Source: Minisyncoccia bacterium (lineage in GTDB: Bacteria; Patescibacteriota; Minisyncoccia; Phycocordibacterales; UBA918). Taken from it: DNA of 64,000 bases. The stretch is from positions 3,522 through 67,521 of the forward strand of contig JBGSPE010000005.1 in NCBI GenBank assembly GCA_041738755.1, written 5' to 3'. Position 1 is the first letter of the stretch; every line of letters starts with the position of its first letter. Under the pieces are notes generated by a model. The model was not told where the DNA came from. It did no database searches and saw only the letters and a program-made list of their open reading frames with translations. The translations under genes and the position numbers were made by a program. This document shows, in pieces, positions 1 through 64,000 of this stretch.

Positions 1-296
1 TCTTTGTTTACATACACTGCTCTGAGCTCATTATTTTGAAAGTTGTGTGCAATCGCCCCAGCACAAGCCTGGATAAGTGCAATACTTGCTGTGGCAGGAC
101 CAGTCACGACTGAAAAGTCTCTACTTTCTCTCATGAGCATATTCGCTACTGCTCGGAGGTAGTTTGGAAAACTAAAGAGTGGCTTCGTATTGACGTAACT
201 GGTCGAAACTCGACCACTCGTAAGAGCATAAAATTGTTCACCACCATGGATACAACCACACTCACGCAAAACGTCTTCAATGTTGATAAAGTGCAT
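1..296 (-). CDS. Type I phosphoribosyltransferase, orotate PRTase (PyrE)-like; N-terminal part only, truncated by the window edge
   Basis: Reverse-complement translation from the ATG at 296 gives MHFINIEDVLRECGCIHGGEQFYALTSGRVSTSYVNTKPLF...FSVVTGPATASIALIQACAGAI. This follows the PyrE N-terminal pattern (F-x-L-x-SGR-x-S-x-Y, then the GPA...IA PRPP-loop region). The ORF runs off the window start. Confidence 0.45.
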   Translation of the reverse strand, partial: MHFINIEDVLRECGCIHGGEQFYALTSGRVSTSYVNTKPLFSFPNYLRAVANMLMRESRDFSVVTGPATASIALIQACAGAIAHNFQNNELRAVYVNK

Positions 297-375
297 GATT
301 TTTCTCCCTTTAGGGTAGTAATCTCTGATAACAGACTACCGCATCATTTTTGAGAGTCAAGAAATTATTTATTTG

Positions 376-456
376 TGCCGAAGGAGGGACTCGAACCCTC
401 ACACCTTGCGATATGCGATTTTGAGTCGCACGCGTCTACCATTCCGCCACTTCGGC
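376..456 (-). tRNA. tRNA-Leu (anticodon CAA), class II tRNA with long variable arm
   Basis: The reverse complement reads GCCGAAGTGGCGGAATGGTAGACGCGTGCGACTCAAAATCGCATATCGCAAGGTGTGAGGGTTCGAGTCCCTCCTTCGGCA. It has a 7-bp acceptor stem, an anticodon stem TGCGA/TCGCA with loop CTCAAAA (anticodon CAA), a long variable arm and a GGTTCGAGTCC T-arm. It is close to E. coli tRNA-Leu. No CCA is encoded. Confidence 0.85.
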
Positions 457-553
457 AACGTGGCAAGAGTGTAGCAGAAAATATAAAAGTTATAAACAGG
501 GGAACTGGTGGGGGTGTGCTAAAATGCACGCATAGAGCAGTTGGCTACCCGTT

Positions 554-1825
554 TTGGAGGTACGGCTCGGTATTTTTGTTATGGCATTTCAAGGTGATTC
601 AATCTATTGGGTAGAAGTCGAAAAAGTAGTACCAAATCCGTTTCAACCACGGCGGGAATTTGATGAAGCAAAATTACGTGAGTTGGCAGACTCAATTCGC
701 ATGTATGGCGTGCTGCAGCCACTGACGGTCACGCGACGCGAGGTGCAGCGGGGTGATGGTACGTTTTATACTGAATACGAGTTAATCGCGGGAGAACGTC
801 GTCTACGGGCTAGTAGACTGGCTCAAGTACCCCAGGTACCGGTCATTATTCGTACCGGCGAACAGAGTGAACAGGAAAAGCTTGAGTTAGCAATTATCGA
901 AAACCTCCAGCGGGAAGATTTAAATGCAGTTGATCGGGCGCTCGCCTTCAAACAGTTGGCTGATGTTTTTGGTTTGGCACATGCACAAGTGGCTCAGAAG
1001 GTGGGTCGGAGTCGTGAGTATGTCTCAAATTCGATTCGACTCCTCGGTCTTCGTGACTACATGCTTGATGCGTTGAGGCGAGGGGAATTGACTGAAGGAC
1101 ATGCTCGAACGTTGCTGATGCTTAATGACCGTCCTGAAGAGCAAGACGTCGTGTTTCAAGAAATCCTTCTCAAAAAATTATCGGTTCGTGAAGTAGAACG
1201 AATCGCTCGCAAGATTGCTACCGATAAGGTACGGAAGAAGGATCTTGATTTCGATGCCGAATTGATTGAGATTGAAAAGCGCTTTACTGAAACTCTCGGT
1301 ACGCGCGTTCAGATTCAAAAAACTGACTTTGGGGGCAAGCTCACCATTGACTATTTTTCAACCGAAGATCTTGAAGTTATTCTTGGGCGAATCAAAGCTG
1401 AAGCTGAGGTAGGGGAGCGGACGGTAGCAGAGGATGATGTCCCCCCGGCTGAAGCCATGGCGAAACTTACGGAACATACCCCGCTTGAAGTGGTGTCAGA
1501 AAACATTCAGGTTGAGGCAATGATACAAAGAGAACCTGAGTCTTTGTACTACACGCCTGCAACACCAGTATCCGTCACTCCACCACAACAGCCTTATAAT
1601 TCATTTGCTGCGGCAACTGTTCCAGCTCCACCTTCTCCACAACCACCAGTCGGATACACTCCGTATGCGCCAGTCAAAGAACCCGTTTCATTTACCGCTC
1701 CATCACCTGAGGTTGTTCCACTTCCGGTTGCGCCTGAACCAGTGCAACCAATAACGCCCCCTGTTGCTCCAGTTGTTGTAGAGGATGATAGTAGTCTCTA
1801 CTCAGTCCGAAACTTTACGGTGTAA
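554..1825 (+). CDS. parB: ParB/Spo0J-family partition protein with a roughly 120-aa Pro-rich C-terminal tail
   Basis: The ParB N-terminal box is present (GVLQPLTVTRRE...YELIAGERRLRASRLA) with HTH and dimerisation regions. The C-terminus is a low-complexity P/A/V-rich segment (PAPPSPQPPVGYTPYAPVKEP...VAPEPVQPITPPVAPVVV). The 5' end is uncertain: the ORF track starts at a TTG at 554, and an in-frame ATG at 581 is an alternative. Confidence 0.85.
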   Translation: MEVRLGIFVMAFQGDSIYWVEVEKVVPNPFQPRREFDEAKLRELADSIRMYGVLQPLTVTRREVQRGDGTFYTEYELIAGERRLRASRLAQVPQVPVIIRTGEQSEQEKLELAIIENLQREDLNAVDRALAFKQLADVFGLAHAQVAQKVGRSREYVSNSIRLLGLRDYMLDALRRGELTEGHARTLLMLNDRPEEQDVVFQEILLKKLSVREVERIARKIATDKVRKKDLDFDAELIEIEKRFTETLGTRVQIQKTDFGGKLTIDYFSTEDLEVILGRIKAEAEVGERTVAEDDVPPAEAMAKLTEHTPLEVVSENIQVEAMIQREPESLYYTPATPVSVTPPQQPYNSFAAATVPAPPSPQPPVGYTPYAPVKEPVSFTAPSPEVVPLPVAPEPVQPITPPVAPVVVEDDSSLYSVRNFTV

Positions 1826-3359
1826 ATTCGTTTTCAAGTGCTGTCCTAATACGTCGTCTGGCGAGTGAAGTCTTGGCAAAGTTAAGCCATTTTTGGGTTG
1901 GTTTGGCAGACTTTTTTGTTTCAATCTCGACAATATCTCCGTTGCGGAGCTCGGTATCAAGCTGGACGAGTTTTTTGTTTACCATTGCTCCAGCAACATG
2001 GTCACCAATCTCTGAGTGAATAGCATAGGCAAAATCAATCGGGGTAGCACCAACTGGGAGGTCCACAACGTCGCCAATTGGTGTAAACACAAAGATTCGA
2101 TTACTAAAGAAGTCTGACTCCATGTCCTCAACAAAGTTCTTGGTTGAGTGGGTGGTGGCGGTGTAGGCTTGGCCAATCTGTGAAATCCAGCGGGGGATTT
2201 TGAGGTGGTGAGGTTCGGTAGTTGATTTATAGAGTTGCTCTTCGTTTGGCGTTTGTTTCTTTTGGGTGCGGAATAGGAAAGGAATGAGTGAAGCAAAGCG
2301 TGAGGTTTTTTCTGGAGTATCATTGACCTCAGGTTCTTTATATAAAATATGTGATGCGACTCCGAATTCTGCTTCGCGGTGCATTTTTTCAGTGCGAATC
2401 TGAATTTCTAAAATCACACCATTTTGGGTAGTGACAGTGGTATGCAGTGAACGGTAGCCGTTTGGTTTTGGGAACGCGATATAATCCTTAACTCGCTTTG
2501 GGAGTGGTCGCCAGAGTTCGTGCACGATGCCAAGGACTCGGTAACAGTCTTCAACTGATGCGACCACGACTCGCATGGCTAATAAGTCATAAACGGCAGC
2601 AATCTCCCAGTCCTTTCGATGAAGTTTATGATAGAGACTATAGAGTCCCTTTACTCGATATGAGGTTGAAAATCCTAGTACCTTCGCATCAACTAAACGT
2701 TTTTGAAGTACCTTACGCTCTTTTTCGAGGACCTCCTCATTTTTTCCAGCTTTTGCTTTGAGTACCTGTTTTACACGAACTGCTTCGTCAGGATAGACGT
2801 ACGGAAATGCGAGGTCTTCAAGCTCTTTACGAATCTTACCCATTCCGAGACGGTGGGCGACAGGGACGTATATTTCCAAAGTTTCTTTCGCAATTCGTAA
2901 TTGTTTCTCAGCTGGCACATGGTCGAGTGTTTCCATGTTGTGCAAGCGGTCGACGAGCTTAATAATCAAGACGCGAATATCCTGGCTGGTTGCAACAAAG
3001 AGCTTACGAAGGCTCTCGTTGTGCCGGTTGGTCCCGTGGTAGCGAACTGAACTGAGCTTGGTCACACCATCAACCAAGAAAAGAATTTCATCACCAAAGG
3101 TATCTTGAATGTCCTTAACGGTCGTAGCTGTGTCTTCGATACTGTCATGGAGGAGTCCGGCGGCAATAGTCTGGGGGGCCATCCCCATAGCCGCCAGCTT
3201 GTATCCTACTGAAGCCAAGTGAATCATGTAGGGGTCACCAGAATAGCGAACATGATCTTTATGCGCGGTTTCTGCAAAATCATACGCCTTTTTAATCAAT
3301 GTCTTGTCACCCTCGGTGACGCTGTGCATTTGGGCGATGATGTTGTCAGCAGTAATCAT
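1815..3359 (-). CDS. rel: Bifunctional (p)ppGpp synthetase/hydrolase, RelA/SpoT homolog (HD, synthetase and TGS domains; no ACT/RRM domain)
   Basis: It has an N-terminal HD hydrolase motif (HLASVGYKL...LLHDSIEDT), the RelA/SpoT synthetase core (YRSLHTTV, RTEKMHREAEFGVASH) and a TGS-like C-terminus (GDIVEIETKK). At 514 aa it is shorter than long Rel proteins. Confidence 0.9.
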   Translation of the reverse strand: MITADNIIAQMHSVTEGDKTLIKKAYDFAETAHKDHVRYSGDPYMIHLASVGYKLAAMGMAPQTIAAGLLHDSIEDTATTVKDIQDTFGDEILFLVDGVTKLSSVRYHGTNRHNESLRKLFVATSQDIRVLIIKLVDRLHNMETLDHVPAEKQLRIAKETLEIYVPVAHRLGMGKIRKELEDLAFPYVYPDEAVRVKQVLKAKAGKNEEVLEKERKVLQKRLVDAKVLGFSTSYRVKGLYSLYHKLHRKDWEIAAVYDLLAMRVVVASVEDCYRVLGIVHELWRPLPKRVKDYIAFPKPNGYRSLHTTVTTQNGVILEIQIRTEKMHREAEFGVASHILYKEPEVNDTPEKTSRFASLIPFLFRTQKKQTPNEEQLYKSTTEPHHLKIPRWISQIGQAYTATTHSTKNFVEDMESDFFSNRIFVFTPIGDVVDLPVGATPIDFAYAIHSEIGDHVAGAMVNKKLVQLDTELRNGDIVEIETKKSAKPTQKWLNFAKTSLARRRIRTALENEFTP

Positions 3360-3428
3360 AACTGCTTCATTGTAGAGACAAGGTAACTACCTTGTCAATT
3401 TATAGACAATCACGAAACTTCAGTAGGG

Positions 3429-5807
3429 TTACTTTGCACCCAATAGTTCGATAGCCAGTTCTAGTGTAACGTCCTTCTCTTTAACGGTATCTGGAATACT
3501 GATTCGTTTAAAACCTTTTTTCAAGTAGCGACCTGATTTTGATTCGTACACATTAACGAGTTTGCGCGTTTTGGGATGAATACCTAGTTCTTTGTATAGT
3601 TTTTCTCCTTTACGCATTTGCTTCGGTTCAGCAAAAATCTCCATCGCTCGTTCATAGGTAATATCATAAGGATTGTCAGCGCCCTTCAGCGACCTGAAGT
3701 CACCAGCGTGAGCAAGGTATGGCCCAAACTTTCCGGTATTTGCCATAACCACCTCACCAGTTGCAGGGTGAGTACCGAGTTCACGCGGGAGTTCAAGCAG
3801 TCGGACAGCATCTGCAAGCGTCACACTACTGACTTTCATATCCTCTGGAAGAGCACTCCGTCTTGGGGTTGGTTGTTTTTTACCTTTTACTTTTTCTGGG
3901 GTGGCACCAAGTTGCACATACGGACCAAACCGGCCATTCAAGACAAAGATTGGTTCACCTGACGTTGGATGAGTACCAATCGGGTCTTCTTCTTTTACTT
4001 CAGAACCATCTATGAGTCGCGCCCCGTTACAGTCTGGGAAACGGTCACAGGAGAGGAAGGTTCCATTTTTCCCAAGTTTCTTTACCATGTCGCTCCCACA
4101 CAGTGGACAGGGGAATTCTTTTGGTCCGGCACCGAGGGTGGTTAGTTTATCGATGTCTTCTTTGGCTTCAACGGCCTTGTGGAAGGGAAGATAGAAATCA
4201 CTGAGGGTCTTCTTGTATGAACGTTCACCGGTGGCAATTTCATCAAGTTGATCTTCCATATCGCTGGTAAAGTCATCATCGATATATTCTTTGAAATGTT
4301 GCTCCAAGAAGCTCGATACCACATCCCCCGTGTCGGTTGGTCGCAGGGCACGACCATCCTTTATTACATAGCCTCGGTCGATAATCGTTTTCATTGTTGA
4401 AGCGTAGGTTGATGGTCGACCAATACCACGCTTTTCAAGTTCCTTAATAAGACCCGCTTCGGTGTAGCGATTCGGTGGTTGGGTCTGTTTGGCTTCAATT
4501 ACTACTCCTCTGCAGTTCAGAGTATCGTTAACAGAAATCTTTGGTACCTCAACATCTTCACCACGGGCTCGGGGGTCTGCTTTTAGCCATCCGTCAAAAA
4601 TTACCCGAGAACCATTCACGGCAAAGTCTGGAATAGTCTCTGTTGCGCCTGTAACATTCGCAAGAATCTTCGTCCGCTTCATGGCAGCATCGGCCATTTG
4701 TGAAGCGACAGCTCGTTGCCAAATGAGTTCGTAGAGAGCTTTTTGGTCTTCAGTGCTTCCGACGGAATGTTTGGTAAAATTGGTTGGTCGGATGGCTTCG
4801 TGAGCTTCTTGGGCTGACTTACTCTTCGTTTTATATTGTCGTGGTGCAACATAGTTTTTGCCAAAATCACTACTAATGAGGGCAAGGATTTGCTTTTGCG
4901 CTTGGGCACTCATATTAGTGCTGTCGGTACGCATATAGGTAATATGTCCGGCTTCATACAGCTTTTGTGCTGCGCCCATGGTGCGTGAGGGAGCAAAGCC
5001 AAGTCTCGTTGAAGCTGTTTGTTGAAGGGTTGAGGTGGTAAATGGTGGGCGAGGAACTCGCTTCACTTCAGTTTCTTTTACCTCCCGAACTACCCACTCG
5101 TGTTTTTCACCAACGGCTTTAATCCGTTCTGCTTCGATGGCTTCAGTCGGTTCAATTGTACAGAGGAACGGAATTGTAAGACTATCTTTTTTAAGACTTG
5201 CGGTGAGCACAAAATAATCATCAGGGATGAAGGCTCGAATTTCTCGTTCTCGTTCCATGACTATTCGCAGCGCAGGTGATTGGACACGACCAGCTGACAG
5301 GCCATAGCGAACTTTTTTCCAGATGAGACCTGAGAGGTCATAGCCCACGAGTCGGTCGAGTACTCGTCTCGCTTCTTGAGCCTCTTTCAGGTTGAGATCA
5401 ATTTCTCTCGGCTTTTCAATTGCTTCAAGGACCGCGTCTTTGGTGATTTCATTAAACACGACTCGCTTCAGGTGTGAGTTTGAACCTTTGATAAGTTCAG
5501 CCACATGCCAGGCAATTGCTTCACCCTCCCGGTCGGGGTCGGATGCGAGAAGGACCTCGTCAGCTTTCTTGGCAGCACTCTTAAGGCCGCTGATAACCTT
5601 CTCCTTCCCCGGAGAGATAATGTAGCGGGGAACAAAGCCAGCTTTGATATCAACGGCGTCGTTATTACTCTTTGGGAGATCGCGGACGTGCCCGATTGAT
5701 GAAAGCACGGTATAGCCAGAACCGAGGTATTTCTCAATGGTTTTAGCTTTGGCAGGTGACTCGACGATGACTAGGGTGTGTTTTGACATATATATGATTC
5801 GTAACAA
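3429..5807 (-). CDS. topA: DNA topoisomerase I
   Basis: Toprim N-terminus (LVIVESPAKAKTIEKYLG), a topoisomerase IA core with the active-site Tyr region, and C-terminal zinc-ribbon repeats (CPLCGSDMV, CDRFPDC). Length is 792 aa. Confidence 0.95.
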   Translation of the reverse strand: MLRIIYMSKHTLVIVESPAKAKTIEKYLGSGYTVLSSIGHVRDLPKSNNDAVDIKAGFVPRYIISPGKEKVISGLKSAAKKADEVLLASDPDREGEAIAWHVAELIKGSNSHLKRVVFNEITKDAVLEAIEKPREIDLNLKEAQEARRVLDRLVGYDLSGLIWKKVRYGLSAGRVQSPALRIVMEREREIRAFIPDDYFVLTASLKKDSLTIPFLCTIEPTEAIEAERIKAVGEKHEWVVREVKETEVKRVPRPPFTTSTLQQTASTRLGFAPSRTMGAAQKLYEAGHITYMRTDSTNMSAQAQKQILALISSDFGKNYVAPRQYKTKSKSAQEAHEAIRPTNFTKHSVGSTEDQKALYELIWQRAVASQMADAAMKRTKILANVTGATETIPDFAVNGSRVIFDGWLKADPRARGEDVEVPKISVNDTLNCRGVVIEAKQTQPPNRYTEAGLIKELEKRGIGRPSTYASTMKTIIDRGYVIKDGRALRPTDTGDVVSSFLEQHFKEYIDDDFTSDMEDQLDEIATGERSYKKTLSDFYLPFHKAVEAKEDIDKLTTLGAGPKEFPCPLCGSDMVKKLGKNGTFLSCDRFPDCNGARLIDGSEVKEEDPIGTHPTSGEPIFVLNGRFGPYVQLGATPEKVKGKKQPTPRRSALPEDMKVSSVTLADAVRLLELPRELGTHPATGEVVMANTGKFGPYLAHAGDFRSLKGADNPYDITYERAMEIFAEPKQMRKGEKLYKELGIHPKTRKLVNVYESKSGRYLKKGFKRISIPDTVKEKDVTLELAIELLGAK

Positions 5808-5853
5808 ATACTAGGAGTTGTTCGTTCTGTCAAATAACAGTGTGTATAAGTGA

Positions 5854-6765
5854 TTAGGTGGCGCGATACATATTATTGTCTTCATGAACAATATTTTGTA
5901 GTTCTAGCAACATTAATTCTCGATTGATGACAGTGGTATCACCGCCTGTCTTTCTAATAATTTCATCTCGGTGGGTCGGTTCGTGAAGGAGGTCGACGAT
6001 CTGAGTTTGGAGTGGGGTGAGAGCCGGACGAGCCGTAGGCTCGTCCGGCTCTTTTTGTTCAATTCCGAGTGCGTCTAAAATATCCTTGCTCTCAGTGACC
6101 GGAGTGGCTCCGAGCTTTAAGAATTGATGTACGCCGGTACTGGTTTTGGAAAAGATACTTCCAGGGACGACCAAGAGCTCACGATTATAATCAACGGTCA
6201 TGCGAGCGGTGATGAGCGTACCAGACTTCTCGGCTGCTTCAATTAAAAGCGTAGCTTTACTGATACCGGCGACGAGGCGATTACGCCGAGGAAATGACCA
6301 CTCGGTGGCCTTGAAGTCAGAAGCATACTCAGAGAGTAGTCCTCCACCAGCTTCGAGAATGCGGTGGGCGAGTGGTTTGTGACTGGCAGGATAGATGACA
6401 CTGTCATCAAGGCCGCCCCCTGGAATAGCGAGTGTGTACAAATTGTTCTTGAGAGCAGCTTCATGGGCCAGGGAGTCAACCCCAAGCGCCAGACCAGAGA
6501 CAATACCGATTGGATAGTTTTTGAGACCACTGAGTAATTCTTCAACTACCTGCTTACCGTACGTAGTGTATTTTCGAGAGCCAGCGACTGAGAGGAGAGT
6601 GAGATGAGATGGCGGTAAGGTTCCTCGATAATTGAGTGATTCTGGCGGCTGCGGAATTTCCCGCAAAAGCGGAGGAAATTCAGTAGCTGTAAGCTCTGTA
6701 ATAGGAAAGGACATTAGATGCAGTATATCATTCACGTTTTTAGAAATTTGATATTTTTGAGTCAA
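5854..6765 (-). CDS. dprA: DNA processing protein DprA (Smf)
   Basis: The Rossmann-like DprA core is present (LSVAGSRKYTTYG, GIVSGLALGVDSLAHEAAL, TLAIPGGGLD), with a C-terminal winged-helix-like tail. Confidence 0.85.
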   Translation of the reverse strand: MTQKYQISKNVNDILHLMSFPITELTATEFPPLLREIPQPPESLNYRGTLPPSHLTLLSVAGSRKYTTYGKQVVEELLSGLKNYPIGIVSGLALGVDSLAHEAALKNNLYTLAIPGGGLDDSVIYPASHKPLAHRILEAGGGLLSEYASDFKATEWSFPRRNRLVAGISKATLLIEAAEKSGTLITARMTVDYNRELLVVPGSIFSKTSTGVHQFLKLGATPVTESKDILDALGIEQKEPDEPTARPALTPLQTQIVDLLHEPTHRDEIIRKTGGDTTVINRELMLLELQNIVHEDNNMYRAT

Positions 6766-6978
6766 TTAATATAGTACGGAAGTTCACTGTGCGTGGACAT
6801 TTGACTGATGTTGATCAGTCTCTCTTTGACATCGTGAATCGTTTGATTCGGAATCTACGGATTCTAGGGAATCAAAACAAACCGCAGTACATTTTTTCTT
6901 TATGCGCTGCAGGAGTGGTGTCCATACACCCCTTGTGTACAGGTAAGGCACAGACCTCCGATTTAGGTAAGGGGTCAC

Positions 6979-7025
6979 CGGCCAGGAGTTATTGGTATTT
7001 ATACTGATGACTCCTGGCTATTTTT
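6979..7025 (+). terminator. Terminator-like hairpin with a T-run in the serS 5' leader (possible attenuator)
   Basis: GCCAGGAGT-(20 nt loop)-ACTCCTGGC followed by TATTTTTTT, about 30 nt upstream of the serS start. No convincing + strand gene lies upstream of it. Confidence 0.35.
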
Positions 7026-7051
7026 TTCATGTATAATGGCAAGTATCAATT

Positions 7052-8320
7052 TTGAGTATGTTAGATATTAAATTCATTCGGGAAAATTTGGACATTGTGA
7101 AGCTGGCGGCAACAAAGAAGCGGATTAGTGTCGATCTCGATTTACTGGTAAGAGTCGACGAAGAGCGGCGAACGCTCATGCAGGAGGTTGAAACCAAGCG
7201 GGCTGAGCAGAATAAAATCTCCGAAGGGATTCCGCAGATGACTGACGGGGCCCTTCGCCAAGAACTCATTCAAAAACTCCAGGGATTAAAAGCTGAGATG
7301 CAGGTAATTGAAGAAGCCCTCAAGCCCGTGATGGAAACCTGGCATGCCCTCATGCTCCAAGTACCTAACATCCCTGACATGACGGTCCCTGATGGAAACA
7401 GCGATGCTGATAATGAGGAGATCAAAACCTGGGGCGAAGCAACGAACTTTTCATTCCCGGCCAAAGACCATATTGAGTTGATGACCAAGCACAATATGGT
7501 CGACTTTGAGCGCGGGACGAAGGTTCATGGCTTCCGAGGGTATTACCTTCTTGGAGATGGTGCAAGACTCTCATGGGCCATCTGGAACTATGCCAATGAC
7601 TTTTTCCAAGCCAAAGGTTTTACGCCGATTATTCCACCGACGATTGTTCGTAAGGCAAACCTTTACGGAACCGGTCATCTTCCAAATGAGGCTGATGATG
7701 TCTATAACACCCAAGACGAAGACTATTTGATTGGAACGGCTGAGGTATCGGTGATGGGATATTATGCAGATGAAATCATCGACCAAGCGTTGTTTCCAGT
7801 AAAGTTTTTGGGCTTTTCGCCGTGTTACAGACGAGAAGCTGGTAGTCACGGAAAAGATACAAAGGGACTCATTCGAGTGCATGAATTCTATAAGTTGGAG
7901 CAAGTGGTGTTGTGTGAAGCGTCACATCAGCGCAGTGTTGAACTTCATGAAGAGCTCAATCGCAATACTGAAGAATTTATCGAGTCACTCAATATCCCAT
8001 ATCACACCGTATTAAACTGTGGGGGAGACTTAGGGCAAGGACAGGTAAAAAAGTATGATATCGAACTCTGGGTACCGGGCGAACAAACCTATCGTGAGAT
8101 TAGTTCCGCTTCATACTTCCATGATTTCCAAACTCGACGTTTCAATATTCGGTATCGTGATGCAGAAGGGAAAGTTCGCTACGCTCACTCACTGAACTGT
8201 ACCGCGATTCCAACCCCACGGATTTTGGTATCACTGGTTGAAAACTTTCAGCAGGCCGATGGTTCTATCCGGATACCGGAAGTACTGGTGCCGTATTTTG
8301 GGAAGAGTCAGATTGGATAA
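7052..8320 (+). CDS. serS: Seryl-tRNA synthetase
   Basis: N-terminal coiled-coil arm (MLDIKFIRENLD...) and a class II aaRS core with motifs 2 and 3 (FRREAGSHGKDTKGLIRVHEF; GSIRIPEVL). Length is 422 aa. Confidence 0.95.
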   Translation: MSMLDIKFIRENLDIVKLAATKKRISVDLDLLVRVDEERRTLMQEVETKRAEQNKISEGIPQMTDGALRQELIQKLQGLKAEMQVIEEALKPVMETWHALMLQVPNIPDMTVPDGNSDADNEEIKTWGEATNFSFPAKDHIELMTKHNMVDFERGTKVHGFRGYYLLGDGARLSWAIWNYANDFFQAKGFTPIIPPTIVRKANLYGTGHLPNEADDVYNTQDEDYLIGTAEVSVMGYYADEIIDQALFPVKFLGFSPCYRREAGSHGKDTKGLIRVHEFYKLEQVVLCEASHQRSVELHEELNRNTEEFIESLNIPYHTVLNCGGDLGQGQVKKYDIELWVPGEQTYREISSASYFHDFQTRRFNIRYRDAEGKVRYAHSLNCTAIPTPRILVSLVENFQQADGSIRIPEVLVPYFGKSQIG

Positions 8321-8365
8321 GGTGCTTAGAAAATCCCGGGTGAGCCAAAGGCTCACCCGGGATTT

Positions 8366-9394
8366 TTGTGCTACCATTGCGACATGAAACCAAAACGCTC
8401 ACGTCGCCGTATGCATCCGCAAACGGTTTTAGTGATTCGACAGGTATTGGTTGGAGCAATGGTATTTACGTTTTTTGGGTTGCTGATTTCAAGTATCTGG
8501 TTTGGGACGAGAGTTGATGCGTTGACGATAGACACTATCACCATCACCGGTGGTGAGACAATTGAACATGCTGAGTTAGAGACAAAACTCCGACAACAAC
8601 TACAGGGAAATTATTTAGGAATTGTACCGAAGGTGTTTGCGTTTACGTACCCAGAAAAACTCCTCTACGAAGAAGCTCGACGAATTGATAGAATTAAAGA
8701 TATTAGTATCACTCGATCTGGTGGAAAAGAGCTCGTTGTCTCATTTTCTGAATATACTCCACATGCATTATGGTGTCGGTCTGATAATGAAGCAGATTGT
8801 CTCTTTCTCGATGAGACAGGGTTCGCCTTTGGGGTCGCTCCAAGTTTGCAGGGAGGTTCGCTCCTTCGGGTGGTTGCAATTGGCCGTGGTCCTGAAGTAC
8901 GGACACAAGCGTTTCCTCGAGAGACATATACCGCAGTTCACGACCTGATAGAACAATTAGCAACCGTAAATTGGTTTGTCTCCCGCGTCGATATCGATTC
9001 GGCTGACGATGCTTTTATGCAAATTGTTGGCGGGGGAGAGTTTAAGGTGTCGTTAAAAACGCCGGCGGCAGAGACCCTTAGTAATCTTCAAACAATCCTG
9101 GCTTCAGCAGATTTTAATGACATCAAGCCAGGAAATTTTCAGTACATTGATTTGCGGTTTGGAAGTAAAGTGTTTGTGAACGAAGATATACGTGCGGGTG
9201 ATGTTGCCAGCTCAACGGAAGAACGTATTGGTGGTGAATCACAGGTAGCTGAGGCGGAAAGCGTAGGCGAACCTGATGAGGCGGTCACGGCAACAATGAT
9301 AATTGAAGAACCAGTTGAGTCTGAAATAGTCGAGCCGGAACCAGTGTCTGAGGGTGAACGGGTGAGAGAAAGAAACACTACATCAGGAGAGTAA
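8366..9394 (+). CDS. ftsQ: FtsQ/DivIB-like cell-division protein (TM plus POTRA) with an acidic C-terminal tail
   Basis: A basic N-terminus, one TM helix (VLVGAMVFTFFGLLISSIWF), a POTRA-like beta-alpha region (LTIDTITITGGETIEHAELE) and an E/V-rich tail. The start is probably internal to the listed ORF. Confidence 0.6.
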   Translation: MCYHCDMKPKRSRRRMHPQTVLVIRQVLVGAMVFTFFGLLISSIWFGTRVDALTIDTITITGGETIEHAELETKLRQQLQGNYLGIVPKVFAFTYPEKLLYEEARRIDRIKDISITRSGGKELVVSFSEYTPHALWCRSDNEADCLFLDETGFAFGVAPSLQGGSLLRVVAIGRGPEVRTQAFPRETYTAVHDLIEQLATVNWFVSRVDIDSADDAFMQIVGGGEFKVSLKTPAAETLSNLQTILASADFNDIKPGNFQYIDLRFGSKVFVNEDIRAGDVASSTEERIGGESQVAEAESVGEPDEAVTATMIIEEPVESEIVEPEPVSEGERVRERNTTSGE

Positions 9395-9404
9395 ATATGC
9401 TATA

Positions 9405-10490
9405 GTGCCGGCCATGAATTTTTGGAACAATCTCCCTGCACCATTTTTCACTGTCGCACCGATGGCGGATGTTACCGATGCTGCCTTTCGGCAGATGATT
9501 GCCAAATACAGTAGCCATACTCGAGCTGACAGGACTATTGGTGGTCCTGATGTAACGTGGACGGAGTTTGTGGCGGCTGATGGACTCGTACGCGCTACAC
9601 CGGAGGGTAAGGTAAAGCTGCTGGCAGACCTTATTTACGGAGAAGAAGAGCGACCGATAGTGGCACAGCTCTTTTCCAGTAACCCTGAACATATGGAATA
9701 TGCGGCGAATTTATGTCGCGAACTTGGCTTTGATGGCGTTGATATCAACATGGGCTGCCCTGACAAGTCGATTGAAAGACAAGGTTGTGGTTCAGCCATG
9801 ATTAAGACACCAGAGGTAGCAAAAGAAATCATCAGGGCTGCGAAGCGTGGAGCTAAGGATATTCCCGTGTCGGTAAAAACGAGAGTAGGGTATAACCAAG
9901 AAGAAATTGAGACCTGGATACCGACACTGCTATCTGAATCACCAGCCGCTCTTACGATTCACGCCAGAACCAGGAAGGAGATGAGCAAGGTGCCAGCCAA
10001 ATGGGAACGAGTAGCGCGCGTCGTAGCGTTACGGGACAAGCTCGCGCCATCGGTAAAAATCATTGGCAATGGTGATGTCCTTTCACTCAAAGATGCTCAA
10101 GAAAAAATCACTTTTTCAGGTGCTGACGGAGCTATGATTGGACGAGCGCTCTTTGGAAACCCGTGGTTTTTTAATCCTAATCTCCGGTTACCTCATCAGC
10201 TACATGCTTTACCTACCCATGGGGTTGATCGAGAGAAACTTATTTCAATCCAAGAAGATTCAGAAGGTGTCGCAATCGTGCCACTTTCAACGAGGCTTGA
10301 AGCGTTGGTTGAACATACGCAACTATTTGAAACGCTGCTCCCACACAAAAATTTTGCTGTCATGAAAAAACACTACAAAGCGTATGTGACCGGATTCCCG
10401 GGTGCCGCTCCGCTCCGAAATACACTCATGGAGCAATCGTCAGCGGCGGAAGTGGCGGCAGTTGTCCACGCTTTTCTAAAGGCAGCTTAG
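9405..10490 (+). CDS. tRNA-dihydrouridine synthase (Dus family, FMN TIM barrel)
   Basis: FTVAPMADVTDAAFR and DINMGCPDKSIERQGCGSAM motifs with a Dus-type TIM barrel and a C-terminal helical domain. Confidence 0.85.
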   Translation: MPAMNFWNNLPAPFFTVAPMADVTDAAFRQMIAKYSSHTRADRTIGGPDVTWTEFVAADGLVRATPEGKVKLLADLIYGEEERPIVAQLFSSNPEHMEYAANLCRELGFDGVDINMGCPDKSIERQGCGSAMIKTPEVAKEIIRAAKRGAKDIPVSVKTRVGYNQEEIETWIPTLLSESPAALTIHARTRKEMSKVPAKWERVARVVALRDKLAPSVKIIGNGDVLSLKDAQEKITFSGADGAMIGRALFGNPWFFNPNLRLPHQLHALPTHGVDREKLISIQEDSEGVAIVPLSTRLEALVEHTQLFETLLPHKNFAVMKKHYKAYVTGFPGAAPLRNTLMEQSSAAEVAAVVHAFLKAA

Positions 10491-10520
10491 GAAACTTCTC
10501 TAATCATTGGTACACTTAAA

Positions 10521-10814
10521 ATGATGAGTGAGGTTTTGCAAGCAAACATCTTTTTTGTAATCGCTAGTATTGCGACGGTGGTGTTTTGTCTCATGGTCAC
10601 AATGATCCTTTATCAAGTGTATAAAATCGCCCTGCTCGTCCGTTCGCTCTTGGAGCGAATTGAAAGCGCAAGTGAAAACGTCGCTGCTGAAGTTGCACAC
10701 GTACGTCGACTTGTAGCTCAAGGTGGATTGGCTTCGAAGCTGATTAGTTTCGTTTTTGGCTCACGACACTCCACTTCGCGTACTAAGAAGAAGAGCAAAG
10801 AAGAAACGTATTAA
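10521..10814 (+). CDS. Small membrane protein (DUF948-like: one TM plus a helical region)
   Basis: N-terminal hydrophobic helix, then an amphipathic helical segment and a basic tail. No named motif. Confidence 0.4.
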   Translation: MMSEVLQANIFFVIASIATVVFCLMVTMILYQVYKIALLVRSLLERIESASENVAAEVAHVRRLVAQGGLASKLISFVFGSRHSTSRTKKKSKEETY

Positions 10815-10832
10815 AACTTTAATCTATACAGT

Positions 10833-11324
10833 ATGGCACAAAAGAAAGTAGTCAAAAAAGTTGAAGATCATACCGCTCAAAATATTGGTATTGGTGTAGG
10901 ACTCACGACCGCAGCGGTTGCGGCCGCTGGAGCCTTTTTCCTTTACGGTAGTAAATCAGCTGCAAAGAATCGCAAGACAGTTAAGAGTTGGGCATTGAAG
11001 GCTAAGGCTGAAGTGCTTGAGAAACTCGAAGATGCGCAAGCAATGTCACAAAAGGAGTATGAAGATTTAATCAAAAGTGTTTCAGGAGCATACTCAGGAG
11101 CTAAGAATGCTAGCAAGAAAGACATTCTTGAGTTCACAAAAGAAATGAAAGACCATTGGAAGCAAATTGAAAAAGCGGCTGCTCCACTCAAAAAGTCAGT
11201 CAAAAAAGAAGTGAAAACCGCTGCAAAGAATGTAGCAAAAACTGCTGCAGCAGCAGCTGCGGTAAAGACAGTGAAGAAAGTCACAAAGCCTGCGAAAAAA
11301 GCAGTGAAGAAAACCACTAAATAA
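10833..11324 (+). CDS. Membrane-anchored Lys/Ala-rich histone-H1-like protein
   Basis: One N-terminal TM segment (IGIGVGLTTAAVAAAGAFFLYG) followed by a K/A/E-rich low-complexity region (KTAAKNVAKTAAAAAAVKTVKKVTKPAKKAVKKTTK). The minus-strand overlapping ORF 10943..11329 is a shadow of this composition. Confidence 0.6.
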   Translation: MAQKKVVKKVEDHTAQNIGIGVGLTTAAVAAAGAFFLYGSKSAAKNRKTVKSWALKAKAEVLEKLEDAQAMSQKEYEDLIKSVSGAYSGAKNASKKDILEFTKEMKDHWKQIEKAAAPLKKSVKKEVKTAAKNVAKTAAAAAAVKTVKKVTKPAKKAVKKTTK

Positions 11325-11339
11325 ACCAATACTGTTCAA

Positions 11340-11369
11340 AAAACCGGTGCCTAAGGCACCGGTTTTTCT
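11340..11369 (+). terminator. Rho-independent terminator
   Basis: ACCGGTGCC-TAA-GGCACCGGT followed by TTTTTCTT, directly after the stop codon. Confidence 0.75.
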
Positions 11370-11425
11370 TGACATATACACTCACTATTGTAGCATCAGG
11401 TTGGAGATGAGAGAGGAGAGAAGCA

Positions 11426-11731
11426 GTGAACTTTTTTCAGTTTGAAGACCCACCCGATCGACTTTTGGCTGAAGTTGTTGAAGAGTTTGTCGCTGTCATG
11501 CTCGGCGCGACCACGGCTGCCTTCATTTTTTCTTGCCTTGGTCGGATTGTCCGATTTTGGTTTGATATCAGCTATTACAACTTCGATGTCCTGTATGATA
11601 CAACCATGATTCGACAGGTCCAAGATGTTATTCTTGGTATCGTAACGTTGGTAGCTATTGGTCTGCTGCCGGCCATCTGGGTCATCGTCTGGTTTATCCA
11701 CGACTGCTGGTCGAGCGAGACATACCCATAA
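11426..11731 (+). CDS. Hypothetical membrane protein
   Basis: Two predicted TM helices and an acidic N-terminus. No recognisable domain. Confidence 0.4.
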   Translation: MNFFQFEDPPDRLLAEVVEEFVAVMLGATTAAFIFSCLGRIVRFWFDISYYNFDVLYDTTMIRQVQDVILGIVTLVAIGLLPAIWVIVWFIHDCWSSETYP

Positions 11732-11761
11732 TAGTGAGGAGTCACCATTGTTGCCACTCTA

Positions 11762-11805
11762 AAAATCCCTTGTAATACGTAGTATCACTGGGGATTTTCT
11801 TTTTA
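11762..11805 (+). terminator. Hairpin plus T-run (probable terminator)
   Basis: AAAATCCC-(21 nt)-GGGATTTT followed by CTTTTT. It lies between the preceding ORF and the dnaX promoter region (TATACT at about 11819). Confidence 0.45.
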
Positions 11806-11832
11806 TAATCACCATCTGCTATACTAGGATTT

Positions 11833-12861
11833 ATGTCAGTTACTGGAGCTTTATATCGAAAATACCGCCCGCAGGACTTCGCTGAAGTCCGCGATCAAGA
11901 CCATATTGTGAGTGTTTTAGAAGGGGCAATTAAAAAAGCTAATATCCCGCACGCTATCCTTTTTTCTGGTACGAGAGGAACCGGGAAGACAACCCTAGCT
12001 CGCATCTTCGCGAAAGCCATTGGCACCAAAGAACACGATTTATACGAAATCGATGCAGCGAGTAATCGCGGTATCGATGATATTCGCGAACTGAAAGAAG
12101 CAGTTCATACCTTGCCGTATGAATCACCGTATAAGGTCTACATTATCGACGAAGTCCACATGCTCACCAAAGAAGCGTTCAATGCACTCCTGAAGACACT
12201 TGAAGAACCACCGGCTCATGTGGTCTTTATTCTCGCTACAACTGAAGAAGAAAAACTCCTCGATACCATCCTCTCTCGCTGTCAGGTATTTCGACTGCGT
12301 TCACCTGGTCGAGCAGTGTTAGCATCAGTCGTGACTGATGTAGCTAAAAAAGAAGGCTTCACGCTGACGCCTGATGCTGCTGATTTAATTGCGCTGGCGG
12401 CTGACGGGTCATTTCGTGATGCGCTCGGTGTGACGCAAAAAGTCATTTTGGCTTCTGGTGACAAGATTGGGACGATTGATGAGATTGCTTTAATCATTGG
12501 TGCACCACGCATGAGTACGCTTCTCTCGTTACTTACAGCTTTACATGAAAAAGACAAAGTCACTGCGTTAGCTGCGGTAGCAGAAGTGGCTGATAAGGGT
12601 GTTGATATGCGACTGTTTATACGACTCCTTCTCGAGCACGTGCGCGCCGTAATGTTGCTACGCAATCTCCCGGCTGAAGAGGAAAGTATCCTTGGACTGT
12701 TTGGTGAAGCCTCTCGGGAAAAACTCAAAGCGTTTGCTGGTAATGCCTCACCGCTCAATTCACACCTCCTGCTTCGGCTCCTTAGCGTAAGTGAGCAGAC
12801 TGCCCGTTCGCCGATTGCGCAGCTCCCACTTGAAATCGCTATTGTTGATTTGACCTCGTAA
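11833..12861 (+). CDS. dnaX: DNA polymerase III gamma/tau subunit, short (gamma-like) form
   Basis: AAA+ Walker A (GTRGTGKTTLARIFAKAI), Walker B (IIDEVHMLT) and sensor motifs with a clamp-loader lid domain. At 342 aa it lacks the tau-specific C-terminal domains. Confidence 0.9.
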   Translation: MSVTGALYRKYRPQDFAEVRDQDHIVSVLEGAIKKANIPHAILFSGTRGTGKTTLARIFAKAIGTKEHDLYEIDAASNRGIDDIRELKEAVHTLPYESPYKVYIIDEVHMLTKEAFNALLKTLEEPPAHVVFILATTEEEKLLDTILSRCQVFRLRSPGRAVLASVVTDVAKKEGFTLTPDAADLIALAADGSFRDALGVTQKVILASGDKIGTIDEIALIIGAPRMSTLLSLLTALHEKDKVTALAAVAEVADKGVDMRLFIRLLLEHVRAVMLLRNLPAEEESILGLFGEASREKLKAFAGNASPLNSHLLLRLLSVSEQTARSPIAQLPLEIAIVDLTS

Positions 12862-12862
12862 T

Positions 12863-13534
12863 ATGAAAATTTTTTTAGTCCGCCATGGTGAAACTGGTGG
12901 AAATGTTGCACATCGCCATCAAGCTGAACATACACCACTCACGAAGCGCGGTGAAGCTCAGGTAGCGCAAGCAGCTTCAGTTATTAAACAACTTGAACCA
13001 ACCCATCTTTTAAGCAGTCCTTTAGTACGCACCATTGAAACGGCTCGAGTGATTGGGAATGCCTGTGATCTGATTCCAGAACTCAATGGACACTTTGTTG
13101 AGCTTAAGCGACCACCAAAACTGCACGGTCACCACATGAAAAGTTTTCGCTCATTGGCATACTACGCTGAGTGGTACTTTGGACTCAAAAACCCCTTCCT
13201 TCCCGATGGAGAATCATACAAAATGCTTCGAGCTCGAATTGCCGAAGCTCAAGCACACTTAGATTCATATCCTGACGATGCTCGCGTGGTTGTTGTCTCC
13301 CACTCGGTATTTATCAATTTGTTCTTAGTTCATATGTGCTCCAGACGAGCTTTGACACCACTTGGGGCAGTGCGCGCATTTTGGCGAGTCCTTACCATGC
13401 CAAACACGAAAGTCACACCGATTGCATACAACAAAATGGCACCATCTGGTACCTGTGCCTGGTCTCTGGATAAAGAACTTGCCAGTTTGATAAATTCTGG
13501 CAGTATAAGCGCCGACCAGAAAGAAGGGAAGTAA
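12863..13534 (+). CDS. Histidine phosphatase (phosphoglycerate-mutase-like) family protein
   Basis: LVRHGET motif at the N-terminus and a second catalytic His region (VVVVSHSVFI). It starts 1 nt after the dnaX stop. Confidence 0.8.
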   Translation: MKIFLVRHGETGGNVAHRHQAEHTPLTKRGEAQVAQAASVIKQLEPTHLLSSPLVRTIETARVIGNACDLIPELNGHFVELKRPPKLHGHHMKSFRSLAYYAEWYFGLKNPFLPDGESYKMLRARIAEAQAHLDSYPDDARVVVVSHSVFINLFLVHMCSRRALTPLGAVRAFWRVLTMPNTKVTPIAYNKMAPSGTCAWSLDKELASLINSGSISADQKEGK

Positions 13535-13544
13535 TCAAACAATT

Positions 13545-13616
13545 TGCCGGTTCGTCTAATGGTAGGACTCTGGTTTCTGGTACCAGCTATTGGGGTTCGA
13601 GTCCCTGACCGGCAGC
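13545..13616 (+). tRNA. tRNA-Gln (anticodon CUG)
   Basis: TGCCGGTTCGTCTAATGGTAGGACTCTGGTTTCTGGTACCAGCTATTGGGGTTCGAGTCCCTGACCGGCAG. The U1:A72 acceptor pair and G73 discriminator are typical of bacterial tRNA-Gln. The anticodon stem is CTGGT/ACCAG with loop TTCTGGT. Confidence 0.8.
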
Positions 13617-13774
13617 AGTTATGTGAGACCGACAGAGGTCTCTAAAATAGCAAAAGTATATCTAGAACCCTTCATGGGCACGAACTTTCGTGATTTTCAG
13701 TGAAAATAGGATAAGTTTATTTCTAGCCATATATTAAGTTCGAGTCTCAGAGGGTTTTTGCTATACTTATACTT

Positions 13775-14149
13775 ATGAAGCCAACTAGCGAAACGACATT
13801 GAAGCGCGTATACGCAATGATCTTTGCGAAGGTATATCCGATGTACATTGCGAAGGCTGAAAAGAAGGGTCGTACAAAGGAAGAGGTCGACAAGGTGATT
13901 CTTTGGCTCACGGGATACACTCAAAGCAAGCTAAATGTCCAGGTCAAGAAAGAAGTGAATTTTGAGGAATTCTTCAAACAGGCTCCGAAGCTTAACCCTT
14001 TACGAAAGCTCATCACTGGCCTGGTCTGTGGCGTTCGTGTTGAAGATGTAGAAGACAAAGTACTGCGCGAGGTGCGTTATCTCGACAAATTGATTGATGA
14101 GCTTGCTAAGGGAAGATCAATGGAGAAGATTCTGCGGAAGCCACAATAA
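13775..14149 (+). CDS. Conserved small cytosolic protein (DUF2200-like by recollection, not verified)
   Basis: A 124-aa helical protein. The [31 protein letters not shown] segment resembles the DUF2200 family as I remember it. Confidence 0.45.
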
Positions 14150-14460
14150 TGTTTATGTTTAAGAAATATATTGATTACATAAAAGATAATCCAGAACATT
14201 ACTGGTTCAAGCGAAAGATTTGGGGGTGGGGTTGGGTGCCTGCGACATGGGAGGGATTGTTAACGACACTTGTGTATGTTGGACTCATCTTGCTTATTGT
14301 ACTCAACCGCGAAGAATCAATCCCTGGTAATTCTGATTCAGGAAGCAACTTTTTGATACTTGGATTGCCAATCATTCTCCTGACCGTCACGTTCATTTTT
14401 ATCGTCTACAAAAAAGGAGAGAGGCCAAAGTGGCAGTGGGGATTACCGAAAGATAAATAA
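14149..14460 (+). CDS. Hypothetical small membrane protein
   Basis: Two TM helices and a W-rich N-terminus (KRKIWGWGWVPATWEG). The ATG overlaps the upstream stop codon. Confidence 0.45.
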   Translation: MFMFKKYIDYIKDNPEHYWFKRKIWGWGWVPATWEGLLTTLVYVGLILLIVLNREESIPGNSDSGSNFLILGLPIILLTVTFIFIVYKKGERPKWQWGLPKDK

Positions 14461-14467
14461 TTTATAT

Positions 14468-14926
14468 ATGGAAAAAATAACATTTAGTACAGTTATCAAC
14501 GCAGCAAAAGAAAAAGTTTGGCACACCATGCTTGACGAAGCTACGTATCAAGAGTGGACAAAACCATTTAACGAAGGTTCTCGTTATGAAGGCAAGTGGG
14601 AAGCTGGCTCAGAGATGCGCTTTATTGGTGTAGATGAAAGTGGTAGAGAGACGGGTGGTATGTACAGTAAGATCAGGGAGGCTCGACCGTACGAATTTGT
14701 CTCTATCGAGCATCTCGGAATGATCACCGAAACGGGTGAGGTTAATACCACGAGCGAATCAGTAAAAAAATGGGCACCAGCGTTTGAGAACTATACTTTT
14801 ACTGATAAACAAGGTAATACAGAAGTTTTTATTGAGATAGACGTTGCTGACGAGTGGAAAGAAATGTTTAACGACATGTGGCCGAAGGCATTGATCAAAC
14901 TCAAGGAGATTGCTGAACGAGTATAA
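14468..14926 (+). CDS. SRPBCC (AHSA1/Bet v1-like) family protein
   Basis: MEKITFSTVINAAKEKVWHTMLDEATYQEWTKPFNEGS matches the AHSA1/SRPBCC N-terminal signature. Length is 152 aa. Confidence 0.55.
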   Translation: MEKITFSTVINAAKEKVWHTMLDEATYQEWTKPFNEGSRYEGKWEAGSEMRFIGVDESGRETGGMYSKIREARPYEFVSIEHLGMITETGEVNTTSESVKKWAPAFENYTFTDKQGNTEVFIEIDVADEWKEMFNDMWPKALIKLKEIAERV

Positions 14927-14940
14927 AACTTATATTTTAA

Positions 14941-14991
14941 GCCGTACCAGTCAAGGGCGACCGAGGTGGGTTCGAGTCCTGCTGCGGCAGC
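14941..14991 (+). other. Isolated tRNA 3'-half-like fragment (T-arm plus acceptor 3' strand), a possible att-site remnant
   Basis: ...GAGGTGGGTTCGAGTCCTGCTGCGGCAGC carries a canonical GGTTCGAGTCC T-loop and stem, but no D-arm or anticodon arm can be built from the sequence upstream of it. It resembles the 3' end of tRNA-Gln at 13545..13616 (GGGTTCGAGTCC...CGGCAGC). Confidence 0.3.
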
Positions 14992-15038
14992 TAACAAGAT
15001 GGTTAGGGTAACGATATTTTAAAATTTCAAAAGGGCTT

Positions 15039-15779
15039 CTAATGGAAGTCTTCGATGAAAAAGTTACAGTTGGTCGGATTCTTAGTTTTGATTGCTGCTT
15101 CAAGCGCCGTACATGCTACTTTTTGTCCGCACATGTAGACATCTGCGTTAGAGAAATCACAGCCCGCGAGATTGTCTTGAATATATCCGTTCGGATATTT
15201 TTCTTGCCCTTTATCTGAGACAACGTAGGTGACTGTTACGTTATTGTGCTGGGCTGCTAGCTCATCGAAATAATCACGATGAAGAATTTCTGTTGCGTTA
15301 CGGTTGCCGGTAATAATGGTGAGTGTGGGAGTGTCTTCACGGAGCACGAAGTGCTCTGCTAGTGACTTGACCACCCCCGCACCAATACCAAAGCCAAACA
15401 GAAACACGTTACGACTGAGCATCTTGTCTGCGGTGTTAAGTCCTAGTGGTCCCATCAGCTTGACTGTCTTGTTAGTAAAATCCTCGTCCCATAAGAGGGG
15501 AGTGAGTTCACCACCTGGACTCAAGCGAATTGAAAGAGTGAAGGCGTCGAGGTTTTGATCGCTTGAAGATATCGAGAAGGCACGCCGAATCAGCTTGTTG
15601 TTGTGTGCAATGAACAGGTTTACAAAGGATCCGGCAATAAACGGTAGAGGTTCGCTCGGTGTGACGGTGTATTCGCGAGCAGTGGGTGAAAGTTCACGTA
15701 TCTTTGTGATGGTGCCAGTGATTTGTTTAATTGGTAACATATAGCTAACTTGTTTTAAGTGAAGACGTTTGTAAGACAT
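15039..15779 (-). CDS. FNR-family FAD/NAD(P)H oxidoreductase (Fre / NOX-dehydrogenase-like)
   Basis: FAD-binding R-x-F-S motif (RRAFSISS), GPLG, an NAD(P)-binding glycine-rich stretch (FLFGFGIGAGVV) and a C-terminal CGQ motif. The true start is probably an internal Met (MLPIKQ, about 15740), which would overlap the upstream stop by only a few nt. Confidence 0.75.
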   Translation of the reverse strand: MSYKRLHLKQVSYMLPIKQITGTITKIRELSPTAREYTVTPSEPLPFIAGSFVNLFIAHNNKLIRRAFSISSSDQNLDAFTLSIRLSPGGELTPLLWDEDFTNKTVKLMGPLGLNTADKMLSRNVFLFGFGIGAGVVKSLAEHFVLREDTPTLTIITGNRNATEILHRDYFDELAAQHNNVTVTYVVSDKGQEKYPNGYIQDNLAGCDFSNADVYMCGQKVACTALEAAIKTKNPTNCNFFIEDFH

Positions 15780-16371
15780 AGCCGTGATTACGTAACCAAG
15801 CCAGACTAGTCACCAGTGTAATAATAATGAGGTAGTAGAGTGATAGGGTCTCATTAAGAATGAAGAAGACATACAGCGCACTACCGAAAAAGTAGACGTA
15901 CGATAGGCGTTGGATGCGCTTCCAGTTTTTGCCCAACAACTGTTTAGAGAGGTTGTTGGAAGTAATAAGGAGCAGGATTGCCGAAATGTCAGCGAGGTGA
16001 GCCAGAAGAATTAAATTATTTACTGACCAATAGTCTGGAGAAATCAAACTACTTAGATAATCTGCCGGATCAACTATGACTTTGGCGAGTATAAATGACA
16101 CGATAATGGAAGCTGAAAATACACCAAAACCTTTACGTAAGATTACTAAGGGACGAATCCACGACACACCCCGGAATATGTCAGCCAATGGCCGAACGAG
16201 CATTACTAAAAAGAGGGTTACGTGGGCGGTGGCGTAAAGCCAGAAATAGGTTGTGTCGGTAAACCATCTCGGAGCGAGTACCAGTGCGGCTGGTAACGTA
16301 CTTAATATGACAATCGAGAGCGCGAGCATGGTCGCTTGCAGATGTTTGATAAAAGTGAAATACGTTTTCAT
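15745..16371 (-). CDS. Ferric-reductase-like / MsrQ(YedZ)-like polytopic membrane protein, putative heme-b carrier
   Basis: About six TM helices with conserved His in two helices (ATAHVTLFLV, LLAHLADIS). Its start overlaps the apbE stop (ATGA) and its end overlaps the FNR-like gene start. Confidence 0.55.
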   Translation of the reverse strand: MKTYFTFIKHLQATMLALSIVILSTLPAALVLAPRWFTDTTYFWLYATAHVTLFLVMLVRPLADIFRGVSWIRPLVILRKGFGVFSASIIVSFILAKVIVDPADYLSSLISPDYWSVNNLILLAHLADISAILLLITSNNLSKQLLGKNWKRIQRLSYVYFFGSALYVFFILNETLSLYYLIIITLVTSLAWLRNHGYVLQTSSLKTS

Positions 16372-17267
16372 ATAAGATTAGTTGCGGTAGTTCCGTCAGC
16401 GAAAACTACAAAATATTGATAATGATGAGTACGAGGAGGTGCGTGTTGTAGTGCTTTGGTGATGCCAACTGTTAAAAATAATTTTGTTAATCCTTCAGCC
16501 ACGGCCCCATCACGATGCACAATGGTGGTGGCCACGAGATTGTGATTGGGGTTGTCTAAGCTTGTGGCGTCAACGATGTGGTGTTTCTGACCAGTGATGG
16601 TTTGCCATGTGCGAGCATAGGTACCACTTGTTGCCAGTGCGGTGTCAGTGAGAATGGTTGGAATTTCCTCGCTGGTGATTGGATTATAGAGTTGAAAAAT
16701 GAATGGTTTGTGAACGGTATCGAAGCCATGAGTGGCTATATCGCCACCGATGTTGATGATTACACCAGCGCAAGCCGGATATGACTTTGTTATTTCGTCC
16801 GCTAGTTTCGAAGCTAGATAGCCTTTAAGTATTCCACCAAAATCGAGTCGTTGATTTGGTTTCAAGGTGACAGTGTTTGTGATGTGATTGATGTTGATGG
16901 TTTGTAGAGCGGTGTTGTAGATGGCTGGTACAAGCGTTGCAGTGGTATTTTTGAGAGTGCTAAAGGTATCTGTGTAACCAAGTGTGCGTACTTGCAAGAG
17001 TGGATTAAAAGCTCCAGCTGTCAGCTTATGCAATTCGATACTTTTTGTGAGTACAGTGACGAAGTCGTCGCTGACCACAAGCGTACCGTGCTGATTAAGA
17101 CGAGATAGCTCACTATCGGGCAAGAATCGGGAGAAACGCAGTTCGTAGTCGTGGATGGTGGTGAAGGCCTTAGCGGCGATGGCGTTAGCCATCGCCGCTT
17201 CTTCGCACACAAAAGACAGACTTACATCCGTTCCCATGTGTCGTTCTTGATACGAGTATTCATTCAT
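16368..17267 (-). CDS. apbE: FAD:protein FMN transferase (flavin transferase ApbE family)
   Basis: ApbE signature H-M-G-T near the N-terminus (ERHMGTDVSL), length 299 aa, with conserved Gly-rich and acidic C-terminal motifs (GGILKGY, ATSGTY). No signal peptide is evident. Confidence 0.85.
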   Translation of the reverse strand: MNEYSYQERHMGTDVSLSFVCEEAAMANAIAAKAFTTIHDYELRFSRFLPDSELSRLNQHGTLVVSDDFVTVLTKSIELHKLTAGAFNPLLQVRTLGYTDTFSTLKNTTATLVPAIYNTALQTININHITNTVTLKPNQRLDFGGILKGYLASKLADEITKSYPACAGVIINIGGDIATHGFDTVHKPFIFQLYNPITSEEIPTILTDTALATSGTYARTWQTITGQKHHIVDATSLDNPNHNLVATTIVHRDGAVAEGLTKLFLTVGITKALQHAPPRTHHYQYFVVFADGTTATNLI

Positions 17268-17304
17268 GTTCTATTCATGTATACAGTGCTAAAATGAATG
17301 AATT

Positions 17305-17970
17305 ATGAAGTTACTTATTGTTGAAGATACTGAAAAACTCGCCAAGTATTTGAAGCAGATGCTGGAGGAGGAATCCTACGCAGTGGATGTGGTTGGTGAT
17401 GGGGAGACTGCCGAACGTCGTATCTTGGGTGGTTCTTATGATGCAATTATTTTAGATATCATGCTTCCCGAGCAAGATGGCATTACTACATGTAAGAACG
17501 TCCGAGCTAAAGGAAACACAACTCCAATTCTTATGTTGACCGCCAAAGGTGAAGTAGAAGATCGGATTGAAGGACTCGATAGTGGGGCTGACGATTACCT
17601 CATAAAACCCTTTGCGATGGAAGAGCTTTTGGCTCGAGTCCGCGCACTCTTGCGCCGTCCGACAGTCACCGTAAATGATGAGCTGTTGGTACGAGACGTG
17701 CAGCTTAATTGCAATACTCGTGTAGTTACAGTGGCTGGTGTACCAATTAGTCTAACATTAAAAGAGTACGCGATTTTGGAGTATCTGATGCGTAATGCCG
17801 GGCAGGTGGTCAGTCGCGAGCAACTCATTGACCATTGTTGGGATTTTGCTTACTGTGCTTTTAGTAATATTACCGACGTGTACATTAAGCAGTTGCGACA
17901 CAAATTAGGAGGTGATCATGAACAATATATTAAAACTATTCGCGGGGTTGGCTACACGTTTCAAGCGTAA
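17305..17970 (+). CDS. OmpR-family two-component response regulator
   Basis: Receiver domain (MKLLIVEDTEKL ... ILDIMLP ... LMLTAKG) plus a winged-helix trans_reg_C domain (YIKTIRGVGY). Confidence 0.9.
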   Translation: MKLLIVEDTEKLAKYLKQMLEEESYAVDVVGDGETAERRILGGSYDAIILDIMLPEQDGITTCKNVRAKGNTTPILMLTAKGEVEDRIEGLDSGADDYLIKPFAMEELLARVRALLRRPTVTVNDELLVRDVQLNCNTRVVTVAGVPISLTLKEYAILEYLMRNAGQVVSREQLIDHCWDFAYCAFSNITDVYIKQLRHKLGGDHEQYIKTIRGVGYTFQA

Positions 17971-18949
17971 CGAGTTTGAACGAGCTACTTTCATACTCAC
18001 GTTTTATTACGTCTTTTCAACGGCGGTAATTTTGCTGGTGAGTAGTGTTGCAGTTTTAATTATTTTTGCACCTCCTGAAACCGAAGTGCCATTTAGAACT
18101 GAAACCGAAACGCAGATAGAGATTGAGCATGACGATTGGAGTTTGTATGAAATACGTGAGCACTTAGTGTCAGTGATTCTTATTGTTGATGTACTTATTC
18201 TTTTAATAGTCAGTATATTTGCATATTTCTTTGCCCGGAGGACACTCTTGCCGATTCAGAGGATGCACGAACGGCAGCGTCAATTCCTCGGTGATGTTGC
18301 ACACGAGTTACGAACACCGCTTTCGGTACTTCTAGCGGGAGCTGATACTGTTTTGCGACATGAACGATCCGTGCCCGAATATCAACTATTTGTAGCTGAT
18401 GTTCATGAAGAAGCGACGCGTCTTACTCGGCTATCAAACCAACTCTTACAACTTCTTAAAGCTGGCGAAATAGAAATGGGTGAACCGAGTAATATACTGG
18501 TGTCAGTCGTATTAAGTCAGGAGATACGACGCTTTACTCCCTATGCAACTGAGCGAGATATTACCCTTGCGAGTGACATAATGCCTGGATTGACCACGTT
18601 TACACACCAAGATGCTCTCATTGAGATAGTACAAAATCTCCTCAAAAATGCCATTGATTATAGTAATCCTGGAGATAGTGTCACACTCTCGCTTGGTACT
18701 ACGCAAACCTCATTAGTGATTACAGTGGTTGACACAGGATCTGGTATTGACGCAAGTAAACAAAAAATGATATTTGATCGTTTTACAAAAGTAGATACTG
18801 CTCGCACACAGGGTAGTGACAGTGGTGCGGGGCTAGGGCTAGCAATCGTAAAAGCCTTAGTCAACAAGCTCGGTGGAGAGCTGGCTCTTAAAAGTGAACC
18901 AGGTATTGGTACAGAAGTGATAGTGATGCTACCTGTAGAGCATTCATAA
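17912..18949 (+). CDS. Sensor histidine kinase (two TM helices, HisKA, HATPase_c)
   Basis: H-box HELRTPLS, with N, G1 and G2 boxes (NLLKNAIDYS, DTGSGI, GAGLGLAIV). It overlaps the regulator gene by about 59 nt in another frame, so the start is uncertain. Confidence 0.85.
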   Translation: MIMNNILKLFAGLATRFKRNEFERATFILTFYYVFSTAVILLVSSVAVLIIFAPPETEVPFRTETETQIEIEHDDWSLYEIREHLVSVILIVDVLILLIVSIFAYFFARRTLLPIQRMHERQRQFLGDVAHELRTPLSVLLAGADTVLRHERSVPEYQLFVADVHEEATRLTRLSNQLLQLLKAGEIEMGEPSNILVSVVLSQEIRRFTPYATERDITLASDIMPGLTTFTHQDALIEIVQNLLKNAIDYSNPGDSVTLSLGTTQTSLVITVVDTGSGIDASKQKMIFDRFTKVDTARTQGSDSGAGLGLAIVKALVNKLGGELALKSEPGIGTEVIVMLPVEHS

Positions 18950-19004
18950 AATATTCATAGTTAGCCAGTAGGATATTAACCATACAAGGTAATCAATTTA
19001 TTTT

Positions 19005-19175
19005 ATGGCTCAATATGTTTGTTTAGAATGTGGCTGGATTTATGATGAAGTACTCGGTGATCCAAGTCGTGGCTACCCAGCGGGCACAAAGTGGGAAGAT
19101 TTACCTAATGATTTTAAATGTGCCGAATGTGAGACGATTAAAGGCGACACGCATATGTGGCAGAGGTTAGATTAG
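19005..19175 (+). CDS. Rubredoxin (56 aa; absent from the ORF track because it is under 60 aa)
   Basis: MAQYVCLECGWIYDEVLGDPSRGYPAGTKWEDLPNDFKCAECETIKGDTHMWQRLD carries the CxxCG...CxxC rubredoxin iron site with the conserved Y/W/F core. Confidence 0.75.
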   Translation: MAQYVCLECGWIYDEVLGDPSRGYPAGTKWEDLPNDFKCAECETIKGDTHMWQRLD

Positions 19176-19185
19176 TTGATAAATT

Positions 19186-19692
19186 ATGAAAAAAAATATT
19201 AGAAATGTAGTCCTTACCTTCGGTTTGATTACGGTAGTTGCTGTTGGCACTGCTCAGTTCAATATGAAGCAAGAAGCAGCTGCTGATCCCTTGTCTAAAA
19301 TATATGAAGTGGAGATGGAAAAGGCAGAAGAAGATTTGCGAGAGGTTCTAGCTGACCGACTTACCCTGCAGAGAAATGAAGTTGAAAATATTCAGGCATT
19401 AGAAAAAGTAAGATTGTTAGAAGAAGTAGAAATCGAAAAAGCGGTAGAAGCCGCAGCAATCTCGACAGCAAAAGATGCCTCTGCACGTCAGGCAGCAATC
19501 GAAGCTGCAGCTGAGGCAGACGCTAGACGTCAGGCTGCTGCAGTCGCTGCTCAGAAGGCAGATCAAGAGAAGGCAAATGAACTAGCTGCACAACAAGCAG
19601 CTGAAGCAAAAGCCGCTGAGATCGCTGCACAACAGGCTGCCGATTTGGCGGCGGCCGCACAAAGGGATGCTCGTCGATCACGTGCTAGTTAG
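19186..19692 (+). CDS. Membrane-anchored Ala/Gln/Glu-rich coiled-coil protein (TolA-like low complexity)
   Basis: An N-terminal TM helix, then AAQQAAEAKAAEIAAQQAADLAAAAQRDARR-type repeats. Confidence 0.5.
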   Translation: MKKNIRNVVLTFGLITVVAVGTAQFNMKQEAAADPLSKIYEVEMEKAEEDLREVLADRLTLQRNEVENIQALEKVRLLEEVEIEKAVEAAAISTAKDASARQAAIEAAAEADARRQAAAVAAQKADQEKANELAAQQAAEAKAAEIAAQQAADLAAAAQRDARRSRAS

Positions 19693-19815
19693 TCGTGCTT
19701 ATTAAATAATTTTAAACGTCTTCTGTGGGTGAATTTTAGGTATTTTAGCCTACGTAGTATTGTTTTGGGTACGGACTTTCTTGACCCTTTATAAATTGCA
19801 GTACATACTTTACTC

Positions 19816-19975
19816 GGATTCAGCGAAAGGAGGTCTTATGAAAAATACCACCAACTAAGAGCGGCAGATATCATGTGGTCCTAGCTAAAGCTCGGCTTGG
19901 CGCTACGGCGTTTGTGGACGCACGTGCGGTTCTCATTTGAGAATCAACCCCCGGAACATGTTTCCGGGGGTTTTG
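19816..19975 (+). ncRNA. Candidate small transcript or leader carrying a 6-codon uORF (MKNTTN) and a strong intrinsic terminator
   Basis: A putative promoter (TTGACC, 17 nt, CATACT) at 19781-19809. A consensus SD (AAAGGAGG) sits 5 nt before ATG AAA AAT ACC ACC AAC TAA (19838-19858). A structured GC-rich stretch follows, ending in a 9-bp GC hairpin with a T-run at 19948-19974. Confidence 0.3.
19948..19974 (+). terminator. Rho-independent terminator
   Basis: CCCCCGGAA-CATGT-TTCCGGGGG followed by TTTT. Confidence 0.8.
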
Positions 19976-20055
19976 CTATCTAAAAAGTTCTACTATCGTC
20001 CTAAACGACCGGCAAAGAAATTTCTACATATTCTCTGTCGATGCACGATTGAGTA

Positions 20056-20613
20056 TTGTGCGATACACTAGGGTCTAACATTTATTTTATGCACGTATCA
20101 TATTTTGAGGTAACCGTACCAGTTTTTAAGAAGAATCTCTTAATTGCTAAAGCCTTATTACAGAAAGGTCTTGAACACGCACTTCTGAGTGGCATTACAG
20201 AGGCGGTGTTTTTAGATCAGCGACTCGCTCCTGACATGTTTCCGCTCTTAAAGCAGGTGCAGATTGTGACTGATAGCGCGAAGGGTGCTAGTGCTCGCTT
20301 GGCAGGTGTCCAGGCACCAGCAATTGCTGATACAGAGACAACAGTTGCTGAACTTGTAGCTCGGATTGATACTGTCATCGCGTATCTTGATACGTTTACG
20401 CCCGACCAGTTTGAGCAAGCAGCTGAGCGAAAAATTGAACTGCCATATATTCCTGGTATGTACCAAACAGGTGCAGATTATCTGGTTGATTTTGTGCTGC
20501 CAAACTTTTTCTTCCATATGTCTATAATTTACGGATTGATTCGCTCACAAGGTGTGTCGCTCGGTAAGATGGATTTCTTGGGTAGTTTGAAATTACACCC
20601 TTTGGATTCGTAA
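20056..20613 (+). CDS. DUF1993 family protein
   Basis: Contains the RLAPDMFPLLKQVQIVTDSAKGASARLAG segment characteristic of DUF1993 helical-bundle proteins. The likely start is the internal Met at 20089. Confidence 0.55.
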   Translation: MCDTLGSNIYFMHVSYFEVTVPVFKKNLLIAKALLQKGLEHALLSGITEAVFLDQRLAPDMFPLLKQVQIVTDSAKGASARLAGVQAPAIADTETTVAELVARIDTVIAYLDTFTPDQFEQAAERKIELPYIPGMYQTGADYLVDFVLPNFFFHMSIIYGLIRSQGVSLGKMDFLGSLKLHPLDS

Positions 20614-20714
20614 TTGTATTAGTATCGAAAGATATTGATAGTTGGTTAGAAGAAATTTCTACTTAATGAGTCTAAAGTAAATAATAAATTTACATCACAA
20701 CTTAATTAAATCGC

Positions 20715-21164
20715 ATGAACGAAGATCAAATAAAATTAAAATCACTTTTGACTAGCTTGGTTGATGGTGATGACTATTACGCTATAGAACCAGCAACAAA
20801 AGAACAGATTGATTTATTTACTGACCGTGCGATAGAGAATGGAATTGAGCCTCTTGTCATTCAACAACTAGTCAATCTATATTCAGTAGCTAACTCTTTT
20901 AATTATGAAATAGTACTATCATTTCATAGTTGTGATGACATGATTATTTTTGAGTGGTGGGACAATAAAGAACTGTGGTTAGGTCAACGAGATTTTTATT
21001 CTATTCGCTATGTAAACGGTAAATTTTGTCTAGGTGATGCAAGTAATGTTAGCTTTTCTGACGAAGATCAATACGACACTCTAATTGGGTTAATAGAAGG
21101 ATGTATAAATCTAATTAATAAAGCAGATTATTTTGGTAAAAATAATACAGCTACAACAAATTAA
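20715..21164 (+). CDS. SMI1/KNR4 (SUKH)-like putative immunity protein
   Basis: 149 aa with SUKH-like topology: an N-terminal helix (ATKEQIDLFTDRAIENGIEPL), an aromatic core (IIFEWWDNKELWLGQRDFY) and FCLGDASN. The gene is strongly AT-rich compared with its neighbours. Confidence 0.4.
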   Translation: MNEDQIKLKSLLTSLVDGDDYYAIEPATKEQIDLFTDRAIENGIEPLVIQQLVNLYSVANSFNYEIVLSFHSCDDMIIFEWWDNKELWLGQRDFYSIRYVNGKFCLGDASNVSFSDEDQYDTLIGLIEGCINLINKADYFGKNNTATTN

Positions 21165-21215
21165 AGCTCGTAGTGATTAAGATAAGTAATTGCTCGCTTA
21201 AGGTATAATCAGAGT

Positions 21216-21731
21216 ATGAATACTATTGAAGATAATACCTGGAACGTTATTCCAGGTGCCGGACTTGGGCTGCTTGAGTTTGGCATGACACCTGCACAAG
21301 TGGCCGTGTTGATTGGGGCTCCGAAGAAAACACGTCCTATCTGGAATGGCTCAGGATTTAAAGAATTCCGAGATTTAGAACTACCAATTATCGGTTACGG
21401 TACAGACGGGAAGCTTAAAGATATCGAAGCTGGTTCACGAGTAATAGGTGTCTATTTTCACGATCTCAATATTTTTACTGAGGAGCCGGAGAAAGTGGTT
21501 AGAGTACTGCATGAGGCGAATGGTAAGGCGGTTCATTATGGCCTTGGGACATTTGCATTTTGGAATCTTGGTATTACGTTTGGTGGAATCTTTAACCAAG
21601 AGACAGAACGTTTCTATACACTCAAAGACTATTCAGAAGGGGAACAGGACGATAGAAGTTTGGCTGTGTGGCCCAAAAATGATCAGAGGTGGAATAATTT
21701 AAAATCCGAATTTACTGAGTTTAATTTATAA
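21216..21731 (+). CDS. Hypothetical protein (possible second immunity-type protein)
   Basis: 171 aa, no recognisable motif, adjacent to the SUKH-like gene. Confidence 0.4.
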   Translation: MNTIEDNTWNVIPGAGLGLLEFGMTPAQVAVLIGAPKKTRPIWNGSGFKEFRDLELPIIGYGTDGKLKDIEAGSRVIGVYFHDLNIFTEEPEKVVRVLHEANGKAVHYGLGTFAFWNLGITFGGIFNQETERFYTLKDYSEGEQDDRSLAVWPKNDQRWNNLKSEFTEFNL

Positions 21732-22019
21732 GAGTACTGTCATCAGCCAAATTAAAACTACAAATAGTAGTATTGCGGAAAAAACTCCGATAGTAATTCT
21801 TTTATAGTTAATCGTCTTAGAGTCAGAAGCGTGTTTTCTCAACATCCAGGGTCGTACGAAGAACCATACAATCGTTGTGATGGGTAGAATAAATAAGTAA
21901 AAAAATTGACGGCTGATTTCAGGAACGTCATTCCCGAATACTAATTCTAATATCCCTAATTCGTAAAAAATTACAAGAAGGCCAAGGCCAACAAGGATTT
22001 CATAATTTCTAGGTATCAT
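21726..22019 (-). CDS. Hypothetical small membrane protein
   Basis: Three predicted TM helices, AT-rich. Confidence 0.35.
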   Translation of the reverse strand: MIPRNYEILVGLGLLVIFYELGILELVFGNDVPEISRQFFYLFILPITTIVWFFVRPWMLRKHASDSKTINYKRITIGVFSAILLFVVLIWLMTVLL

Positions 22020-22149
22020 AGAGGTATGTAAAAGTATACCATTTTATGATTTCGACTTTGAAAATTTTACAATAAAACAAGATATGGTGTGGCCAGCATA
22101 AAATCTTTAAGGGGGTGTATAGTGATAGGGAGCTGACTTTAGCTGGTAA

Positions 22150-22590
22150 ATGACCTCGGTCAAAACTTATAGATACATAATTTCTTACAGTAACGTTATG
22201 AACAATCAACAAGCTGATGAATCTTCCAAGAGTCAATATAGAGTTGGTATTCGGTATAATCCACTTGAAATTGAAGATACCCAAAACATCTCAATTGCTA
22301 TTTTTGGCGCAAGACGTATTTTAGATGAATGGCGAGACTATCAGCATAGTCAGAAGCTACATAATCAGGAATTACTGTCTGAATATGAGGTGTTATCAGG
22401 GACTGTTAAAAGGTTGCAGACTAACATTGATTTACAAAATGATATCCTGAAAAGACAGACTACAGATACACCAGAAGAGTGGAATGTGCATGTGGAAGAG
22501 TTAAAACATCGAGCACATGAAATCATCGCTGACTTAGAAGCGCTTACTACAGATTTATCAAAATTTTATCTACCAGAAAATAACGAATAA
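22150..22590 (+). CDS. Hypothetical coiled-coil protein
   Basis: Helical and charged, no motif. The start is possibly at an internal Met (MNNQQ). Confidence 0.35.
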   Translation: MTSVKTYRYIISYSNVMNNQQADESSKSQYRVGIRYNPLEIEDTQNISIAIFGARRILDEWRDYQHSQKLHNQELLSEYEVLSGTVKRLQTNIDLQNDILKRQTTDTPEEWNVHVEELKHRAHEIIADLEALTTDLSKFYLPENNE

Positions 22591-22754
22591 CTAGTACTGT
22601 TGTGAAAATGGATGATTGAGGATTACCTGTGAGTACGAGATATTACAATGGTTCGCTTACTGGGATTATATATGTAGCCGTTTGAGATGGAGATATATCT
22701 TTAGTGCGAAAAAATAACTGAGTAAATAGCAATAATTTTAAGATACTAGGCAAT

Positions 22755-23588
22755 GTGGTACTCTACAGTAATATGAAAAATATCAGTGTTATTGTAGGAG
22801 CATTATTATTTATAGGTATAGGGGGATGGTTTTTATTCACAGCGAGTGATTCACAAAGTCCTGAAGAAACTCCAAACCCTGGGGTATCAGTCATGGAGTC
22901 TACCTCAGGAACTGAGATTACAACTCAAGATGGCCTGGCGTACTTTCCAGAATCGAGTGGATTCTTGGCAGAACCAAGTGCACCGGGAGATTATCCGGGA
23001 GTCGTCATGATTCATGAAAACCGTGGCTTGCGGCCTGAAGTTAAACAAGCCGCCGAAGAACTCGCTCGTGAAGGCTATCGTGTACTTGCCGTTGATTTGT
23101 ATAAGGGTACGGTAATGGAGACACAAGAAGAAGCCAGAGCCTATCGAGATAAATTTAATCAAGCTGAAGGACTTGAAAACATGCAAGCTGCGGTACAGTA
23201 CTTGAAAGATAATGGTTCGACCAAAATTGCTTCACTTGGCTGGTGTTTTGGTGGTAAGCAATCCGTTGATTTGGCAATTTCAGGCACACCGCTTGATGCG
23301 ACGGTGGTGTACTACGGTGGCGGCATGGCAACTTCAACTGAACAGCTTGCTCCTATCTCGTGGCCAGTCCTAGGTATTTTTGGAGATCAAGATGCCATCA
23401 TCCCGGTTGCTATGGTCCGTGACTTTGAGACTTCACTTGATACACTGGGGATTGAAAATGAAGTATATCTTTATGAAGGAGTTGGTCATGCGTTTGCCAA
23501 TCCATCAAATTCAGACTTTGCACCAGAAGCTACGGAAGAAGCGTGGGCACGAACGTTGACGTTCCTTGAGACTCACCTAGGAACTTAG
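22755..23588 (+). CDS. Dienelactone hydrolase family protein with an N-terminal membrane anchor
   Basis: DLH fold with a nucleophile elbow (GWCFGG) and a downstream D/H region (DQDAIIP, GVGHAF). Confidence 0.8.
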   Translation: MVLYSNMKNISVIVGALLFIGIGGWFLFTASDSQSPEETPNPGVSVMESTSGTEITTQDGLAYFPESSGFLAEPSAPGDYPGVVMIHENRGLRPEVKQAAEELAREGYRVLAVDLYKGTVMETQEEARAYRDKFNQAEGLENMQAAVQYLKDNGSTKIASLGWCFGGKQSVDLAISGTPLDATVVYYGGGMATSTEQLAPISWPVLGIFGDQDAIIPVAMVRDFETSLDTLGIENEVYLYEGVGHAFANPSNSDFAPEATEEAWARTLTFLETHLGT

Positions 23589-23616
23589 TTACAAGAGTGA
23601 TGCACTAGAGCATATA

Positions 23617-23645
23617 AAACTGACCCTCATTAGGGTCAGTTTTAT
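23617..23645 (+). terminator. Rho-independent terminator
   Basis: AAACTGACCCT-CATT-AGGGTCAGTTTT. Confidence 0.7.
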
Positions 23646-23706
23646 ACTATTTCTATACCACTATGGTACTCGTCAGATAAGCAGAGGCTCAGTATAATAA
23701 AAAAAT

Positions 23707-24162
23707 ATGAATAATAAAATTCTCGCAGCGTTGGGGTTGGTTATCGTACTATCAATTGTGGCTGTCTACCGAGTACAGCAATATTCGGCTCAATCTGACG
23801 TACTGGTTTTGCCACAATCAGTACCTGTTGAAGGTTCGGACGTAGGCACGGAGGTTTCTCCCGAAGAAACAGTAGCCGTAACCGAACGATACCGTGGTCA
23901 GATAGATAGAGTATCCGTAGAATTTGAGCAGAATGATTTTACCAGGTATCAACTCGTTACAAACGGTGTAATTCGTAGTGGTGAACTTAATACAGAGCGA
24001 GGGTTTGCGGATGATGAAAACGCTACTGTCTATGTAATAGATTGGCAACAGCCAGAAGCGGAGCAGTTGCGGTATGTCAAACTAACAGCCGAACCAACGA
24101 GACTCTACTTGCTTAATACTGATGGCGAGATTGTTCGCAGCAGTGTATTAAACTTAGAATAG
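23707..24162 (+). CDS. Hypothetical secreted or membrane-anchored protein
   Basis: N-terminal signal or TM segment. No motif. Confidence 0.45.
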   Translation: MNNKILAALGLVIVLSIVAVYRVQQYSAQSDVLVLPQSVPVEGSDVGTEVSPEETVAVTERYRGQIDRVSVEFEQNDFTRYQLVTNGVIRSGELNTERGFADDENATVYVIDWQQPEAEQLRYVKLTAEPTRLYLLNTDGEIVRSSVLNLE

Positions 24163-24225
24163 TCCCACATCGTTTGGGTATTGCGATTAAACTTTCATCA
24201 GGGTTTTTGCTGATATACTAATTTT

Positions 24226-25251
24226 ATGATTAAAAATTATACGGTAGCTGTGTTCGCTATTACTCTCGTAAGTACGGTACTGTTCCCAACTACGTTTACT
24301 GAAGCAAGACACACTGATCGTGAGGAAGGTTCGAGTGAGCGGTATGAGTCATACAGCCGGGCAATCAATCGGCTTGATGATGATATCGTTGAGGATTTAT
24401 TCGTCCCGTTGTTGTTTGGAATTAAGCTTAACAGCATCGTCTCTGATTTTGGTGATCCGCGCGGAGGAGGGACAAGAGAACATGAAGGGCAAGACTTGAT
24501 TGCTCCCTTAGGTACACCAATTGTTACTCCGACTGAGGCGGTAGTGACAAGAATAGGAACGGGAGAAAGCGCAGGGAAGTATGTCTATACCAGAAACCCC
24601 GGTGGTGAGACCTTTCGGTACATGCACCTTGATGCGTTTGCAGATATAGATGAGGGTGATGTTTTGGAAGCGGGAGATTTTATTGGAACGGTAGGTGATA
24701 CGGGTAACGCTATGGGTGGAGTCGCTCACCTCCATTTTGAGATTCGGGATGAAGAAGCGTTAGACCCCTATCCGCGAATTACGGTTGAGCTCACGTTAAA
24801 AGAGAAGATGGAATTGGTGGAACGAATGTTTGAAAATCTCGATGATGCTGATGAAGTGGCTGAATTTTTGACAACATCACACACAGCTGATTTTAGGACT
24901 GCTCTCAATGCCGGATATGACCTGCCAGAAGAAATTACCGAAGCTTTAGAAGAGAGGGGTATTGTGAGCGTTGCTGATCTTGTGGCTCAACTCGAACGTA
25001 TCATCGATTCAATCCCAACGGTTGTTACGAGTGAACTTACGCTTGGTTCGCAAGGTACCTCAGTGAGTCTTATGCAGACATATCTCATATTCACCCAGAC
25101 TGGCCCGGCGGTAACCGTTCTTAAGTCAGCTGGTGCAACAGGGTACTATGGTCCTGTGACGGCAGCTGCTATCCGGGAATATCAAACCAGTGCAAAACTT
25201 CCAGTAACAGGAGTGTATGATGTCGCAACCAGGGCGGCTATGATGGAATAA
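24226..25251 (+). CDS. M23 (LytM) family metallopeptidase with a C-terminal peptidoglycan-binding domain
   Basis: M23 motifs HEGQDLIAPLGTPIVTP and HLHFEI. The C-terminal PG_binding_1-like repeat reads LTLGSQGTSVSLMQTYL...GYYGPVTAAAIREYQ. Confidence 0.85.
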   Translation: MIKNYTVAVFAITLVSTVLFPTTFTEARHTDREEGSSERYESYSRAINRLDDDIVEDLFVPLLFGIKLNSIVSDFGDPRGGGTREHEGQDLIAPLGTPIVTPTEAVVTRIGTGESAGKYVYTRNPGGETFRYMHLDAFADIDEGDVLEAGDFIGTVGDTGNAMGGVAHLHFEIRDEEALDPYPRITVELTLKEKMELVERMFENLDDADEVAEFLTTSHTADFRTALNAGYDLPEEITEALEERGIVSVADLVAQLERIIDSIPTVVTSELTLGSQGTSVSLMQTYLIFTQTGPAVTVLKSAGATGYYGPVTAAAIREYQTSAKLPVTGVYDVATRAAMME

Positions 25252-25349
25252 TCAAGATATCTCTTGACAAGTATTCATTTTATTAGTGATTTAGAGCATT
25301 GTGCGGTATACTGTATGGGCCGCGGTTTAGTAGCTAACATAAAAATATT

Positions 25350-25451
25350 ATGTCAGAAGAAACAAAAAAAACAGTGACGACTACTACGCCTGAAGATACT
25401 ACAGAGCACACAGATGCTCCGGTTGTAAAAGACGACCAAAAGAAGGACTAA
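25350..25451 (+). CDS. Possible 33-aa acidic/Thr-rich small protein
   Basis: MSEETKKTVTTTTPEDTTEHTDAPVVKDDQKKD, immediately followed by a terminator hairpin. No SD is present, so the call is speculative. Confidence 0.25.
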   Translation: MSEETKKTVTTTTPEDTTEHTDAPVVKDDQKKD

Positions 25452-25458
25452 GTATAAA

Positions 25459-25482
25459 AAACACCCGGCCGGGTGTTTTTTA
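25459..25482 (+). terminator. Rho-independent terminator
   Basis: ACACCCGG-CCGGGTGT followed by TTTTTAT. Confidence 0.7.
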
Positions 25483-25536
25483 TAAATACGCTGTGGTATT
25501 CGGCAGCACCGTCGTTACAAAATAATTACATCACGT

Positions 25537-25884
25537 ATGCAAAGCACAAGTAAACCATTATACAAGGGAGTTCAAATAATTTGGTACGGACTGTACCTCA
25601 TTGAAGTATTATTAATAGCTCGATTCGTTCTTAAACTAACGGCAGCCAACCCTGGTGCGACGTTCACCGATATCATCTATACACTCTCAGGTATCTTTGT
25701 CACACCGTTTATTGCTGTGTTTAGCAATAATAGTGTTTCTTCAAGTACTTTTGAATGGACGACCTTACTCGCTATGTTGGTGTACTGGGGTATTGCTACC
25801 GCGCTCGTAAAATTTTTGGTGATGAGTAAGCCAATGTCAGTCCAAGAAGCTGATGTAAAACTTTCAGAAGAGGAGCGCCTGTAA
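25537..25884 (+). CDS. Hypothetical membrane protein (YggT-like?)
   Basis: Three or four TM helices. No firm motif. Confidence 0.4.
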   Translation: MQSTSKPLYKGVQIIWYGLYLIEVLLIARFVLKLTAANPGATFTDIIYTLSGIFVTPFIAVFSNNSVSSSTFEWTTLLAMLVYWGIATALVKFLVMSKPMSVQEADVKLSEEERL

Positions 25885-25927
25885 AATGGTAAAATAAACG
25901 TAATTAATAAATATAACTAATAAAAAT

Positions 25928-26176
25928 ATGGGACTTTTAACATGGATAATTTTCGGTGGGTTAGCCGGATGGATTGGATCAATTATTATGAAGACAGATG
26001 GACAACAGGGAATCTTCCTGAATATTATTGTAGGAATTATTGGAGCAAGCTTGGGAGGGTTTCTCATGAGTGTGCTGGGAGGAAGTGGGGTAAATGGTTT
26101 TAACCTTTACAGTTTCTTTGTTGCCGTTTTTGGAGCTGTAGTACTCCTTGCAATTGTAAAATTCATTCGTCGGTAG
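25928..26176 (+). CDS. GlsB/YeaQ/YmgE family stress-response membrane protein
   Basis: MGLLTWIIFGGLAGWIGSIIM...IIVGIIGASLGGFL is the typical transglycosylase-associated small-protein signature. Confidence 0.8.
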   Translation: MGLLTWIIFGGLAGWIGSIIMKTDGQQGIFLNIIVGIIGASLGGFLMSVLGGSGVNGFNLYSFFVAVFGAVVLLAIVKFIRR

Positions 26177-26180
26177 AGTT

Positions 26181-26576
26181 TTGTGTATGAAAAACTTTGT
26201 CATTAATTTCTTGGCTGTCCTAGGAGCAGTTTTCTTAGGTTTGCTGCTGGTTTTCGCATACTTTTTTGTGGCTGATCCATATGAGCTTAAGCCGCTACTC
26301 TTTGGCACGGAAGCAGATTCGGCCAGTGTCCGTGAGGGTAAGGCGGTCGAATCAGAGCTAAATGCTAACACTACTGTCACCCCACTAGAGCTTACGGAAC
26401 AGCAGAAAGAAGCAGTGTCAGCGGTTGGTGTTGACCCTGAATCTATTCCAGACACTATCTCAACCGAACAAGAAGCGTGTTTTGTCGGGATTTTAGGTTC
26501 AGAAAGAGTGTTAGAAATTAAGGGCGGGGCTGTACCGAGTGTGATTGAGTTTGCTCGGGTCAAAGAATGTTTGTAG
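26181..26576 (+). CDS. Hypothetical membrane-anchored protein
   Basis: N-terminal TM helix and an acidic extracellular region. The antisense 194-aa ORF (25979..26563) is rejected. Confidence 0.45.
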   Translation: MCMKNFVINFLAVLGAVFLGLLLVFAYFFVADPYELKPLLFGTEADSASVREGKAVESELNANTTVTPLELTEQQKEAVSAVGVDPESIPDTISTEQEACFVGILGSERVLEIKGGAVPSVIEFARVKECL

Positions 26577-26585
26577 AATCAAACA

Positions 26586-27131
26586 ATGATTGATCCATAT
26601 TCCCCTGCAACTACGGGATACCACTTATTTTTTGAACCAAGTGGTCAAACAAAGCAGGTGTATGATTCTTTGATAGCTACGCTCGCAAAGACATATCAGG
26701 GTCCAGTGTTTGATTCTCATATCACCCTCCTGGCTCGAATTGAAGAAGTCACTGACGATGAGGTGATAGAAATTGCTCGCCAGCTTAGCTTTAGCTTGGC
26801 GGCTTTTTCAACTACCGTAGAAGCCATTGAAGGTGAGGCAGCGTACTTTAGAGCCCTTTACTATCGAGTTACACCTGAAATAATTATGGCGTACCACAAG
26901 CTAGCAGCTTCCGCCTTTTCTATGGTACCGAGCGAAGCGTTTAAACCGCATCTCAGTTTGTACTACGGCTTACGTGAGGAGAGGGAACGAAACGTTATGA
27001 TTACTACCTTGCCAGAGTACGTCGGTGAAACCATCGCAATCGATTCGGTAAGTGTCTATCGAACGCCAGGAATTGTAGCGACCTGGGAAAAGGTAGCTGA
27101 GTTTCCTTTGCGTGGTGTTTCTGTGAAATAG
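26586..27131 (+). CDS. 2H phosphoesterase superfamily protein (LigT / 2'-5' RNA ligase-like)
   Basis: Two H-x-T/S-x motifs (DSHITLLARI and KPHLSLYYG) at the spacing expected for the 2H fold. Confidence 0.7.
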   Translation: MIDPYSPATTGYHLFFEPSGQTKQVYDSLIATLAKTYQGPVFDSHITLLARIEEVTDDEVIEIARQLSFSLAAFSTTVEAIEGEAAYFRALYYRVTPEIIMAYHKLAASAFSMVPSEAFKPHLSLYYGLREERERNVMITTLPEYVGETIAIDSVSVYRTPGIVATWEKVAEFPLRGVSVK

Positions 27132-27160
27132 TTTTTTAGCCTGACCGTACTAGCCATAAT

Positions 27161-28246
27161 ATGAAATACAGTATCGGGGCGCTTATCTTGGTTTTGGTTG
27201 GTGTGGGAGTTCTGGTCTTCTGGTGGGGAAGTGAAATGGAATCAGGAGAAATAGTTGGACAGTCATACAGTGAAGTTGAGGTTGGGTTTGAAGCTGACCC
27301 AGAAGTACCGATGACTGAATATGTAGTTGGAAGAGGAAGAGGCTATACCTTAGAAGAGTTGCGCACCTGGACGAGACCTGATGGTCCGGTACGGGTTGGT
27401 TTGCAAGTTGGTCATCTTGATAATACGAGTATGCCTGAGGAATTGCGCGGACTTGAAGGAAACACCGGAGCGGTCGTCGGCTCATTATTAGAGCGAGATG
27501 TGGTGCAGGTGATTACCGAACTGACGGCAGAGCAACTGAGAGCCAAAGGAATTGTGGTGGATATTCTTCCGGCCACTGTGCCACCGGGGTATGTCGCTGA
27601 TGCGTTTGTATCAATTCACGCCGATGGAAATAGTAATACTTCAATCCGAGGATTTAAAATGGCTGGTCCAAGACGTGATTATTCAGGACAATCAGCAGCG
27701 TTGGTAGATGCATTATATGAGGCGTACGGACCAGCTACTGGTTTACCGATTGATCCAAGTATTTCAAGACGGATGACGGCCTATTATGCATTTAATTGGC
27801 CCCGATATGAATATGCCATTCATCCCCTGACGCCAGCAGTGATTGTTGAAACTGGTTTTTTGACTAGTCCATCAGACCGCGAATTGATTGTGAACGCTCC
27901 CGAGCGTGCTGCGGACGGAATCGCTAATGGTATTGAGATATTTCTAAATCGTGAAAAGCCACCACGTGCTATTCCACCTTTAGCTGAACCACCAACCTTC
28001 CCGGTGGTGGGAGAGATTGTGTGTGCTCCGGTGCGCGCTGATAGGCGTAATCGTGATGATGGAGCCTGTGCTCCAGCGGTGAAACAAAATGATAGTTATT
28101 ATTTATTACCTGAATTTGCCTCAAGTAGCGACAGTGTCGTGGGACAAACATTGACCCTGACAGGGACCTGTGTTCCTGTCCAAACGCTCGATAATTATTT
28201 TTGGTTTCAGTATGAAGTAGCAGGAATTATTGCTCCTACTGAGTAA
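27161..28246 (+). CDS. N-acetylmuramoyl-L-alanine amidase (Amidase_3 family), membrane anchored
   Basis: Amidase_3 zinc ligands (VGHLDN..., SIHADGN, VIVETGFLTS). N-terminal TM helix. Confidence 0.8.
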   Translation: MKYSIGALILVLVGVGVLVFWWGSEMESGEIVGQSYSEVEVGFEADPEVPMTEYVVGRGRGYTLEELRTWTRPDGPVRVGLQVGHLDNTSMPEELRGLEGNTGAVVGSLLERDVVQVITELTAEQLRAKGIVVDILPATVPPGYVADAFVSIHADGNSNTSIRGFKMAGPRRDYSGQSAALVDALYEAYGPATGLPIDPSISRRMTAYYAFNWPRYEYAIHPLTPAVIVETGFLTSPSDRELIVNAPERAADGIANGIEIFLNREKPPRAIPPLAEPPTFPVVGEIVCAPVRADRRNRDDGACAPAVKQNDSYYLLPEFASSSDSVVGQTLTLTGTCVPVQTLDNYFWFQYEVAGIIAPTE

Positions 28247-29018
28247 GCTGCGCAGCAACTCGAAGTACTGTTCCTATGCTACACTGCAGATAATGAAATT
28301 TCTTCTAGGCAGTATCGTTCTTTTTGCACTAGCATATCTGTATTATTGGCACCCAGTCCGTCAGGCCGTCAAAATAAGCCTTGAGATTATTGCTACTACG
28401 GTTCCTTATGAACAGAGACCAGAGAATCCAACTCGGAAGATTTTAATTGCTGGTGATAGCACTGCGTATGGGACAGGGGCGAAAAACTCAAAAGATTCAA
28501 TCGCTGGTCGAATTGGTGCAAAATATCCCGATGCTCGTATCACCAATGTCTCTGTTAATGGTCTTCGATTGGAAGGGCTTAATGAGCTCCTTGAAAAACA
28601 ATCAGGAGAGACGTACGACCTCATTCTTTTTCAGATTGGTGCTAATGATGTGACGGGTTTTACCAAAAGAACGGACGTCAGACGTGAGCTAGAAAAGGCA
28701 GTGGCATTTGCAGAAGCAAGAGCCTCGGTCGTAATCCTGGTGACGGCGGGCAATGTAGGATTAGCTCCGATATTTAAACCACCAGCAACACAATTGTTGA
28801 GTTGGCGTACGAGGGTAGTGCGTGAGATATTTATGGAAGTAGCTGCTCTGCGACCGGCAGTTACCTATGTCGACCTTTATGTCACTAAAGAGAATGACGT
28901 GTTTGGCACTGATATTGAAAAGTATTATGCCGCTGACCGATTTCACCCGAGCGGAGCTGGGTACGGCGTGTGGTTTACCGACATCGAAACGGTGCTAGAG
29001 GCTCAACTTGGAGAGTGA
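28230..29018 (+). CDS. SGNH/GDSL hydrolase family protein
   Basis: Block I GDS (ILIAGDSTAYGTG), block III (GANDV) and a C-terminal DxxH-like region (DRFHPS). Confidence 0.8.
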   Translation: MLLLSKLRSNSKYCSYATLQIMKFLLGSIVLFALAYLYYWHPVRQAVKISLEIIATTVPYEQRPENPTRKILIAGDSTAYGTGAKNSKDSIAGRIGAKYPDARITNVSVNGLRLEGLNELLEKQSGETYDLILFQIGANDVTGFTKRTDVRRELEKAVAFAEARASVVILVTAGNVGLAPIFKPPATQLLSWRTRVVREIFMEVAALRPAVTYVDLYVTKENDVFGTDIEKYYAADRFHPSGAGYGVWFTDIETVLEAQLGE

Positions 29019-29051
29019 GAAAAATTTTAGCAGTGGTATACTAGTTTTATT

Positions 29052-30092
29052 ATGGAAAATGTACAAACGGTAAGTGGGAAAGTTGTCGCTGCTGTACTAG
29101 GGGTTTTAGTGCTGTTAGTTGCTTCAGCAATCGGTGCTTTTTATTATTGGCAGCAAAGTAATAGTGGTGAAAGTCAGGGTATTACAACCGACTCTACACT
29201 GACCGGTAGCGTTGTATATCGAGAGCGGGTACCACTCCCGGCAGGGAGCTCACTTGTAGTGCAGTTGCTTGATGTTACTGATAGTGGAGCTGAACCGGTT
29301 CTAGTAGCTGAACAAACTATTATCACTCGTGGTGAAAACGTGCCAATTGCGTATGCCATTCCTTACAATCAAAGTCAGATTGTTCCCGAGCGTCTCTATG
29401 CGTTGGAAGCTAGTATTTTGGGTGAGGGAAATTTGTATTTTGCGACACCAGAGATTACGCCAGTGCTGACTGCCAATAATCCAACGGGGAATGTTGACCT
29501 GTTGTTGACGCAAAATGGTGTTGCTACCGTGACTAATGAAGACGGATCGGTTGGGGCACCAACTCTACCGGGTACAATGTGGAATTGGATACGAACCGAC
29601 AATGACCCCTTTGCCTCAAGTACCCAGATGGTTGCCCCGGCAGGTAATGAGTATGTGTTGACCTTCCGACAAGGTGGTACGTTCAATAGCACGACAGATT
29701 GTAACCGGATTGCGGGAAGTTATGCTCTTAATGGTGAGGTTGTCAGTCTTGGATCGGTGTCGATGACTGAGATGGCCTGTCCAGACTCACTTGATACGTT
29801 GTATGCAGCAGAGTTGGGGAGAGTAACGTCGTATGTTATTGATGGTGATGAATTGCGACTTATTCTGCAGCAAGATAGTGGGGTAATGATTTTTGAACGA
29901 CAAGCGGACGCTTCTCCAGAAGAGGTTCCACCAGCGCCAATAGAAGGGGATGAGGCAGTAGCTCCTGATGAGCCGGTCTTAAATGAAGATGATGCCGTGA
30001 TGTGTACGATGGATGCAATGGAGTGTCCAGACGGAAGTTTTGTTGGTCGAGTTCCACCAAGTTGTGTCTTTGCCGCTTGTCCGGGAGCATAA
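29052..30092 (+). CDS. Membrane-anchored YbaY-like plus META(HslJ-like) two-domain protein
   Basis: The N-terminal half reads LTGSVVYRERVPLPAGSSLVVQLLDVTD...IAYAIPYNQSQIVPERLYALEASI (YbaY-type). The C-terminal half reads DCNRIAGSYALNGEVVSLGSVSMTEMACPDS (META domain). There is an acidic Cys-containing tail. Confidence 0.6.
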   Translation: MENVQTVSGKVVAAVLGVLVLLVASAIGAFYYWQQSNSGESQGITTDSTLTGSVVYRERVPLPAGSSLVVQLLDVTDSGAEPVLVAEQTIITRGENVPIAYAIPYNQSQIVPERLYALEASILGEGNLYFATPEITPVLTANNPTGNVDLLLTQNGVATVTNEDGSVGAPTLPGTMWNWIRTDNDPFASSTQMVAPAGNEYVLTFRQGGTFNSTTDCNRIAGSYALNGEVVSLGSVSMTEMACPDSLDTLYAAELGRVTSYVIDGDELRLILQQDSGVMIFERQADASPEEVPPAPIEGDEAVAPDEPVLNEDDAVMCTMDAMECPDGSFVGRVPPSCVFAACPGA

Positions 30093-30137
30093 GACTGATT
30101 GTGACTCTTCATTATATAGTGTAAGCTTCATTTCTCT

Positions 30138-31619
30138 ATGAATCGAAGTGCCGGAATTATCACCTTCAATAATGTCTCCTACGAGCATGACGTCACCAAG
30201 CCAATCTTAAAGGAATCAAACTTTCCAATTAGACGAGGCGCAAAGCTAACGCTCATGGGTCAAAACGGAGCAGGGAAGAGTACCCTCTTTGGGCTCATTT
30301 CTGGTGCGTACGCTCCGGATGAAGGGGAGATTAATATCTTCCCCAAGACAAGTATAGCCGTCAGTCGACAGGTGATTCCGCGCGAGGAACTAACGCTCAC
30401 TGTTCGTGAATTTTTTGCGCAATGTTTTTCGGAGAAAGTGTATGACATTGACCCAAAGATTGATGAGGTGCTCGAAGTGGTAAATTTTGTTCAAAAAGAT
30501 AGCCCGCAAGCAGGAGCGCTCAAAGAACGGATTATTGGGAGTTTTTCTGGTGGTCAGCAAGCAAGATTACTATTAGCTTCAGCGCTCATTCAAAACCCGG
30601 ACGTGTTATTGCTTGATGAACCAACAAATAATTTGGATCAAGCGGGAATTGAGCACTTAACTGAGTTTCTTCGAGAGTATCGGAAGACCGTCATTGTAAT
30701 TTCCCACGATGCCGACTTTTTAAATGCCTTTACGCAAGGCGTTTTGTATCTCAATGTGCAAACTCGCACGATTGAACAGTACGATGGAAACTATTTTGAT
30801 GTGGTGAAGGAAATTGCCGCCCGAGTTGAAAAAGAACGTCGCAAAAACGCCCAACTACAAAAAGAAATTCAGGCTAATAAAGATAAGGCTAACTTCTTTG
30901 CGCAAAAAGGGGGTAATATGCGAATGGTCGCGAAACGGATGCGTGATAAAGTGGATGACTTTGAAGAGAATCTGGTTGATGTGCGTAAAGAAGATAAAAC
31001 GATTCGACCCTTTACCATACCTACTCATGATGATATTCCACTAGAAGTATTAAAACTGACCTCATTTAAGGTAATCAAGAACCATGTACCTAAAGAGGTT
31101 CCGTGCGATATTGTCTGGAAACGAGGACAACACATCCATTTAGTCGGCCCAAATGGTATTGGAAAGACCACCTTACTTGAATCATTGGCTTCTGGTCACG
31201 CTACCGGAGAGCAGGTAGCGGCTGGAGTCAAAATTGGCTACTACCGCCAGGATTTTTCTAACTTGAATTTTGACACGACAGTCTTTGAAACATTGATGGA
31301 TGTCATGGATAAGAAGATTGAAGAAGATATGCGCTCTATTGCAGCGGGGTTTTTACTAACGGGGGAAGTGATGAAAACAAAGGTAGGACTCCTCTCTGAG
31401 GGACAGAAAGGTTTGGTGGCGTTTGCACGATTGGTTCTCATGAAGCCAGGGCTCTTGATTCTTGACGAGCCAACCAACCATATCAACTTTCGACATATTC
31501 CCGTAATTGCAAAAGCCTTACATGATTATCAAGGTACGATGCTTTTAACATCACACGTTCCTGACTTTGTAGAACAGATTCGAATTGATGAAACATTAGA
31601 CTTAGCAAAGAAGCGCTAA
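30138..31619 (+). CDS. ABC-F family ATPase (tandem ABC domains, no TM domain)
   Basis: Two Walker A motifs (GQNGAGKST, GPNGIGKTT) and two ABC signatures (FSGGQQARL, LSEGQKGLV) with an inter-domain linker. Length is 493 aa. Confidence 0.9.
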   Translation: MNRSAGIITFNNVSYEHDVTKPILKESNFPIRRGAKLTLMGQNGAGKSTLFGLISGAYAPDEGEINIFPKTSIAVSRQVIPREELTLTVREFFAQCFSEKVYDIDPKIDEVLEVVNFVQKDSPQAGALKERIIGSFSGGQQARLLLASALIQNPDVLLLDEPTNNLDQAGIEHLTEFLREYRKTVIVISHDADFLNAFTQGVLYLNVQTRTIEQYDGNYFDVVKEIAARVEKERRKNAQLQKEIQANKDKANFFAQKGGNMRMVAKRMRDKVDDFEENLVDVRKEDKTIRPFTIPTHDDIPLEVLKLTSFKVIKNHVPKEVPCDIVWKRGQHIHLVGPNGIGKTTLLESLASGHATGEQVAAGVKIGYYRQDFSNLNFDTTVFETLMDVMDKKIEEDMRSIAAGFLLTGEVMKTKVGLLSEGQKGLVAFARLVLMKPGLLILDEPTNHINFRHIPVIAKALHDYQGTMLLTSHVPDFVEQIRIDETLDLAKKR

Positions 31620-31691
31620 GGGTGGAGAACTTAGCAAAATTGACCACCGGTCAGTGATATAGTGAGATTATCTAGCCAATGAGTACAACAG

Positions 31692-32108
31692 ATGAAAGCT
31701 TTTTGTAAAAAACTGTATTTTTATGTGGAATCGATGCCCGATCGATTTTACCCATTTGCTTCAGAAATCGAAGGAAAAATTGTTCGAGGGCGCGCTTCGT
31801 ACAGTAATGCTGTTGAGCGGGCGATGGAAAAGTATGGACCCAATAACCTTAGTTACTCCTTGATTTTCTATCGAGGAATTTTTCATGTGATTGGGGCAAT
31901 TGTATTTATTTCAGCTGCTGGTCTTATCTCGCTGGACCTGTTTGGGAATGAGGTGGCGTTATATGTTTTACTTGTTGCCGCTTCTGTTTCATTATTTGTA
32001 CAAGAATTTTACTGGCATCCACGCCGGTTTAATCAAACGAGACACAAGAGTTATATTGACTGGTTTGGCTGGGTTATCCCGATGGTGGCCTACGTGATGT
32101 TTTTTTAA
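31692..32108 (+). CDS. Hypothetical membrane protein
   Basis: Two or three TM helices. No motif. Confidence 0.4.
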   Translation: MKAFCKKLYFYVESMPDRFYPFASEIEGKIVRGRASYSNAVERAMEKYGPNNLSYSLIFYRGIFHVIGAIVFISAAGLISLDLFGNEVALYVLLVAASVSLFVQEFYWHPRRFNQTRHKSYIDWFGWVIPMVAYVMFF

Positions 32109-32197
32109 GGAGTAAAAACAACATTTTGTAATGATGTTATCGAAACGGTGAGGTTTTTTGTGTATAATAGAGACCGTAATTAATTTTTATTGTAGCT

Positions 32198-32959
32198 ATG
32201 AATGAAGTAACTAATAATCGATCAACCTTAATTAAGGATTTATCTATTCCAATTGCGATTGTCTTAGCTGGTGGTTTGATGGCAGCTGGATTTTATTTCA
32301 GTGGAAGTGGTGGGGCAGCTTCAACCGGAACAGCCAGTGCGCCGACTGTACCAGCTGCTCCGACCGCTCCAACGGTAGATGCTACTGCAACAGAAAAAAT
32401 TGACCCCATAACTGAAGCTGATTATGTAAAGGGTAATCGAAATGCACCAGTAAAAATTGTCGAGTACTCTGACTTTGAGTGTCCATTTTGTAAACGATTT
32501 CATGAAAGTATGAACCAATTTATCGCTGATGAAGGTGGTGATCAGGTTGCTTTGGTCTTTCGACAGTTCCCACTTGAACAACTACACCCGGTAAAGGCGA
32601 TGGCGGCGGCCATGGCGTCTGAATGTGTGGGTGATATTGGTGGCAATGATGCATTCTGGGCTTTCACCGATGCGTACTTTAGGGATACATTGACTAACAA
32701 CCGGACTGATACAGAAACCCTTATTCCGCAGCTTGTACAAGAAGTAGGTATAGACCAAACGGCATTTACAAGTTGCTTTGACGAGGGGAGATTCCAAGAA
32801 GATATTAATGCAGATATTGCTGACGCAATTGAAACTGGTGGCCGAGGCACACCATGGAGTATCATGGTTGGTCCTTCAGGCAAAACCTATCCTATCAACG
32901 GTGCACAACCACCGGAAGTCATCAAACAAATGATTGCAACAGCACTCGCTGAAGCGTAA
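32198..32959 (+). CDS. DsbA-family thiol:disulfide oxidoreductase, membrane anchored
   Basis: Thioredoxin-fold active site CPFC (EYSDFECPFCKRF) with a DsbA-like helical insert. N-terminal TM helix. Confidence 0.8.
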   Translation: MNEVTNNRSTLIKDLSIPIAIVLAGGLMAAGFYFSGSGGAASTGTASAPTVPAAPTAPTVDATATEKIDPITEADYVKGNRNAPVKIVEYSDFECPFCKRFHESMNQFIADEGGDQVALVFRQFPLEQLHPVKAMAAAMASECVGDIGGNDAFWAFTDAYFRDTLTNNRTDTETLIPQLVQEVGIDQTAFTSCFDEGRFQEDINADIADAIETGGRGTPWSIMVGPSGKTYPINGAQPPEVIKQMIATALAEA

Positions 32960-32978
32960 TTCATAAACGGTAAGTGCA

Positions 32979-33986
32979 TTAGCGCCCTTGACCGTAAAAA
33001 CTTTGTAGCTTTTTTACGTGCTCATCGTACGTAACCGAACAGTGATAACTTCCGTCAGTGTGATGGAAGTAAAAAATACAATCAGTCTGCCGTGGATTCA
33101 GGGCGGCTAGGATGGACTCAGCTGACGGATTGGCAATTGGCGTTGGTGGCAGACCAGGATTCGTGTACGTGTTATAGGGCGAGTTTAGGAACTTATCAGC
33201 TGGTACCACAATTGGCCACCAGCCACGACCTTGCTCTTCGCCTCGAACGTATTGCAACGTGGCATCAAGCTGTAGCGGCATATCAATAAAGAGTCGATTC
33301 CAAATAACTCCAGAAACTTCACGCATATTTTCAAAGTCACTGGCTTCTCGGTCGAGTAGTGACGCAATAATCAGGGCGTCTTCAAGCGGAACCTTCGACG
33401 CGACATCTTCGGTATACCGATTAATCACATCATCGGTAAAACGGATTGTGATTGCGAGGGCAATTTCTTCGGGTGTAGCATCCCGATGGGCCACATACTG
33501 GCCAGGATAAAATTTACCCTCGGATAGGGTCGGTTCACTGTCTTCGATAAGTGTTATGAAGCGTTCTTTGTCTGCGTCTGACCAACTCAAAATATCACCA
33601 ATATTTTCGGCGACCTCTTCTTTTCGTTCGCCTGGCCAGATAACGACAATACGACTGACGGGTGAGGCTAAGTTTTGATACCAATCTTCACCCACAAGTG
33701 AAGCTACCAATTTCTGCCACCAACTGTTACGGGGTGTAACTGATCCAGCTAGTGTTTCTACAAAATAGACATCAACCAGTTGGTTTTCAGTAATGGTTTG
33801 GTTCACGGGGTCAACACTGACGGGAAATGGTATTGCGTCAGCTTCAGCTTCGGTGGCATTAAACGAAATCTCAGCAAACACATACTGTTTTGATTGCAGC
33901 AAGACGACGATACCAGCCGTCGCTCCAATGAGGGATAGTAAGACAAGGGTAAAGCCAGCGCGGATGAATATTCGATGTAGCAACAT
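32979..33986 (-). CDS. mltG: Endolytic murein transglycosylase MltG (YceG family)
   Basis: N-terminal TM helix and a YceG-like domain with conserved catalytic-region motifs (LLDREASDFENMREVSGVIWNRL...LQLDATLQY). Confidence 0.85.
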   Translation of the reverse strand: MLLHRIFIRAGFTLVLLSLIGATAGIVVLLQSKQYVFAEISFNATEAEADAIPFPVSVDPVNQTITENQLVDVYFVETLAGSVTPRNSWWQKLVASLVGEDWYQNLASPVSRIVVIWPGERKEEVAENIGDILSWSDADKERFITLIEDSEPTLSEGKFYPGQYVAHRDATPEEIALAITIRFTDDVINRYTEDVASKVPLEDALIIASLLDREASDFENMREVSGVIWNRLFIDMPLQLDATLQYVRGEEQGRGWWPIVVPADKFLNSPYNTYTNPGLPPTPIANPSAESILAALNPRQTDCIFYFHHTDGSYHCSVTYDEHVKKLQSFYGQGR

Positions 33987-34064
33987 GGCACTATTATGTC
34001 ATATCATACCGGTAATTTTGAGAAAGGGTATATACTATAAGGGTATTAGTTGTAAAACCATACT

Positions 34065-34658
34065 ATGAAGTATTTTCTCGTAACGCTCTTGATTGTCATT
34101 ATATCTCTCGGACTTTGGATTGGCAGTGCGATTTTTGGTGACAATACCATTGAAGAAAAGAATGCCGAGCTCGAATCGATGGTTGCTTCTTCAACCGAGA
34201 ATCGACCACGAGTTCTTGAACCATTCACTGGCTATGGTACCTTAGCCAGCTTAAAGGATTATGCGGCCAGTATCGAATGCTCAATTACATATAAAGCCAG
34301 TCAGGTAGAGCCTCCGATTGAAGGGACGTATTTTATTCATGATGGAAATGTTCGAGGAGATTTTATTGTTCCAGCTCCCGAGCTTGGTGCCCAAGTAGTG
34401 ACATCAATTATTAGTGATGAAACGACGTTTTATGTGTGGACGGATATTGATGGCGAATCGTTCGGGACAAAGACCCCGATTGCCAATAGCGAGTCGCTAG
34501 CCGCTCAAGAGCCGGTACCAAGAGAAGCTAAAGTGCAATATGCCTGTAAAGCCTGGACTCAAATTGACGGCAGTATTTTTGAACCTCCTGCACAGGTAAT
34601 GTTCCAAAATCAAGCGACGATGCTCGAAGGCGGTATGGAGGACGGCACGATTGAATAG
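34065..34658 (+). CDS. Hypothetical secreted protein
   Basis: Signal or TM N-terminus. No motif. Confidence 0.45.
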   Translation: MKYFLVTLLIVIISLGLWIGSAIFGDNTIEEKNAELESMVASSTENRPRVLEPFTGYGTLASLKDYAASIECSITYKASQVEPPIEGTYFIHDGNVRGDFIVPAPELGAQVVTSIISDETTFYVWTDIDGESFGTKTPIANSESLAAQEPVPREAKVQYACKAWTQIDGSIFEPPAQVMFQNQATMLEGGMEDGTIE

Positions 34659-34661
34659 ATA

Positions 34662-35396
34662 TTAGTAATCACGTTCAGCGTACACAGAGATGGTTCGACG
34701 TTTCCCAGCGCCGCCTTTGGCAGTGTGACGGTGTGAGCGATAGATTTTGCGGATAATGAACTTTTCTTTGAGGAAACTCACCAGCTCATCTTCACTGTAG
34801 ACGTATTCAGCTACTCCCATAACGGGGTGAATGTAGCTACCCGGCTCAGGTCCAGGAAAGTCTTTGAGTAATCGAACCGTGTGTTGGTCTTCATCCTTAA
34901 GAAAGGTTTTCATAAAGAGAAACCCACCTGGCTTTACGACGCGGTATAGTTCGTCACGAAGTTTCGTCCGACCAGTCTTATCAAGAAAGTGTGATGTCAT
35001 CATATCGAGGACAAGTGATTGTGATTCGTCAGTGGCAGGTAAGGTATCGCCCGCGCTTCCAACTTTGTAGGTAATAGGAAGATTGACTGAGGCTCGTTTC
35101 GCTTGAGCGATGGCGGCCGATGAAATATCAACTCCGACGCCACGCATACCGAAGTTCTCTGCAAGATAGATAAGGTTCCGACCATTTCCACAACCAGCAT
35201 CGAGGGCTGACTGGCCAGGCTCAAGAATAAGTGTCAGCCCCTTCTGGCGTTCGTGCCATCTCGTAAACTTAGCTAAGTCCTCACTGTGATTGGCAGACAG
35301 TTTAAGGTGTTCAGGGTTCGTGTACTCACGGTCCCAAAAGGTAGCGCCGTGTACCTTGCGCTTCTTTTTTTTAGTGAAATTTGGTTTTACCGCCAT
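34662..35396 (-). CDS. Class I SAM-dependent methyltransferase
   Basis: Motif I LDAGCGNGRN and motif post-I VGVDIS. Confidence 0.8.
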   Translation of the reverse strand: MAVKPNFTKKKKRKVHGATFWDREYTNPEHLKLSANHSEDLAKFTRWHERQKGLTLILEPGQSALDAGCGNGRNLIYLAENFGMRGVGVDISSAAIAQAKRASVNLPITYKVGSAGDTLPATDESQSLVLDMMTSHFLDKTGRTKLRDELYRVVKPGGFLFMKTFLKDEDQHTVRLLKDFPGPEPGSYIHPVMGVAEYVYSEDELVSFLKEKFIIRKIYRSHRHTAKGGAGKRRTISVYAERDY

Positions 35397-35460
35397 AGAT
35401 ACCTATGAGGCTACGGTATTACCTGGCTTTTGTCCAATCTGTTTTGATAGAGAGTGCAAT

Positions 35461-36162
35461 ATGGTAAACTATTGCGGTATGAAAAATCCATGGATAATTG
35501 TAGGGGTAATCACTGTTGTATTGTTTGGCGGAGCTATCTGGTATTCCGGAGTAAGTGCTGAACGAAATAATGAGGGAGTGACGGTCACTGAACACATTAA
35601 GGGCAATCCAGACGCCAGTGTTGTGCTGGTCGAGTATAGCGACTTTCAGTGTCCAGCCTGTGCAGCATTTCAACCAGCCATTGAAGAAGTGCTGTCTCTC
35701 TACGGTGACCAGCTCCGTTTTGAGTACAAACACTTTCCACTACCAATTCACCCTTCAGCTATTCCCGCCGGTGTAGCAGCCGAAGCAGCCGGTCAGCAAG
35801 GGAAGTTTTTTGAGTACCATGATGTCTTGTTTGCTAATCAACCCACCTGGTCACAATCAGTTGCACCGCAAGCGTTATTTATTCAGTATGCACAAGAGTT
35901 AGGGCTAGATATGGATAGGTTCCGTCGTCACATCAATTCAACTATTTTACGAGACGAAGTCCGTAATGGAATGAACGAGGGTCGTGAATTAGGTATTACC
36001 GGAACCCCAACCTTCTTTTTGAACGGGGAACGAATGGAGATAGTCACTTACGAAGACTTTATCAACCAAATTGCTACCGCAATCAATCCAACCAGTGGTG
36101 CAAGTACTACCGTAGGAGCACCTGAAGCTGCACTTGAGACCGATATCCGCTTTGGACTATAG
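35461..36162 (+). CDS. DsbA/BdbD-like thiol:disulfide oxidoreductase (second paralog), membrane anchored
   Basis: Active site CPAC (EYSDFQCPACAAF) and a C-terminal GTPTFFLNG cis-Pro loop. The start is taken at the first ATG beyond the divergent methyltransferase gene. The ORF track's 35290 start overlaps that gene. Confidence 0.75.
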   Translation: MVNYCGMKNPWIIVGVITVVLFGGAIWYSGVSAERNNEGVTVTEHIKGNPDASVVLVEYSDFQCPACAAFQPAIEEVLSLYGDQLRFEYKHFPLPIHPSAIPAGVAAEAAGQQGKFFEYHDVLFANQPTWSQSVAPQALFIQYAQELGLDMDRFRRHINSTILRDEVRNGMNEGRELGITGTPTFFLNGERMEIVTYEDFINQIATAINPTSGASTTVGAPEAALETDIRFGL

Positions 36163-36286
36163 AACGGAACTAATCAACCAAAAACCGACGTAAGGCTGGT
36201 TTTTGGTTGATTTTAGTGTATGCTTCTACGATTCTTTTAGGGTGGCCAACGAGAGCCTGTAATCTCGGTCGTTATTCCTTACACCC

Positions 36287-37588
36287 ATGAAAAAACCAAT
36301 CAAAGACGTCGTTGTTTTTGTTATGTCTGTTCCAGGAGGGGCGGCAGAACAGCTTCGAAAATATGAAACAGAAATCGGGTACCCACTCCGGATTCTTTTG
36401 TTGCTCGATTCAAAAGTCCGATCATCAGAAAAGAAAATTGAATCAGCTCATGCTGATTTGATTGTTACGTGTGACTTTACGAAGCCAATTAAAATTGCTG
36501 AAGCGCTTCTTCCGTATCAGGACAACCTCCTCGCTATAACCTGTCGGTCAGAGCAACATATGGCTCGATTTGCAGAAGTGTTACCTCATGTCCCGTACTT
36601 GCGCACCCCAACGACTCAGTCACTGGTGTGGGCGAGTGATAAGTATGAGATGCGTAAGCGATTCCGAGCATACGACAAGGCTATTACACCAAAATTTACC
36701 CTCGTCGATAGAAACTCAAAAGAGGAACGGGAACGAGTCATTAAGAAGATTGGCTTTCCGATGATAATTAAGCCCACGAATATGGCGGGTAGTTTGTTTG
36801 TGTCAATTTGTTATCACGAGGAGGATTTGGATAAAACCTTACGACTCATCCTACGCAAAATAAAACAGGCGTACAAAAAAGATAATCGTAAAGAAGACCC
36901 AAAAATCATTGCTGAAGAGTATATGGATGGGGACCTCTACTCAATCGATTCTTACGTTGATTCTCGAGGTAAGGTCTACCACTGTCCGCTAGTAAAACAG
37001 ACCACCGCTAAAAAAATCGGCCGGGATGATTTTTATAATTATCTGCAGATGACCCCAACCGGCCTAAAGCCGACGACTGTTGCAAAAGCTGAACTGGTTG
37101 CGGAAAAGGCTATTCATGCGCTCGGTCTGCGTAGTTCAATTGCCCATACTGAATTGATGAAACTCGATGATGAATGGAAGGTGGTAGAGCTTGGAGCGCG
37201 TATGGGTGGTTTTCGACACACGCTCCATGCGCTTAGTTGTGATATTAATCATACCCTCAACGATATCCTCATCCGTATTCCCAAGAAACCAGTTATTCCA
37301 AAAAAATGTAAAGGTTTTTCTTGTGCGATGAAGTGGTATCTCCCAAAAGAAGGAATCATTAGCGAAATGAAAGGCATTAAGCGAATCGAGCAGTTGGATT
37401 CTTTCCATAGTATTACACTGAACAAAAAGGTTGGTGATCGCTTTGTATTTGCTCGAAATGGCGGACGATCAGTCTTCAATCTTTTTCTTTATCACGCTGA
37501 CCGCTCAAAACTTTTGGCTGATATTAGGCGAGTAGAAAAAATGGTTGAAGTGAAGGTACGGGCAAGAAATACGGCCAAAAAAATCTAA
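36287..37588 (+). CDS. ATP-grasp domain protein of unknown specificity
   Basis: ATP-grasp central and C-terminal domain hallmarks (GFPMIIKPTNMAGSLFVS; EEYMDGDLYSIDSYV; HTELMKL...VVELGARMGG), with an N-terminal pre-ATP-grasp-like domain. Confidence 0.55.
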   Translation: MKKPIKDVVVFVMSVPGGAAEQLRKYETEIGYPLRILLLLDSKVRSSEKKIESAHADLIVTCDFTKPIKIAEALLPYQDNLLAITCRSEQHMARFAEVLPHVPYLRTPTTQSLVWASDKYEMRKRFRAYDKAITPKFTLVDRNSKEERERVIKKIGFPMIIKPTNMAGSLFVSICYHEEDLDKTLRLILRKIKQAYKKDNRKEDPKIIAEEYMDGDLYSIDSYVDSRGKVYHCPLVKQTTAKKIGRDDFYNYLQMTPTGLKPTTVAKAELVAEKAIHALGLRSSIAHTELMKLDDEWKVVELGARMGGFRHTLHALSCDINHTLNDILIRIPKKPVIPKKCKGFSCAMKWYLPKEGIISEMKGIKRIEQLDSFHSITLNKKVGDRFVFARNGGRSVFNLFLYHADRSKLLADIRRVEKMVEVKVRARNTAKKI

Positions 37589-37609
37589 GCGGTGGGGAAC
37601 TCGTAACAA

Positions 37610-38431
37610 TTGCCGAAGCATTTTGTTATGATAGAGGGAATGGTACGAACTCGTGATTATTTTCTACTACTACTCACTATTGCCTTTTTGGTGGTTGGTA
37701 TTGGAGCTACGGTGGCTGACTCATACCGAAAGGGTGGCCTTTTTGATACGAGTCGGCCGCTTCAGTTTGTGGAAGATGGAGATATTGAACGAACTGCAAC
37801 GGTGCTAGATACAGAGAGTATTGACCGAGCCGAACGTCTGGCAACACTCCGAGAAAAGATTGCGGCTGGCGGATTGCTCTCGCTCGCCCCGCCCCGAAGT
37901 GAGCCCGTGTCAGCAGCGACTACTTCTGATGCTATTACCGAAGCCCCATCAGAGGGTCAGATAGAATTACGATGTGGCAATTACCGAGCCTTTTCCGGCA
38001 GTTGGCCACAAAAAATCCTTCTTGAGGAAGTTGAAGGAGCTCGGATTGTCTATGTTGAAAATACCTCTACCAATGCTGTGCCACAAACAAGTGCTTCAAC
38101 GACAGTCCCATATGTACCAAGTCGAGACGTTCTAGCTGAGCTTCCGGTACGGTCAGCTTCTCTTGGTGCGCAAAATTGTATTCAAAGTGATGTTATTGGT
38201 ATCGCTCGCGATGGTTCATTGATTCGAAATAACAATGTTGCAGCGTACGCTATTTTTGGTTCAGAAACGCTGCTAGGGTATGCGCTTGATGGATATCCAA
38301 TTCACGGGAGTGGCACGAGTGTCACGGATAGCTGTGGAGGTTTAACGGTGGGTGGACAATATCGGTATCAAATTTCAGGTGACCGACAGACTATTATCAA
38401 TTGTTATTCGGGAGTCCCTGTACAGTTGTAG
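37610..38431 (+). CDS. Hypothetical membrane-anchored extracytoplasmic protein
   Basis: N-terminal TM helix. No motif. Confidence 0.45.
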   Translation: MPKHFVMIEGMVRTRDYFLLLLTIAFLVVGIGATVADSYRKGGLFDTSRPLQFVEDGDIERTATVLDTESIDRAERLATLREKIAAGGLLSLAPPRSEPVSAATTSDAITEAPSEGQIELRCGNYRAFSGSWPQKILLEEVEGARIVYVENTSTNAVPQTSASTTVPYVPSRDVLAELPVRSASLGAQNCIQSDVIGIARDGSLIRNNNVAAYAIFGSETLLGYALDGYPIHGSGTSVTDSCGGLTVGGQYRYQISGDRQTIINCYSGVPVQL

Positions 38432-38434
38432 TGT

Positions 38435-39085
38435 ATGTCAACGCTAATCATTACACTACAAACAATGGGTAATGGTACTGCTGGAGATTTAGAAGCTGAG
38501 GCCGGAAGACAATATTCACCCGTGACTGGAACGATAGCTTCTCTCGGGCTGTATGACTGCAGTCGAGGTGAGGGAGTGGTGTACTATCAAGGTGGTACAG
38601 AACAGGCGGTTTATACCGAGGGAGAGTGGCGGTATAAAGAGCGGTCTGAAGCTATCTTGTTGCAGGAATTTTGGGAGGGAATCGCGAGTTACGATACGGT
38701 CGTAACATTTAACGGTAGAGCATTCTTGCTACCGTTTGTGTTGCATCGATCGGTGGTACAGAAAGTGAGACCAACCGTTGATTTATTACGTAAACGGTAT
38801 TTGAGACAGCAAACCCTACCATTTCATATTGATTTATATGATGAGTTGACGTTTTACGGTGCACTCGAGCGACGAGTCAAGTTACAGACATGGTGTCAGT
38901 TATATGGAATAGAAAACCCGCCAGACTACCTGAGTCCGGAAGAAATGAGAGGGTTACAACAAGAAGGGGAGTTTATGCAGATAGCGAGACATACCGCGTC
39001 GCTGACAACCGCAACAGATGCTCTCTTTCAAATTTGGAAACAGTATCTGGCACCAGCAAGCTTTTTGAATACTATTGAATTTTAA
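38435..39085 (+). CDS. RNase H-like fold predicted 3'-5' exonuclease (YprB / RNase_H_2-type)
   Basis: TFNGRAFLLPFVL resembles the conserved motif of the YprB-like PolB-exonuclease-related family. Acidic residues lie in the N-terminal strands. Confidence 0.5.
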   Translation: MSTLIITLQTMGNGTAGDLEAEAGRQYSPVTGTIASLGLYDCSRGEGVVYYQGGTEQAVYTEGEWRYKERSEAILLQEFWEGIASYDTVVTFNGRAFLLPFVLHRSVVQKVRPTVDLLRKRYLRQQTLPFHIDLYDELTFYGALERRVKLQTWCQLYGIENPPDYLSPEEMRGLQQEGEFMQIARHTASLTTATDALFQIWKQYLAPASFLNTIEF

Positions 39086-39205
39086 ATGAAGCAACGAGTA
39101 GTAAAACTGCGACTATGCTGAATTTATGCAGGCGCTTTTATGGATTCGACTCTCTCCTAAAGGAGAATCCACTGGCAGCGAGCTGCAAAGTAAGTGCGCA
39201 TATTT

Positions 39206-39234
39206 TTGACAAAATTACAAATATGTACTATATT
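39206..39234 (+). promoter_or_regulatory. Sigma70-type promoter (TTGACA, 17 nt, TATATT)
   Basis: A perfect -35 hexamer, a 17-nt spacer and a near-consensus -10 lie about 30 nt upstream of the 39266 ORF. Confidence 0.45.
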
Positions 39235-39265
39235 ATTAAAATAAGTACAAATGGAGTAATTTAGA

Positions 39266-39670
39266 ATGGGACTTTGGTGGCAAAACGTACAGGCAACTCA
39301 GCCTGTAGATCAAACTGAATCTGTTACATTCAAAGGTGATCCAAGAGCTCTTTCAAAGCGATGGCCGATTCTGTGGCGATTTTTTCAAAATTGGCACATT
39401 ATCAGGATAACTGGGTCGACATCTTTCAGTCTCTATTTTCGCTCGAAAAATGGCCAGTGTATGAAATTCCGAAAACTGATCTTTTCTGACTATGTGGCAG
39501 TTCGCATTGGTCCAGAGGAAGTGACGTTTTGGGCAGTTAGCCGAAATGGCGACAATTTGTTAGCCGATCGTACTGACGGCTGGATTCCTGGACGATTTCG
39601 CAAAGATACCCGAGGTCCAGTTATCAGCTTGCATGCACTTCAGCTTTCGAGACAGGCTGACTTCATCTGA
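39266..39670 (+). CDS. Hypothetical Trp/Arg-rich protein (134 aa) in a self-contained promoter-to-terminator unit
   Basis: No homology recognised. The possibility that this unit is a non-coding RNA cannot be excluded. Confidence 0.4.
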   Translation: MGLWWQNVQATQPVDQTESVTFKGDPRALSKRWPILWRFFQNWHIIRITGSTSFSLYFRSKNGQCMKFRKLIFSDYVAVRIGPEEVTFWAVSRNGDNLLADRTDGWIPGRFRKDTRGPVISLHALQLSRQADFI

Positions 39671-39688
39671 AATTGATTATTTCAGGTA

Positions 39689-39724
39689 ACCCGCACCCTC
39701 TGTAATATGGGGGTGCGGTTTCTG
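39689..39724 (+). terminator. Rho-independent terminator
   Basis: CCGCACCC-(12 nt)-GGGTGCGG followed by TTTCTGTT. Confidence 0.65.
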
Positions 39725-39741
39725 TTATACTACTGGCTAAT

Positions 39742-40974
39742 ATGTCTAATAAAAAATTTCCAGAAGGATTCTATTGGGGCGCTGCCACCGCTTCCTACCA
39801 AGTAGAAGGTGGTATCCACAATACTGATTGGGCGAAGGCTGCTACTGAAGGTCGTGTGCCACCATGTGGTCAGGCTTGTAATCACTACAATCGTTATGAA
39901 GAAGATTTTGCGTTAGCGAAATCCCTTGGCCATAACGCACACCGGTTTTCGGTTGAATGGGCCCGGATTGAACCAACTCAAGGAAATTTTGATGTAGCTG
40001 AAATCGCTCACTATCGTGAAGTGCTACAAGCCTTAAAAAATAAAGGGATTACCCCATTTGTTACCCTGTGGCACTTTACGTTACCGCTTTGGTTTTCAGA
40101 GACGGGTGGATTTGAACGAAAAGATTCACCAGAGATTTTTGCCAGCTATTGTGCTTTTGTCGTGGAGCAGTTAGGTGACTTGTGTTCGAATTTTTCAACC
40201 ATTAATGAACCGAGTGTGTACGGTAGTAATGGCTGGCTTAGGGGAAGTTGGCCACCATTCAAACGCTTCGCTCTGACAGATTTGGTTGCTATCACAAACT
40301 CTGGTCGAAGTTATGAAGGAAAGCCTGCGAAAGGACTCTCCCCGGTTTTTTTATGGATGCGGGTGATGAAGCATCTGGCACTAGCTCACAATCGTGCGTA
40401 CCAAGAAATCAAAAAAGTACGTCCGGGTACCAATATTAACTTTGTGCATCATGTGATTGTTTTTGATGCTAATAGTAATCCTTTCAATAAGCTAAAGGCC
40501 TTCATTGCGAATTGGCAATGGACGCATGTGTTTATGAAGCGAACAGAAGGCCACTATGACTCGATTGGGCTTAACTACTATTTCTACACTCAGTTTGGAG
40601 ATATGCGTGAGTGGCGAAAGACTGACATGGATTGGAATTTTGCTCCAGAGAAAATTTTCGATGCCTTGGTAATATTGAAGCGATATAATAAGCCGATTTA
40701 CATTTCAGAAGCAGGCCTGGCTGATGCCGCAGATAGTGGCAGAGCCGAATACATACAAAAACAAGTTGAAGCGACATGGCGGGCTCTGCAAGCAGGGGTT
40801 GATGTTCGAGCGCATATCTACTGGTCACTTCTTGATAACTACGAGTGGGCATTGGGGTTTGAGAAGCGATTTGGTCTGATTGAGGTAGACTATACGACAT
40901 TGGAACGTAAGATTCGTCCCTCAGCGCACGTGTACAAAGCGATTTGTGAACAAAACGCTATAGTAGAATACTAG
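39742..40974 (+). CDS. Glycoside hydrolase family 1 (beta-glucosidase/beta-galactosidase-like)
   Basis: GH1 N-terminus FPEGFYWGAATASYQVEG, an acid/base motif TINEP and a nucleophile region YISEAG. Length is 410 aa. Confidence 0.9.
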   Translation: MSNKKFPEGFYWGAATASYQVEGGIHNTDWAKAATEGRVPPCGQACNHYNRYEEDFALAKSLGHNAHRFSVEWARIEPTQGNFDVAEIAHYREVLQALKNKGITPFVTLWHFTLPLWFSETGGFERKDSPEIFASYCAFVVEQLGDLCSNFSTINEPSVYGSNGWLRGSWPPFKRFALTDLVAITNSGRSYEGKPAKGLSPVFLWMRVMKHLALAHNRAYQEIKKVRPGTNINFVHHVIVFDANSNPFNKLKAFIANWQWTHVFMKRTEGHYDSIGLNYYFYTQFGDMREWRKTDMDWNFAPEKIFDALVILKRYNKPIYISEAGLADAADSGRAEYIQKQVEATWRALQAGVDVRAHIYWSLLDNYEWALGFEKRFGLIEVDYTTLERKIRPSAHVYKAICEQNAIVEY

Positions 40975-40975
40975 A

Positions 40976-41920
40976 ATGGCTTGGATACTACTGGCAACCC
41001 TTGGACAATTTTTAAATGCCATTGTTGCCATTCTCGATAAATACATCGTTTCGGACGAGAAGATATTACCCCGTCCATTCGTATACGCCTTCTACTCGTG
41101 TCTCTTGACTGGCTTTTGGGCAGTTATCTATTTTTTTGGTTCCATTCCGTTCTTGTCTGATCTGGGGATGCCTACCCTTCGAAATGTAATGTTTCCGACT
41201 ATTCAGGTGGTGGCGATGTCATTTCTTTCAGCCTATACGTTTTTCATTGCGCTTGTGTCAATGTACGAGGCATTACGGAAGTCAGACGCCTCAACGGTGA
41301 TGCCAATCATCGGTACCGTCTCGGCTCTTGCGACATTTGGTTTGAGCTATCTGTTTCTTGATGCACAACTCACACTTGCTCACGGTGTTGGGATTGTGAT
41401 TTTGTCGCTCGGTACCCTGATGGTCGCCCAGTCGCTCCCCAAATTGAGTGCGGTACTACATGTTACCCATAGTGGACTATTTTTTGCCTTTCACTACATC
41501 ACTATGAAAGGGTTGTTTGAGCAGACGAGCTTTGATGACGGATTCTTTTGGTCCCGTATGAGTTTTGTACTCTTTACGCTTTCATTGCTGCTTGTACCGG
41601 TATATTTAGAAAAGATTCGTAGTCAAAGCAAATCAACCACCAAGAAAGCGGGAGCAATTGTTATTGCTACCAAGGTTGTAGCTGGTGTGGCAGCATTTTT
41701 AATTTTAAAAGCTACCGATTTGGGCGAAGTTGCGGTGGTGCAAGCGCTCGATGGACTGCGGTACGTTTTTATTCTTATCATCAGTATATTGTTTGCTCAT
41801 TGGCTCCCACATTCAGCGGCTGACAAAGATACCAGACCAGCTACGTTCTTCCGTAAATTTCTCTACATCATTTTAATTACGATTGGATTCATTATTATTT
41901 TTAGCGATGACTTACTATGA
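40976..41920 (+). CDS. Polytopic membrane protein, DMT (EamA-like) superfamily candidate
   Basis: About ten TM helices with internal duplication. The start is 2 nt after the GH1 stop, and the end overlaps the next gene (ATGA). Confidence 0.45.
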   Translation: MAWILLATLGQFLNAIVAILDKYIVSDEKILPRPFVYAFYSCLLTGFWAVIYFFGSIPFLSDLGMPTLRNVMFPTIQVVAMSFLSAYTFFIALVSMYEALRKSDASTVMPIIGTVSALATFGLSYLFLDAQLTLAHGVGIVILSLGTLMVAQSLPKLSAVLHVTHSGLFFAFHYITMKGLFEQTSFDDGFFWSRMSFVLFTLSLLLVPVYLEKIRSQSKSTTKKAGAIVIATKVVAGVAAFLILKATDLGEVAVVQALDGLRYVFILIISILFAHWLPHSAADKDTRPATFFRKFLYIILITIGFIIIFSDDLL

Positions 41921-42936
41921 AACCTCGATTGATTAAGATTGCAAAATATTTTGGCCTTACAATTTTGGTCTTAATCATCGTTCTCGCTGTAGCTATTTTT
42001 GTTCTGGCTCAAAAACCAAAGCCGGAGCAGATTACCTATGGTATGTCGTTCAACACACTGTATGCCAATGAGTTAGGACTTGATTGGCGAGAAACGTACG
42101 ATGCTATTTTGGATGAGCTACAGGTCCGCCACCTGCGTCTAGCAGCCCACTGGCCAATGATTCAACCAAATGCCGGAACCTATAACTTTGAAGAGTTAGA
42201 TTATCAAGTCGAGCGAGCTGAGGAGGTCGGGGCTACAGTAGTATTGGCCGTTGGCCGACGGCTTCCGCGCTGGCCGGAGTGCCACGTACCGGGTTGGGCC
42301 CAAGAACTTACTCCCTCTGAACGCGACGAGGCCTTGCTGGATTATATTGAAACGGTCGTTCGTCGATATCAGAATAATCCTGCAATAACTGTCTGGCAGG
42401 TTGAAAACGAGCCATTTTTAGAGGTTTTTGCATTTGAACATTGTGGTGTACTTGATACTGATTTTCTTGATAAAGAAATTGAGCTCGTCCGAAGCCTTGA
42501 TGGTACTCGACCGATTCTTGTTACCGATAGTGGAAACCTAGGAACCTGGGCTGGCGCATATTCAAGGGGAGATATGTTTGGTACGAGTGTATACGTGCAT
42601 TTTTGGAACCCAGAACTCGGTCAGTTTCGTACTTTTTTGCCACCGTGGTTTTATCGGGTGAAAGAAAACTTTATGACACTACTCTATGGTGAAAAACCTA
42701 CCGTACTCATTGAGCTTTCGGCAGAACCCTGGCTGATTGAGCCAATTGTAAATGTTTCAATTGAAACCCAATTTACACGCATGAATCTAGAAAAATTTGA
42801 AGATATTATTACCTATGCTGAGGGAACGCACTTTGATCAGCAATATTTATGGGGGGCGGAGTGGTGGTACTGGCTACATCTACAAGAACGGTCTGAAATG
42901 TGGGACCGCGGCAAAGAGTTATTTGTGAAAGAATAG
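41917..42936 (+). CDS. Clan GH-A TIM-barrel glycoside hydrolase (GH5/GH35/GH42-like), membrane anchored
   Basis: N-terminal TM helix and a catalytic acid/base NEP motif (WQVENEPFLE). A second Glu-containing strand (IELSAEPW) may carry the nucleophile. Confidence 0.6.
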   Translation: MKPRLIKIAKYFGLTILVLIIVLAVAIFVLAQKPKPEQITYGMSFNTLYANELGLDWRETYDAILDELQVRHLRLAAHWPMIQPNAGTYNFEELDYQVERAEEVGATVVLAVGRRLPRWPECHVPGWAQELTPSERDEALLDYIETVVRRYQNNPAITVWQVENEPFLEVFAFEHCGVLDTDFLDKEIELVRSLDGTRPILVTDSGNLGTWAGAYSRGDMFGTSVYVHFWNPELGQFRTFLPPWFYRVKENFMTLLYGEKPTVLIELSAEPWLIEPIVNVSIETQFTRMNLEKFEDIITYAEGTHFDQQYLWGAEWWYWLHLQERSEMWDRGKELFVKE

Positions 42937-42963
42937 CTCCGCTTTTTCCGTATTATAGCTACT

Positions 42964-44178
42964 ATGGAAGATGTAGTTACTACTCCCCAAAAGAGCACCC
43001 AGGTAGCAAAAATTGTCCTCATCAGCGTCATCCTGACCACGCTGACGCTGGGTGGAATTATGTATCTTTTGCGAGACGTAGTTGTAACATATATACAAGA
43101 AGAAATTGAACGAGATACCCCACTTATTCCAGCTGTGGTACCTGAGGCTGATTTGATTGTCGATACTATAGAGAGGGTTAATGGTGCGGTGGTGTCAGTG
43201 GTGGTAACGAAAGACGTTCCTATTTATGAGCGATATTATGAGCGATTTGACTCCGGGGGTTGGTTCGGAGATTTTGTGGTGCCTCGAATTCGTGAGAATG
43301 GCACGAGAGAACAGGAGGTCGGCGGCGGTTCAGGATTCATTGTAAGTAATGATGGGTTAATTGTGACTAACCGTCACGTGGTTTCGGATGATAGTGCCAG
43401 GTACTCAATTGTTATGAATGATGGAGTCGTGTATGACGTATCCGTTTTGGCTCGAGATGAACAACTTGATATAGCAATTTTAAAAATTGATGAACCCCTT
43501 AAAGAAGCGCTACCATTTTTACAATTCGGTGATTCAGATACCCTCAAGCTAGGACAAACAGTGATTGCAATTGGTAATGCGCTGGCTGAATTTCAAAATT
43601 CTATTTCCGTTGGGGTCGTGTCAGGATTGTCACGGTCTATTGTGGCTAGCGACGGACAGGGTGGAAGCGAAGCGTTGGAGCAGGTTATCCAGACAGATGC
43701 TGCGATAAATCCTGGTAATTCGGGTGGACCACTTTTAAATACGAAAGGTGAAGTCATTGGAGTCAATGTTGCGACCTCACAAGGAGCCGATAATATCGGC
43801 TTTGCATTACCGTCTCGTTCAGTTGAACAGATTGTACGGTCAGTCCAAACGTACGGTGAAATTCAGCGACCATATTTAGGAGTACGCTATCAGATGGTGA
43901 CGCCTCGTATTAAAGAAACTCAGAATCTCGTGGTGGATAATGGTGCATGGGTTAGTTCAACTGAAACCGGTGTCGAAGCGGTTCTTCCCGACAGTCCAGC
44001 CGCTAAGGCAGGTCTTCAGGCTGGCGATGTTATTGTCGCAATTGATGATGTGGTATTGGGTGAGACTGATTTGGCAGCGGCACTGCGAGGTAAGGCGGTT
44101 GGGGAAGATGTCCGCTTGCGAGTTATCCGCGGACAGGATGAATTATTGCTTTCCGTGACCTTGGAAAGGGCGCTATAA
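42964..44178 (+). CDS. HtrA/DegP-family serine protease with a PDZ domain, membrane anchored
   Basis: Trypsin-fold catalytic triad (VTNRHVV, D-region, GNSGGPL) and a C-terminal PDZ domain. N-terminal TM helix. Confidence 0.9.
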   Translation: MEDVVTTPQKSTQVAKIVLISVILTTLTLGGIMYLLRDVVVTYIQEEIERDTPLIPAVVPEADLIVDTIERVNGAVVSVVVTKDVPIYERYYERFDSGGWFGDFVVPRIRENGTREQEVGGGSGFIVSNDGLIVTNRHVVSDDSARYSIVMNDGVVYDVSVLARDEQLDIAILKIDEPLKEALPFLQFGDSDTLKLGQTVIAIGNALAEFQNSISVGVVSGLSRSIVASDGQGGSEALEQVIQTDAAINPGNSGGPLLNTKGEVIGVNVATSQGADNIGFALPSRSVEQIVRSVQTYGEIQRPYLGVRYQMVTPRIKETQNLVVDNGAWVSSTETGVEAVLPDSPAAKAGLQAGDVIVAIDDVVLGETDLAAALRGKAVGEDVRLRVIRGQDELLLSVTLERAL

Positions 44179-44185
44179 TAGTGAG

Positions 44186-44497
44186 GTGAAAAACCAATTG
44201 ACCCCAAACCCTGAAGTGGCTAAAAGTGCGGCAGAAGTAGCAGCGTTACTTGAGCAGGTCATTTCTGATACGGAAAAGAAAATTGAAGAACGGATTACTC
44301 CAATTCGTAGAGAGGTAACCAAGCGCTTCCCAACACTCTTTCTTCTTTTGAGCACGTTTGGACTGATTGCTACCTACTTGGCCATGGAGCAGCTTTTGTT
44401 GCAGTATAATATCACGCAAGAGAATCCGGTCCTTCTTCTCATAATCGGAGTCGGAATTTTGGTTTTTACCGGTACTCTGTATAAAAAATTAGGCTAG
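44186..44497 (+). CDS. Hypothetical small membrane protein
   Basis: Two TM helices at the C-terminus. Two further unlisted mini-ORFs (44508..44684, 58 aa; 44670..44774, 34 aa) are hydrophobic peptides of uncertain reality. Confidence 0.4.
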   Translation: MKNQLTPNPEVAKSAAEVAALLEQVISDTEKKIEERITPIRREVTKRFPTLFLLLSTFGLIATYLAMEQLLLQYNITQENPVLLLIIGVGILVFTGTLYKKLG

Positions 44498-44774
44498 TAT
44501 GAGCTTCATTCGTTTTACGTTTTCATTTCTATACGTCCGTAACTGGCACACTGGCGAGATGGAATTATCACGTTCGCGGATGGCTATATTTTGTGCCGGT
44601 CTCTTTTTAGTTTTGCTCGCGATTACTATTATTAGTATCCTGCAAGCTCCGGTTGAGTACGTTGCTCCATGAAAAAATATTTGATTGTTACTATTTCACT
44701 TTTTATTTTTGCGCTGGTGGTGGCTATTTTTGTATTTGTCTATCTTAATCAAAACTTTCAATTAAAAGGGTAGT

Positions 44775-46568
44775 CTACAGTGGCCACACAACGAGAATGA
44801 GTGGAATTGAAACTGCAATGATAATGAGCTCAAGCGGTAAGCCAATTTTGGTAAAGTCGCTAAATCGGTAGCCGCCTTTTTGCATCACGAGAGCATTCGA
44901 TTCGTGTCCAACCGGTGTCAGGAAAGCACTTGAGGCACCAATGGCAACAGCGATTAAGAAAGGATCTACTGAGACACCAATACCGGTTGCGATTAGTACT
45001 GCAATCGGACCCATGATAACAGCTGAGGCGGTGGTGTTAATAAAATCAGATACGAGCATTGATGCAACCAGGACTATTGTCAATATAGCTACCGGACTAA
45101 CTGTGTCGCTTAAGGCTAAAATACCTTGTGATAGTGACTCTGCCGCACCGCTCGCTACCAACCCGTCACCAAGTGTAATCATCCCTGCGATAAGTACTAA
45201 TACTGGCCAATCAATACTGTCGTAGGCGGCCTTCAATGAAATAAGGTTACAGCCTATCAATAAAGCAACTGCTAATAAAAATACAATTGGAAGCGGTATG
45301 GTGGAAATGGTGGCTACTACTATCGAGCTTACAACAATGGTTAAGGTGGCAAGGATTGTGGTTGTACGACCGAGATGGACACTGCTGTTAGCTAGAGGTA
45401 AGAGAGAAAACGTCTGCACCGTACTCATTACTGAGTCAGTTCGACCTTGTAGCAGTAGTATGTCATTGCCATGAATTTTGGTTTGAGAGAGGGGTTGCTT
45501 AGGAATAAAATTTCGCCTAAAAAGACCAATGAAATTAGTTCCAAACCTATCCTGGAGTCTAATTTCATCCCAGCTATGGTTAACGATTTTTGCGTAGGGA
45601 GGTACTATCACTTCTAGGCTGGTATAATCATCAGCATTTGTAACATTTTTTTCAAGAGCTCGTAGCCCTGTAAGATTTAATTTAAATTTTTCAATTATTA
45701 AGGTAAGTGCTTCTTCTCCGCCACGCAAACAGAGAACATCGTCTTCGTGAAGGGTTGTTTCTTCTGTAAATACTAAAGGGGTATTATTACGAAAGATTGT
45801 AACTAGGGAAACTAAATCCTTAGTTTTTGTGTGGAATTTTGCTACGGAAAGATTAACAACTTTTGCATTTTGAGAGAGGCTCACTTCGGTCAGATAGTCT
45901 CGCTCTTTCTCTCCCTCGTTGTGCGTGGTGCTTTTGCGAGGATAAAATCGATATGCATAGAGCATGATAAAAATAATCCCCGCTATAGCAATTGCTCCGC
46001 CAACGTACGTAAAGTCAAACATTGAGAACGGTACCCCCGTAGCCTCTTCTCGATACTCTGAAATAAGAATATTTCTTGGGGTACCAATTAATGTAAGGTA
46101 ACCTCCAAGATGCGAAGCGAAGGCAATTGGGAGCAAAAAGAAACTTACTGGCGTCCCACCCTTGTGAGCCAGGTGCAGTGCAATGGGCATGACGACTGCT
46201 AATGCACCAATATTATCTAAAAATCCTGAAAGTAACGCTACTGATACGATGAGACAGAATAATGACAATAGGGGCCGGTGGTGTAGAAAACTGATTCGAC
46301 TGACAACGAGGTCTACTATTCCTGAATACACTAAGGCGCTGCTCATGATAAACATTGTAGCTACAATTATCACCGCTGGATGACCAAAATTTGCCAACGC
46401 ATCTTCGTAGGGAATCAATCCAAGCACTACTACTCCAATCATTAAGAAGAGTGCCACAACGTCATACCGAAATCGGTCCTTGATAAACATTATGAGACCA
46501 GTTCCCAAAAGGAGTAGGATTGCTGTTTGCTGATACCATGCAGTATCAAAAAAAGCTAAGCTATCCAT
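44775..46568 (-). CDS. SLC13/DASS-type anion permease with tandem TrkA-C regulatory domains
   Basis: N- and C-terminal transporter halves of the CitT/ArsB/NhaD superfamily flank two TrkA_C-like domains (VVNLSVAKF...; IVNHSWDEIRL...). Confidence 0.8.
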   Translation of the reverse strand: MDSLAFFDTAWYQQTAILLLLGTGLIMFIKDRFRYDVVALFLMIGVVVLGLIPYEDALANFGHPAVIIVATMFIMSSALVYSGIVDLVVSRISFLHHRPLLSLFCLIVSVALLSGFLDNIGALAVVMPIALHLAHKGGTPVSFFLLPIAFASHLGGYLTLIGTPRNILISEYREEATGVPFSMFDFTYVGGAIAIAGIIFIMLYAYRFYPRKSTTHNEGEKERDYLTEVSLSQNAKVVNLSVAKFHTKTKDLVSLVTIFRNNTPLVFTEETTLHEDDVLCLRGGEEALTLIIEKFKLNLTGLRALEKNVTNADDYTSLEVIVPPYAKIVNHSWDEIRLQDRFGTNFIGLFRRNFIPKQPLSQTKIHGNDILLLQGRTDSVMSTVQTFSLLPLANSSVHLGRTTTILATLTIVVSSIVVATISTIPLPIVFLLAVALLIGCNLISLKAAYDSIDWPVLVLIAGMITLGDGLVASGAAESLSQGILALSDTVSPVAILTIVLVASMLVSDFINTTASAVIMGPIAVLIATGIGVSVDPFLIAVAIGASSAFLTPVGHESNALVMQKGGYRFSDFTKIGLPLELIIIAVSIPLILVVWPL

Positions 46569-46616
46569 ATGATTACTATACTACCTCATCCAATTTGATA
46601 AATAAGCTCAAAGTAG

Positions 46617-47768
46617 GTGCTACTGTTGAAAAATGTCCCAAAATGTTGCACAATAGGGAATATGAAAAACATAGCCCTGGCAGCACTACTGTTAATACTG
46701 TTTCCGCTCCACAGCTTAGACGCACAAACTGTTTTACGAAGTGGCGATACTGTTTCGGTAGCTGAAGATCAAAAAATTGTCGGTAATTTCTATAGTGTCA
46801 CGACTATTCTCAATCTCTCTGGTGAGGTTGAAGGTGATGTGGTGGCTGGAGCTGGAAAAATCACCTTAAACGGAAACGTCACAGAAGATGTCTTTATTTT
46901 GGGTGGCAGTGTTGATGTACACGGTACAGTAGGCGATGATTTGCGAGTGATTGGCGGTGAAGTGATAATCGCTGAGTCAATTACCGGAGATGTGTTTGTG
47001 GTTGGACGTACCGTAAATATTCTTTCAACAGCGTCAGTGACTGGTGATATTTTGGTCTATGGGGGCGAAGTAACTATTGCTGGTTCAGTGGGAGGATCTG
47101 TGTATGGACGAGTGAAGAATCTTCGAATTGATGGTCCTGTGGCAGGAAATATAGATGTAACAACAGATTCATTGGTGTTGGGTGAGCGAGCTAATATCAC
47201 CGGTGGTGTGACGTATGTAAGTTATGATTTATTAACGAGGGCACAAAACGCTACCGTCGGTGGAGATGTCGTTCGTAATGACGTACCACCAAAAGAAACA
47301 ATCAGTCCAACCCTAATGGTAGTACCATTCTTGATGGTACTGTTTTCAGTTCTGGTATGGTTTTTAATTGGTCGAAGTTTACTGCAAAAAATTGTTACTC
47401 GAGCGGTTACCAGAAGTGTACGACCAACGCTGCTAGGATTTTTAGCGCTGCTATTCGTTCCTATAGCAACAGTCGTGTTACTGCTTTCATTGCTTGGTAG
47501 TTTGGTTGGTATTATCGCTTTGTTTGCATACTTGCTCGCACTCACGCTTAGTCTGGTTGCTATGGGTGCTGTAGCTGGAGTAATCTTAATGAAAGTGTTT
47601 AATCAACCCGCTGAAATTCTGACACTTGCTACCATTTTGTTGGGAACATTCTTTGTTGGGATTGTATGTATGCTACCCTTTATTGGACCGATATTTATAA
47701 TGGCGCTGTTCTTGATTACACTTGGTGCGCTCTTGGATATCGTACTTCGACCGACTATTTCTTCTTAA
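46617..47768 (+). CDS. Secreted bactofilin-like beta-helix repeat protein with a C-terminal multi-TM domain
   Basis: Signal peptide, then bactofilin/DUF4097-type repeats (GEVEGDVVAGAGKITLNGNVTEDVFILGGSVDVHGTVGDDLRVIGGEV...) and about four TM helices. The start is probably the Met at 46662. Confidence 0.55.
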   Translation: MLLLKNVPKCCTIGNMKNIALAALLLILFPLHSLDAQTVLRSGDTVSVAEDQKIVGNFYSVTTILNLSGEVEGDVVAGAGKITLNGNVTEDVFILGGSVDVHGTVGDDLRVIGGEVIIAESITGDVFVVGRTVNILSTASVTGDILVYGGEVTIAGSVGGSVYGRVKNLRIDGPVAGNIDVTTDSLVLGERANITGGVTYVSYDLLTRAQNATVGGDVVRNDVPPKETISPTLMVVPFLMVLFSVLVWFLIGRSLLQKIVTRAVTRSVRPTLLGFLALLFVPIATVVLLLSLLGSLVGIIALFAYLLALTLSLVAMGAVAGVILMKVFNQPAEILTLATILLGTFFVGIVCMLPFIGPIFIMALFLITLGALLDIVLRPTISS

Positions 47769-48561
47769 GTTTCACCTTATGATAAAGGCTTTCATTGCAG
47801 TTGTTGTTGAACTGTGGGAATTTGTCTTTTCGCTACCAGGTACGTCAGAGCGAGTAATAGATATTTCACCAGAAACAAAACCAGTGATGGTACCTTCTAT
47901 ACAATCAAAATCACTTAATACACCACTAGCGACTGTCGTGGGTGCGCAGGTACCACTTTTGGCTCGGCCAGTTCAGGCATTCGATACGCAAGTGGGTGTT
48001 GTATCGTTCCCCAGGCAGGTAAAGGTGCTGCATATTGAGGGCGATTACACACACGTATCAGTTGGTGATACAAGTGGCTGGATACCCTCAGCCTTTCTGG
48101 AGACCAATGGTACTGACATTCAGCCACGATTCAGCAAAGGAGTCACCTATGGGGCCGACCACGACGAGACTATAAAAATCCGTAAGTTACTACAGGATGA
48201 GTGTTTTGGTGGCGTACTACAACTACCATTACAAGCTGTTGAGTTTGTCCTGTGGCGACTGCAATCAATCAATGCATCAATTGATTGGGGGATACAACGG
48301 CCGCGCTTGCCAGGATATTGGCAACGTATTCTCAAAGGGAAACCCGGTGTTCATATTGGTATCGAACCAAAGACGAATGCGATAATGGAGTACTTTTCTG
48401 AAACTGGGAAAGGTATACTAGGGTTTGTAACTTCAGTTCATCCAGACCAATCAATCGTGGTACAGAGCATTGGAAAAAACCACGAGGGGGAATATCTAGA
48501 AGAGATGTTATCAGCTAATGTGTGGCGTGAGTGGAGACCAGTTTTTATTTCTTATACATAA
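47722..48561 (+). CDS. SH3b-like domain plus putative NlpC/P60(CHAP)-like cysteine-peptidase protein
   Basis: SH3b-like segment (LARPVQAFDTQVGVVSFPRQVKVLHIEGDYTHVSVGDTSGWIPSAFLE), then Cys (DECFGGV) and His (GVHIGIEP) candidates in NlpC/P60-like order. The start is uncertain. Confidence 0.4.
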   Translation: MVRSWISYFDRLFLLKFHLMIKAFIAVVVELWEFVFSLPGTSERVIDISPETKPVMVPSIQSKSLNTPLATVVGAQVPLLARPVQAFDTQVGVVSFPRQVKVLHIEGDYTHVSVGDTSGWIPSAFLETNGTDIQPRFSKGVTYGADHDETIKIRKLLQDECFGGVLQLPLQAVEFVLWRLQSINASIDWGIQRPRLPGYWQRILKGKPGVHIGIEPKTNAIMEYFSETGKGILGFVTSVHPDQSIVVQSIGKNHEGEYLEEMLSANVWREWRPVFISYT

Positions 48562-48563
48562 CT

Positions 48564-49250
48564 ATGAAACCTGTAGCATTTTTCGATATAGACGGCACCA
48601 TTTTTCGCTCAAGTCTTTTGATTGAACTTGTTGAAGAATTAATTAGGGATGGAGTCTTTCCCACTTCAGCTAAGGATATATACCAAGAGTCACGTTTGTT
48701 ATGGCAAAGTCGTGAAGGCTCATACGAAGATTACATCAATGATGTCGTCACTGCCTTTATGTTTAATATTAAAGGTGTTCATTATGGTGACTTTGCTGAT
48801 GTGGGAAGGCGGGTGGTAGCGGTCCAAAGCAAGCGAGTGTATCGGTACACCAGAGACCTAATTGCCGAGTTAAAAGCCAAGGGTTATTTTTTGGTAGCGG
48901 TATCGCAGTCACCAAAGACGATTTTAGATGATTTCTGCTTTCAGTATGGGTTCGATAAAGTCTATGGCCGAATTTATGAAATTGGTCCCCAAGATAAATT
49001 TACAGGAGCTGTTTCAGAAAAGCATCTCATTGAAAATAAAGCCAATATTGTGAAGCGGGTGTTTGATAGAAATCCAGAACTTACGAGAGACGCCTCGATG
49101 GCTGTTGGTGACACCGAGGGAGATATTAGTTTACTTGAATCGGTCGAACGAGCGATTTGTTTTAATCCGAACCAGGTGTTATTGATTCATGCAAAACGGG
49201 TGGGGTGGGAAATTGTCGTAGAACGCAAGGACGTCATCTACAAGCTCTAA
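48564..49250 (+). CDS. HAD-superfamily hydrolase, subfamily IB-like
   Basis: Motif I FFDIDGTIF, motif II (VSQSP) and motif IV (GDTEGD). Confidence 0.75.
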   Translation: MKPVAFFDIDGTIFRSSLLIELVEELIRDGVFPTSAKDIYQESRLLWQSREGSYEDYINDVVTAFMFNIKGVHYGDFADVGRRVVAVQSKRVYRYTRDLIAELKAKGYFLVAVSQSPKTILDDFCFQYGFDKVYGRIYEIGPQDKFTGAVSEKHLIENKANIVKRVFDRNPELTRDASMAVGDTEGDISLLESVERAICFNPNQVLLIHAKRVGWEIVVERKDVIYKL

Positions 49251-49376
49251 AATTACCACATTTGCTTTGTTGTGGTTCGGTAAAATATCACTCATCGTAT
49301 GTGAAATACGTCTCATGATATTTTCCTCCCACGCCTCGCAACTGTAGCAATTTTAAAGCTTTCAGCATTGCCGTAA

Positions 49377-49616
49377 ATGGAATATAATGAACATATGAAA
49401 AAACGACTTGAACGTGACCAAGAAAAGGCTGTGGTATCAGGAGTATTGGCTGGATTAGCCAACTATTATGAGCAAGATCCGCTCCTGTTTCGGATTGCTG
49501 CTATTGCCTTTATCCTCCTTACCGGAGTGTTTCCGGGGCTTTTGGTCTATCTCGTTGCCTGGTTTATGGTCCCTAAAAAACCACATCAAAAAGTTGAATA
49601 CGAAGTCGTTGAATAA
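49377..49616 (+). CDS. PspC-domain protein
   Basis: VVSGVLAGLANYYEQDPLLFRIAAIAFILLTG is the PspC domain signature, followed by a TM helix. Confidence 0.75.
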   Translation: MEYNEHMKKRLERDQEKAVVSGVLAGLANYYEQDPLLFRIAAIAFILLTGVFPGLLVYLVAWFMVPKKPHQKVEYEVVE

Positions 49617-49617
49617 T

Positions 49618-50988
49618 ATGGTTGCCCCAGAGCGAATACGAAACTTGAACGACCGGCCTGCCCTAGACGGCCCTGTCATCTATTGGATGCAACGTGATCA
49701 GAGAGCGGTCGACAACTGGGCGTTGCTGTATGCACAAGAACGAGCACGAGAAGCCAAGGTGTCGCTTTTTGTAGTATTTACCTTACATATCATTCCGCAT
49801 CGAGCTAATCTGCGACAGTATGATTTTATGCTGAAGGGCTTGCGTGAGGTTGAGCAACAACTAAAAAAGGTAGATATTCCATTTTTTCTTCTTGAAGGTA
49901 ATCCGGCTGATACGCTGCCAGCTTTTATTGATGAGTATGGCATTGGACAAGTCGTAACTGACTTTTCTCCACTGCGATACGCGAGAGGGCGACGCGACGG
50001 TGTGGCTAAAAAATCATCAGTCTTGGTATCTGAAGTTGATGCTCATAATATTATCCCGTGCTGGGAAGCGAGTCCTAAAGAAGAGTTTGCGGCATACACC
50101 TTTCGACCAAAAGTGCATCGGATCTTGCGTCAGTATCTGATAGACTTCCCGCCACTTAAAAAACACCCCTTTGTTTCAGAGCTGGCACCAGAGCCGGTTG
50201 ATTGGCAACGTATTCCCGAATCTTTACCAATTGATGGAGCTGTTTTGCCAGTAACTACATTTACTCCAGGTTTTGCGGCCGCTAAAGCAGTTCTTGAAAG
50301 TTTCATCAGTACCCGACTTGATACGTATGATACCGACCGGAATGATCCAACCAAGCGGGGTGTGTCAGGACTTTCGCCCTACCTTCACTTTGGTCAACTT
50401 GGAGCACAGACAATTGCTTTAGCAGTCAAAAAAGCGACAAATGCTCCAGATGATGCCAAGAATAGTTTTCTTGAAGAGCTTATTGTCCGTCGTGAGCTAG
50501 CTGATAATTATTGTTTTTATAATACCGAATACGACAAAGTGGCTGGCGCTCATGCGTGGGCGCAGAAAACTATAGAGGAGCATAAGAATGACGAGCGGGA
50601 GAATATCTATACCAAAGAGGAATTAGAGGCAGGAAAGACCCACGATGATCTCTGGAATGCTATGCAGAAGCAGATGACAGAAGAAGGGAAGATGCATGGC
50701 TGGTGTCGGATGTATTGGGCCAAAAAAATTCTTGAGTGGACACCTGATACGCAAACCGCAATTGACATTGCGTTATATCTCAATGACAAGTATGAACTTG
50801 ATGGCAATGACCCAAATGGGGTCACGGGAGTGATGTGGTCAATTTGCGGGGTACACGACCGGGCTTGGAATGAGCGACATATTTTTGGCAAAATTCGGTA
50901 CATGAACTACGCCGGAGCCAAGCGAAAGTTTGATATCAAAGCCTATATCGCAAAGTACAATGGAACAGAAAACACCCTCTTTGTCTAA
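49618..50988 (+). CDS. Deoxyribodipyrimidine (CPD) photolyase, class II
   Basis: Class II N-terminus (ERIRNLNDRPALDGPVIYWMQRDQRAVDNWALLYAQ) and a C-terminal FAD-binding helical domain with a Trp-rich region. The start is placed at the in-frame ATG at 49618, immediately after the pspC stop. Confidence 0.85.
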   Translation: MVAPERIRNLNDRPALDGPVIYWMQRDQRAVDNWALLYAQERAREAKVSLFVVFTLHIIPHRANLRQYDFMLKGLREVEQQLKKVDIPFFLLEGNPADTLPAFIDEYGIGQVVTDFSPLRYARGRRDGVAKKSSVLVSEVDAHNIIPCWEASPKEEFAAYTFRPKVHRILRQYLIDFPPLKKHPFVSELAPEPVDWQRIPESLPIDGAVLPVTTFTPGFAAAKAVLESFISTRLDTYDTDRNDPTKRGVSGLSPYLHFGQLGAQTIALAVKKATNAPDDAKNSFLEELIVRRELADNYCFYNTEYDKVAGAHAWAQKTIEEHKNDERENIYTKEELEAGKTHDDLWNAMQKQMTEEGKMHGWCRMYWAKKILEWTPDTQTAIDIALYLNDKYELDGNDPNGVTGVMWSICGVHDRAWNERHIFGKIRYMNYAGAKRKFDIKAYIAKYNGTENTLFV

Positions 50989-51793
50989 GCAGGAAGCAGC
51001 CTTTATAGCGACAGTATGGAAACACTACGAACAAAACGGTAGGCATGATTTACCGTGGCGAAAGACCGTAAACCCCTACCATATTTTGGTTTCAGAGTTG
51101 ATGCTTCAACAAACCCAAGTAGCTCGTGTGATTCCAAAATACCAAGCGTTCCTTAAGCAGTTTCCAACCGTTAGGCGTCTGGCTGATGCGCCGCTCGGGG
51201 AAGTTTTGGTAGCCTGGCAAGGACTTGGGTACAATAGACGAGCCAAGTTTCTCTGGTCAGCTGCTCAGGCAGTAGTAAAGGATGGAAAAGGAAAATGGCC
51301 GAAAACCTTTGGAGGTTTGAAGGCACTTCCAGGGGTCGGTGAGTACACCGCTGGAGCGGTCATGTGTTTTGCCTATAATCAACCGGCGAGACTCATTGAG
51401 ACCAATATTAGAACTGTCTATATTCACCACTTTTTTGCAGATAGAGAGGCTGTGCCTGATATTGAACTCGTACCGCTCATCGACAAGACTGCAGATATAC
51501 ACCGTCCGCGGGAGTGGGGTTGGGCACTGATGGACTACGGGTCGTATCTTAAAAGTACCGTCGGGAATTTAAATAAAAAGAGTAAGACGTACCAGAAACA
51601 ATCAACCTTTAAAGGAAGTAATCGGTATGTTCGAGGAGCAATTTTGAAAGTTCTGACGGAGGGCTCGTGCACAAACGTACAACTTTTTAAAAGACTCGAC
51701 ACGATTGAAAAGGAGCGCATCAAGCTTCAGCTTGATGCGCTCCAATTGGAAGGATTGGTTGTACTGAATGGGCAACGGTATCAGTTACCTTGA
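50960..51793 (+). CDS. HhH-GPD base-excision glycosylase, MutY/adenine-glycosylase-like
   Basis: MutY-like N-terminus (YHILVSELMLQQTQVARVIPKYQAFLKQFPTVRRLADAPLGEVLVAWQGLGYNRRA) and an HhH-GPD motif (LPGVGEYTAGAV). It overlaps the photolyase gene 3' end by about 29 nt. Confidence 0.7.
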   Translation: MEQKTPSLSKQEAAFIATVWKHYEQNGRHDLPWRKTVNPYHILVSELMLQQTQVARVIPKYQAFLKQFPTVRRLADAPLGEVLVAWQGLGYNRRAKFLWSAAQAVVKDGKGKWPKTFGGLKALPGVGEYTAGAVMCFAYNQPARLIETNIRTVYIHHFFADREAVPDIELVPLIDKTADIHRPREWGWALMDYGSYLKSTVGNLNKKSKTYQKQSTFKGSNRYVRGAILKVLTEGSCTNVQLFKRLDTIEKERIKLQLDALQLEGLVVLNGQRYQLP

Positions 51794-52060
51794 TTAAGGC
51801 TCCGTTTGTTGCCAAGAATTTTCCGCAGCTTTATTCCAGAGCACAGAAAAATCATTTTCATGCCAAAAGGCATATACTGTAATTTCCCCAGTATCAATGC
51901 GATGATCGACATCAATAATTGGGTAGCCATTGCCACCGATATATATAGTCTCATCGCAGCGAGGTACGACTGGATGTTGTACTTGTTTCGAAAGTTGTCG
52001 ATCAGTGGGGTAATTATCTGAACCGGTTACTTCTTCAAGGATAATCTCAAACGTGATCAT
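51794..52060 (-). CDS. Hypothetical small protein (88 aa)
   Basis: Convergent with the glycosylase gene. No motif. Confidence 0.35.
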   Translation of the reverse strand: MITFEIILEEVTGSDNYPTDRQLSKQVQHPVVPRCDETIYIGGNGYPIIDVDHRIDTGEITVYAFWHENDFSVLWNKAAENSWQQTEP

Positions 52061-52113
52061 GTGGAGCTCCTTTTCCGTTTTGTACTATACTGTAATATTG
52101 CTACATGTCAATA

Positions 52114-53313
52114 TCACTTCGTATCCTTTAAATGCATGGTGGCAAAGAGGGCGGGAATCATCATGATGGCTATCACCACAAAAAGAAGATTGAATGGTAG
52201 AAGCCATAAGGCTGCGCTCGTTACCATCGCCCCGAGTACATAGGCGAGTGGTCTCGTGATACGGAAGAAGCTAATAATTTGCGCGTCACTACTTTTGGTT
52301 TGTTTGAAGAAATATGATTCGGTGGTGACTTCAACTAAGCTCGCACCGACTCTTGTTGTGAACATCACTATTGACCACACCACGACACTAGAGACCGTAA
52401 TAAAGGCTATCCAGGCAGTTGAAACAGCCAGGATAAAGAAACCGAGGGCCATCATCTCTTTCTCGCCAATGTAGGTATCTGCAATGTAGCCAATTGGATA
52501 TTCAAAAATGACATAGGCTAACTGGGCAAAGAAAATCACAATCCCAAACTCGGCCCAGGTGAGACCAATGACTTGAGTCAGATAGAGCGGGGTAAACACC
52601 ACCATGCACATAAAAAATACTTGCAGCATAAAGTGGGCAATGAAGACCCCTTTGATATTTGGCTTGGACCAAAAAGACTGCAGGGCCGCGAATATTTTAA
52701 TTTCATTGTACGGTGGGTCAATAAAATCGCGGAAGTAGTAGAGCAAGATAAAAATCACTGGTATTAGCGCTGCTGCACTCGCGAGATATGCATATGCAAA
52801 TGATCCACCACCAATAGCTACCAATTCACTGCTGATAAATGGTGACACCGCCCCAACTGCACTGCTAAGGGTAAGGAGGAGGCCGCGCTTGGTCCCGGTA
52901 ACCCCTTCGTTGTTACCAAGGTGCTCTTCCATGAACACATCTAGGTTAAAAACAATCAACGGAACGATAATCAGGTGGAGTATAAAGAGCGGCACTGCCA
53001 CAGTGATAGATTCAGCGCCGGCCATACCAAGTACTGCCAGTAAATCAAGAATGAGAAAGCCGAGGGTTAGTCCAAAATTACCAACCAAACGTAATACATG
53101 CGATATAAAGAGGAAAAATAATACCGTGAGGGCTGAGCCAAAAATATAAATGAGTCCGATGGATTCAGTGGCAATATATTGCTCCAGGTATGATGAGTTG
53201 ATATAAGCGACAACAAAGGTGTGAAAAATTAAAAGCAGGGTAGCCGCATAGATAGGAAGAAACCGTCTCGATAGCGGAGTGGAGCGATACGGATTGGTGA
53301 CAGCACGTGGCAT
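52114..53313 (-). CDS. MFS transporter
   Basis: Twelve TM helices with an MFS loop 2-3 motif region. Confidence 0.85.
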   Translation of the reverse strand: MPRAVTNPYRSTPLSRRFLPIYAATLLLIFHTFVVAYINSSYLEQYIATESIGLIYIFGSALTVLFFLFISHVLRLVGNFGLTLGFLILDLLAVLGMAGAESITVAVPLFILHLIIVPLIVFNLDVFMEEHLGNNEGVTGTKRGLLLTLSSAVGAVSPFISSELVAIGGGSFAYAYLASAAALIPVIFILLYYFRDFIDPPYNEIKIFAALQSFWSKPNIKGVFIAHFMLQVFFMCMVVFTPLYLTQVIGLTWAEFGIVIFFAQLAYVIFEYPIGYIADTYIGEKEMMALGFFILAVSTAWIAFITVSSVVVWSIVMFTTRVGASLVEVTTESYFFKQTKSSDAQIISFFRITRPLAYVLGAMVTSAALWLLPFNLLFVVIAIMMIPALFATMHLKDTK

Positions 53314-53365
53314 GATTGGTTCATTGTACCTTATGTGTTTGTTAATTTTTTAAGAAGGTAACATA

Positions 53366-53395
53366 AAAAGCGGCCAGCTTTGCTGGCCGCTTTTT
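53366..53395 (-). terminator. Palindromic intrinsic terminator downstream of rnj
   Basis: AAAAAGCGGCCAGC-TTT-GCTGGCCGCTTTTT, flanked by runs on both sides. Confidence 0.7.
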
Positions 53396-53411
53396 ATAAT
53401 TTGAGTGAAAT

Positions 53412-55421
53412 TTAAATTCCAATCAAGACGGGAATTACCATTGGATTCTTCTGGGTCTTTTGCATGAGGAAGGTACTCATGGTGTTCATAACTTCGTCTT
53501 TGACATACTCAAGATCAAGCGGGTTCATACCTTCTGTGTGTTTTTCAACCGTTCGCTTGATTAAGACGCGAGCTTCGGACAGCAGCTGCTGGTTTTCACG
53601 AAGGTAGATAAATCCGCGAGAGATAATATCTGGTGACTTACGTAGTTTACCAGTCTTACTGTTAACGGTCGCAATAATCACAAACATTCCATCTTGGGCC
53701 AGTGAGAGTCGGTCACGGAGAACTACCTCTTGTTTGGCTCCAACGTTAAATCCGTCCACCAAGAGTAATTCGGTTGGAATCTTAACCGGGAGCACCTTCA
53801 TCTCAGTGCCATTCTTGATATCAATGATAGTTCCGTTATCAGGTACAGCTATATGATCCTTCGGGAAACCATTTTCAACTGCGGCGTACATGTGGCTCTT
53901 TAAGTGGTAGTGGTGACCGTGCACTGGAATGAGGAATGTAGGCTTGATGGTTTGATGAACCCAAACGAGTTCACCAGCATTACCGTGTCCAGAGGAGTGA
54001 ACATGAGAACCTTTGTAGTTGATTACACGAACATTCTTTCGGTAAATATTATCTTTAAGTTTTTGTACCGCAATTTCATTTCCAGGAATAATTGAAGATG
54101 AGAGGACAATGGTATCGCGTTCATTGAGGGTGATGAACTTGTGTTTGTCAGTGGCCATTCGCATGAGGGCCGCAAATTCTTCACCTTGAGCTCCAGTTGA
54201 AAGTACAACGACTTTATCAGCGGGGTATGAATTGATATCGCCGGCACTAATGAAGGTGTCTCTTTTTACTTCGACTAATTTAGCAAGAATCGCAATGTCG
54301 ATATTTGTCTTAATACTCCGTCCTTCCATGACGACCTTTTTACCCGTTTCTTCACAGACTCGGATAATACTGATAAGTCGATCGAATTGTGAAGCAAACG
54401 TACCGATAATCAAACGTCCTCGTGAACTTTTAATAATTTCTTCGAGCGTTTCAAATACTTTACTTTCTGAAGCAGAGAATCCTTCGCGGTCGGCGTTCGT
54501 TGAGTCACAAAGGAGAGCAAGGTTTTTATTAAGACCTACTTTTTCCCATGATGATCGTTCTTCAACTACTACCTTACCGTCTTCATGTATTAGTTTGATG
54601 TCACCGGTGATAACCACATCGCCGTGTTTGGTTTCAATTGCTACTCCCATCGCATCAGGAATAGAGTGAGTGACAGGGAAGGTCTTGATTTTGGTTGAAC
54701 CAACGGTGAACGATTCACCTTCTTTGATGATGTTCATCTTCACCGGTTCCATCTGTGGGAACTCATCTTGACGCTTTAAAATCATCAAAGAGGTGAGGTA
54801 TTGGGTATAAATTGGTGGATTACCAATTCGTTCAATGATGTACGGGATACCTCCGATGTGGTCGAGGTGACCGTGAGTTACAACAAGCGCACGAATTTTG
54901 TGCTTTCGTTCTTCGAGGTATTGCGTGTTTGGAAGAATGTAGTCTACCCCTGGTGTGCCAGTTTCTTCTGAAACGAATTGAAAACCAGCATCAATCACAA
55001 TGATGTCATCTTTTGTTTCGATGATATTCATGTTTCGGCCGATTTCTTCAACTCCCGACACCGTGATGATGCGCACTGTATCTTCGTCAAGGATTTCTGG
55101 AATGACTGGTGATTTACTATCAGTCAAATTCATTCGGTGTGTTAAGGCTGGTGCCTTATCTGGACGACGACGCTGGTTGTTATTGTTGCGTCGGCGAGAT
55201 TTGTTAGCGCCACCGGTTCGGTTACCTGGTTTGGCGTTTGCGTCAGCCGTTCGGGGTCCGTTTTGGGTACGAGGTTTGAAGCCACCAGTTCGATTGTTTG
55301 AAGTGCCAGTGGTAGCGGAAAATGGTCGAGCGCCAGAACGGTTCCGCCTTCGGTAATTACCGCTGCGACCGGTTGCGGCACCTTCAGTCTTTTTTGGTTC
55401 TGCTTGTGGAGACGGGTTCAT
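53412..55421 (-). CDS. rnj: Ribonuclease J (beta-CASP metallo-beta-lactamase RNase) with a roughly 110-aa Arg/Asn/Gly-rich N-terminal extension
   Basis: MBL motif HGHLDHIG, beta-CASP motifs and the C-terminal domain. The N-terminus is low complexity (RSGNYRRRNRSGARPF...KSRRRNNNNQRRRPDK). Confidence 0.9.
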   Translation of the reverse strand: MNPSPQAEPKKTEGAATGRSGNYRRRNRSGARPFSATTGTSNNRTGGFKPRTQNGPRTADANAKPGNRTGGANKSRRRNNNNQRRRPDKAPALTHRMNLTDSKSPVIPEILDEDTVRIITVSGVEEIGRNMNIIETKDDIIVIDAGFQFVSEETGTPGVDYILPNTQYLEERKHKIRALVVTHGHLDHIGGIPYIIERIGNPPIYTQYLTSLMILKRQDEFPQMEPVKMNIIKEGESFTVGSTKIKTFPVTHSIPDAMGVAIETKHGDVVITGDIKLIHEDGKVVVEERSSWEKVGLNKNLALLCDSTNADREGFSASESKVFETLEEIIKSSRGRLIIGTFASQFDRLISIIRVCEETGKKVVMEGRSIKTNIDIAILAKLVEVKRDTFISAGDINSYPADKVVVLSTGAQGEEFAALMRMATDKHKFITLNERDTIVLSSSIIPGNEIAVQKLKDNIYRKNVRVINYKGSHVHSSGHGNAGELVWVHQTIKPTFLIPVHGHHYHLKSHMYAAVENGFPKDHIAVPDNGTIIDIKNGTEMKVLPVKIPTELLLVDGFNVGAKQEVVLRDRLSLAQDGMFVIIATVNSKTGKLRKSPDIISRGFIYLRENQQLLSEARVLIKRTVEKHTEGMNPLDLEYVKDEVMNTMSTFLMQKTQKNPMVIPVLIGI

Positions 55422-55462
55422 ATAAATTTTGTTAATGGTTATTGGTTACTAATTTTTAATGG

Positions 55463-57196
55463 TTATTGAAATACGGGCCATAGTTCGTCACTGTCGGTAT
55501 ACCAGTCGGTAATGTTACTGAATCGGTCAGACGGTCGGCCAATGCTCTCCATGGGCGGGATAATGATATTTTCACCGACGACGTAGACCATTTGTGGTTG
55601 GAATAGAAAAATGGCTGGCCGCTCACTTGATATAATCTCACTTGCTTCACGTAAGCTATTTTTTCGCAGTTCCGCATCTTGCTCAGTACGGGAGGTTGTT
55701 AAGAGGGCGTCAACGGTGAGGTTGGTATATTCAGCGATGTTGAGACCAGGATCATCCTTTTGTGATGAGTGCCAGAATGGGTACAAATCTTGCGACCGAC
55801 TCATGTCGAGCCCAAATAACAGAGCCTGAAAGTCTCGCGGTCGAATGACTGATTGGACCAAACCAGTTTGCTCAAACTGTTCAGTACTTACTTCTACTCC
55901 TAAAGCTTCCCATCGTTTTACCACCTCCTTCATTACCTCGTCAAACAAAGGAACATTGCTGGTACGGAGTGTAATACTCAATACTTCAGTTGTGTCGTCG
56001 ATTTGTTTTTCTAGAAGGCCACGATTGTTTTTGAGCCAACCAGCTTCGGCTAGGATATTTTTGGCTGCTTCAAGAGACGTGCTTGAACTAGTAGCTTCAG
56101 GACTATCTTCAGATTCTAACGTATCAGTAGACTGAATAATAGGCGAGGTAATGGGGACACCGAAGCCATATAACGAAAGTTCAATTAATTCGTCACGGTC
56201 AATGGCTGTTGTCAACGCTTCTCGGACAGCAGCGTCACGCAAAGCAGCTGAACGATTTTGGTTAAAGAATATACCAAATACCCGAGGTAGTGGTTCTTGT
56301 ATGGTTCGAAGTTTATCGTTTTCGATAATATCACTCACGTTTTCGTTTGAAATATAGGCACTGGCATCAATACTGCTGTTCTCCAGTGCAGTGATGAGAT
56401 TGGTTTCATTGGTAAAAAAGTGTAATTCAAACGTATCAATTTTTGGAACGTACTGATTATTTCGGTAAGCATTCAGTATGTAGCGTTCGATGAGTCCTGA
56501 TGCGTCACGTTCGGCCCGCAACAGGTTGAACGGTCCTGAACCAACGGGCTCGGTATTAAGTTGGCTAAATGGCAACTGTTCAATCGGTAGCGCTCCCCAG
56601 AGGTGTTGCGGCATGATGCCAACTAAAAAGTTTTCAATAAACGGAGCATACGGTTCGGCCAAGACAACATTGAGCTCATGCTCACCAATTTCTTCTACTG
56701 TCACATCTGTCCAGTTACCTCGCAGTGGACTCTTAAGGTCTGGATCTTGAATCAAGCGAATGGTGTAGCTGATATCCTTGGCGGTTAACGGAGTTCCATC
56801 GTGAAAGGTAATATCATTACGAACGATAATGTTGTACGTCAGACCATCTTCTGAAACGGTGATTGATTCGGCCACGTCAGGTACTAGTGTTCCATCTAGA
56901 CTAATTTTTAAGAGACCGCTGTAGACAAGCGCGGTGACATCTTGATCTGCCCTCGTGATAGCAAGTGCGGGATTCACAAATCGTGGTGTACCAATTATTC
57001 CTTCTCGCATAACACCACCGTACACTGGAGTTTCTTTGGTGTATGTTTGGTTGATACTAAATAAGAGCCAAATTCCACTAAAAAGCGTAATGAAAAAGAG
57101 GCCACGCAAGAGAAGTCGATCACTTGGTGGAGTGATTTCAATTGTTCCAAGGAGACGGTCAAGCAGACGACTGCTTAATTTACGAGAGGGATTCAT
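55463..57196 (-). CDS. ABC transporter substrate-binding protein, family 5 (OppA/DppA/NikA-like), membrane anchored, no permease genes adjacent
   Basis: SBP_bac_5 architecture with an N-terminal TM helix. Length is 577 aa. Confidence 0.85.
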   Translation of the reverse strand: MNPSRKLSSRLLDRLLGTIEITPPSDRLLLRGLFFITLFSGIWLLFSINQTYTKETPVYGGVMREGIIGTPRFVNPALAITRADQDVTALVYSGLLKISLDGTLVPDVAESITVSEDGLTYNIIVRNDITFHDGTPLTAKDISYTIRLIQDPDLKSPLRGNWTDVTVEEIGEHELNVVLAEPYAPFIENFLVGIMPQHLWGALPIEQLPFSQLNTEPVGSGPFNLLRAERDASGLIERYILNAYRNNQYVPKIDTFELHFFTNETNLITALENSSIDASAYISNENVSDIIENDKLRTIQEPLPRVFGIFFNQNRSAALRDAAVREALTTAIDRDELIELSLYGFGVPITSPIIQSTDTLESEDSPEATSSSTSLEAAKNILAEAGWLKNNRGLLEKQIDDTTEVLSITLRTSNVPLFDEVMKEVVKRWEALGVEVSTEQFEQTGLVQSVIRPRDFQALLFGLDMSRSQDLYPFWHSSQKDDPGLNIAEYTNLTVDALLTTSRTEQDAELRKNSLREASEIISSERPAIFLFQPQMVYVVGENIIIPPMESIGRPSDRFSNITDWYTDSDELWPVFQ

Positions 57197-57299
57197 AAGT
57201 ACTAGTACGAGTAAAATATAAGGTGCATTTCACTTCAAGTCGGCGAAACTATCTGCCTGCAAGGAAGCAGTAAGAATAGTCACGTAGCTGTAACTTGGT

Positions 57300-57539
57300 T
57301 TAGGCTACAGCAGTAAGCAAAGCGGTCAATACAAACAAAATCGAGATTCCGATTGAAAACTTGAAGAGGAAAAGCTCTGCGCCACGACGCTTGTGAAAAG
57401 CTGAACTGAAGTTGTCGCCACCAAAGGCTCCACCCAAGCTCGAACCACGCTGTTGCAGTAGAATTGCGGCAACGAGGAGAATGGAGAGGATAATTTGGAT
57501 ATATGGCAGTGCTGGAAGCACTGATTGGATACTATTCAT
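57300..57539 (-). CDS. secG: Preprotein translocase subunit SecG
   Basis: Two TM helices separated by LLQQRGSSLGGAFGG (the SecG glycine-rich loop). The start is taken at MNSIQSV. Confidence 0.75.
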   Translation of the reverse strand: MNSIQSVLPALPYIQIILSILLVAAILLQQRGSSLGGAFGGDNFSSAFHKRRGAELFLFKFSIGISILFVLTALLTAVA

Positions 57540-57659
57540 GCCGAAGTAATATAGCAGATATGTTGTAATTAGCAAGGTGAAGATAAGGGATAGATAGTTG
57601 CATATTATACGTATACCACTATAGTAGACACAGCATTCTTAGTTCAGGGAGATAAAGAA

Positions 57660-57935
57660 ATGACGTTAGAAAAGCTTGCAAAAGCAGTGGTTGACCTCGT
57701 GGCTCAATTGGCCAGGCATTTACTCGAAATGTTCCTAGTTGTAGTTGCAATTGCTGTGATGGCTGCAATTCTCGTATATGCTGGATACAGTCTTGGTGCA
57801 CCCACTCACGTTCAGTATGTTCTGGGAGGAGTGCCGATGGTTCTCGGTGCGTCGTATATTATATGGCGGACAGTCACCTTCAATATGAACAGCACCAATC
57901 AATTTTTCGCAGATGTGGAAAATATGGACAAATGA
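57660..57935 (+). CDS. Hypothetical small membrane protein
   Basis: Two TM helices, followed by a terminator. Confidence 0.4.
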   Translation: MTLEKLAKAVVDLVAQLARHLLEMFLVVVAIAVMAAILVYAGYSLGAPTHVQYVLGGVPMVLGASYIIWRTVTFNMNSTNQFFADVENMDK

Positions 57936-57962
57936 CTTCCAATTTTTCTGAAGCAGTGAGTA

Positions 57963-57988
57963 AAGGCCCCGCCAAGCGGGGCCTTTTT
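57963..57988 (+). terminator. Rho-independent terminator
   Basis: AAAGGCCCCGC-CAA-GCGGGGCCTTTTT. Confidence 0.75.
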
Positions 57989-58021
57989 GCGCGTATCAAT
58001 AGTTTCATATAGAATAAGCAC

Positions 58022-58054
58022 GCGACGAAGCGGTTGTGACGGAAATTTCGTCGC
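58022..58054 (+). promoter_or_regulatory. Inverted repeat GCGACGAA-N17-TTCGTCGC in the groES upstream region (candidate operator, not the CIRCE consensus)
   Basis: Perfect 8-bp arms between the upstream terminator and the groES start (58100). Confidence 0.3.
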
Positions 58055-58099
58055 AGAAGTAACCCCATTAGTATAGTTCTTAATTGTTAACATTGATTT

Positions 58100-58423
58100 A
58101 TGTCAGAACACAAAAGTCCGATTCGACCACTAAACGACAGGGTAATTGTGCGCCCGCTCACGCCCGAAGAACTGGGTACAATGTCAGCGTCAGGGATTAT
58201 CATTCCTGAAACAGCTAAGAAAGAAAAGCCAGAACAGGGAATTGTTATCGCGGTTGGTCCTGGTAAATTTGATGAAGACGGAGAAAAGCGAATTCCACTT
58301 GATGTAAAAGAAGGTGACCGAATTGTCTTCTCAAAGTACGGATACGATGAAATTAAATTTGAAAATAAGGAATACTTTATCGTGTCTGAGGCGAGTATCT
58401 TAGGTGTATTTTTTACTAGCTAA
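58100..58423 (+). CDS. groES: Co-chaperonin GroES
   Basis: IRPLNDRVIVRP...GIIIPETAKEKPEQG...EGDRIVFSKYG. Confidence 0.95.
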   Translation: MSEHKSPIRPLNDRVIVRPLTPEELGTMSASGIIIPETAKKEKPEQGIVIAVGPGKFDEDGEKRIPLDVKEGDRIVFSKYGYDEIKFENKEYFIVSEASILGVFFTS

Positions 58424-58426
58424 TAA

Positions 58427-60085
<1,659 letters not shown>

Positions 60086-60113
60086 GGCCACTGTTTTCAG
60101 GTCTGAACAGTAG

Positions 60114-60142
60114 AAAAAGTACCCATACTTGGGTACTTTTTC
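60114..60142 (+). terminator. Rho-independent terminator
   Basis: AAAAAGTACCCA-TACT-TGGGTACTTTTTCTTT. Confidence 0.75.
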
Positions 60143-60211
60143 TTTGCAGATAAGTAGAAACTATTGTGGTATAATGTAAACACTATTGGTTAGTAATTTT
60201 GAACAGAATCT

Positions 60212-60790
60212 ATGAATTGGATTATTTTAGGAGTCATTGCAGTAGCTGTGTTGTACGCAATCTATTTGTATAACAACTTTGTTAAGTTGGTACAACGAGT
60301 GAAAGAAGCATGGGCTGATATTGATGTGCAGTTGAAGCGACGATATGACCTCATCCCAAACTTAGTTGAAGCAGTAAAGGGGTATGCGTCTCACGAGCGA
60401 GCAGTCTTTGACGAAGTAACAGAAGCTCGAGCCAAAGCCACCCAAGTTCACGTTGACCCAACCAACATAACAGCTGAACAAATCACCGCTATGGCTGGAG
60501 CTGAGTCAGCGCTTGGTGCATCACTAGGGAAGCTTTTGGCGGTGGCTGAAGCCTATCCAGACCTCAAAGCCAATGAAAACTTTGCGCAACTACAATCAGA
60601 ATTGGTTGACACCGAAAACAAAATTCAAGCTGCGCGACGATTCTATAACGGTAATGTACGAGATCTCAATATTGCACTTCAATCATTTCCTTCAAATGTT
60701 GTTGGAAAGACATTTGGCTTCAAGGGCGAAGAATATTTTGAATTAGCAGAAAATAGTGTTGAAAGAGAAGTGGTGAACGTAAGTTTCTAA
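60212..60790 (+). CDS. lemA: LemA family protein
   Basis: N-terminal TM helix plus a LemA helical domain (VQRVKEAWADIDVQLKRRYDLIPNLVEAVKGYASHER...RRFYNGNVRDLN). Confidence 0.85.
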   Translation: MNWIILGVIAVAVLYAIYLYNNFVKLVQRVKEAWADIDVQLKRRYDLIPNLVEAVKGYASHERAVFDEVTEARAKATQVHVDPTNITAEQITAMAGAESALGASLGKLLAVAEAYPDLKANENFAQLQSELVDTENKIQAARRFYNGNVRDLNIALQSFPSNVVGKTFGFKGEEYFELAENSVEREVVNVSF

Positions 60791-60796
60791 CCAGAC

Positions 60797-61180
60797 ATGT
60801 CTGAAATAACCCGGGTCTATTACAACAAGCTTGTCCGTGACAATATCCCGGGTAAGATTGAGGCCAAACATGTTGCCTGCGACGTCAGAAAAATTACTGA
60901 TGCCCAGGAACTGCAGCAGGAACTTCTCAAGAAAATTAAAGAGGAAGCCACGTCGCTCTCGATGGCACGAACAAGAGAGGAATTTCTAGAAGAATACTGT
61001 GATTTATTAGTGGTCCTTGAGACACTCATGTCTCAAATTGGTCTTACCAAAGAAGAAACCCTTGAGGCCAGGAAAGAAAACCTGCTTCGCAAAGGTGCGT
61101 ATAAACACGGGTATTTCCTCCATTGGTCTGCCGATGTTGGATATCAATCAAATGAAACTCCTCAAGGTGTACCCTTGTAA
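60797..61180 (+). CDS. MazG/HisE-like all-alpha nucleoside triphosphate pyrophosphohydrolase
   Basis: YYNKLVRDNIPGKIEA matches the N-terminal signature of PRA-PH/MazG-like house-cleaning NTP pyrophosphatases, followed by a conserved E-rich helix (EEFLEEYCDLLVVLE). Confidence 0.6.
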   Translation: MSEITRVYYNKLVRDNIPGKIEAKHVACDVRKITDAQELQQELLKKIKEEATSLSMARTREEFLEEYCDLLVVLETLMSQIGLTKEETLEARKENLLRKGAYKHGYFLHWSADVGYQSNETPQGVPL

Positions 61181-61184
61181 CATA

Positions 61185-61208
61185 AAACAGCCCTTGAGGG
61201 CTGTTTTA
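61185..61208 (+). terminator. Rho-independent terminator
   Basis: AAACAGCCC-TTGA-GGGCTGTTTT. Confidence 0.7.
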
Positions 61209-61223
61209 TAATAAAAAATCTTT

Positions 61224-62924
61224 ATGAAAAAATTACTACCACTTTTTATTTTCTTCGTACTTCTATTAGCTGGTGCCGTGGAAGTCCAGGCTGAAGTAAT
61301 TAAAGACTTTGATGTCAGTTATACCGTCAATCAAGATGGTACAGTCGATGTTAAAGAAACTATTGTCTATGATTTTGAAAGTGAGGAGCGGCGTGGGATT
61401 TTCCGCATACTAAAGAATACCCACCCGCAACCAGCAACCGCATGGTACAAGAGTCGTGAAGTGGTAACGCAAGTAGAAGGGGTGACTAAAGATACTAGTT
61501 CAGAACCGTTTGTCGTAACCGAATCTGGCTCTGAGCTAGAAATTCGGATAGGTGACTCTGATGTGTATCTGACCGGTGAACATACGTATGAGATTAGCTA
61601 TACACTCATCGGAGCGCTTTCTAGTGGTCCCGAGGGAGCAGAATTTTACTGGAATGTAACTGGTGCTGACTGGCCCGTCACCATCAATCAAGTGGGTGTC
61701 GTCGTGAATAGTGATCGTGAAGGAGTGATTGCAGAACAGGCCGCCTGTTATGTTGGAGACACCGGAAGTCAAGAAGCCTGCCTCTCAATTGAAAAAAATA
61801 ACTTTAATGTTTTGTTTGAAGCCGCCACCCTTGCCCCAGGCGAGCAACTTACGATTGCTGTGGAGTTAGACCCAGCGCAAGTTGCAATCGTTTCTTTTGA
61901 AGAAACCTCGTACTTACCGTTTGGGTTTGGCTTACTGGCGTTATGGTCACTTTATTTTGCTTGGCGGTTATATACATATCTCATAAGTGAACGACTCAAC
62001 CTACCAATAATAGCTCAATATGAACCGTATGGTGAGTATTTGCCAATGTTTACCGGGGTATTAATGGACGGCAAACTTGATCCACATGATATTACCGCTG
62101 GGATTATGTACTTGGCTGAACAAGGATTTCTGAAGATTAAACGTATTGAAACTAAGAAGCTTTGGATATTTGATACGGTTGACTACGAAATCACCCTGCT
62201 TCGCCCGATAGCCGAAATCCCGACCGAATACCTCAAAACTTTAAGTGGACTATTATTCAAGAAGGAGGCACCAGTCGGAAAGTCTGTGACGCTATCTGAT
62301 TTAGAAGACAACCGCACTCAGAATTCGGTACTTTTGATAAAACTACAAAAAAACCTGCTCAAAGAGCTTAAGGTGACTGGTGTATTTACTGATGCACTAC
62401 CAAAATGGACCCTAACTCAGACAATAGTAGCAATAACTGTCGTCGTTATATTTGGTTGGTTTTTGTTTGTACCCGACGGAGTTGTTGTGACAGTGCTTGC
62501 AGTCATGGAGACATTCATTATCGGGTTAATAGGGTTAATTAGCTTTAATAATCGCCGGACAAAAAAGGGTTATGAGATTAAAAATCATCTTGAAGGATTC
62601 AAGTTGTTTTTATCAGTAACTGATAAAGAACGGTTTGATTTTCATAATGCTCCAGAAAAAAATCCGGAACTATTTATGAAGTATCTTCCATATGCGGTAG
62701 CGCTTGGGGTTGAAGAAAAGTGGGCTAAAGTATTTGCTGGAATTACGATTCCGCAACCTGAGTGGTATGACGGGGGAGGGGTAGCTACCTTCTCCGCAGC
62801 TGCTCTTACCAGTGACTTGTCTAATTTTTCAACTAGTTTTGCTACTAGTTCTGGAACTACTGGTTCTTCAGGCGGTGGATCAGCTGGAGGTGGAGGAGGT
62901 GGTGGGGGAGGCGGAAGCTGGTAA
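61224..62924 (+). CDS. DUF2207 family membrane protein with a poly-Gly C-terminal tail
   Basis: Signal peptide, an N-terminal beta-rich extracytoplasmic domain, TM helices, a cytoplasmic region and the terminal GGGSAGGGGGGGGGGSW tail typical of DUF2207. Confidence 0.75.
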   Translation: MKKLLPLFIFFVLLLAGAVEVQAEVIKDFDVSYTVNQDGTVDVKETIVYDFESEERRGIFRILKNTHPQPATAWYKSREVVTQVEGVTKDTSSEPFVVTESGSELEIRIGDSDVYLTGEHTYEISYTLIGALSSGPEGAEFYWNVTGADWPVTINQVGVVVNSDREGVIAEQAACYVGDTGSQEACLSIEKNNFNVLFEAATLAPGEQLTIAVELDPAQVAIVSFEETSYLPFGFGLLALWSLYFAWRLYTYLISERLNLPIIAQYEPYGEYLPMFTGVLMDGKLDPHDITAGIMYLAEQGFLKIKRIETKKLWIFDTVDYEITLLRPIAEIPTEYLKTLSGLLFKKEAPVGKSVTLSDLEDNRTQNSVLLIKLQKNLLKELKVTGVFTDALPKWTLTQTIVAITVVVIFGWFLFVPDGVVVTVLAVMETFIIGLIGLISFNNRRTKKGYEIKNHLEGFKLFLSVTDKERFDFHNAPEKNPELFMKYLPYAVALGVEEKWAKVFAGITIPQPEWYDGGGVATFSAAALTSDLSNFSTSFATSSGTTGSSGGGSAGGGGGGGGGGSW

Positions 62925-62971
62925 GCGGGCACGCTACGAAATTTCCCATTTTACGGTATACTAATTGAATT

Positions 62972-63874
62972 ATGGCAACACTGTATACACATCAAGGGGC
63001 AAATATCCGCAAGACGTGGCTTCTAATGACCTTCTTTTTCCTGATTGTGATGGTACTGGGTTACGTCGTATCTATCATTTATGAGAGTCCGATTATCTTT
63101 TATGTCGCTGTCCTCTTTGCGATTGGAATGAATATCACAAGCTATTGGTATTCAGATTCGTTGGTCATCAAAATGACTGGTGCTGTTCCAGCCTCAAGAG
63201 AAACCCATCGAGATCTCATTACTATCGTAGAAAATCTCTCAATCACCGCTGGACTACCAATGCCTAAGGTGTATGTCGTCAATGACATGGCTCCAAACGC
63301 CTTTGCCACCGGTCGTAATCCAGAGCATGCGGTCGTGGCAGCTACTACCGGTCTCTTGGCAATTCTTGATAAAAATGAGCTTGAAGGTGTCATGGCCCAC
63401 GAGCTATCTCATGTCGGTAACCGGGACATGCTCGTCTCAACGGTAGCTGTGGTACTCGCTGGCTTTGTGGCTATCTTGGCCGATATTATGATGCGTTCAA
63501 TGATGTTTGGCGGAAACCGAAGTGAAGATAATCGAGTTGGAGCTCTGTTTATTGTGCTCGGTGTTATAGGTATCATCCTTGCTCCAATTGCCGCCCAAAT
63601 GATTCAGCTCGCAATTTCACGCAAGCGGGAGTTTTTGGCTGATGCTTCAGGGGCTCTTCTTACTCGGTACCCAGAAGGCCTTGCTTCAGCCCTAGAAAAA
63701 ATCCAAAGTCATAGTCAGCCCATGCGGAGGGCTAATAACGCCACTGCCCACTTGTTTATTGCTGATCCGTTTGGAGATGATAAGCGTTCATTTGGACAAA
63801 AGATTTCAAACCTTTTCCAGACTCACCCCCCAGCTGCAGACCGGATTCGCATTTTGCGAAGCATGGATATGTAG
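62972..63874 (+). CDS. htpX: Membrane zinc metalloprotease HtpX (M48 family)
   Basis: HELSHVGNRD HExxH motif, four TM helices and a downstream Glu (ISRKREFLAD). Confidence 0.9.
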   Translation: MATLYTHQGANIRKTWLLMTFFFLIVMVLGYVVSIIYESPIIFYVAVLFAIGMNITSYWYSDSLVIKMTGAVPASRETHRDLITIVENLSITAGLPMPKVYVVNDMAPNAFATGRNPEHAVVAATTGLLAILDKNELEGVMAHELSHVGNRDMLVSTVAVVLAGFVAILADIMMRSMMFGGNRSEDNRVGALFIVLGVIGIILAPIAAQMIQLAISRKREFLADASGALLTRYPEGLASALEKIQSHSQPMRRANNATAHLFIADPFGDDKRSFGQKISNLFQTHPPAADRIRILRSMDM

Positions 63875-63889
63875 TATTCTATCTCTCAC

Positions 63890-63976
63890 GGAGAGATGGC
63901 AGAGTGGTTGATCGCGCTACCTTGGAAAGGTAGTATACGTGAAAGCGTATCGGAGGTTCGAATCCTCTTCTCTCCG
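63890..63976 (+). tRNA. tRNA-Ser (anticodon GGA), class II with long variable arm
   Basis: GGAGAGA acceptor pairing with TCTCTCC, anticodon stem CTACC/GGTAG with loop TTGGAAA, a long variable arm (TATACGTGAAAGCGTATC), a GGTTCGAATCC T-arm and a G discriminator. The D-stem contains a mismatch. Confidence 0.75.
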
Positions 63977-64000
63977 CGAACACAAAATAGCACCTTCGGG

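Follow-up and report, generated by a model that had tools for sequence, protein, structure and literature searches.

The ApbE gene, the gene for a six-helix membrane protein, and the gene for an FNR-type reductase at 15039–17267 of the window (the whole 64-kb stretch of DNA that was analyzed) are part of a larger module, to which a rubredoxin gene (19005–19175, plus strand) and the gene for a signal-anchored, low-complexity "tether" protein with a conserved C-terminal tail (19186–19692, plus strand) also belong. It is a serious possibility, though one we stop short of calling probable, that this module is a conserved redox set of the CPR (Patescibacteria) consisting of five functional genes and a two-component regulator. 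With the same reserve, which places it just below the probable, we read the module as a CPR-specific, flavin-centered variant of the MsrQ-like flavinylation systems.

Gene order and conservation of the module

A first-pass annotation had described three minus-strand genes overlapping at their junctions, and their identities were confirmed: an ApbE-family FAD:protein FMN transferase (16368–17267, minus strand, 299 residues), a 6-TM protein of the ferric-reductase-domain (FRD), or MsrQ/STEAP/NOX, fold (15745–16371, minus strand, 208 residues), and an FNR/Fre-type NAD(P)H oxidoreductase (longest ORF 15039–15779, minus strand). The ATGA overlap of the ApbE and TM genes is real and recurs in at least nine related loci. 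The overlap claimed for the second junction (35 nt) applies to the longest FNR ORF but not to the start supported by homologues, which begin at the equivalent of Met14 (ATG at 15740), 4 nt past the TM stop codon; the gene then spans 15039–15740 and encodes 233 residues. The motifs quoted in support of these assignments (HMGT, RAFSIS, GFGIGAG, and CGQ) were all found. The division into separate TM and FNR genes is not a frameshift artifact, since each has its own ORF in 11 independent loci. Co-conservation of the three genes is tight: their order is unchanged across 11 related CPR loci (L001–L003, L005–L011, and L025/26), and the contigs of L004 and L012 stop short of the FNR position.

The reductase contains FAD_binding_6 (E = 3e-08) and NAD_binding_1 (E = 1.6e-10), NAD_binding_6 being matched with an E value of 0.11 only, and it aligns collinearly with Fre from end to end (NF005963; residues 18–241 against 2–226 of 233). 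Its architecture and length match those of Fre (about 233 residues, an FNR fold without an Fe-S domain); the Fre equivalog model scored 57.6 bits, where 230 are required, and less than the BenC reductase domain did. The clade is marked by the motifs GPLG[LIV]NT[AS]DK and GFG[IV]G[AV][GS].

In nearly all loci, the ApbE, TM, and FNR genes are accompanied by a rubredoxin and a membrane-anchored low-complexity protein. The rubredoxin of the window has 56 residues, carries CxxC twice, and matches its Pfam family (PF00301) with an E value of 4.3e-16 and 59.1 bits against a cut-off of 23. Every module locus having upstream sequence contains rubredoxin: it adjoins the module in L001–L011 and L025/26, including loci missing the two-component genes, and it is also present in L032. 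We propose that rubredoxin is the one-electron carrier of the module. Relatives P0223 and P0237 are single-chain TM-Rubredoxin-FNR proteins, and other fusions among the relatives have the arrangements Fer4-FNR-TM, TM-Fer4-FNR, and FMN_red-TM.

An OmpR-type response regulator (17305–17970, plus strand), whose orthologue in L025 matches Response_reg and Trans_reg_C, and a membrane histidine kinase (17912–18949, plus strand; HisKA/HATPase_c, with two main hydrophobic segments) are encoded divergently from ApbE, and the response regulator adjoins the module in seven loci. The intergenic region of 37 nt (17268–17304) contains TTCAT/ATGAA repeats. Its sequence is conserved and its spacing identical in L001, L002, L003, and L011, TTCAT repeats are also found in L005, L010, and L025, and the region probably holds response-regulator boxes and promoters.

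Fold, flavin pocket, and heme-ligand positions of the membrane protein

The TM protein had no match in Pfam, and PF01794 was absent even at an E value of 1 or better; PF01794 does match more distant class-A relatives. The NCBIfam MsrQ model (NF003831) matched below threshold (9.5e-05; 22 bits, where 130 are required). The MsrQ/STEAP/NOX fold was borne out: six hydrophobic helices are predicted, 14 Lys and Arg residues fall in predicted cytoplasmic segments against one in predicted outer loops, which gives an N-in topology, and the best structural match was STEAP, although the Foldseek match to STEAP1 was only marginal (E = 0.08).

In E. coli MsrQ, the FMN site includes R77, R78, L131, S135, W147, and H151, and R77 and R78 are essential to FMN binding (PMC12525009). 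Alignment with E. coli MsrQ, with the codons verified, gave as their equivalents R79 and K80 (16132–16137), L134 (15970–15972), and S138, W150, and Q154, the last three lying in TSNNLSKQLLGKNWKRIQ (residues 137–154, from the cytoplasmic end of TM4 to the start of TM5; 15910–15963), all on the minus strand. Each of the six was found in 121/121 close homologues, and two of them, Gln in place of H151 and Lys in place of R78, are the STEAP variants. As far as sequence can tell, an MsrQ/STEAP-type flavin pocket is conserved here, a feature that the first-pass annotation had missed.

That annotation had called the protein heme-type. However, the canonical ligands, H91 and H164 in MsrQ, are replaced by F93 in TM3 (16093–16095, minus strand; 118/121) and Y167 in TM5 (15871–15873, minus strand; 120/121), and neither the alignment nor a census of family representatives, homologues, three fusion proteins, and E. 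coli MsrQ revealed a bis-His heme site on TM3 and TM5 of the TM protein. The conserved histidines reported in two helices do exist as H50 (16222–16224, minus strand; 118/121) and H125 (15997–15999, minus strand; 121/121 close homologues), but they lie in TM2 and TM4 rather than in the ligating TM3 and TM5, and they are not subfamily-wide. H50 is specific to the closest clade, position 50 being Leu, Phe, or Val in near relatives (P0122, P0127–P0129) and Trp elsewhere, while position 125 is His, Arg, or Lys in wider relatives, with Arg in many. D128, which pairs with H125 (15988–15990, minus strand; 121/121 close homologues), becomes Asp or Glu in the wider set, and Y167 varies there despite its constancy in close homologues. 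The relatives form two classes: class A shows His at 93 and 167 together with hydrophobic side chains at 125 and 128, while class B, to which the window protein belongs, lacks His at both 93 and 167 and is marked by [H/R/K]125-x-x-[D/E]128. Since H91 and H164 are replaced and H50 and H125 are not conserved across relatives, the heme-conduit reading, for which the annotation itself had made conserved heme-ligating His pairs the measure, is weakened. We infer from sequence that heme is absent from the TM protein, though a heme ligated by Y167 or by H50/H125 may exist. The comparison with MsrQ-Fre and NOX stands in kind but fails in two details, the heme ligands and, as described below, the signal peptide, which ApbE lacks.

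ApbE, the tether tail, and a proposed electron path

The ApbE assignment was clear (PF02424, E = 5.7e-42; 144.5 bits, where 25.6 suffice; residues 11–277). In the alignment to V. cholerae ApbE (6nxi), the catalytic His is the residue mutated in 6nxj (H257G). Relative to the triad Ser241-His257-Asp285 (V. cholerae numbering), the catalytic Ser (TSGTY) and His (HHIVD) are kept, as are GGD and LDFGG; the window protein has Glu instead of the Asp, and relatives have either residue there. With these residues, the protein is catalytically plausible as an FMN transferase. The motifs FSRF..SELS.LN, LDFGG..KG, NxGGD, TSG[TS]Y.R, and H[IL][IV]D are shared by 15 relatives, and the Phe of FSRF occupies what we take to be the position of E. 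coli Tyr60. No signal peptide was found in 15/15 aligned relatives, each of which begins straight with the domain, and no hydrophobic segment is predicted in the window protein. An in-frame stop two codons upstream of its start makes a signal peptide impossible, and on this sequence evidence the enzyme is cytosolic, a point that had been overlooked. Cytosolic ApbEs are known (reviewed in PMC12052999). The ApbE gene directly precedes the TM-domain gene in 16/19 class-B loci and in 2/8 class-A loci.

The first-pass annotation had found no acceptor for this enzyme, and our searches agree: the flavinylation motif D-x-x-[S/T]-G-A-[S/T] was not found in the 64-kb window or in L001–L023, and no FMN_bind partner was found in the window or in L001–L012. 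An FMN_bind substrate could be encoded elsewhere in the genome, of which 64 kb were covered. In the Gracilibacteria loci L014 and L018, an FMN_bind-like lipoprotein (weak matches, E = 5e-4 and 1.8e-3, with SGAS and AGAS motifs) is followed by an ApbE without a signal peptide and then by a Fer4-FNR-TM fusion, and the lipoprotein stands in for the tail protein.

The tether protein of the window (168 residues) has a single N-terminal hydrophobic segment and belongs to no Pfam family. A counterpart adjoins rubredoxin or ApbE in each class-B module locus whose TM gene stands alone, and although the middle of the protein is hypervariable, it always ends in R-x-[S/T]-[R/K]-A-S-COOH, here RRSRAS (19672–19689, plus strand). 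Among the 1435 ORFs of at least 60 residues in the window and all loci, 19 ended in [ST][RK][AS][ST], and 17 of these were the tether protein, one per module locus. The tail resembles the ApbE acceptor motif [S/T]-G-A-[S/T], and it is known that D-x-x-[S/T]-G-A-[S/T] performs best as a terminal tag and that a seven-residue terminal tag is enough for ApbE. The tail is thus a candidate flavinylation site. Against it stand the Arg or Lys at the position of the canonical Gly, the missing Asp at −6, and the topology: the positive-inside rule puts the tail outside the cell while ApbE is inside, and therefore flavinylation would have to come before export. In L028, ApbE lies beside the TM gene, yet there is neither a tail protein nor an FMN_bind gene, and the class-B fusions in L013, L016, and L017 have no adjoining ApbE.

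We propose that electrons from NAD(P)H enter at the FNR/Fre-type reductase in the cytoplasm and that rubredoxin passes them one at a time to a flavin in the cytoplasm-facing pocket of the 6-TM protein, a pocket occupied by FMN in E. coli MsrQ and by FAD in STEAP. Because both canonical heme histidines are lost, the path past this inner flavin probably does not lead over a bis-His heme b of the usual kind. Cytosolic ApbE would form a covalent FMN-protein link, most likely to the terminal Ser of the tether tail, and the FMN on the tether would serve the module as its mobile or outer redox group; in L014 and L018, the FMN_bind-like lipoprotein would replace the tether as acceptor. The occupancy of the pocket, the direction of flow, and the terminal acceptor are equally parts of the proposal. 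A further point against this reading is that, without an outer redox center, transmembrane electron transfer is unexplained.

A bolder version, which we consider unlikely but worth stating, is that the module forms a heme-free transmembrane conduit on the NOX/STEAP/MsrQ fold in CPR bacteria, running from NAD(P)H through the FNR-like protein and rubredoxin to the inner flavin, with an FMN placed before export on the last residue of the tether in lieu of the outer heme. The long, hypervariable tether could dock its flavin in an acidic outer pocket of the TM protein, and the flavin could then swing out and reduce acceptors past the cell wall. If true, R-x-[S/T]-[R/K]-A-S would be a natural C-terminal "flavin tag" and a type of substrate new for ApbE, no more than a terminal peptide in which Arg replaces Gly; the ferric-reductase domain would have a new cofactor set; and there would be a flavinylation route in which modification precedes secretion.

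The evidence on gene adjacency can also be read to mean that ApbE flavinylates the TM protein itself, for instance at Ser142 of a TSNxxS loop, making the MsrQ-type FMN covalent; the Fre-like reductase or rubredoxin would reduce it, and the tether would be an unrelated envelope or regulatory protein. Where ApbE adjoins a TM-domain gene, it is always immediately 5′ of it, and the two frequently overlap by 4 nt; this is so for free TM domains, for those fused to Fer4-FNR, and for those of the heme type. The TM protein is the sole candidate partner present in L028, and ApbE and the flavin pocket both face the cytoplasm. Position 142 is Ser in 120/121 close homologues and in all inspected ApbE-adjacent TM proteins, and lies one turn below the flavin-contacting Ser138; E. 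coli MsrQ, which holds its FMN non-covalently, has Met there. Flavinylation sites are known that arose at non-covalent flavin sites. However, TSNNLSK is unlike [S/T]-G-A-[S/T], Ser142 is also present in most class-A relatives without a nearby ApbE, and the invariant tether tail and its FMN_bind-like replacement in Gracilibacteria would be left unexplained. We regard modification of the TM protein as improbable, though not far-fetched.

Relation to known systems and remaining alternatives

The module shares with E. coli MsrQ/Fre the 6-TM FRD fold, a separate Fre-sized FNR-type reductase, the N-in topology, all six FMN-pocket positions (with Gln at H151 and Lys at R78), and an adjoining two-component regulator, as with hprRS. 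It differs in the Phe and Tyr that replace heme ligands H91 and H164, in the added ApbE, rubredoxin, and tail protein, in scores far under the MsrQ and Fre equivalog cut-offs, and in the missing MsrP partner, Oxidored_molyb not being found in module loci L025, L026, L032, and L035; an Oxidored_molyb gene adjoins the class-A relative in L031. STEAP likewise has one flavin at the inner-leaflet FRD site, with the same Gln and Lys variants, but it is eukaryotic, keeps the outer bis-His heme, and is fused to an N-terminal NADPH-binding dehydrogenase domain. As in NOX and SpNOX, an FRD membrane domain is combined with an FNR-type dehydrogenase, and relatives of the TM protein are single-chain fusions of the same parts; the four His and two hemes and the fused FAD_binding_8/NAD_binding_6 of NOX are absent from the module, and NOX has no Fe-S or rubredoxin relay. 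The cytoplasmic ApbE of Klebsiella pneumoniae and the ApbE domains of trypanosomatid fumarate reductases also lack a secretion signal and have their partner adjoining or fused, but they target a canonical FMN_bind domain with D-x-x-[S/T]-G-A-T in a soluble reductase (PMC12052999), whereas the module has no FMN_bind domain and its partners are membrane proteins.

The closest precedent is the published class of "MsrQ-like" flavinylation systems, in which an MsrQ-family TM protein, an NAD-binding FNR domain, and apbE are clustered and a flavinylated partner is expected (PMC8238504, PMC11334425); the association of the MsrQ-like protein, the NAD-binding domain, and ApbE is thus already described. 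Members of this class, mostly in Actinobacteria, have a PF01794 match, two heme sites, ApbE or FMN_bind proteins with signal peptides, and an FMN_bind gene (PMC8238504). The module has no PF01794 match, canonical heme ligands, ApbE signal peptide, or FMN_bind gene, and has a rubredoxin and a C-terminal-tail protein instead. The same survey found extracytosolic flavinylation components to be strikingly under-represented in CPR bacteria; it required a PF01794 match and signal peptides (PMC8238504) and therefore would have missed this gene set.

It is distinctly unlikely, in our view, that the module is an ordinary member of this extracytosolic class, with a b-type cytochrome ligated by H50/H125 or by Y167 and H125, a secreted FMN_bind protein encoded elsewhere as the ApbE substrate, and heme passing the electrons of NAD(P)H on to extracellular FMN. 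The existence of the class itself, the FMN_bind-like lipoprotein of the Gracilibacteria cluster, and the canonical-His class-A relatives in the same superphylum, two of which adjoin ApbE, are consistent with it, as are the near-invariance of H125, D128, and Y167 and the frequency of H50 in the closest clade (118/121); judged by helical periodicity, these residues lie on conserved, presumably cavity-facing stripes of TM2, TM4, and TM5. Against it are the substitutions at positions 50, 125 (Arg in many class-B members), and 167, the 15/15 ApbEs without a signal peptide, the absence of an FMN_bind gene or canonical motif from the window and L001–L012, and the failure of PF01794 to detect the TM protein.

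A further alternative, which we hold to be very unlikely, is that no electrons cross the membrane and the module is a membrane-bound, cytoplasm-side reductase dependent on NAD(P)H and rubredoxin, whose oxidant is diffusible or soluble in the membrane (O2, peroxides, or scavenged quinone, for example) and which serves a stress response under the two-component system. Both heme ligands are lost and no outer redox center is obvious, regulator genes with conserved repeat boxes adjoin the module in the same layout as E. coli msrPQ beside hprRS, and E. coli MsrQ binds ubiquinone, a possible electron acceptor. Rubredoxin, moreover, is a typical oxidative-stress electron carrier of anaerobes. This alternative leaves ApbE, the tail protein, and the extracytoplasmic FMN_bind-like lipoprotein of Gracilibacteria unexplained, and the outer-leaflet residues H125, D128, Y167, Y114, and W115 are invariant among close homologues, which argues for a functional outer half of the TM protein.

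Finally, that the ApbE homologue is an Ftp-type FAD pyrophosphatase or an FMN chaperone feeding FMN non-covalently to the MsrQ-like pocket, as suggested by T. pallidum Ftp (PMC4767422) and by the absence of the canonical acceptor motif from the window, is highly improbable, given that the catalytic His and Ser are conserved and the isoalloxazine-contacting aromatic residue of FAD-binding/transferase-type Ftps is kept, the Phe of FSRF aligning with the Tyr of V. cholerae MSTY.

Gene trio and its rubredoxin partner

At 15039-17267 on the minus strand, the first-pass annotation had proposed an operon of an ApbE flavin transferase, a heme-type membrane protein, and an FNR-like reductase, resembling a split NOX or an MsrQ-Fre-like system. 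ORF and Pfam searches revealed that three consecutive genes are indeed present: an ApbE-family protein of 299 aa (16368-17267; PF02424, 5.7e-42), a TM protein of 208 aa recognized as an ORF (15745-16371), and an FNR-like protein of 246 aa in its longest ORF (15039-15779) with FAD_binding_6 and NAD_binding_1 domains. The motifs that had been quoted for them (HMGT, RAFSIS, GFGIGAG, and CGQ) were all found. As for the reported gene overlaps, the ATGA shared by the ApbE stop and the TM start is there, but the TM/FNR overlap of 35 nt exists only in the long FNR ORF; the FNR homologues start at the position of Met14 (ATG at 15740), 4 nt past the TM stop. The division into separate TM and FNR polypeptides is genuine, and a frameshift artefact at this junction was ruled out because the two are separate ORFs in 11 loci.

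When the TM protein was used as a query, 665 homologues were obtained at E <= 1e-3. The named ones among the matches listed are all from CPR/Patescibacteria, and no precomputed Pfam domain was present in the 120 listed of the 665. Conservation of the neighborhood was borne out as well: the ApbE-TM-FNR order is constant in loci L001-L012 from other genomes, in which TM identity ranges from 77% to 37% (2 of these loci end at a contig end before the FNR position), and it is likewise found in the complete Ca. Kaiserbacteria genome CP060229.1.

A 56-aa rubredoxin (19005-19175, plus strand; Pfam Rubredoxin, 4.3e-16) accompanies the module in every locus having upstream sequence, and where the two-component genes are missing it directly adjoins ApbE. 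Distant relatives join these parts in a single chain, with the orders TM-Rubredoxin-FNR (proteins P0223 and P0237), Fer4_13-FNR-TM (P0134, P0141, and the Gracilibacteria loci), TM-Fer4-FNR (P0240), and FMN_red-TM (P0187). Because those parts are fused, the relatives support a route in which electrons run from NAD(P)H through FAD and then rubredoxin or ferredoxin to the TM domain. Relatives of ~500 aa were considered as ApbE-TM fusions and rejected, as Pfam identified them as Fer4-FNR-TM. Separately, the cluster to which the 56-aa rubredoxin belongs at 90% identity also lists a 749-aa protein, P0306, which may reflect a fusion or an error in gene calling.

Flavin pocket and heme positions of the TM protein

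Hydrophobicity and charge predict six helices for the TM protein with the N terminus inside, the predicted inner segments having 14 Lys plus Arg residues versus 1 in the outer loops. A Pfam search with this protein gave no match, and the NCBIfam MsrQ match was sub-threshold (9.5e-05, 22 bits, with a cut-off of 130). E. coli MsrQ is a flavocytochrome with one outer heme b, whose ligands are H91 and H164, and one cytoplasm-side FMN, which is reduced by Fre and located at R77, R78, L131, S135, W147, and H151; STEAP has Gln instead of H151 and Lys instead of R78 (PMC12525009). In an alignment with E. coli MsrQ, the flavin positions correspond to R79, K80, L134, S138, W150, and Q154 of the TM protein, none of which varies among 121 close homologues; at two of these positions, the TM protein has the STEAP residues, Gln and Lys. 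The heme-ligand positions are occupied by F93 (118/121) and Y167 (120/121). The two histidines on which the heme-type reading had been based turned out to be H50 in TM2 and H125 in TM4, not the TM3/TM5 heme ligands.

A family profile search of the full database gave 264 clusters at 50% identity. We then took a census of 12 key columns in the 264 cluster representatives, the homologues from a profile search with the heme-type relatives, 3 Gracilibacteria fusions, and E. coli MsrQ, and this census divides the family into two classes. Class A, which is detected by PF01794 and includes E. coli MsrQ, has His at both positions 93 and 167 and hydrophobic residues at positions 125 and 128. Class B, to which the window TM protein belongs, is without His at positions 93 and 167 and has [H/R/K]-x-x-[D/E] at positions 125/128 in TM4. 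The flavin-pocket residues are kept in both classes. H50 is confined to the closest clade (L, F, or V in near relatives, W elsewhere), position 125 is Arg in many class-B members, and position 167 varies from Tyr; therefore, class B is not characterized by a conserved bis-His heme site. Judging from sequence alone, a heme in the closest clade could conceivably be ligated by Tyr167 or by H50/H125.

The gene immediately upstream of the TM domain is ApbE in 16 of 19 class-B loci (L001-L012, L025/26, L035, L014, and L018) compared with 2 of 8 class-A loci (L028 and L032), and the class-B exceptions (L013, L016, and L017) form a single syntenic group. While ApbE adjacency is enriched in class B, its presence in L028 and L032 led us to reject a strict tracking with the loss of the heme ligands. 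The rubredoxin is also found in class-A locus L032.

For the heme-type relatives, genomic context was obtained from the profile search and contig look-ups. The class-A relative in locus L031 has a gene for a molybdoenzyme as its neighbor, the arrangement of an ordinary MsrPQ pair. In another locus (L029, 5611-8833), the class-A relative lies between a Heavy_Cys_CGP protein, a 407-aa protein, and a DsbA-like protein. The 407-aa protein combines a CxxC motif of the thioredoxin type with a multi-TM region; it has no Pfam match, and we read its sequence as CcdA/DsbD-like; the layout hints that the TM family may be tied to envelope thiol-disulfide chemistry in other CPR lineages.

ApbE, candidate flavin acceptors, and a possible electron route

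An in-frame stop is found two codons upstream of the ApbE start, the window ApbE contains no hydrophobic segment, and 15 of 15 aligned relatives begin directly at the ApbE domain. Of the proposed triad, the Ser and the equivalent of V. cholerae His257 are present, and the third position is Glu or Asp; the metal and FAD motifs are present as well. Since there is no signal region and the catalytic, metal, and FAD residues are kept, the window ApbE most probably works as a flavin transferase in the cytosol. Cytosolic ApbEs are known, but their targets are FMN_bind domains of soluble reductases (PMC12052999).

The ApbE acceptor motif D-x-x-[S/T]-G-A-[S/T] receives FMN on its last residue; seven residues are enough, and it works best as a terminal tag. 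The first-pass annotation had seen no [S/T]GA[T/S] motif in the two partners of ApbE, and a motif scan found no D-x-x-[S/T]-G-A-[S/T] in the window or L001-L023. The loose form [ST]GA[ST] occurs in only two real window genes, those for topoisomerase I and for a DsbA-like protein with a C-terminal extension, which is chance level. The latter is a membrane-anchored protein (~35480-36162, plus strand; Thioredoxin_4, 7e-30) whose extension has NPTSGAS, 6 of 7 positions of the canonical motif. We rejected the loose motifs as ApbE acceptors given this chance level and given that the extension is missing in the DsbA-like proteins of L029 and L035.

Beside the rubredoxin is a gene for a 168-aa tail (tether) protein (19186-19692, plus strand), in which a single anchor helix at the N terminus is followed by a low-complexity body. 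The counterparts range from 117 to 186 aa, and their middles, rich in Ala/Gln/Glu or in Pro, are unalignable. Apart from the one in L032, which ends in ETRSS, they all finish in R-x-[S/T]-[R/K]-A-S-COOH (RRSRAS, RQSRAS, RSSRAS, RRTRAS, RTTRAS, RKTRAS, or RQSKAS). A scan of the window and all loci covered 1435 ORFs with a length of 60 aa or more; 19 of them end in [ST][RK][AS][ST], and 17 of these 19 are the tail protein, one per module locus. Compared with the core of the ApbE acceptor, 3 of 4 positions match, the candidate acceptor Ser being the last residue. A homologue search with the tether protein returned the query alone, its candidate list being swamped by low-complexity words.

The Gracilibacteria loci L014 and L018 use genetic code 25 and encode, in this order, an FMN_bind-like lipoprotein (3595-4026 and 3592-4029; weak FMN_bind matches of 5e-4 and 1.8e-3; motif SGAS or AGAS), an ApbE lacking a signal peptide, and the Fer4-FNR-TM fusion. 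No counterpart of this lipoprotein was found by tblastn in the window or L001-L012, and the coiled-coil neighbor in L014 is without a [S/T]-[R/K]-A-S-type tail. Because there is a tail protein elsewhere and an FMN_bind-like lipoprotein in Gracilibacteria, a small flavin-carrier protein appears to be a regular module member that takes two different forms.

Sequence, synteny, and fold prediction establish which parts are present and how they are linked, the fold, the kept flavin pocket, the loss of the canonical heme ligands, the cytosolic location of ApbE, the FNR-like protein, and the rubredoxin, and the invariant tail. What goes further is hypothesis: NAD(P)H would reduce the FNR-like protein, and the rubredoxin would relay electrons to a flavin bound in the TM protein at its inner pocket. 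ApbE would put FMN on the terminal Ser of the tail protein (in Gracilibacteria, on the FMN_bind-like lipoprotein), and the tethered flavin would act as an outer or mobile redox group in place of the missing heme. The main difficulty is topology: the positive-inside rule puts the tail outside the cell, on the other side of the membrane from ApbE, so FMN would need to be attached before the tail is exported. The Gracilibacteria lipoprotein is in the same conflict, and thus the problem is general to these systems and not particular to the tail hypothesis.

In locus L028, where ApbE and the TM gene are present, both the tail protein and an FMN_bind gene are missing; therefore, ApbE may instead modify the TM protein itself. 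Alternatively, the TM protein could carry a non-canonical heme, with ApbE acting on a distant FMN_bind substrate, or the module could work on the cytoplasmic side only. Finally, ApbE could act as a pyrophosphatase.

Clusters of MsrQ-like proteins, NAD-binding domains, and apbE are a published class (PMC8238504), and MsrQ-Fre is an established two-component NOX-like system (PMC12525009). The locus has the fold of this family and the flavin pocket of MsrQ but differs from MsrQ, NOX, and FRE and from the published class in being without a PF01794 match, heme ligands, an FMN_bind gene, signal peptides, and MsrP. CPR were strikingly under-represented in the flavinylation survey, from which proteins without a signal peptide were removed (PMC8238504), partly because signal peptides and Pfam hits were required. 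In the flavinylation papers that we examined, we did not find a description of a ferric-reductase-domain class without the bis-His site, of its linkage to a cytosolic ApbE and rubredoxin, or of the conserved C-terminal [S/T]-[R/K]-A-S tail protein.

CPR/Patescibacteria are considered to be nearly devoid of membrane redox machinery. The module, widespread in CPR as judged by the 665 TM homologues and the 264 clusters at 50% identity, would be a main candidate for moving reducing power to or across the membrane. For the NOX/STEAP/MsrQ field, a natural subfamily with the flavin site kept and the bis-His site replaced probes which parts of the fold electron transfer needs. If the tail protein is an acceptor, ApbE enzymology and flavin-tagging technology would gain a natural terminal site that has another consensus and is modified by a cytosolic ApbE, and the range of known substrates would grow.

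Divergent regulatory genes and surroundings

On the other side of a 37-nt gap from ApbE, and divergent from it, are the genes for a response regulator of the OmpR type and for a histidine kinase. The gap (17268-17304) contains TTCAT/ATGAA repeats (ATTCATTCAT ... ATGAATAGAACATGAATGAAT) around a TGTATACA core, and it has the same length and a conserved sequence in five loci (the window, L001, L002, L003, and L011); TTCAT repeats are also present in the longer gaps of L005, L010, and L025. The repeats are probably regulator boxes, with a 5' leader that would be very short or absent. In E. coli K-12 (L024, 2038152-2041118), msrPQ adjoins the hprRS two-component genes. The CPR module has the same layout with an adjoining regulator and kinase pair. 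An envelope or oxidative signal may plausibly control the module.

The flanking genes for DUF1993 (20056-20613), DUF2200 (13775-14149), and AHSA1/SRPBCC-like (14468-14926) proteins are not kept beside the module elsewhere, apart from scattered matches to DUF2200 and a 103-aa membrane protein. Just downstream of the FNR-like gene, at 14941-14993 on the plus strand, is a string (GGTTCGAGTCCTGCTGCGGCAGC) that looks like the 3' half of a tRNA, with T-arm and acceptor. It was rejected as a tRNA, with no ARAGORN call and no Rfam match at E <= 0.1, and could be a tRNA that has decayed or the remnant of an integration site.

Follow-up and report, generated by a model that had tools for sequence, protein, structure and literature searches.

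A small AT-rich islet carrying two putative orphan immunity genes between a DUF1993 and a dienelactone-hydrolase gene

In the 64-kb stretch of DNA analyzed here (the window), the interval flanked by DUF1993 and dienelactone-hydrolase (DLH) genes is probably a small, composite and horizontally acquired islet, with two orphan immunity genes on the plus strand. The initial annotation had read this region as an AT-rich islet having putative immunity genes and no toxin, a core reading that was supported and strengthened by our analyses. We infer that both proteins would inhibit interbacterial toxins that enter the cell, by binding them and occluding the active site, with the resulting neutralization benefiting the cell; the target would most plausibly be a nuclease or another nucleic-acid-targeting effector, and the cell would make no such toxin from this region.

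The GC content at positions 20614–22754 was 35.2%, compared with 44.3% for the whole window and 44.2 ± 2.0% (mean ± sd) for sliding windows of the same size, thus about 4.6 sd lower, which confirmed the AT-rich islet initially noted at ∼20.6–22.7 kb. The GC minimum of the 64 kb was found at position 20600, with 0.08% of same-size windows being this low. The islet comprised the entire DUF1993-to-DLH gap of 2.1 kb, with the GC fall beginning directly 3′ of the DUF1993 stop codon (20613), in an AT-rich intergenic spacer at 20614–20714 forming the left boundary, and stopping at the DLH start (22755), where host-level GC resumed after a second AT-rich spacer at 22591–22754. The flanking plus-strand genes were indeed those named earlier, as verified with Pfam for both DUF1993 (20056–20613; PF09351, E 3.5e-49; public call beginning at 20089, 174 aa) and DLH (22755–23588; PF01738, E 2.5e-46), and both were host-like in composition (GC 0.43 and GC3 0.39 for DUF1993; overall GC 0.46 for DLH).

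All four genes that had been claimed for the islet were present, encoding a 149-aa protein (20715–21164, plus strand), a 171-aa protein (21216–21731, plus strand), a 97-aa small membrane protein (21726–22019, minus strand) and a 146-aa hydrophilic helical protein (22150–22590, plus strand; publicly called as 130 aa from 22198). The GC content was uneven within the islet, as the composition differed among these genes. The proposed codon-usage check gave a divided result, with the 149-aa gene being clearly deviant (GC 0.31, GC3 0.20, ∼4.5 sd under the window's remaining 64 ORFs at GC3 0.412 ± 0.047), whereas the 171-aa gene was near the host (GC 0.42, GC3 0.36); for the 146-aa gene GC3 was 0.295. 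Because of the near-host composition of the 171-aa gene, the islet is not the product of one recent acquisition event.

The description of the 149-aa protein as SUKH-like held for its predicted fold and failed for sequence profiles. The predicted structure displayed the alpha+beta arrangement of SUKH proteins, with N-terminal helices, a beta-sheet and a C-terminal helix, and its Foldseek matches to SUKH were weak (E 0.1–1.5). The Pfam or profile match to SUKH or Imm families named in the initial annotation as a check was not obtained: the protein had no Pfam match at E ≤ 1, none of 53 members of its family was matched by the Pfam SUKH/Imm models, and hhalign of the family against SUKH-1 gave nothing (probability 0.3%, with the SUKH-1 profile being very shallow at 3 sequences). 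Profile searches of the PDB with the family likewise gave nothing significant. The SUKH superfamily of immunity proteins comprises SMI1_KNR4/SUKH-1 to -6, with examples including B. subtilis YobK and Bacteroidales I2 (Zhang, Iyer & Aravind 2011, PMC3113570); the family found here resembles it in predicted fold, while escaping all of its Pfam models (PF09346, PF14567, PF14568 and relatives) and having its own signature, FEWW...ELWLGQRD...FCLGDASN. The 149-aa protein was full-length, retained the residues that vary little or not at all within the family, and was acidic, without a signal peptide and cytoplasmic. As judged from the predicted fold, it is most likely a divergent SUKH-fold and putative orphan immunity protein.

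That role is suggested by the SUKH fold taken together with the immediate neighbors of family members elsewhere, which included genes for SMI1_KNR4 (L019, E 2.5e-19, recognized by the same Pfam models that missed the family itself; conserved in L014 and L018), Imm33 (L016, E 2.6e-28) and ankyrin (L023). A DMP19-like gene was also adjacent in one locus (L025), many other neighbors were unannotated genes or unrelated enzymes, and no recognizable toxin was adjacent, nor any conserved toxin partner, in the neighborhoods of the family. Combinations of SMI1_KNR4, Imm33 and ankyrin are those described for heterogeneous polyimmunity loci (Zhang et al. 2012, PMC3482391), and experiments have demonstrated that a T6SS nuclease can be neutralized by divergent orphan SUKH proteins (PMC12247911).

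The family comprised at least 120 clusters, mostly from Bacteroidota where named, with a patchy distribution across phyla and homologs at 60–74% identity in unrelated phyla. The closest homolog (74% identity) adjoined an IS1595 transposase and an integrase-like fragment. Family members were AT-rich with regard to their hosts in Armatimonadales (0.37 versus 0.60), Pirellula, Nevskia and the contig of the closest homolog, and agreed with host composition in low-GC Bacteroidota, the copies of which the GC3 of 0.20 in the window resembled. The nearest relatives of the flanking genes were a different set from those of the 149-aa gene. This family would be mobile and at home in low-GC Bacteroidota, within mixed immunity-gene arrays.

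The 171-aa protein, initially listed as an unknown, could now be placed as most likely a putative orphan immunity protein, and turned out to be the better supported of the two due to its TsiN-like fold and the fact that, in all four relatives with readable contigs, the gene followed a member of one DUF4123/VgrG-associated effector family, occupying the immunity position or the place just after it. In one of these loci (L037) the order was a VgrG-like gene (Gp5_trimer_C, 3.6e-6), a DUF4123 gene (1.7e-12), a gene for a 257-aa effector and then the 171-aa family member; a second (L040) differed from this order by a single additional gene, and in the remaining two (L039 and L042) the effector homolog was immediately 5′ of the family member. 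Such placement agrees with that of T6SS effector–immunity pairs, and tandem paralog arrays also occurred in this family. The predicted structure consisted of tandem helix and beta-sheet repeats, thereby fitting the BLIP/BamE-like fold group that includes BLIP, BamE/SmpA_OmlA, YfeY, YjgB/DUF4309, TsiN and BtiO. Like the 149-aa protein, the 171-aa protein was full-length and conserved at the (nearly) invariant positions of its family, and it was acidic, devoid of a signal peptide and cytoplasmic, with these latter features being what one would anticipate in inhibitors of nucleases that act in the cytoplasm (bioRxiv 10.64898/2026.09.22.753552); the two soluble proteins were unrelated by hhalign. 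Pfam searches with members of the 171-aa family gave matches to BamE and DUF7738 only, all sub-threshold, and PDB profile searches gave nothing significant. The identity to the context-informative relatives was only 30–41%, and their contigs all had a higher GC (0.49–0.71), for which reason the specificity of the 171-aa protein may have drifted.

In Acidovorax citrulli, TsiN confers immunity to the T6SS DNase effector TseN (PDB 9J9W; PMC12574953). The 171-aa family has no detectable sequence similarity to TsiN, which its profile missed in the PDB, and the 171-aa gene is an orphan within the window, without an adjacent cognate effector. Furthermore, TseN uses a DUF2169-type chaperone, whereas the effector linked to the 171-aa family uses a DUF4123 adaptor, which would load it onto the VgrG spike, and is not TseN-like by sequence. 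The linked effector, presumably toxic, is rich in Gly at the N-terminus, and its C-terminal domain, with LDSHHxPAKA, is conserved. A link of the L037 effector to TseN or other solved toxins was rejected, as matches were to low-complexity sequence only, and assignments to Tox-REHH or Tox-SHH were unsupported, with Pfam giving no match at E ≤ 0.1; its ‘SHH’ motif thus does no more than hint at an HNH-type nuclease.

Considered together, the two genes resemble heterogeneous polyimmunity loci and the acquired interbacterial defense (AID/rAID) loci of Bacteroidales (PMC12247911) in that structurally unrelated immunity-type genes are adjacent on one strand without a toxin, in DNA of foreign composition that differs from one relative to the next, and in having a SUKH family typical of Bacteroidota arrays. 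The islet differs from extended loci in having two immunity-like genes instead of at least four, so that the ‘array’ of immunity genes proposed earlier applies as a side-by-side pair, i.e. a minimal array. It also differs from AID/rAID loci in having no adjacent tyrosine recombinase (17305–25251) or repeats, and its host, perhaps a Patescibacterium, lies outside the Bacteroidales.

Immunity is not the only role associated with SUKH and BLIP/BamE-like folds, which are shared by proteins of other kinds including Syd, Smi1/Knr4, FBXO3, BamE, OsmE and YfeY. The islet could accordingly be acquired accessory DNA in which the two proteins are generic protein-binding, regulatory or chaperone modules with no link to toxins. 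We consider this unlikely, in view of the four out of four relatives of the 171-aa protein found downstream of the same VgrG/DUF4123-linked effector, the tandem paralog arrays of that family, the curated immunity families SMI1_KNR4 and Imm33 directly adjoining members of the 149-aa family, the acidic nature of both proteins, and the lack of signal peptides in both families, unlike the lipoproteins BamE, OsmE and YfeY.

The remaining two ORFs had no detectable relatives. The 97-aa protein displayed three TM-like segments by hydropathy, bearing out its description as a minus-strand small membrane protein; its gene is convergent with the 171-aa gene, with a 6-bp overlap, and it formed a singleton cluster. 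The 146-aa ORF was likewise present as noted (130 aa if translation begins at 22198), and a heptad pattern in its C-terminal half lent only moderate support to the coiled coil ascribed to it, which this part would possibly form. Its Pfam match to DASH_Spc34 was sub-threshold, and searches of Pfam, NCBIfam, PADLOC and PHROGs gave nothing significant for any of the four islet proteins. Both ORFs were longer than expected by chance for DNA of such composition (P ∼0.002–0.003; P ∼0.0025 for the 146-aa ORF) and are real-looking genes. The term ‘orphan’ for the genes of the islet thus held for these two in the sense of having no relatives, and not for the 149- and 171-aa genes. Relatives of the 171-, 97- and 146-aa proteins did not co-occur across 35 loci (L001–L035). 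The membrane and helical proteins would travel within the same AT-rich DNA. A phage origin was also considered and discarded, as viral contigs yielded no relatives of the 149-aa family or of the 97- and 130-aa ORFs.

With regard to toxins, the initial statement that no toxin gene is present held for what was covered: the ten largest ORFs of the window were all housekeeping genes, and searches by effector HMM and tblastn detected no member of the effector family of the 171-aa relatives in the 64 kb, nor a fragment of one. Pfam analysis of eight genes at 17305–25251 identified a response regulator, a histidine kinase, a rubredoxin, DUF1993, DLH and an M23 peptidase, and no recombinase or mobility gene. 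No tRNA gene was found at the islet (nearest ones at 13.5 and 63.9 kb), no rRNA gene in the window, and the direct or inverted repeats flanking the islet were only short and at chance level. As a genomic island, the interval hence showed deviant composition and, in relatives (L065 and others), a different content of the corresponding slot, and the hallmarks of a tRNA target, direct repeats and an integrase or transposase were lacking at the islet.

The absence of mobility genes and repeats would also be expected if the islet were the decayed remnant of a larger mobile element or toxin–immunity module (for example a prophage fragment, a polymorphic-toxin cassette or an rAID-like recombinase-associated array), with its genes being non-functional cargo in the course of being lost. 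The mosaic composition over the four genes, the two ORFans and the IS1595 transposase and integrase-like fragment beside the closest homolog of the 149-aa protein would agree with such decay. Each of the four ORFs was nonetheless undisrupted and exceeded the length expected by chance, the 149- and 171-aa proteins had retained full length and conserved family residues, and neither viral-contig relatives, where tested, nor any toxin fragment by effector HMM or tblastn were detected, making this explanation decidedly improbable.

A comparison with an empty site was attempted from both flanks. Using four close DLH relatives, synteny was not conserved, whereas the comparison worked from the DUF1993 flank with a locus having the same two flanking genes (L065), in which the 1.9 kb separating DUF1993 from DLH contained MsrB, MsrA and a small ORF at host-like GC. 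Other DUF1993 relatives in metagenomes (62–82% identity) had a different downstream neighbor in each case, without an AT drop after DUF1993. A foreign origin of the islet is thus indicated by this L065 slot together with the lowest GC of the window, the GC3 of 0.20 in the 149-aa gene, the patchy distribution of its family and the IS1595 element beside the closest homolog. That the AT-richness is instead native, reflecting lineage-specific, weakly expressed or young de novo genes with relaxed codon selection and a particular amino-acid content, would fit the variability of DUF1993 and DLH neighborhoods in all relatives examined, the near-host GC of the 171-aa gene and the two genes without relatives in any search, but is highly improbable considering the 60–74% identical homologs of the 149-aa protein in unrelated phyla, when the flanks have another set of closest relatives, its GC3 at the level of low-GC Bacteroidota copies and 4.5 sd from the host, and the foreign composition of its family in several high-GC hosts.

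Orphan immunity genes are an established defense against interbacterial toxins, and the concept as such is not new. The 149-aa family, with its at least 120 clusters, is however missed by current Pfam and NCBIfam models and would be overlooked in model-based censuses of immunity genes. For the 171-aa family, the recurrent order of VgrG-like gene, DUF4123 adaptor, effector and immunity gene provides a directly testable candidate T6SS effector–immunity pair, with neither the effector nor the immunity family having an annotation or a solved homolog. One could also propose, tentatively and with considerable doubt, that if the host is a Patescibacterium, an ultra-small and probably episymbiotic cell has gathered its immunity genes from donors unrelated to one another (one gene of a Bacteroidota-type SUKH family, the other of a family seen elsewhere next to T6SS effectors on contigs of higher GC), thereby surviving the nuclease toxins of its neighbors or those met at its own host cell while weaponless in this region, and that the 171-aa family with its partner forms an undescribed T6SS effector–immunity family with BLIP/TsiN-like immunity. 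Reduced-genome episymbionts would, with such a host, spend coding capacity on protection against contact-dependent toxins; no paper joining ‘orphan immunity’ with Patescibacteria was found in the literature searched. The one hint of the CPR-like host suggested initially was a DLH relative, at 60% identity, named Candidatus Paceibacterota. Scanning for promoters and terminators gave matches at chance level, and a terminator-like hairpin was located 3′ of DLH at 23613–23646.

The DNA at 20614-22754 had a GC content of 35.2%, as compared with 44.3% over the window as a whole. Equally long sliding windows gave a mean of 44.2% (sd 2.0), with the global minimum at 20600 and values as low in only 0.08% of cases, so that composition was clearly not uniform and the AT-rich islet proposed in the initial annotation at about 20.6-22.7 kb was borne out. 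The drop set in right after the stop codon of the DUF1993 gene on the left (Pfam E 3.5e-49) and ended at the start of the dienelactone-hydrolase (DLH) gene on the right (Pfam E 2.5e-46). All four open reading frames previously described were found here, encoding proteins of 149 aa (20715-21164, plus strand, GC 0.31, GC3 0.20), 171 aa (21216-21731, plus strand, GC3 0.36), 97 aa (21726-22019, minus strand, GC3 0.34; the small membrane protein, having three TM-like segments) and 146 aa (22150-22590, plus strand, GC3 0.295; 130 aa with start at 22198 in the public gene call). Set against the GC3 of the 64 other ORFs of the window (0.412 +/- 0.047), the composition of the islet is a mosaic across its four genes. 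The 97-aa and 146-aa ORFs, both lacking relatives, exceeded the chance length for such a composition (P ~0.002-0.003, 2000 first-order Markov simulations). The 146-aa product had been labelled a coiled-coil protein; a heptad pattern over the C-terminal half lends this only moderate support. Outside the islet, the lowest GC3 of any ORF (0.30) was that of a gene at 19186-19692. Its 168-aa product has no Pfam match; it is hydrophobic in an N-terminal segment and contains a long low-complexity region rich in Ala, Glu and Gln. Directly 3' of the DLH gene lies a likely intrinsic terminator (23613-23646), made up of a perfect inverted repeat of 15 bp around a 4-nt loop and a T-rich tail after it.

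The 149-aa protein had been called SUKH-like and placed among small orphan genes. It had no match in Pfam, NCBIfam, PADLOC or PHROGs models. Homologs were found in at least 120 clusters, at identities from 74% down to about 40%, and the gene is thus no orphan in the sense of lacking relatives; none of the 120 clusters carried a precomputed Pfam domain. The family alignment displayed the signature FEWW...ELWLGQRD...FCLGDASN. None of 53 members matched a SUKH or Imm Pfam model, a search of PDB sequences with the family profile gave nothing significant, and a profile-profile alignment to three canonical SUKH-1 neighbours, whose profile was very shallow, gave no match. In structure comparison of the predicted fold, SUKH structures scored best, namely YobK (8.8), Lin2918 (8.6), PSPTO_5518 (8.4), the SUKH domain of FBXO3 (8.4), the Bacteroides T6SS immunity protein Tdi1 (8.3), yeast Knr4 (8.1), Syd (7.1) and the Agrobacterium T6SS immunity protein Atu4351 (6.5), the next ones dropping to about 5. 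The top eight Foldseek matches were all Knr4 or Lin2918, with weak statistics (E 0.1-1.5, TMq 0.43-0.54). The SUKH assignment thereby stood with regard to predicted structure but not with regard to current sequence models, and we read these proteins as a probable divergent SUKH-fold family.

Scanning one genome per species, we found 22 loci of this family, mostly in Bacteroidota (Chitinophagaceae, Galbibacter, Gillisia, Tenacibaculum, Maribacter, Zobellia, Pseudozobellia, Sphingobacterium, Flavobacterium, Chryseolinea and Marinifilaceae), with scattered copies in Armatimonadales, Pirellula, Nevskia, Oscillospiraceae, Bacilli, Ozemobacteraceae and one acidobacterial MAG. In low-GC Bacteroidota the gene equalled its surroundings in GC content, whereas in high-GC hosts it was AT-richer (Armatimonadales, 0.37 vs 0.60 and 0.43 vs 0.59; Pirellula, 0.53 vs 0.62; Nevskia, 0.51 vs 0.64), as was the closest homolog relative to its contig (0.32 vs 0.42). 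An IS1595-family DDE transposase gene and an integrase SAM-like gene lie some 1.3 kb away from that homolog (74% identity, aquatic metagenome; L032:3910-6450, also contigs L033 and L034). Because of this GC distribution and the transposase beside the closest homolog, the gene appears to be a mobile one at home in low-GC genomes, a pattern that the window copy fits. The IS1595 transposase/integrase-like neighbourhood is a possible vehicle for its spread.

At many loci the gene lies in arrays of small genes packed tightly on one strand. A canonical SMI1_KNR4 gene (E 2.5e-19) follows directly downstream in Pseudozobellia, within an array common to four Flavobacteriaceae, and an Imm33 gene (E 2.6e-28) lies directly upstream in Maribacter; a DMP19-like gene is the neighbour in the acidobacterial MAG and an ankyrin-repeat gene in Pirellula, with unrelated neighbours at other loci. 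'Heterogeneous polyimmunity loci' have been described as combining SUKH, Imm33 and ankyrin proteins (PMC3482391). No conserved toxin partner was seen among the neighbours of the family, which would fit the promiscuity already known for SUKH proteins (PMC3113570; PMC12247911). The Flavobacteriaceae array (L019:2830-11872, also L014, L018 and L020) is operon-like and comprises an 892-aa protein without any Pfam domain, which could be an unrecognised polymorphic toxin, an LRR protein, three small unknowns, the 149-aa-family member, the canonical SMI1_KNR4 and further small genes.

For the 171-aa protein, a word-indexed search returned only the self-match. Exhaustive HMMER searching gave 95 relatives of similar length, the best at 41% identity and 24 at E <= 1e-10. 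This family showed sub-threshold BamE matches in 10 of 60 members, a few DUF7738 matches and, in the PDB, weak matches to beta-lactamase inhibitory protein (BLIP) over its N-terminus; no relationship with the 149-aa family was found. The strongest part of the case is the neighbourhood evidence. Contigs could be read for four relatives (P0245, P0247, P0246 and P0249), and on each a family member is encoded downstream of a gene from a single protein family, with nothing between in three cases and with one gene between in L040. These upstream proteins, candidate effectors (L037:1693-2466, L039:2-463, L040:2441-3223 and L042:407-976; mutual identity 47-58%), combine an N-terminal region rich in Gly with a C-terminal domain that is conserved, GVPGSKYxGGAH...LDSHHxPAKAxSPL...PAIxM..DH, and have neither Pfam match nor solved homolog. 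The SHH motif of this domain hints, by our inference, at a nuclease of HNH/EndoVII type. Tandem paralogs of the 171-aa family, three in L039 and at least three more in L040, have the usual look of immunity-gene expansions. Where contigs reach further upstream, genes for a DUF4123 protein (E 1.7e-12) and a VgrG-like protein (Gp5_trimer_C at E 3.6e-6, short of the Pfam cutoff) precede the candidate effector, and in L036 a ClpB/ClpV-like ATPase then follows. DUF4123 proteins are adaptors tethering effectors to VgrG, encoded beside effectors and downstream of vgrG (PMC11582642). Because of the effector-linked neighbourhoods and the tandem paralogs, we take the 171-aa family to supply the putative immunity proteins for a T6SS effector family not yet described. 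Its members resemble T6SS immunity proteins in fold and gene context, with no sequence link to any characterised one. The immunity-gene reading thus reaches a second gene, formerly only an 'unknown'.

We also compared the slot between DUF1993 and DLH genes in relatives. Around DLH relatives at 70-75% identity the neighbourhood was not conserved. On one metagenomic contig (L065), DUF1993 (79% identity) and DLH (68%) lie on one strand, 1.9 kb apart, with MsrB (PDB E 3e-37), MsrA (E 3e-59) and an 81-aa ORF between them at a GC content of 0.45-0.55 and no AT-rich dip; this slot (258-2175) also holds about 600 bp (343-925) of GC-rich DNA (0.50-0.56) without convincing ORF. A second DLH relative has an MsrA gene two genes upstream, and six other DUF1993 relatives with called downstream ORFs had a different gene after DUF1993 each time, at the GC content of the contig. 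Since relatives carry other genes without a GC drop, the slot is variable in this lineage and its AT-rich content peculiar to this genome, and the islet was likely acquired horizontally. Another DLH relative (L030:10-1649) has a gene for Barstar, an RNase inhibitor of immunity type, and two small uncharacterised genes just upstream of DLH; immunity-type genes may gather around the DLH gene in more than one genome. Two genes downstream of a DUF1993 relative (62% identity; L049:2217-7427), an open-ended ORF of >1737 aa encodes a giant protein.

No toxin gene had been noticed in the window, and this agreed with our searches: the candidate effector family was not found there (HMM of the four effectors and tblastn), and the ten largest ORFs were all housekeeping (topoisomerase I, RelA/SpoT, RNase J, GroEL, ABC-F protein, photolyase, citrate transporter, solute-binding protein, DUF2207 and ATP-grasp enzyme). 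A toxin-immunity pair is rejected, no toxin gene having come up in these searches. Among the genes on either side of the islet (17305-25251), which encode a two-component system, rubredoxin, DUF1993, DLH and M23 peptidase, neither a recombinase nor a transposase was seen; no tRNA gene lies near the islet and no flanking repeats rise above chance. An rAID or AID system is likewise rejected, there being no recombinase in that interval and only two immunity-like genes. Functionally, the islet would instead count as a heterogeneous polyimmunity locus, or orphan-immunity island, in minimal form.

From its composition, the folds and family memberships of its products and the contexts of their relatives, the islet would be laterally acquired cargo of genes with different histories, the 149-aa gene being a recent arrival of Bacteroidota type and the 171-aa gene older or from another donor. 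We consider it reasonably probable that these two are orphan immunity genes, in keeping with the reading of the islet as holding putative immunity genes but no toxin. Both proteins are acidic (net -15 and -7), and a signal-peptide-like N-terminus was seen in 0/53 and 0/60 aligned members of the respective families, which points to both soluble proteins acting in the cytoplasm. There they would bind incoming toxins and occlude active sites, with specificity, expression and benefit presumed likewise. The most plausible targets would be nucleases, because established SUKH toxin partners include these (PMC3113570; PMC12247911), because of the TsiN precedent and because acidic surfaces are typical of nuclease inhibitors (bioRxiv 10.64898/2026.09.22.753552). 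The 97-aa membrane protein might confer immunity to a toxin that acts on membranes, a notion that gained no support from the tests here.

The window holds no rRNA, and the only hint from the relatives to a CPR-like host was one DLH relative (60% identity) named Candidatus Paceibacterota. If the host is a reduced episymbiont, this would be a cell collecting immunity genes; a search of the accessible literature library found no paper joining 'orphan immunity' and Patescibacteria. The orphan-immunity concept itself is already known, and what is new are two unannotated families and a candidate T6SS effector-immunity pair, as concrete testable leads. With regards to gene order, the related contig L052 (5925-10730) keeps that of the GroEL region of the window (58427-63911), four of the genes having 56-83% protein identity, but has DUF1993 placed beside it, and genome order has therefore been rearranged between relatives.
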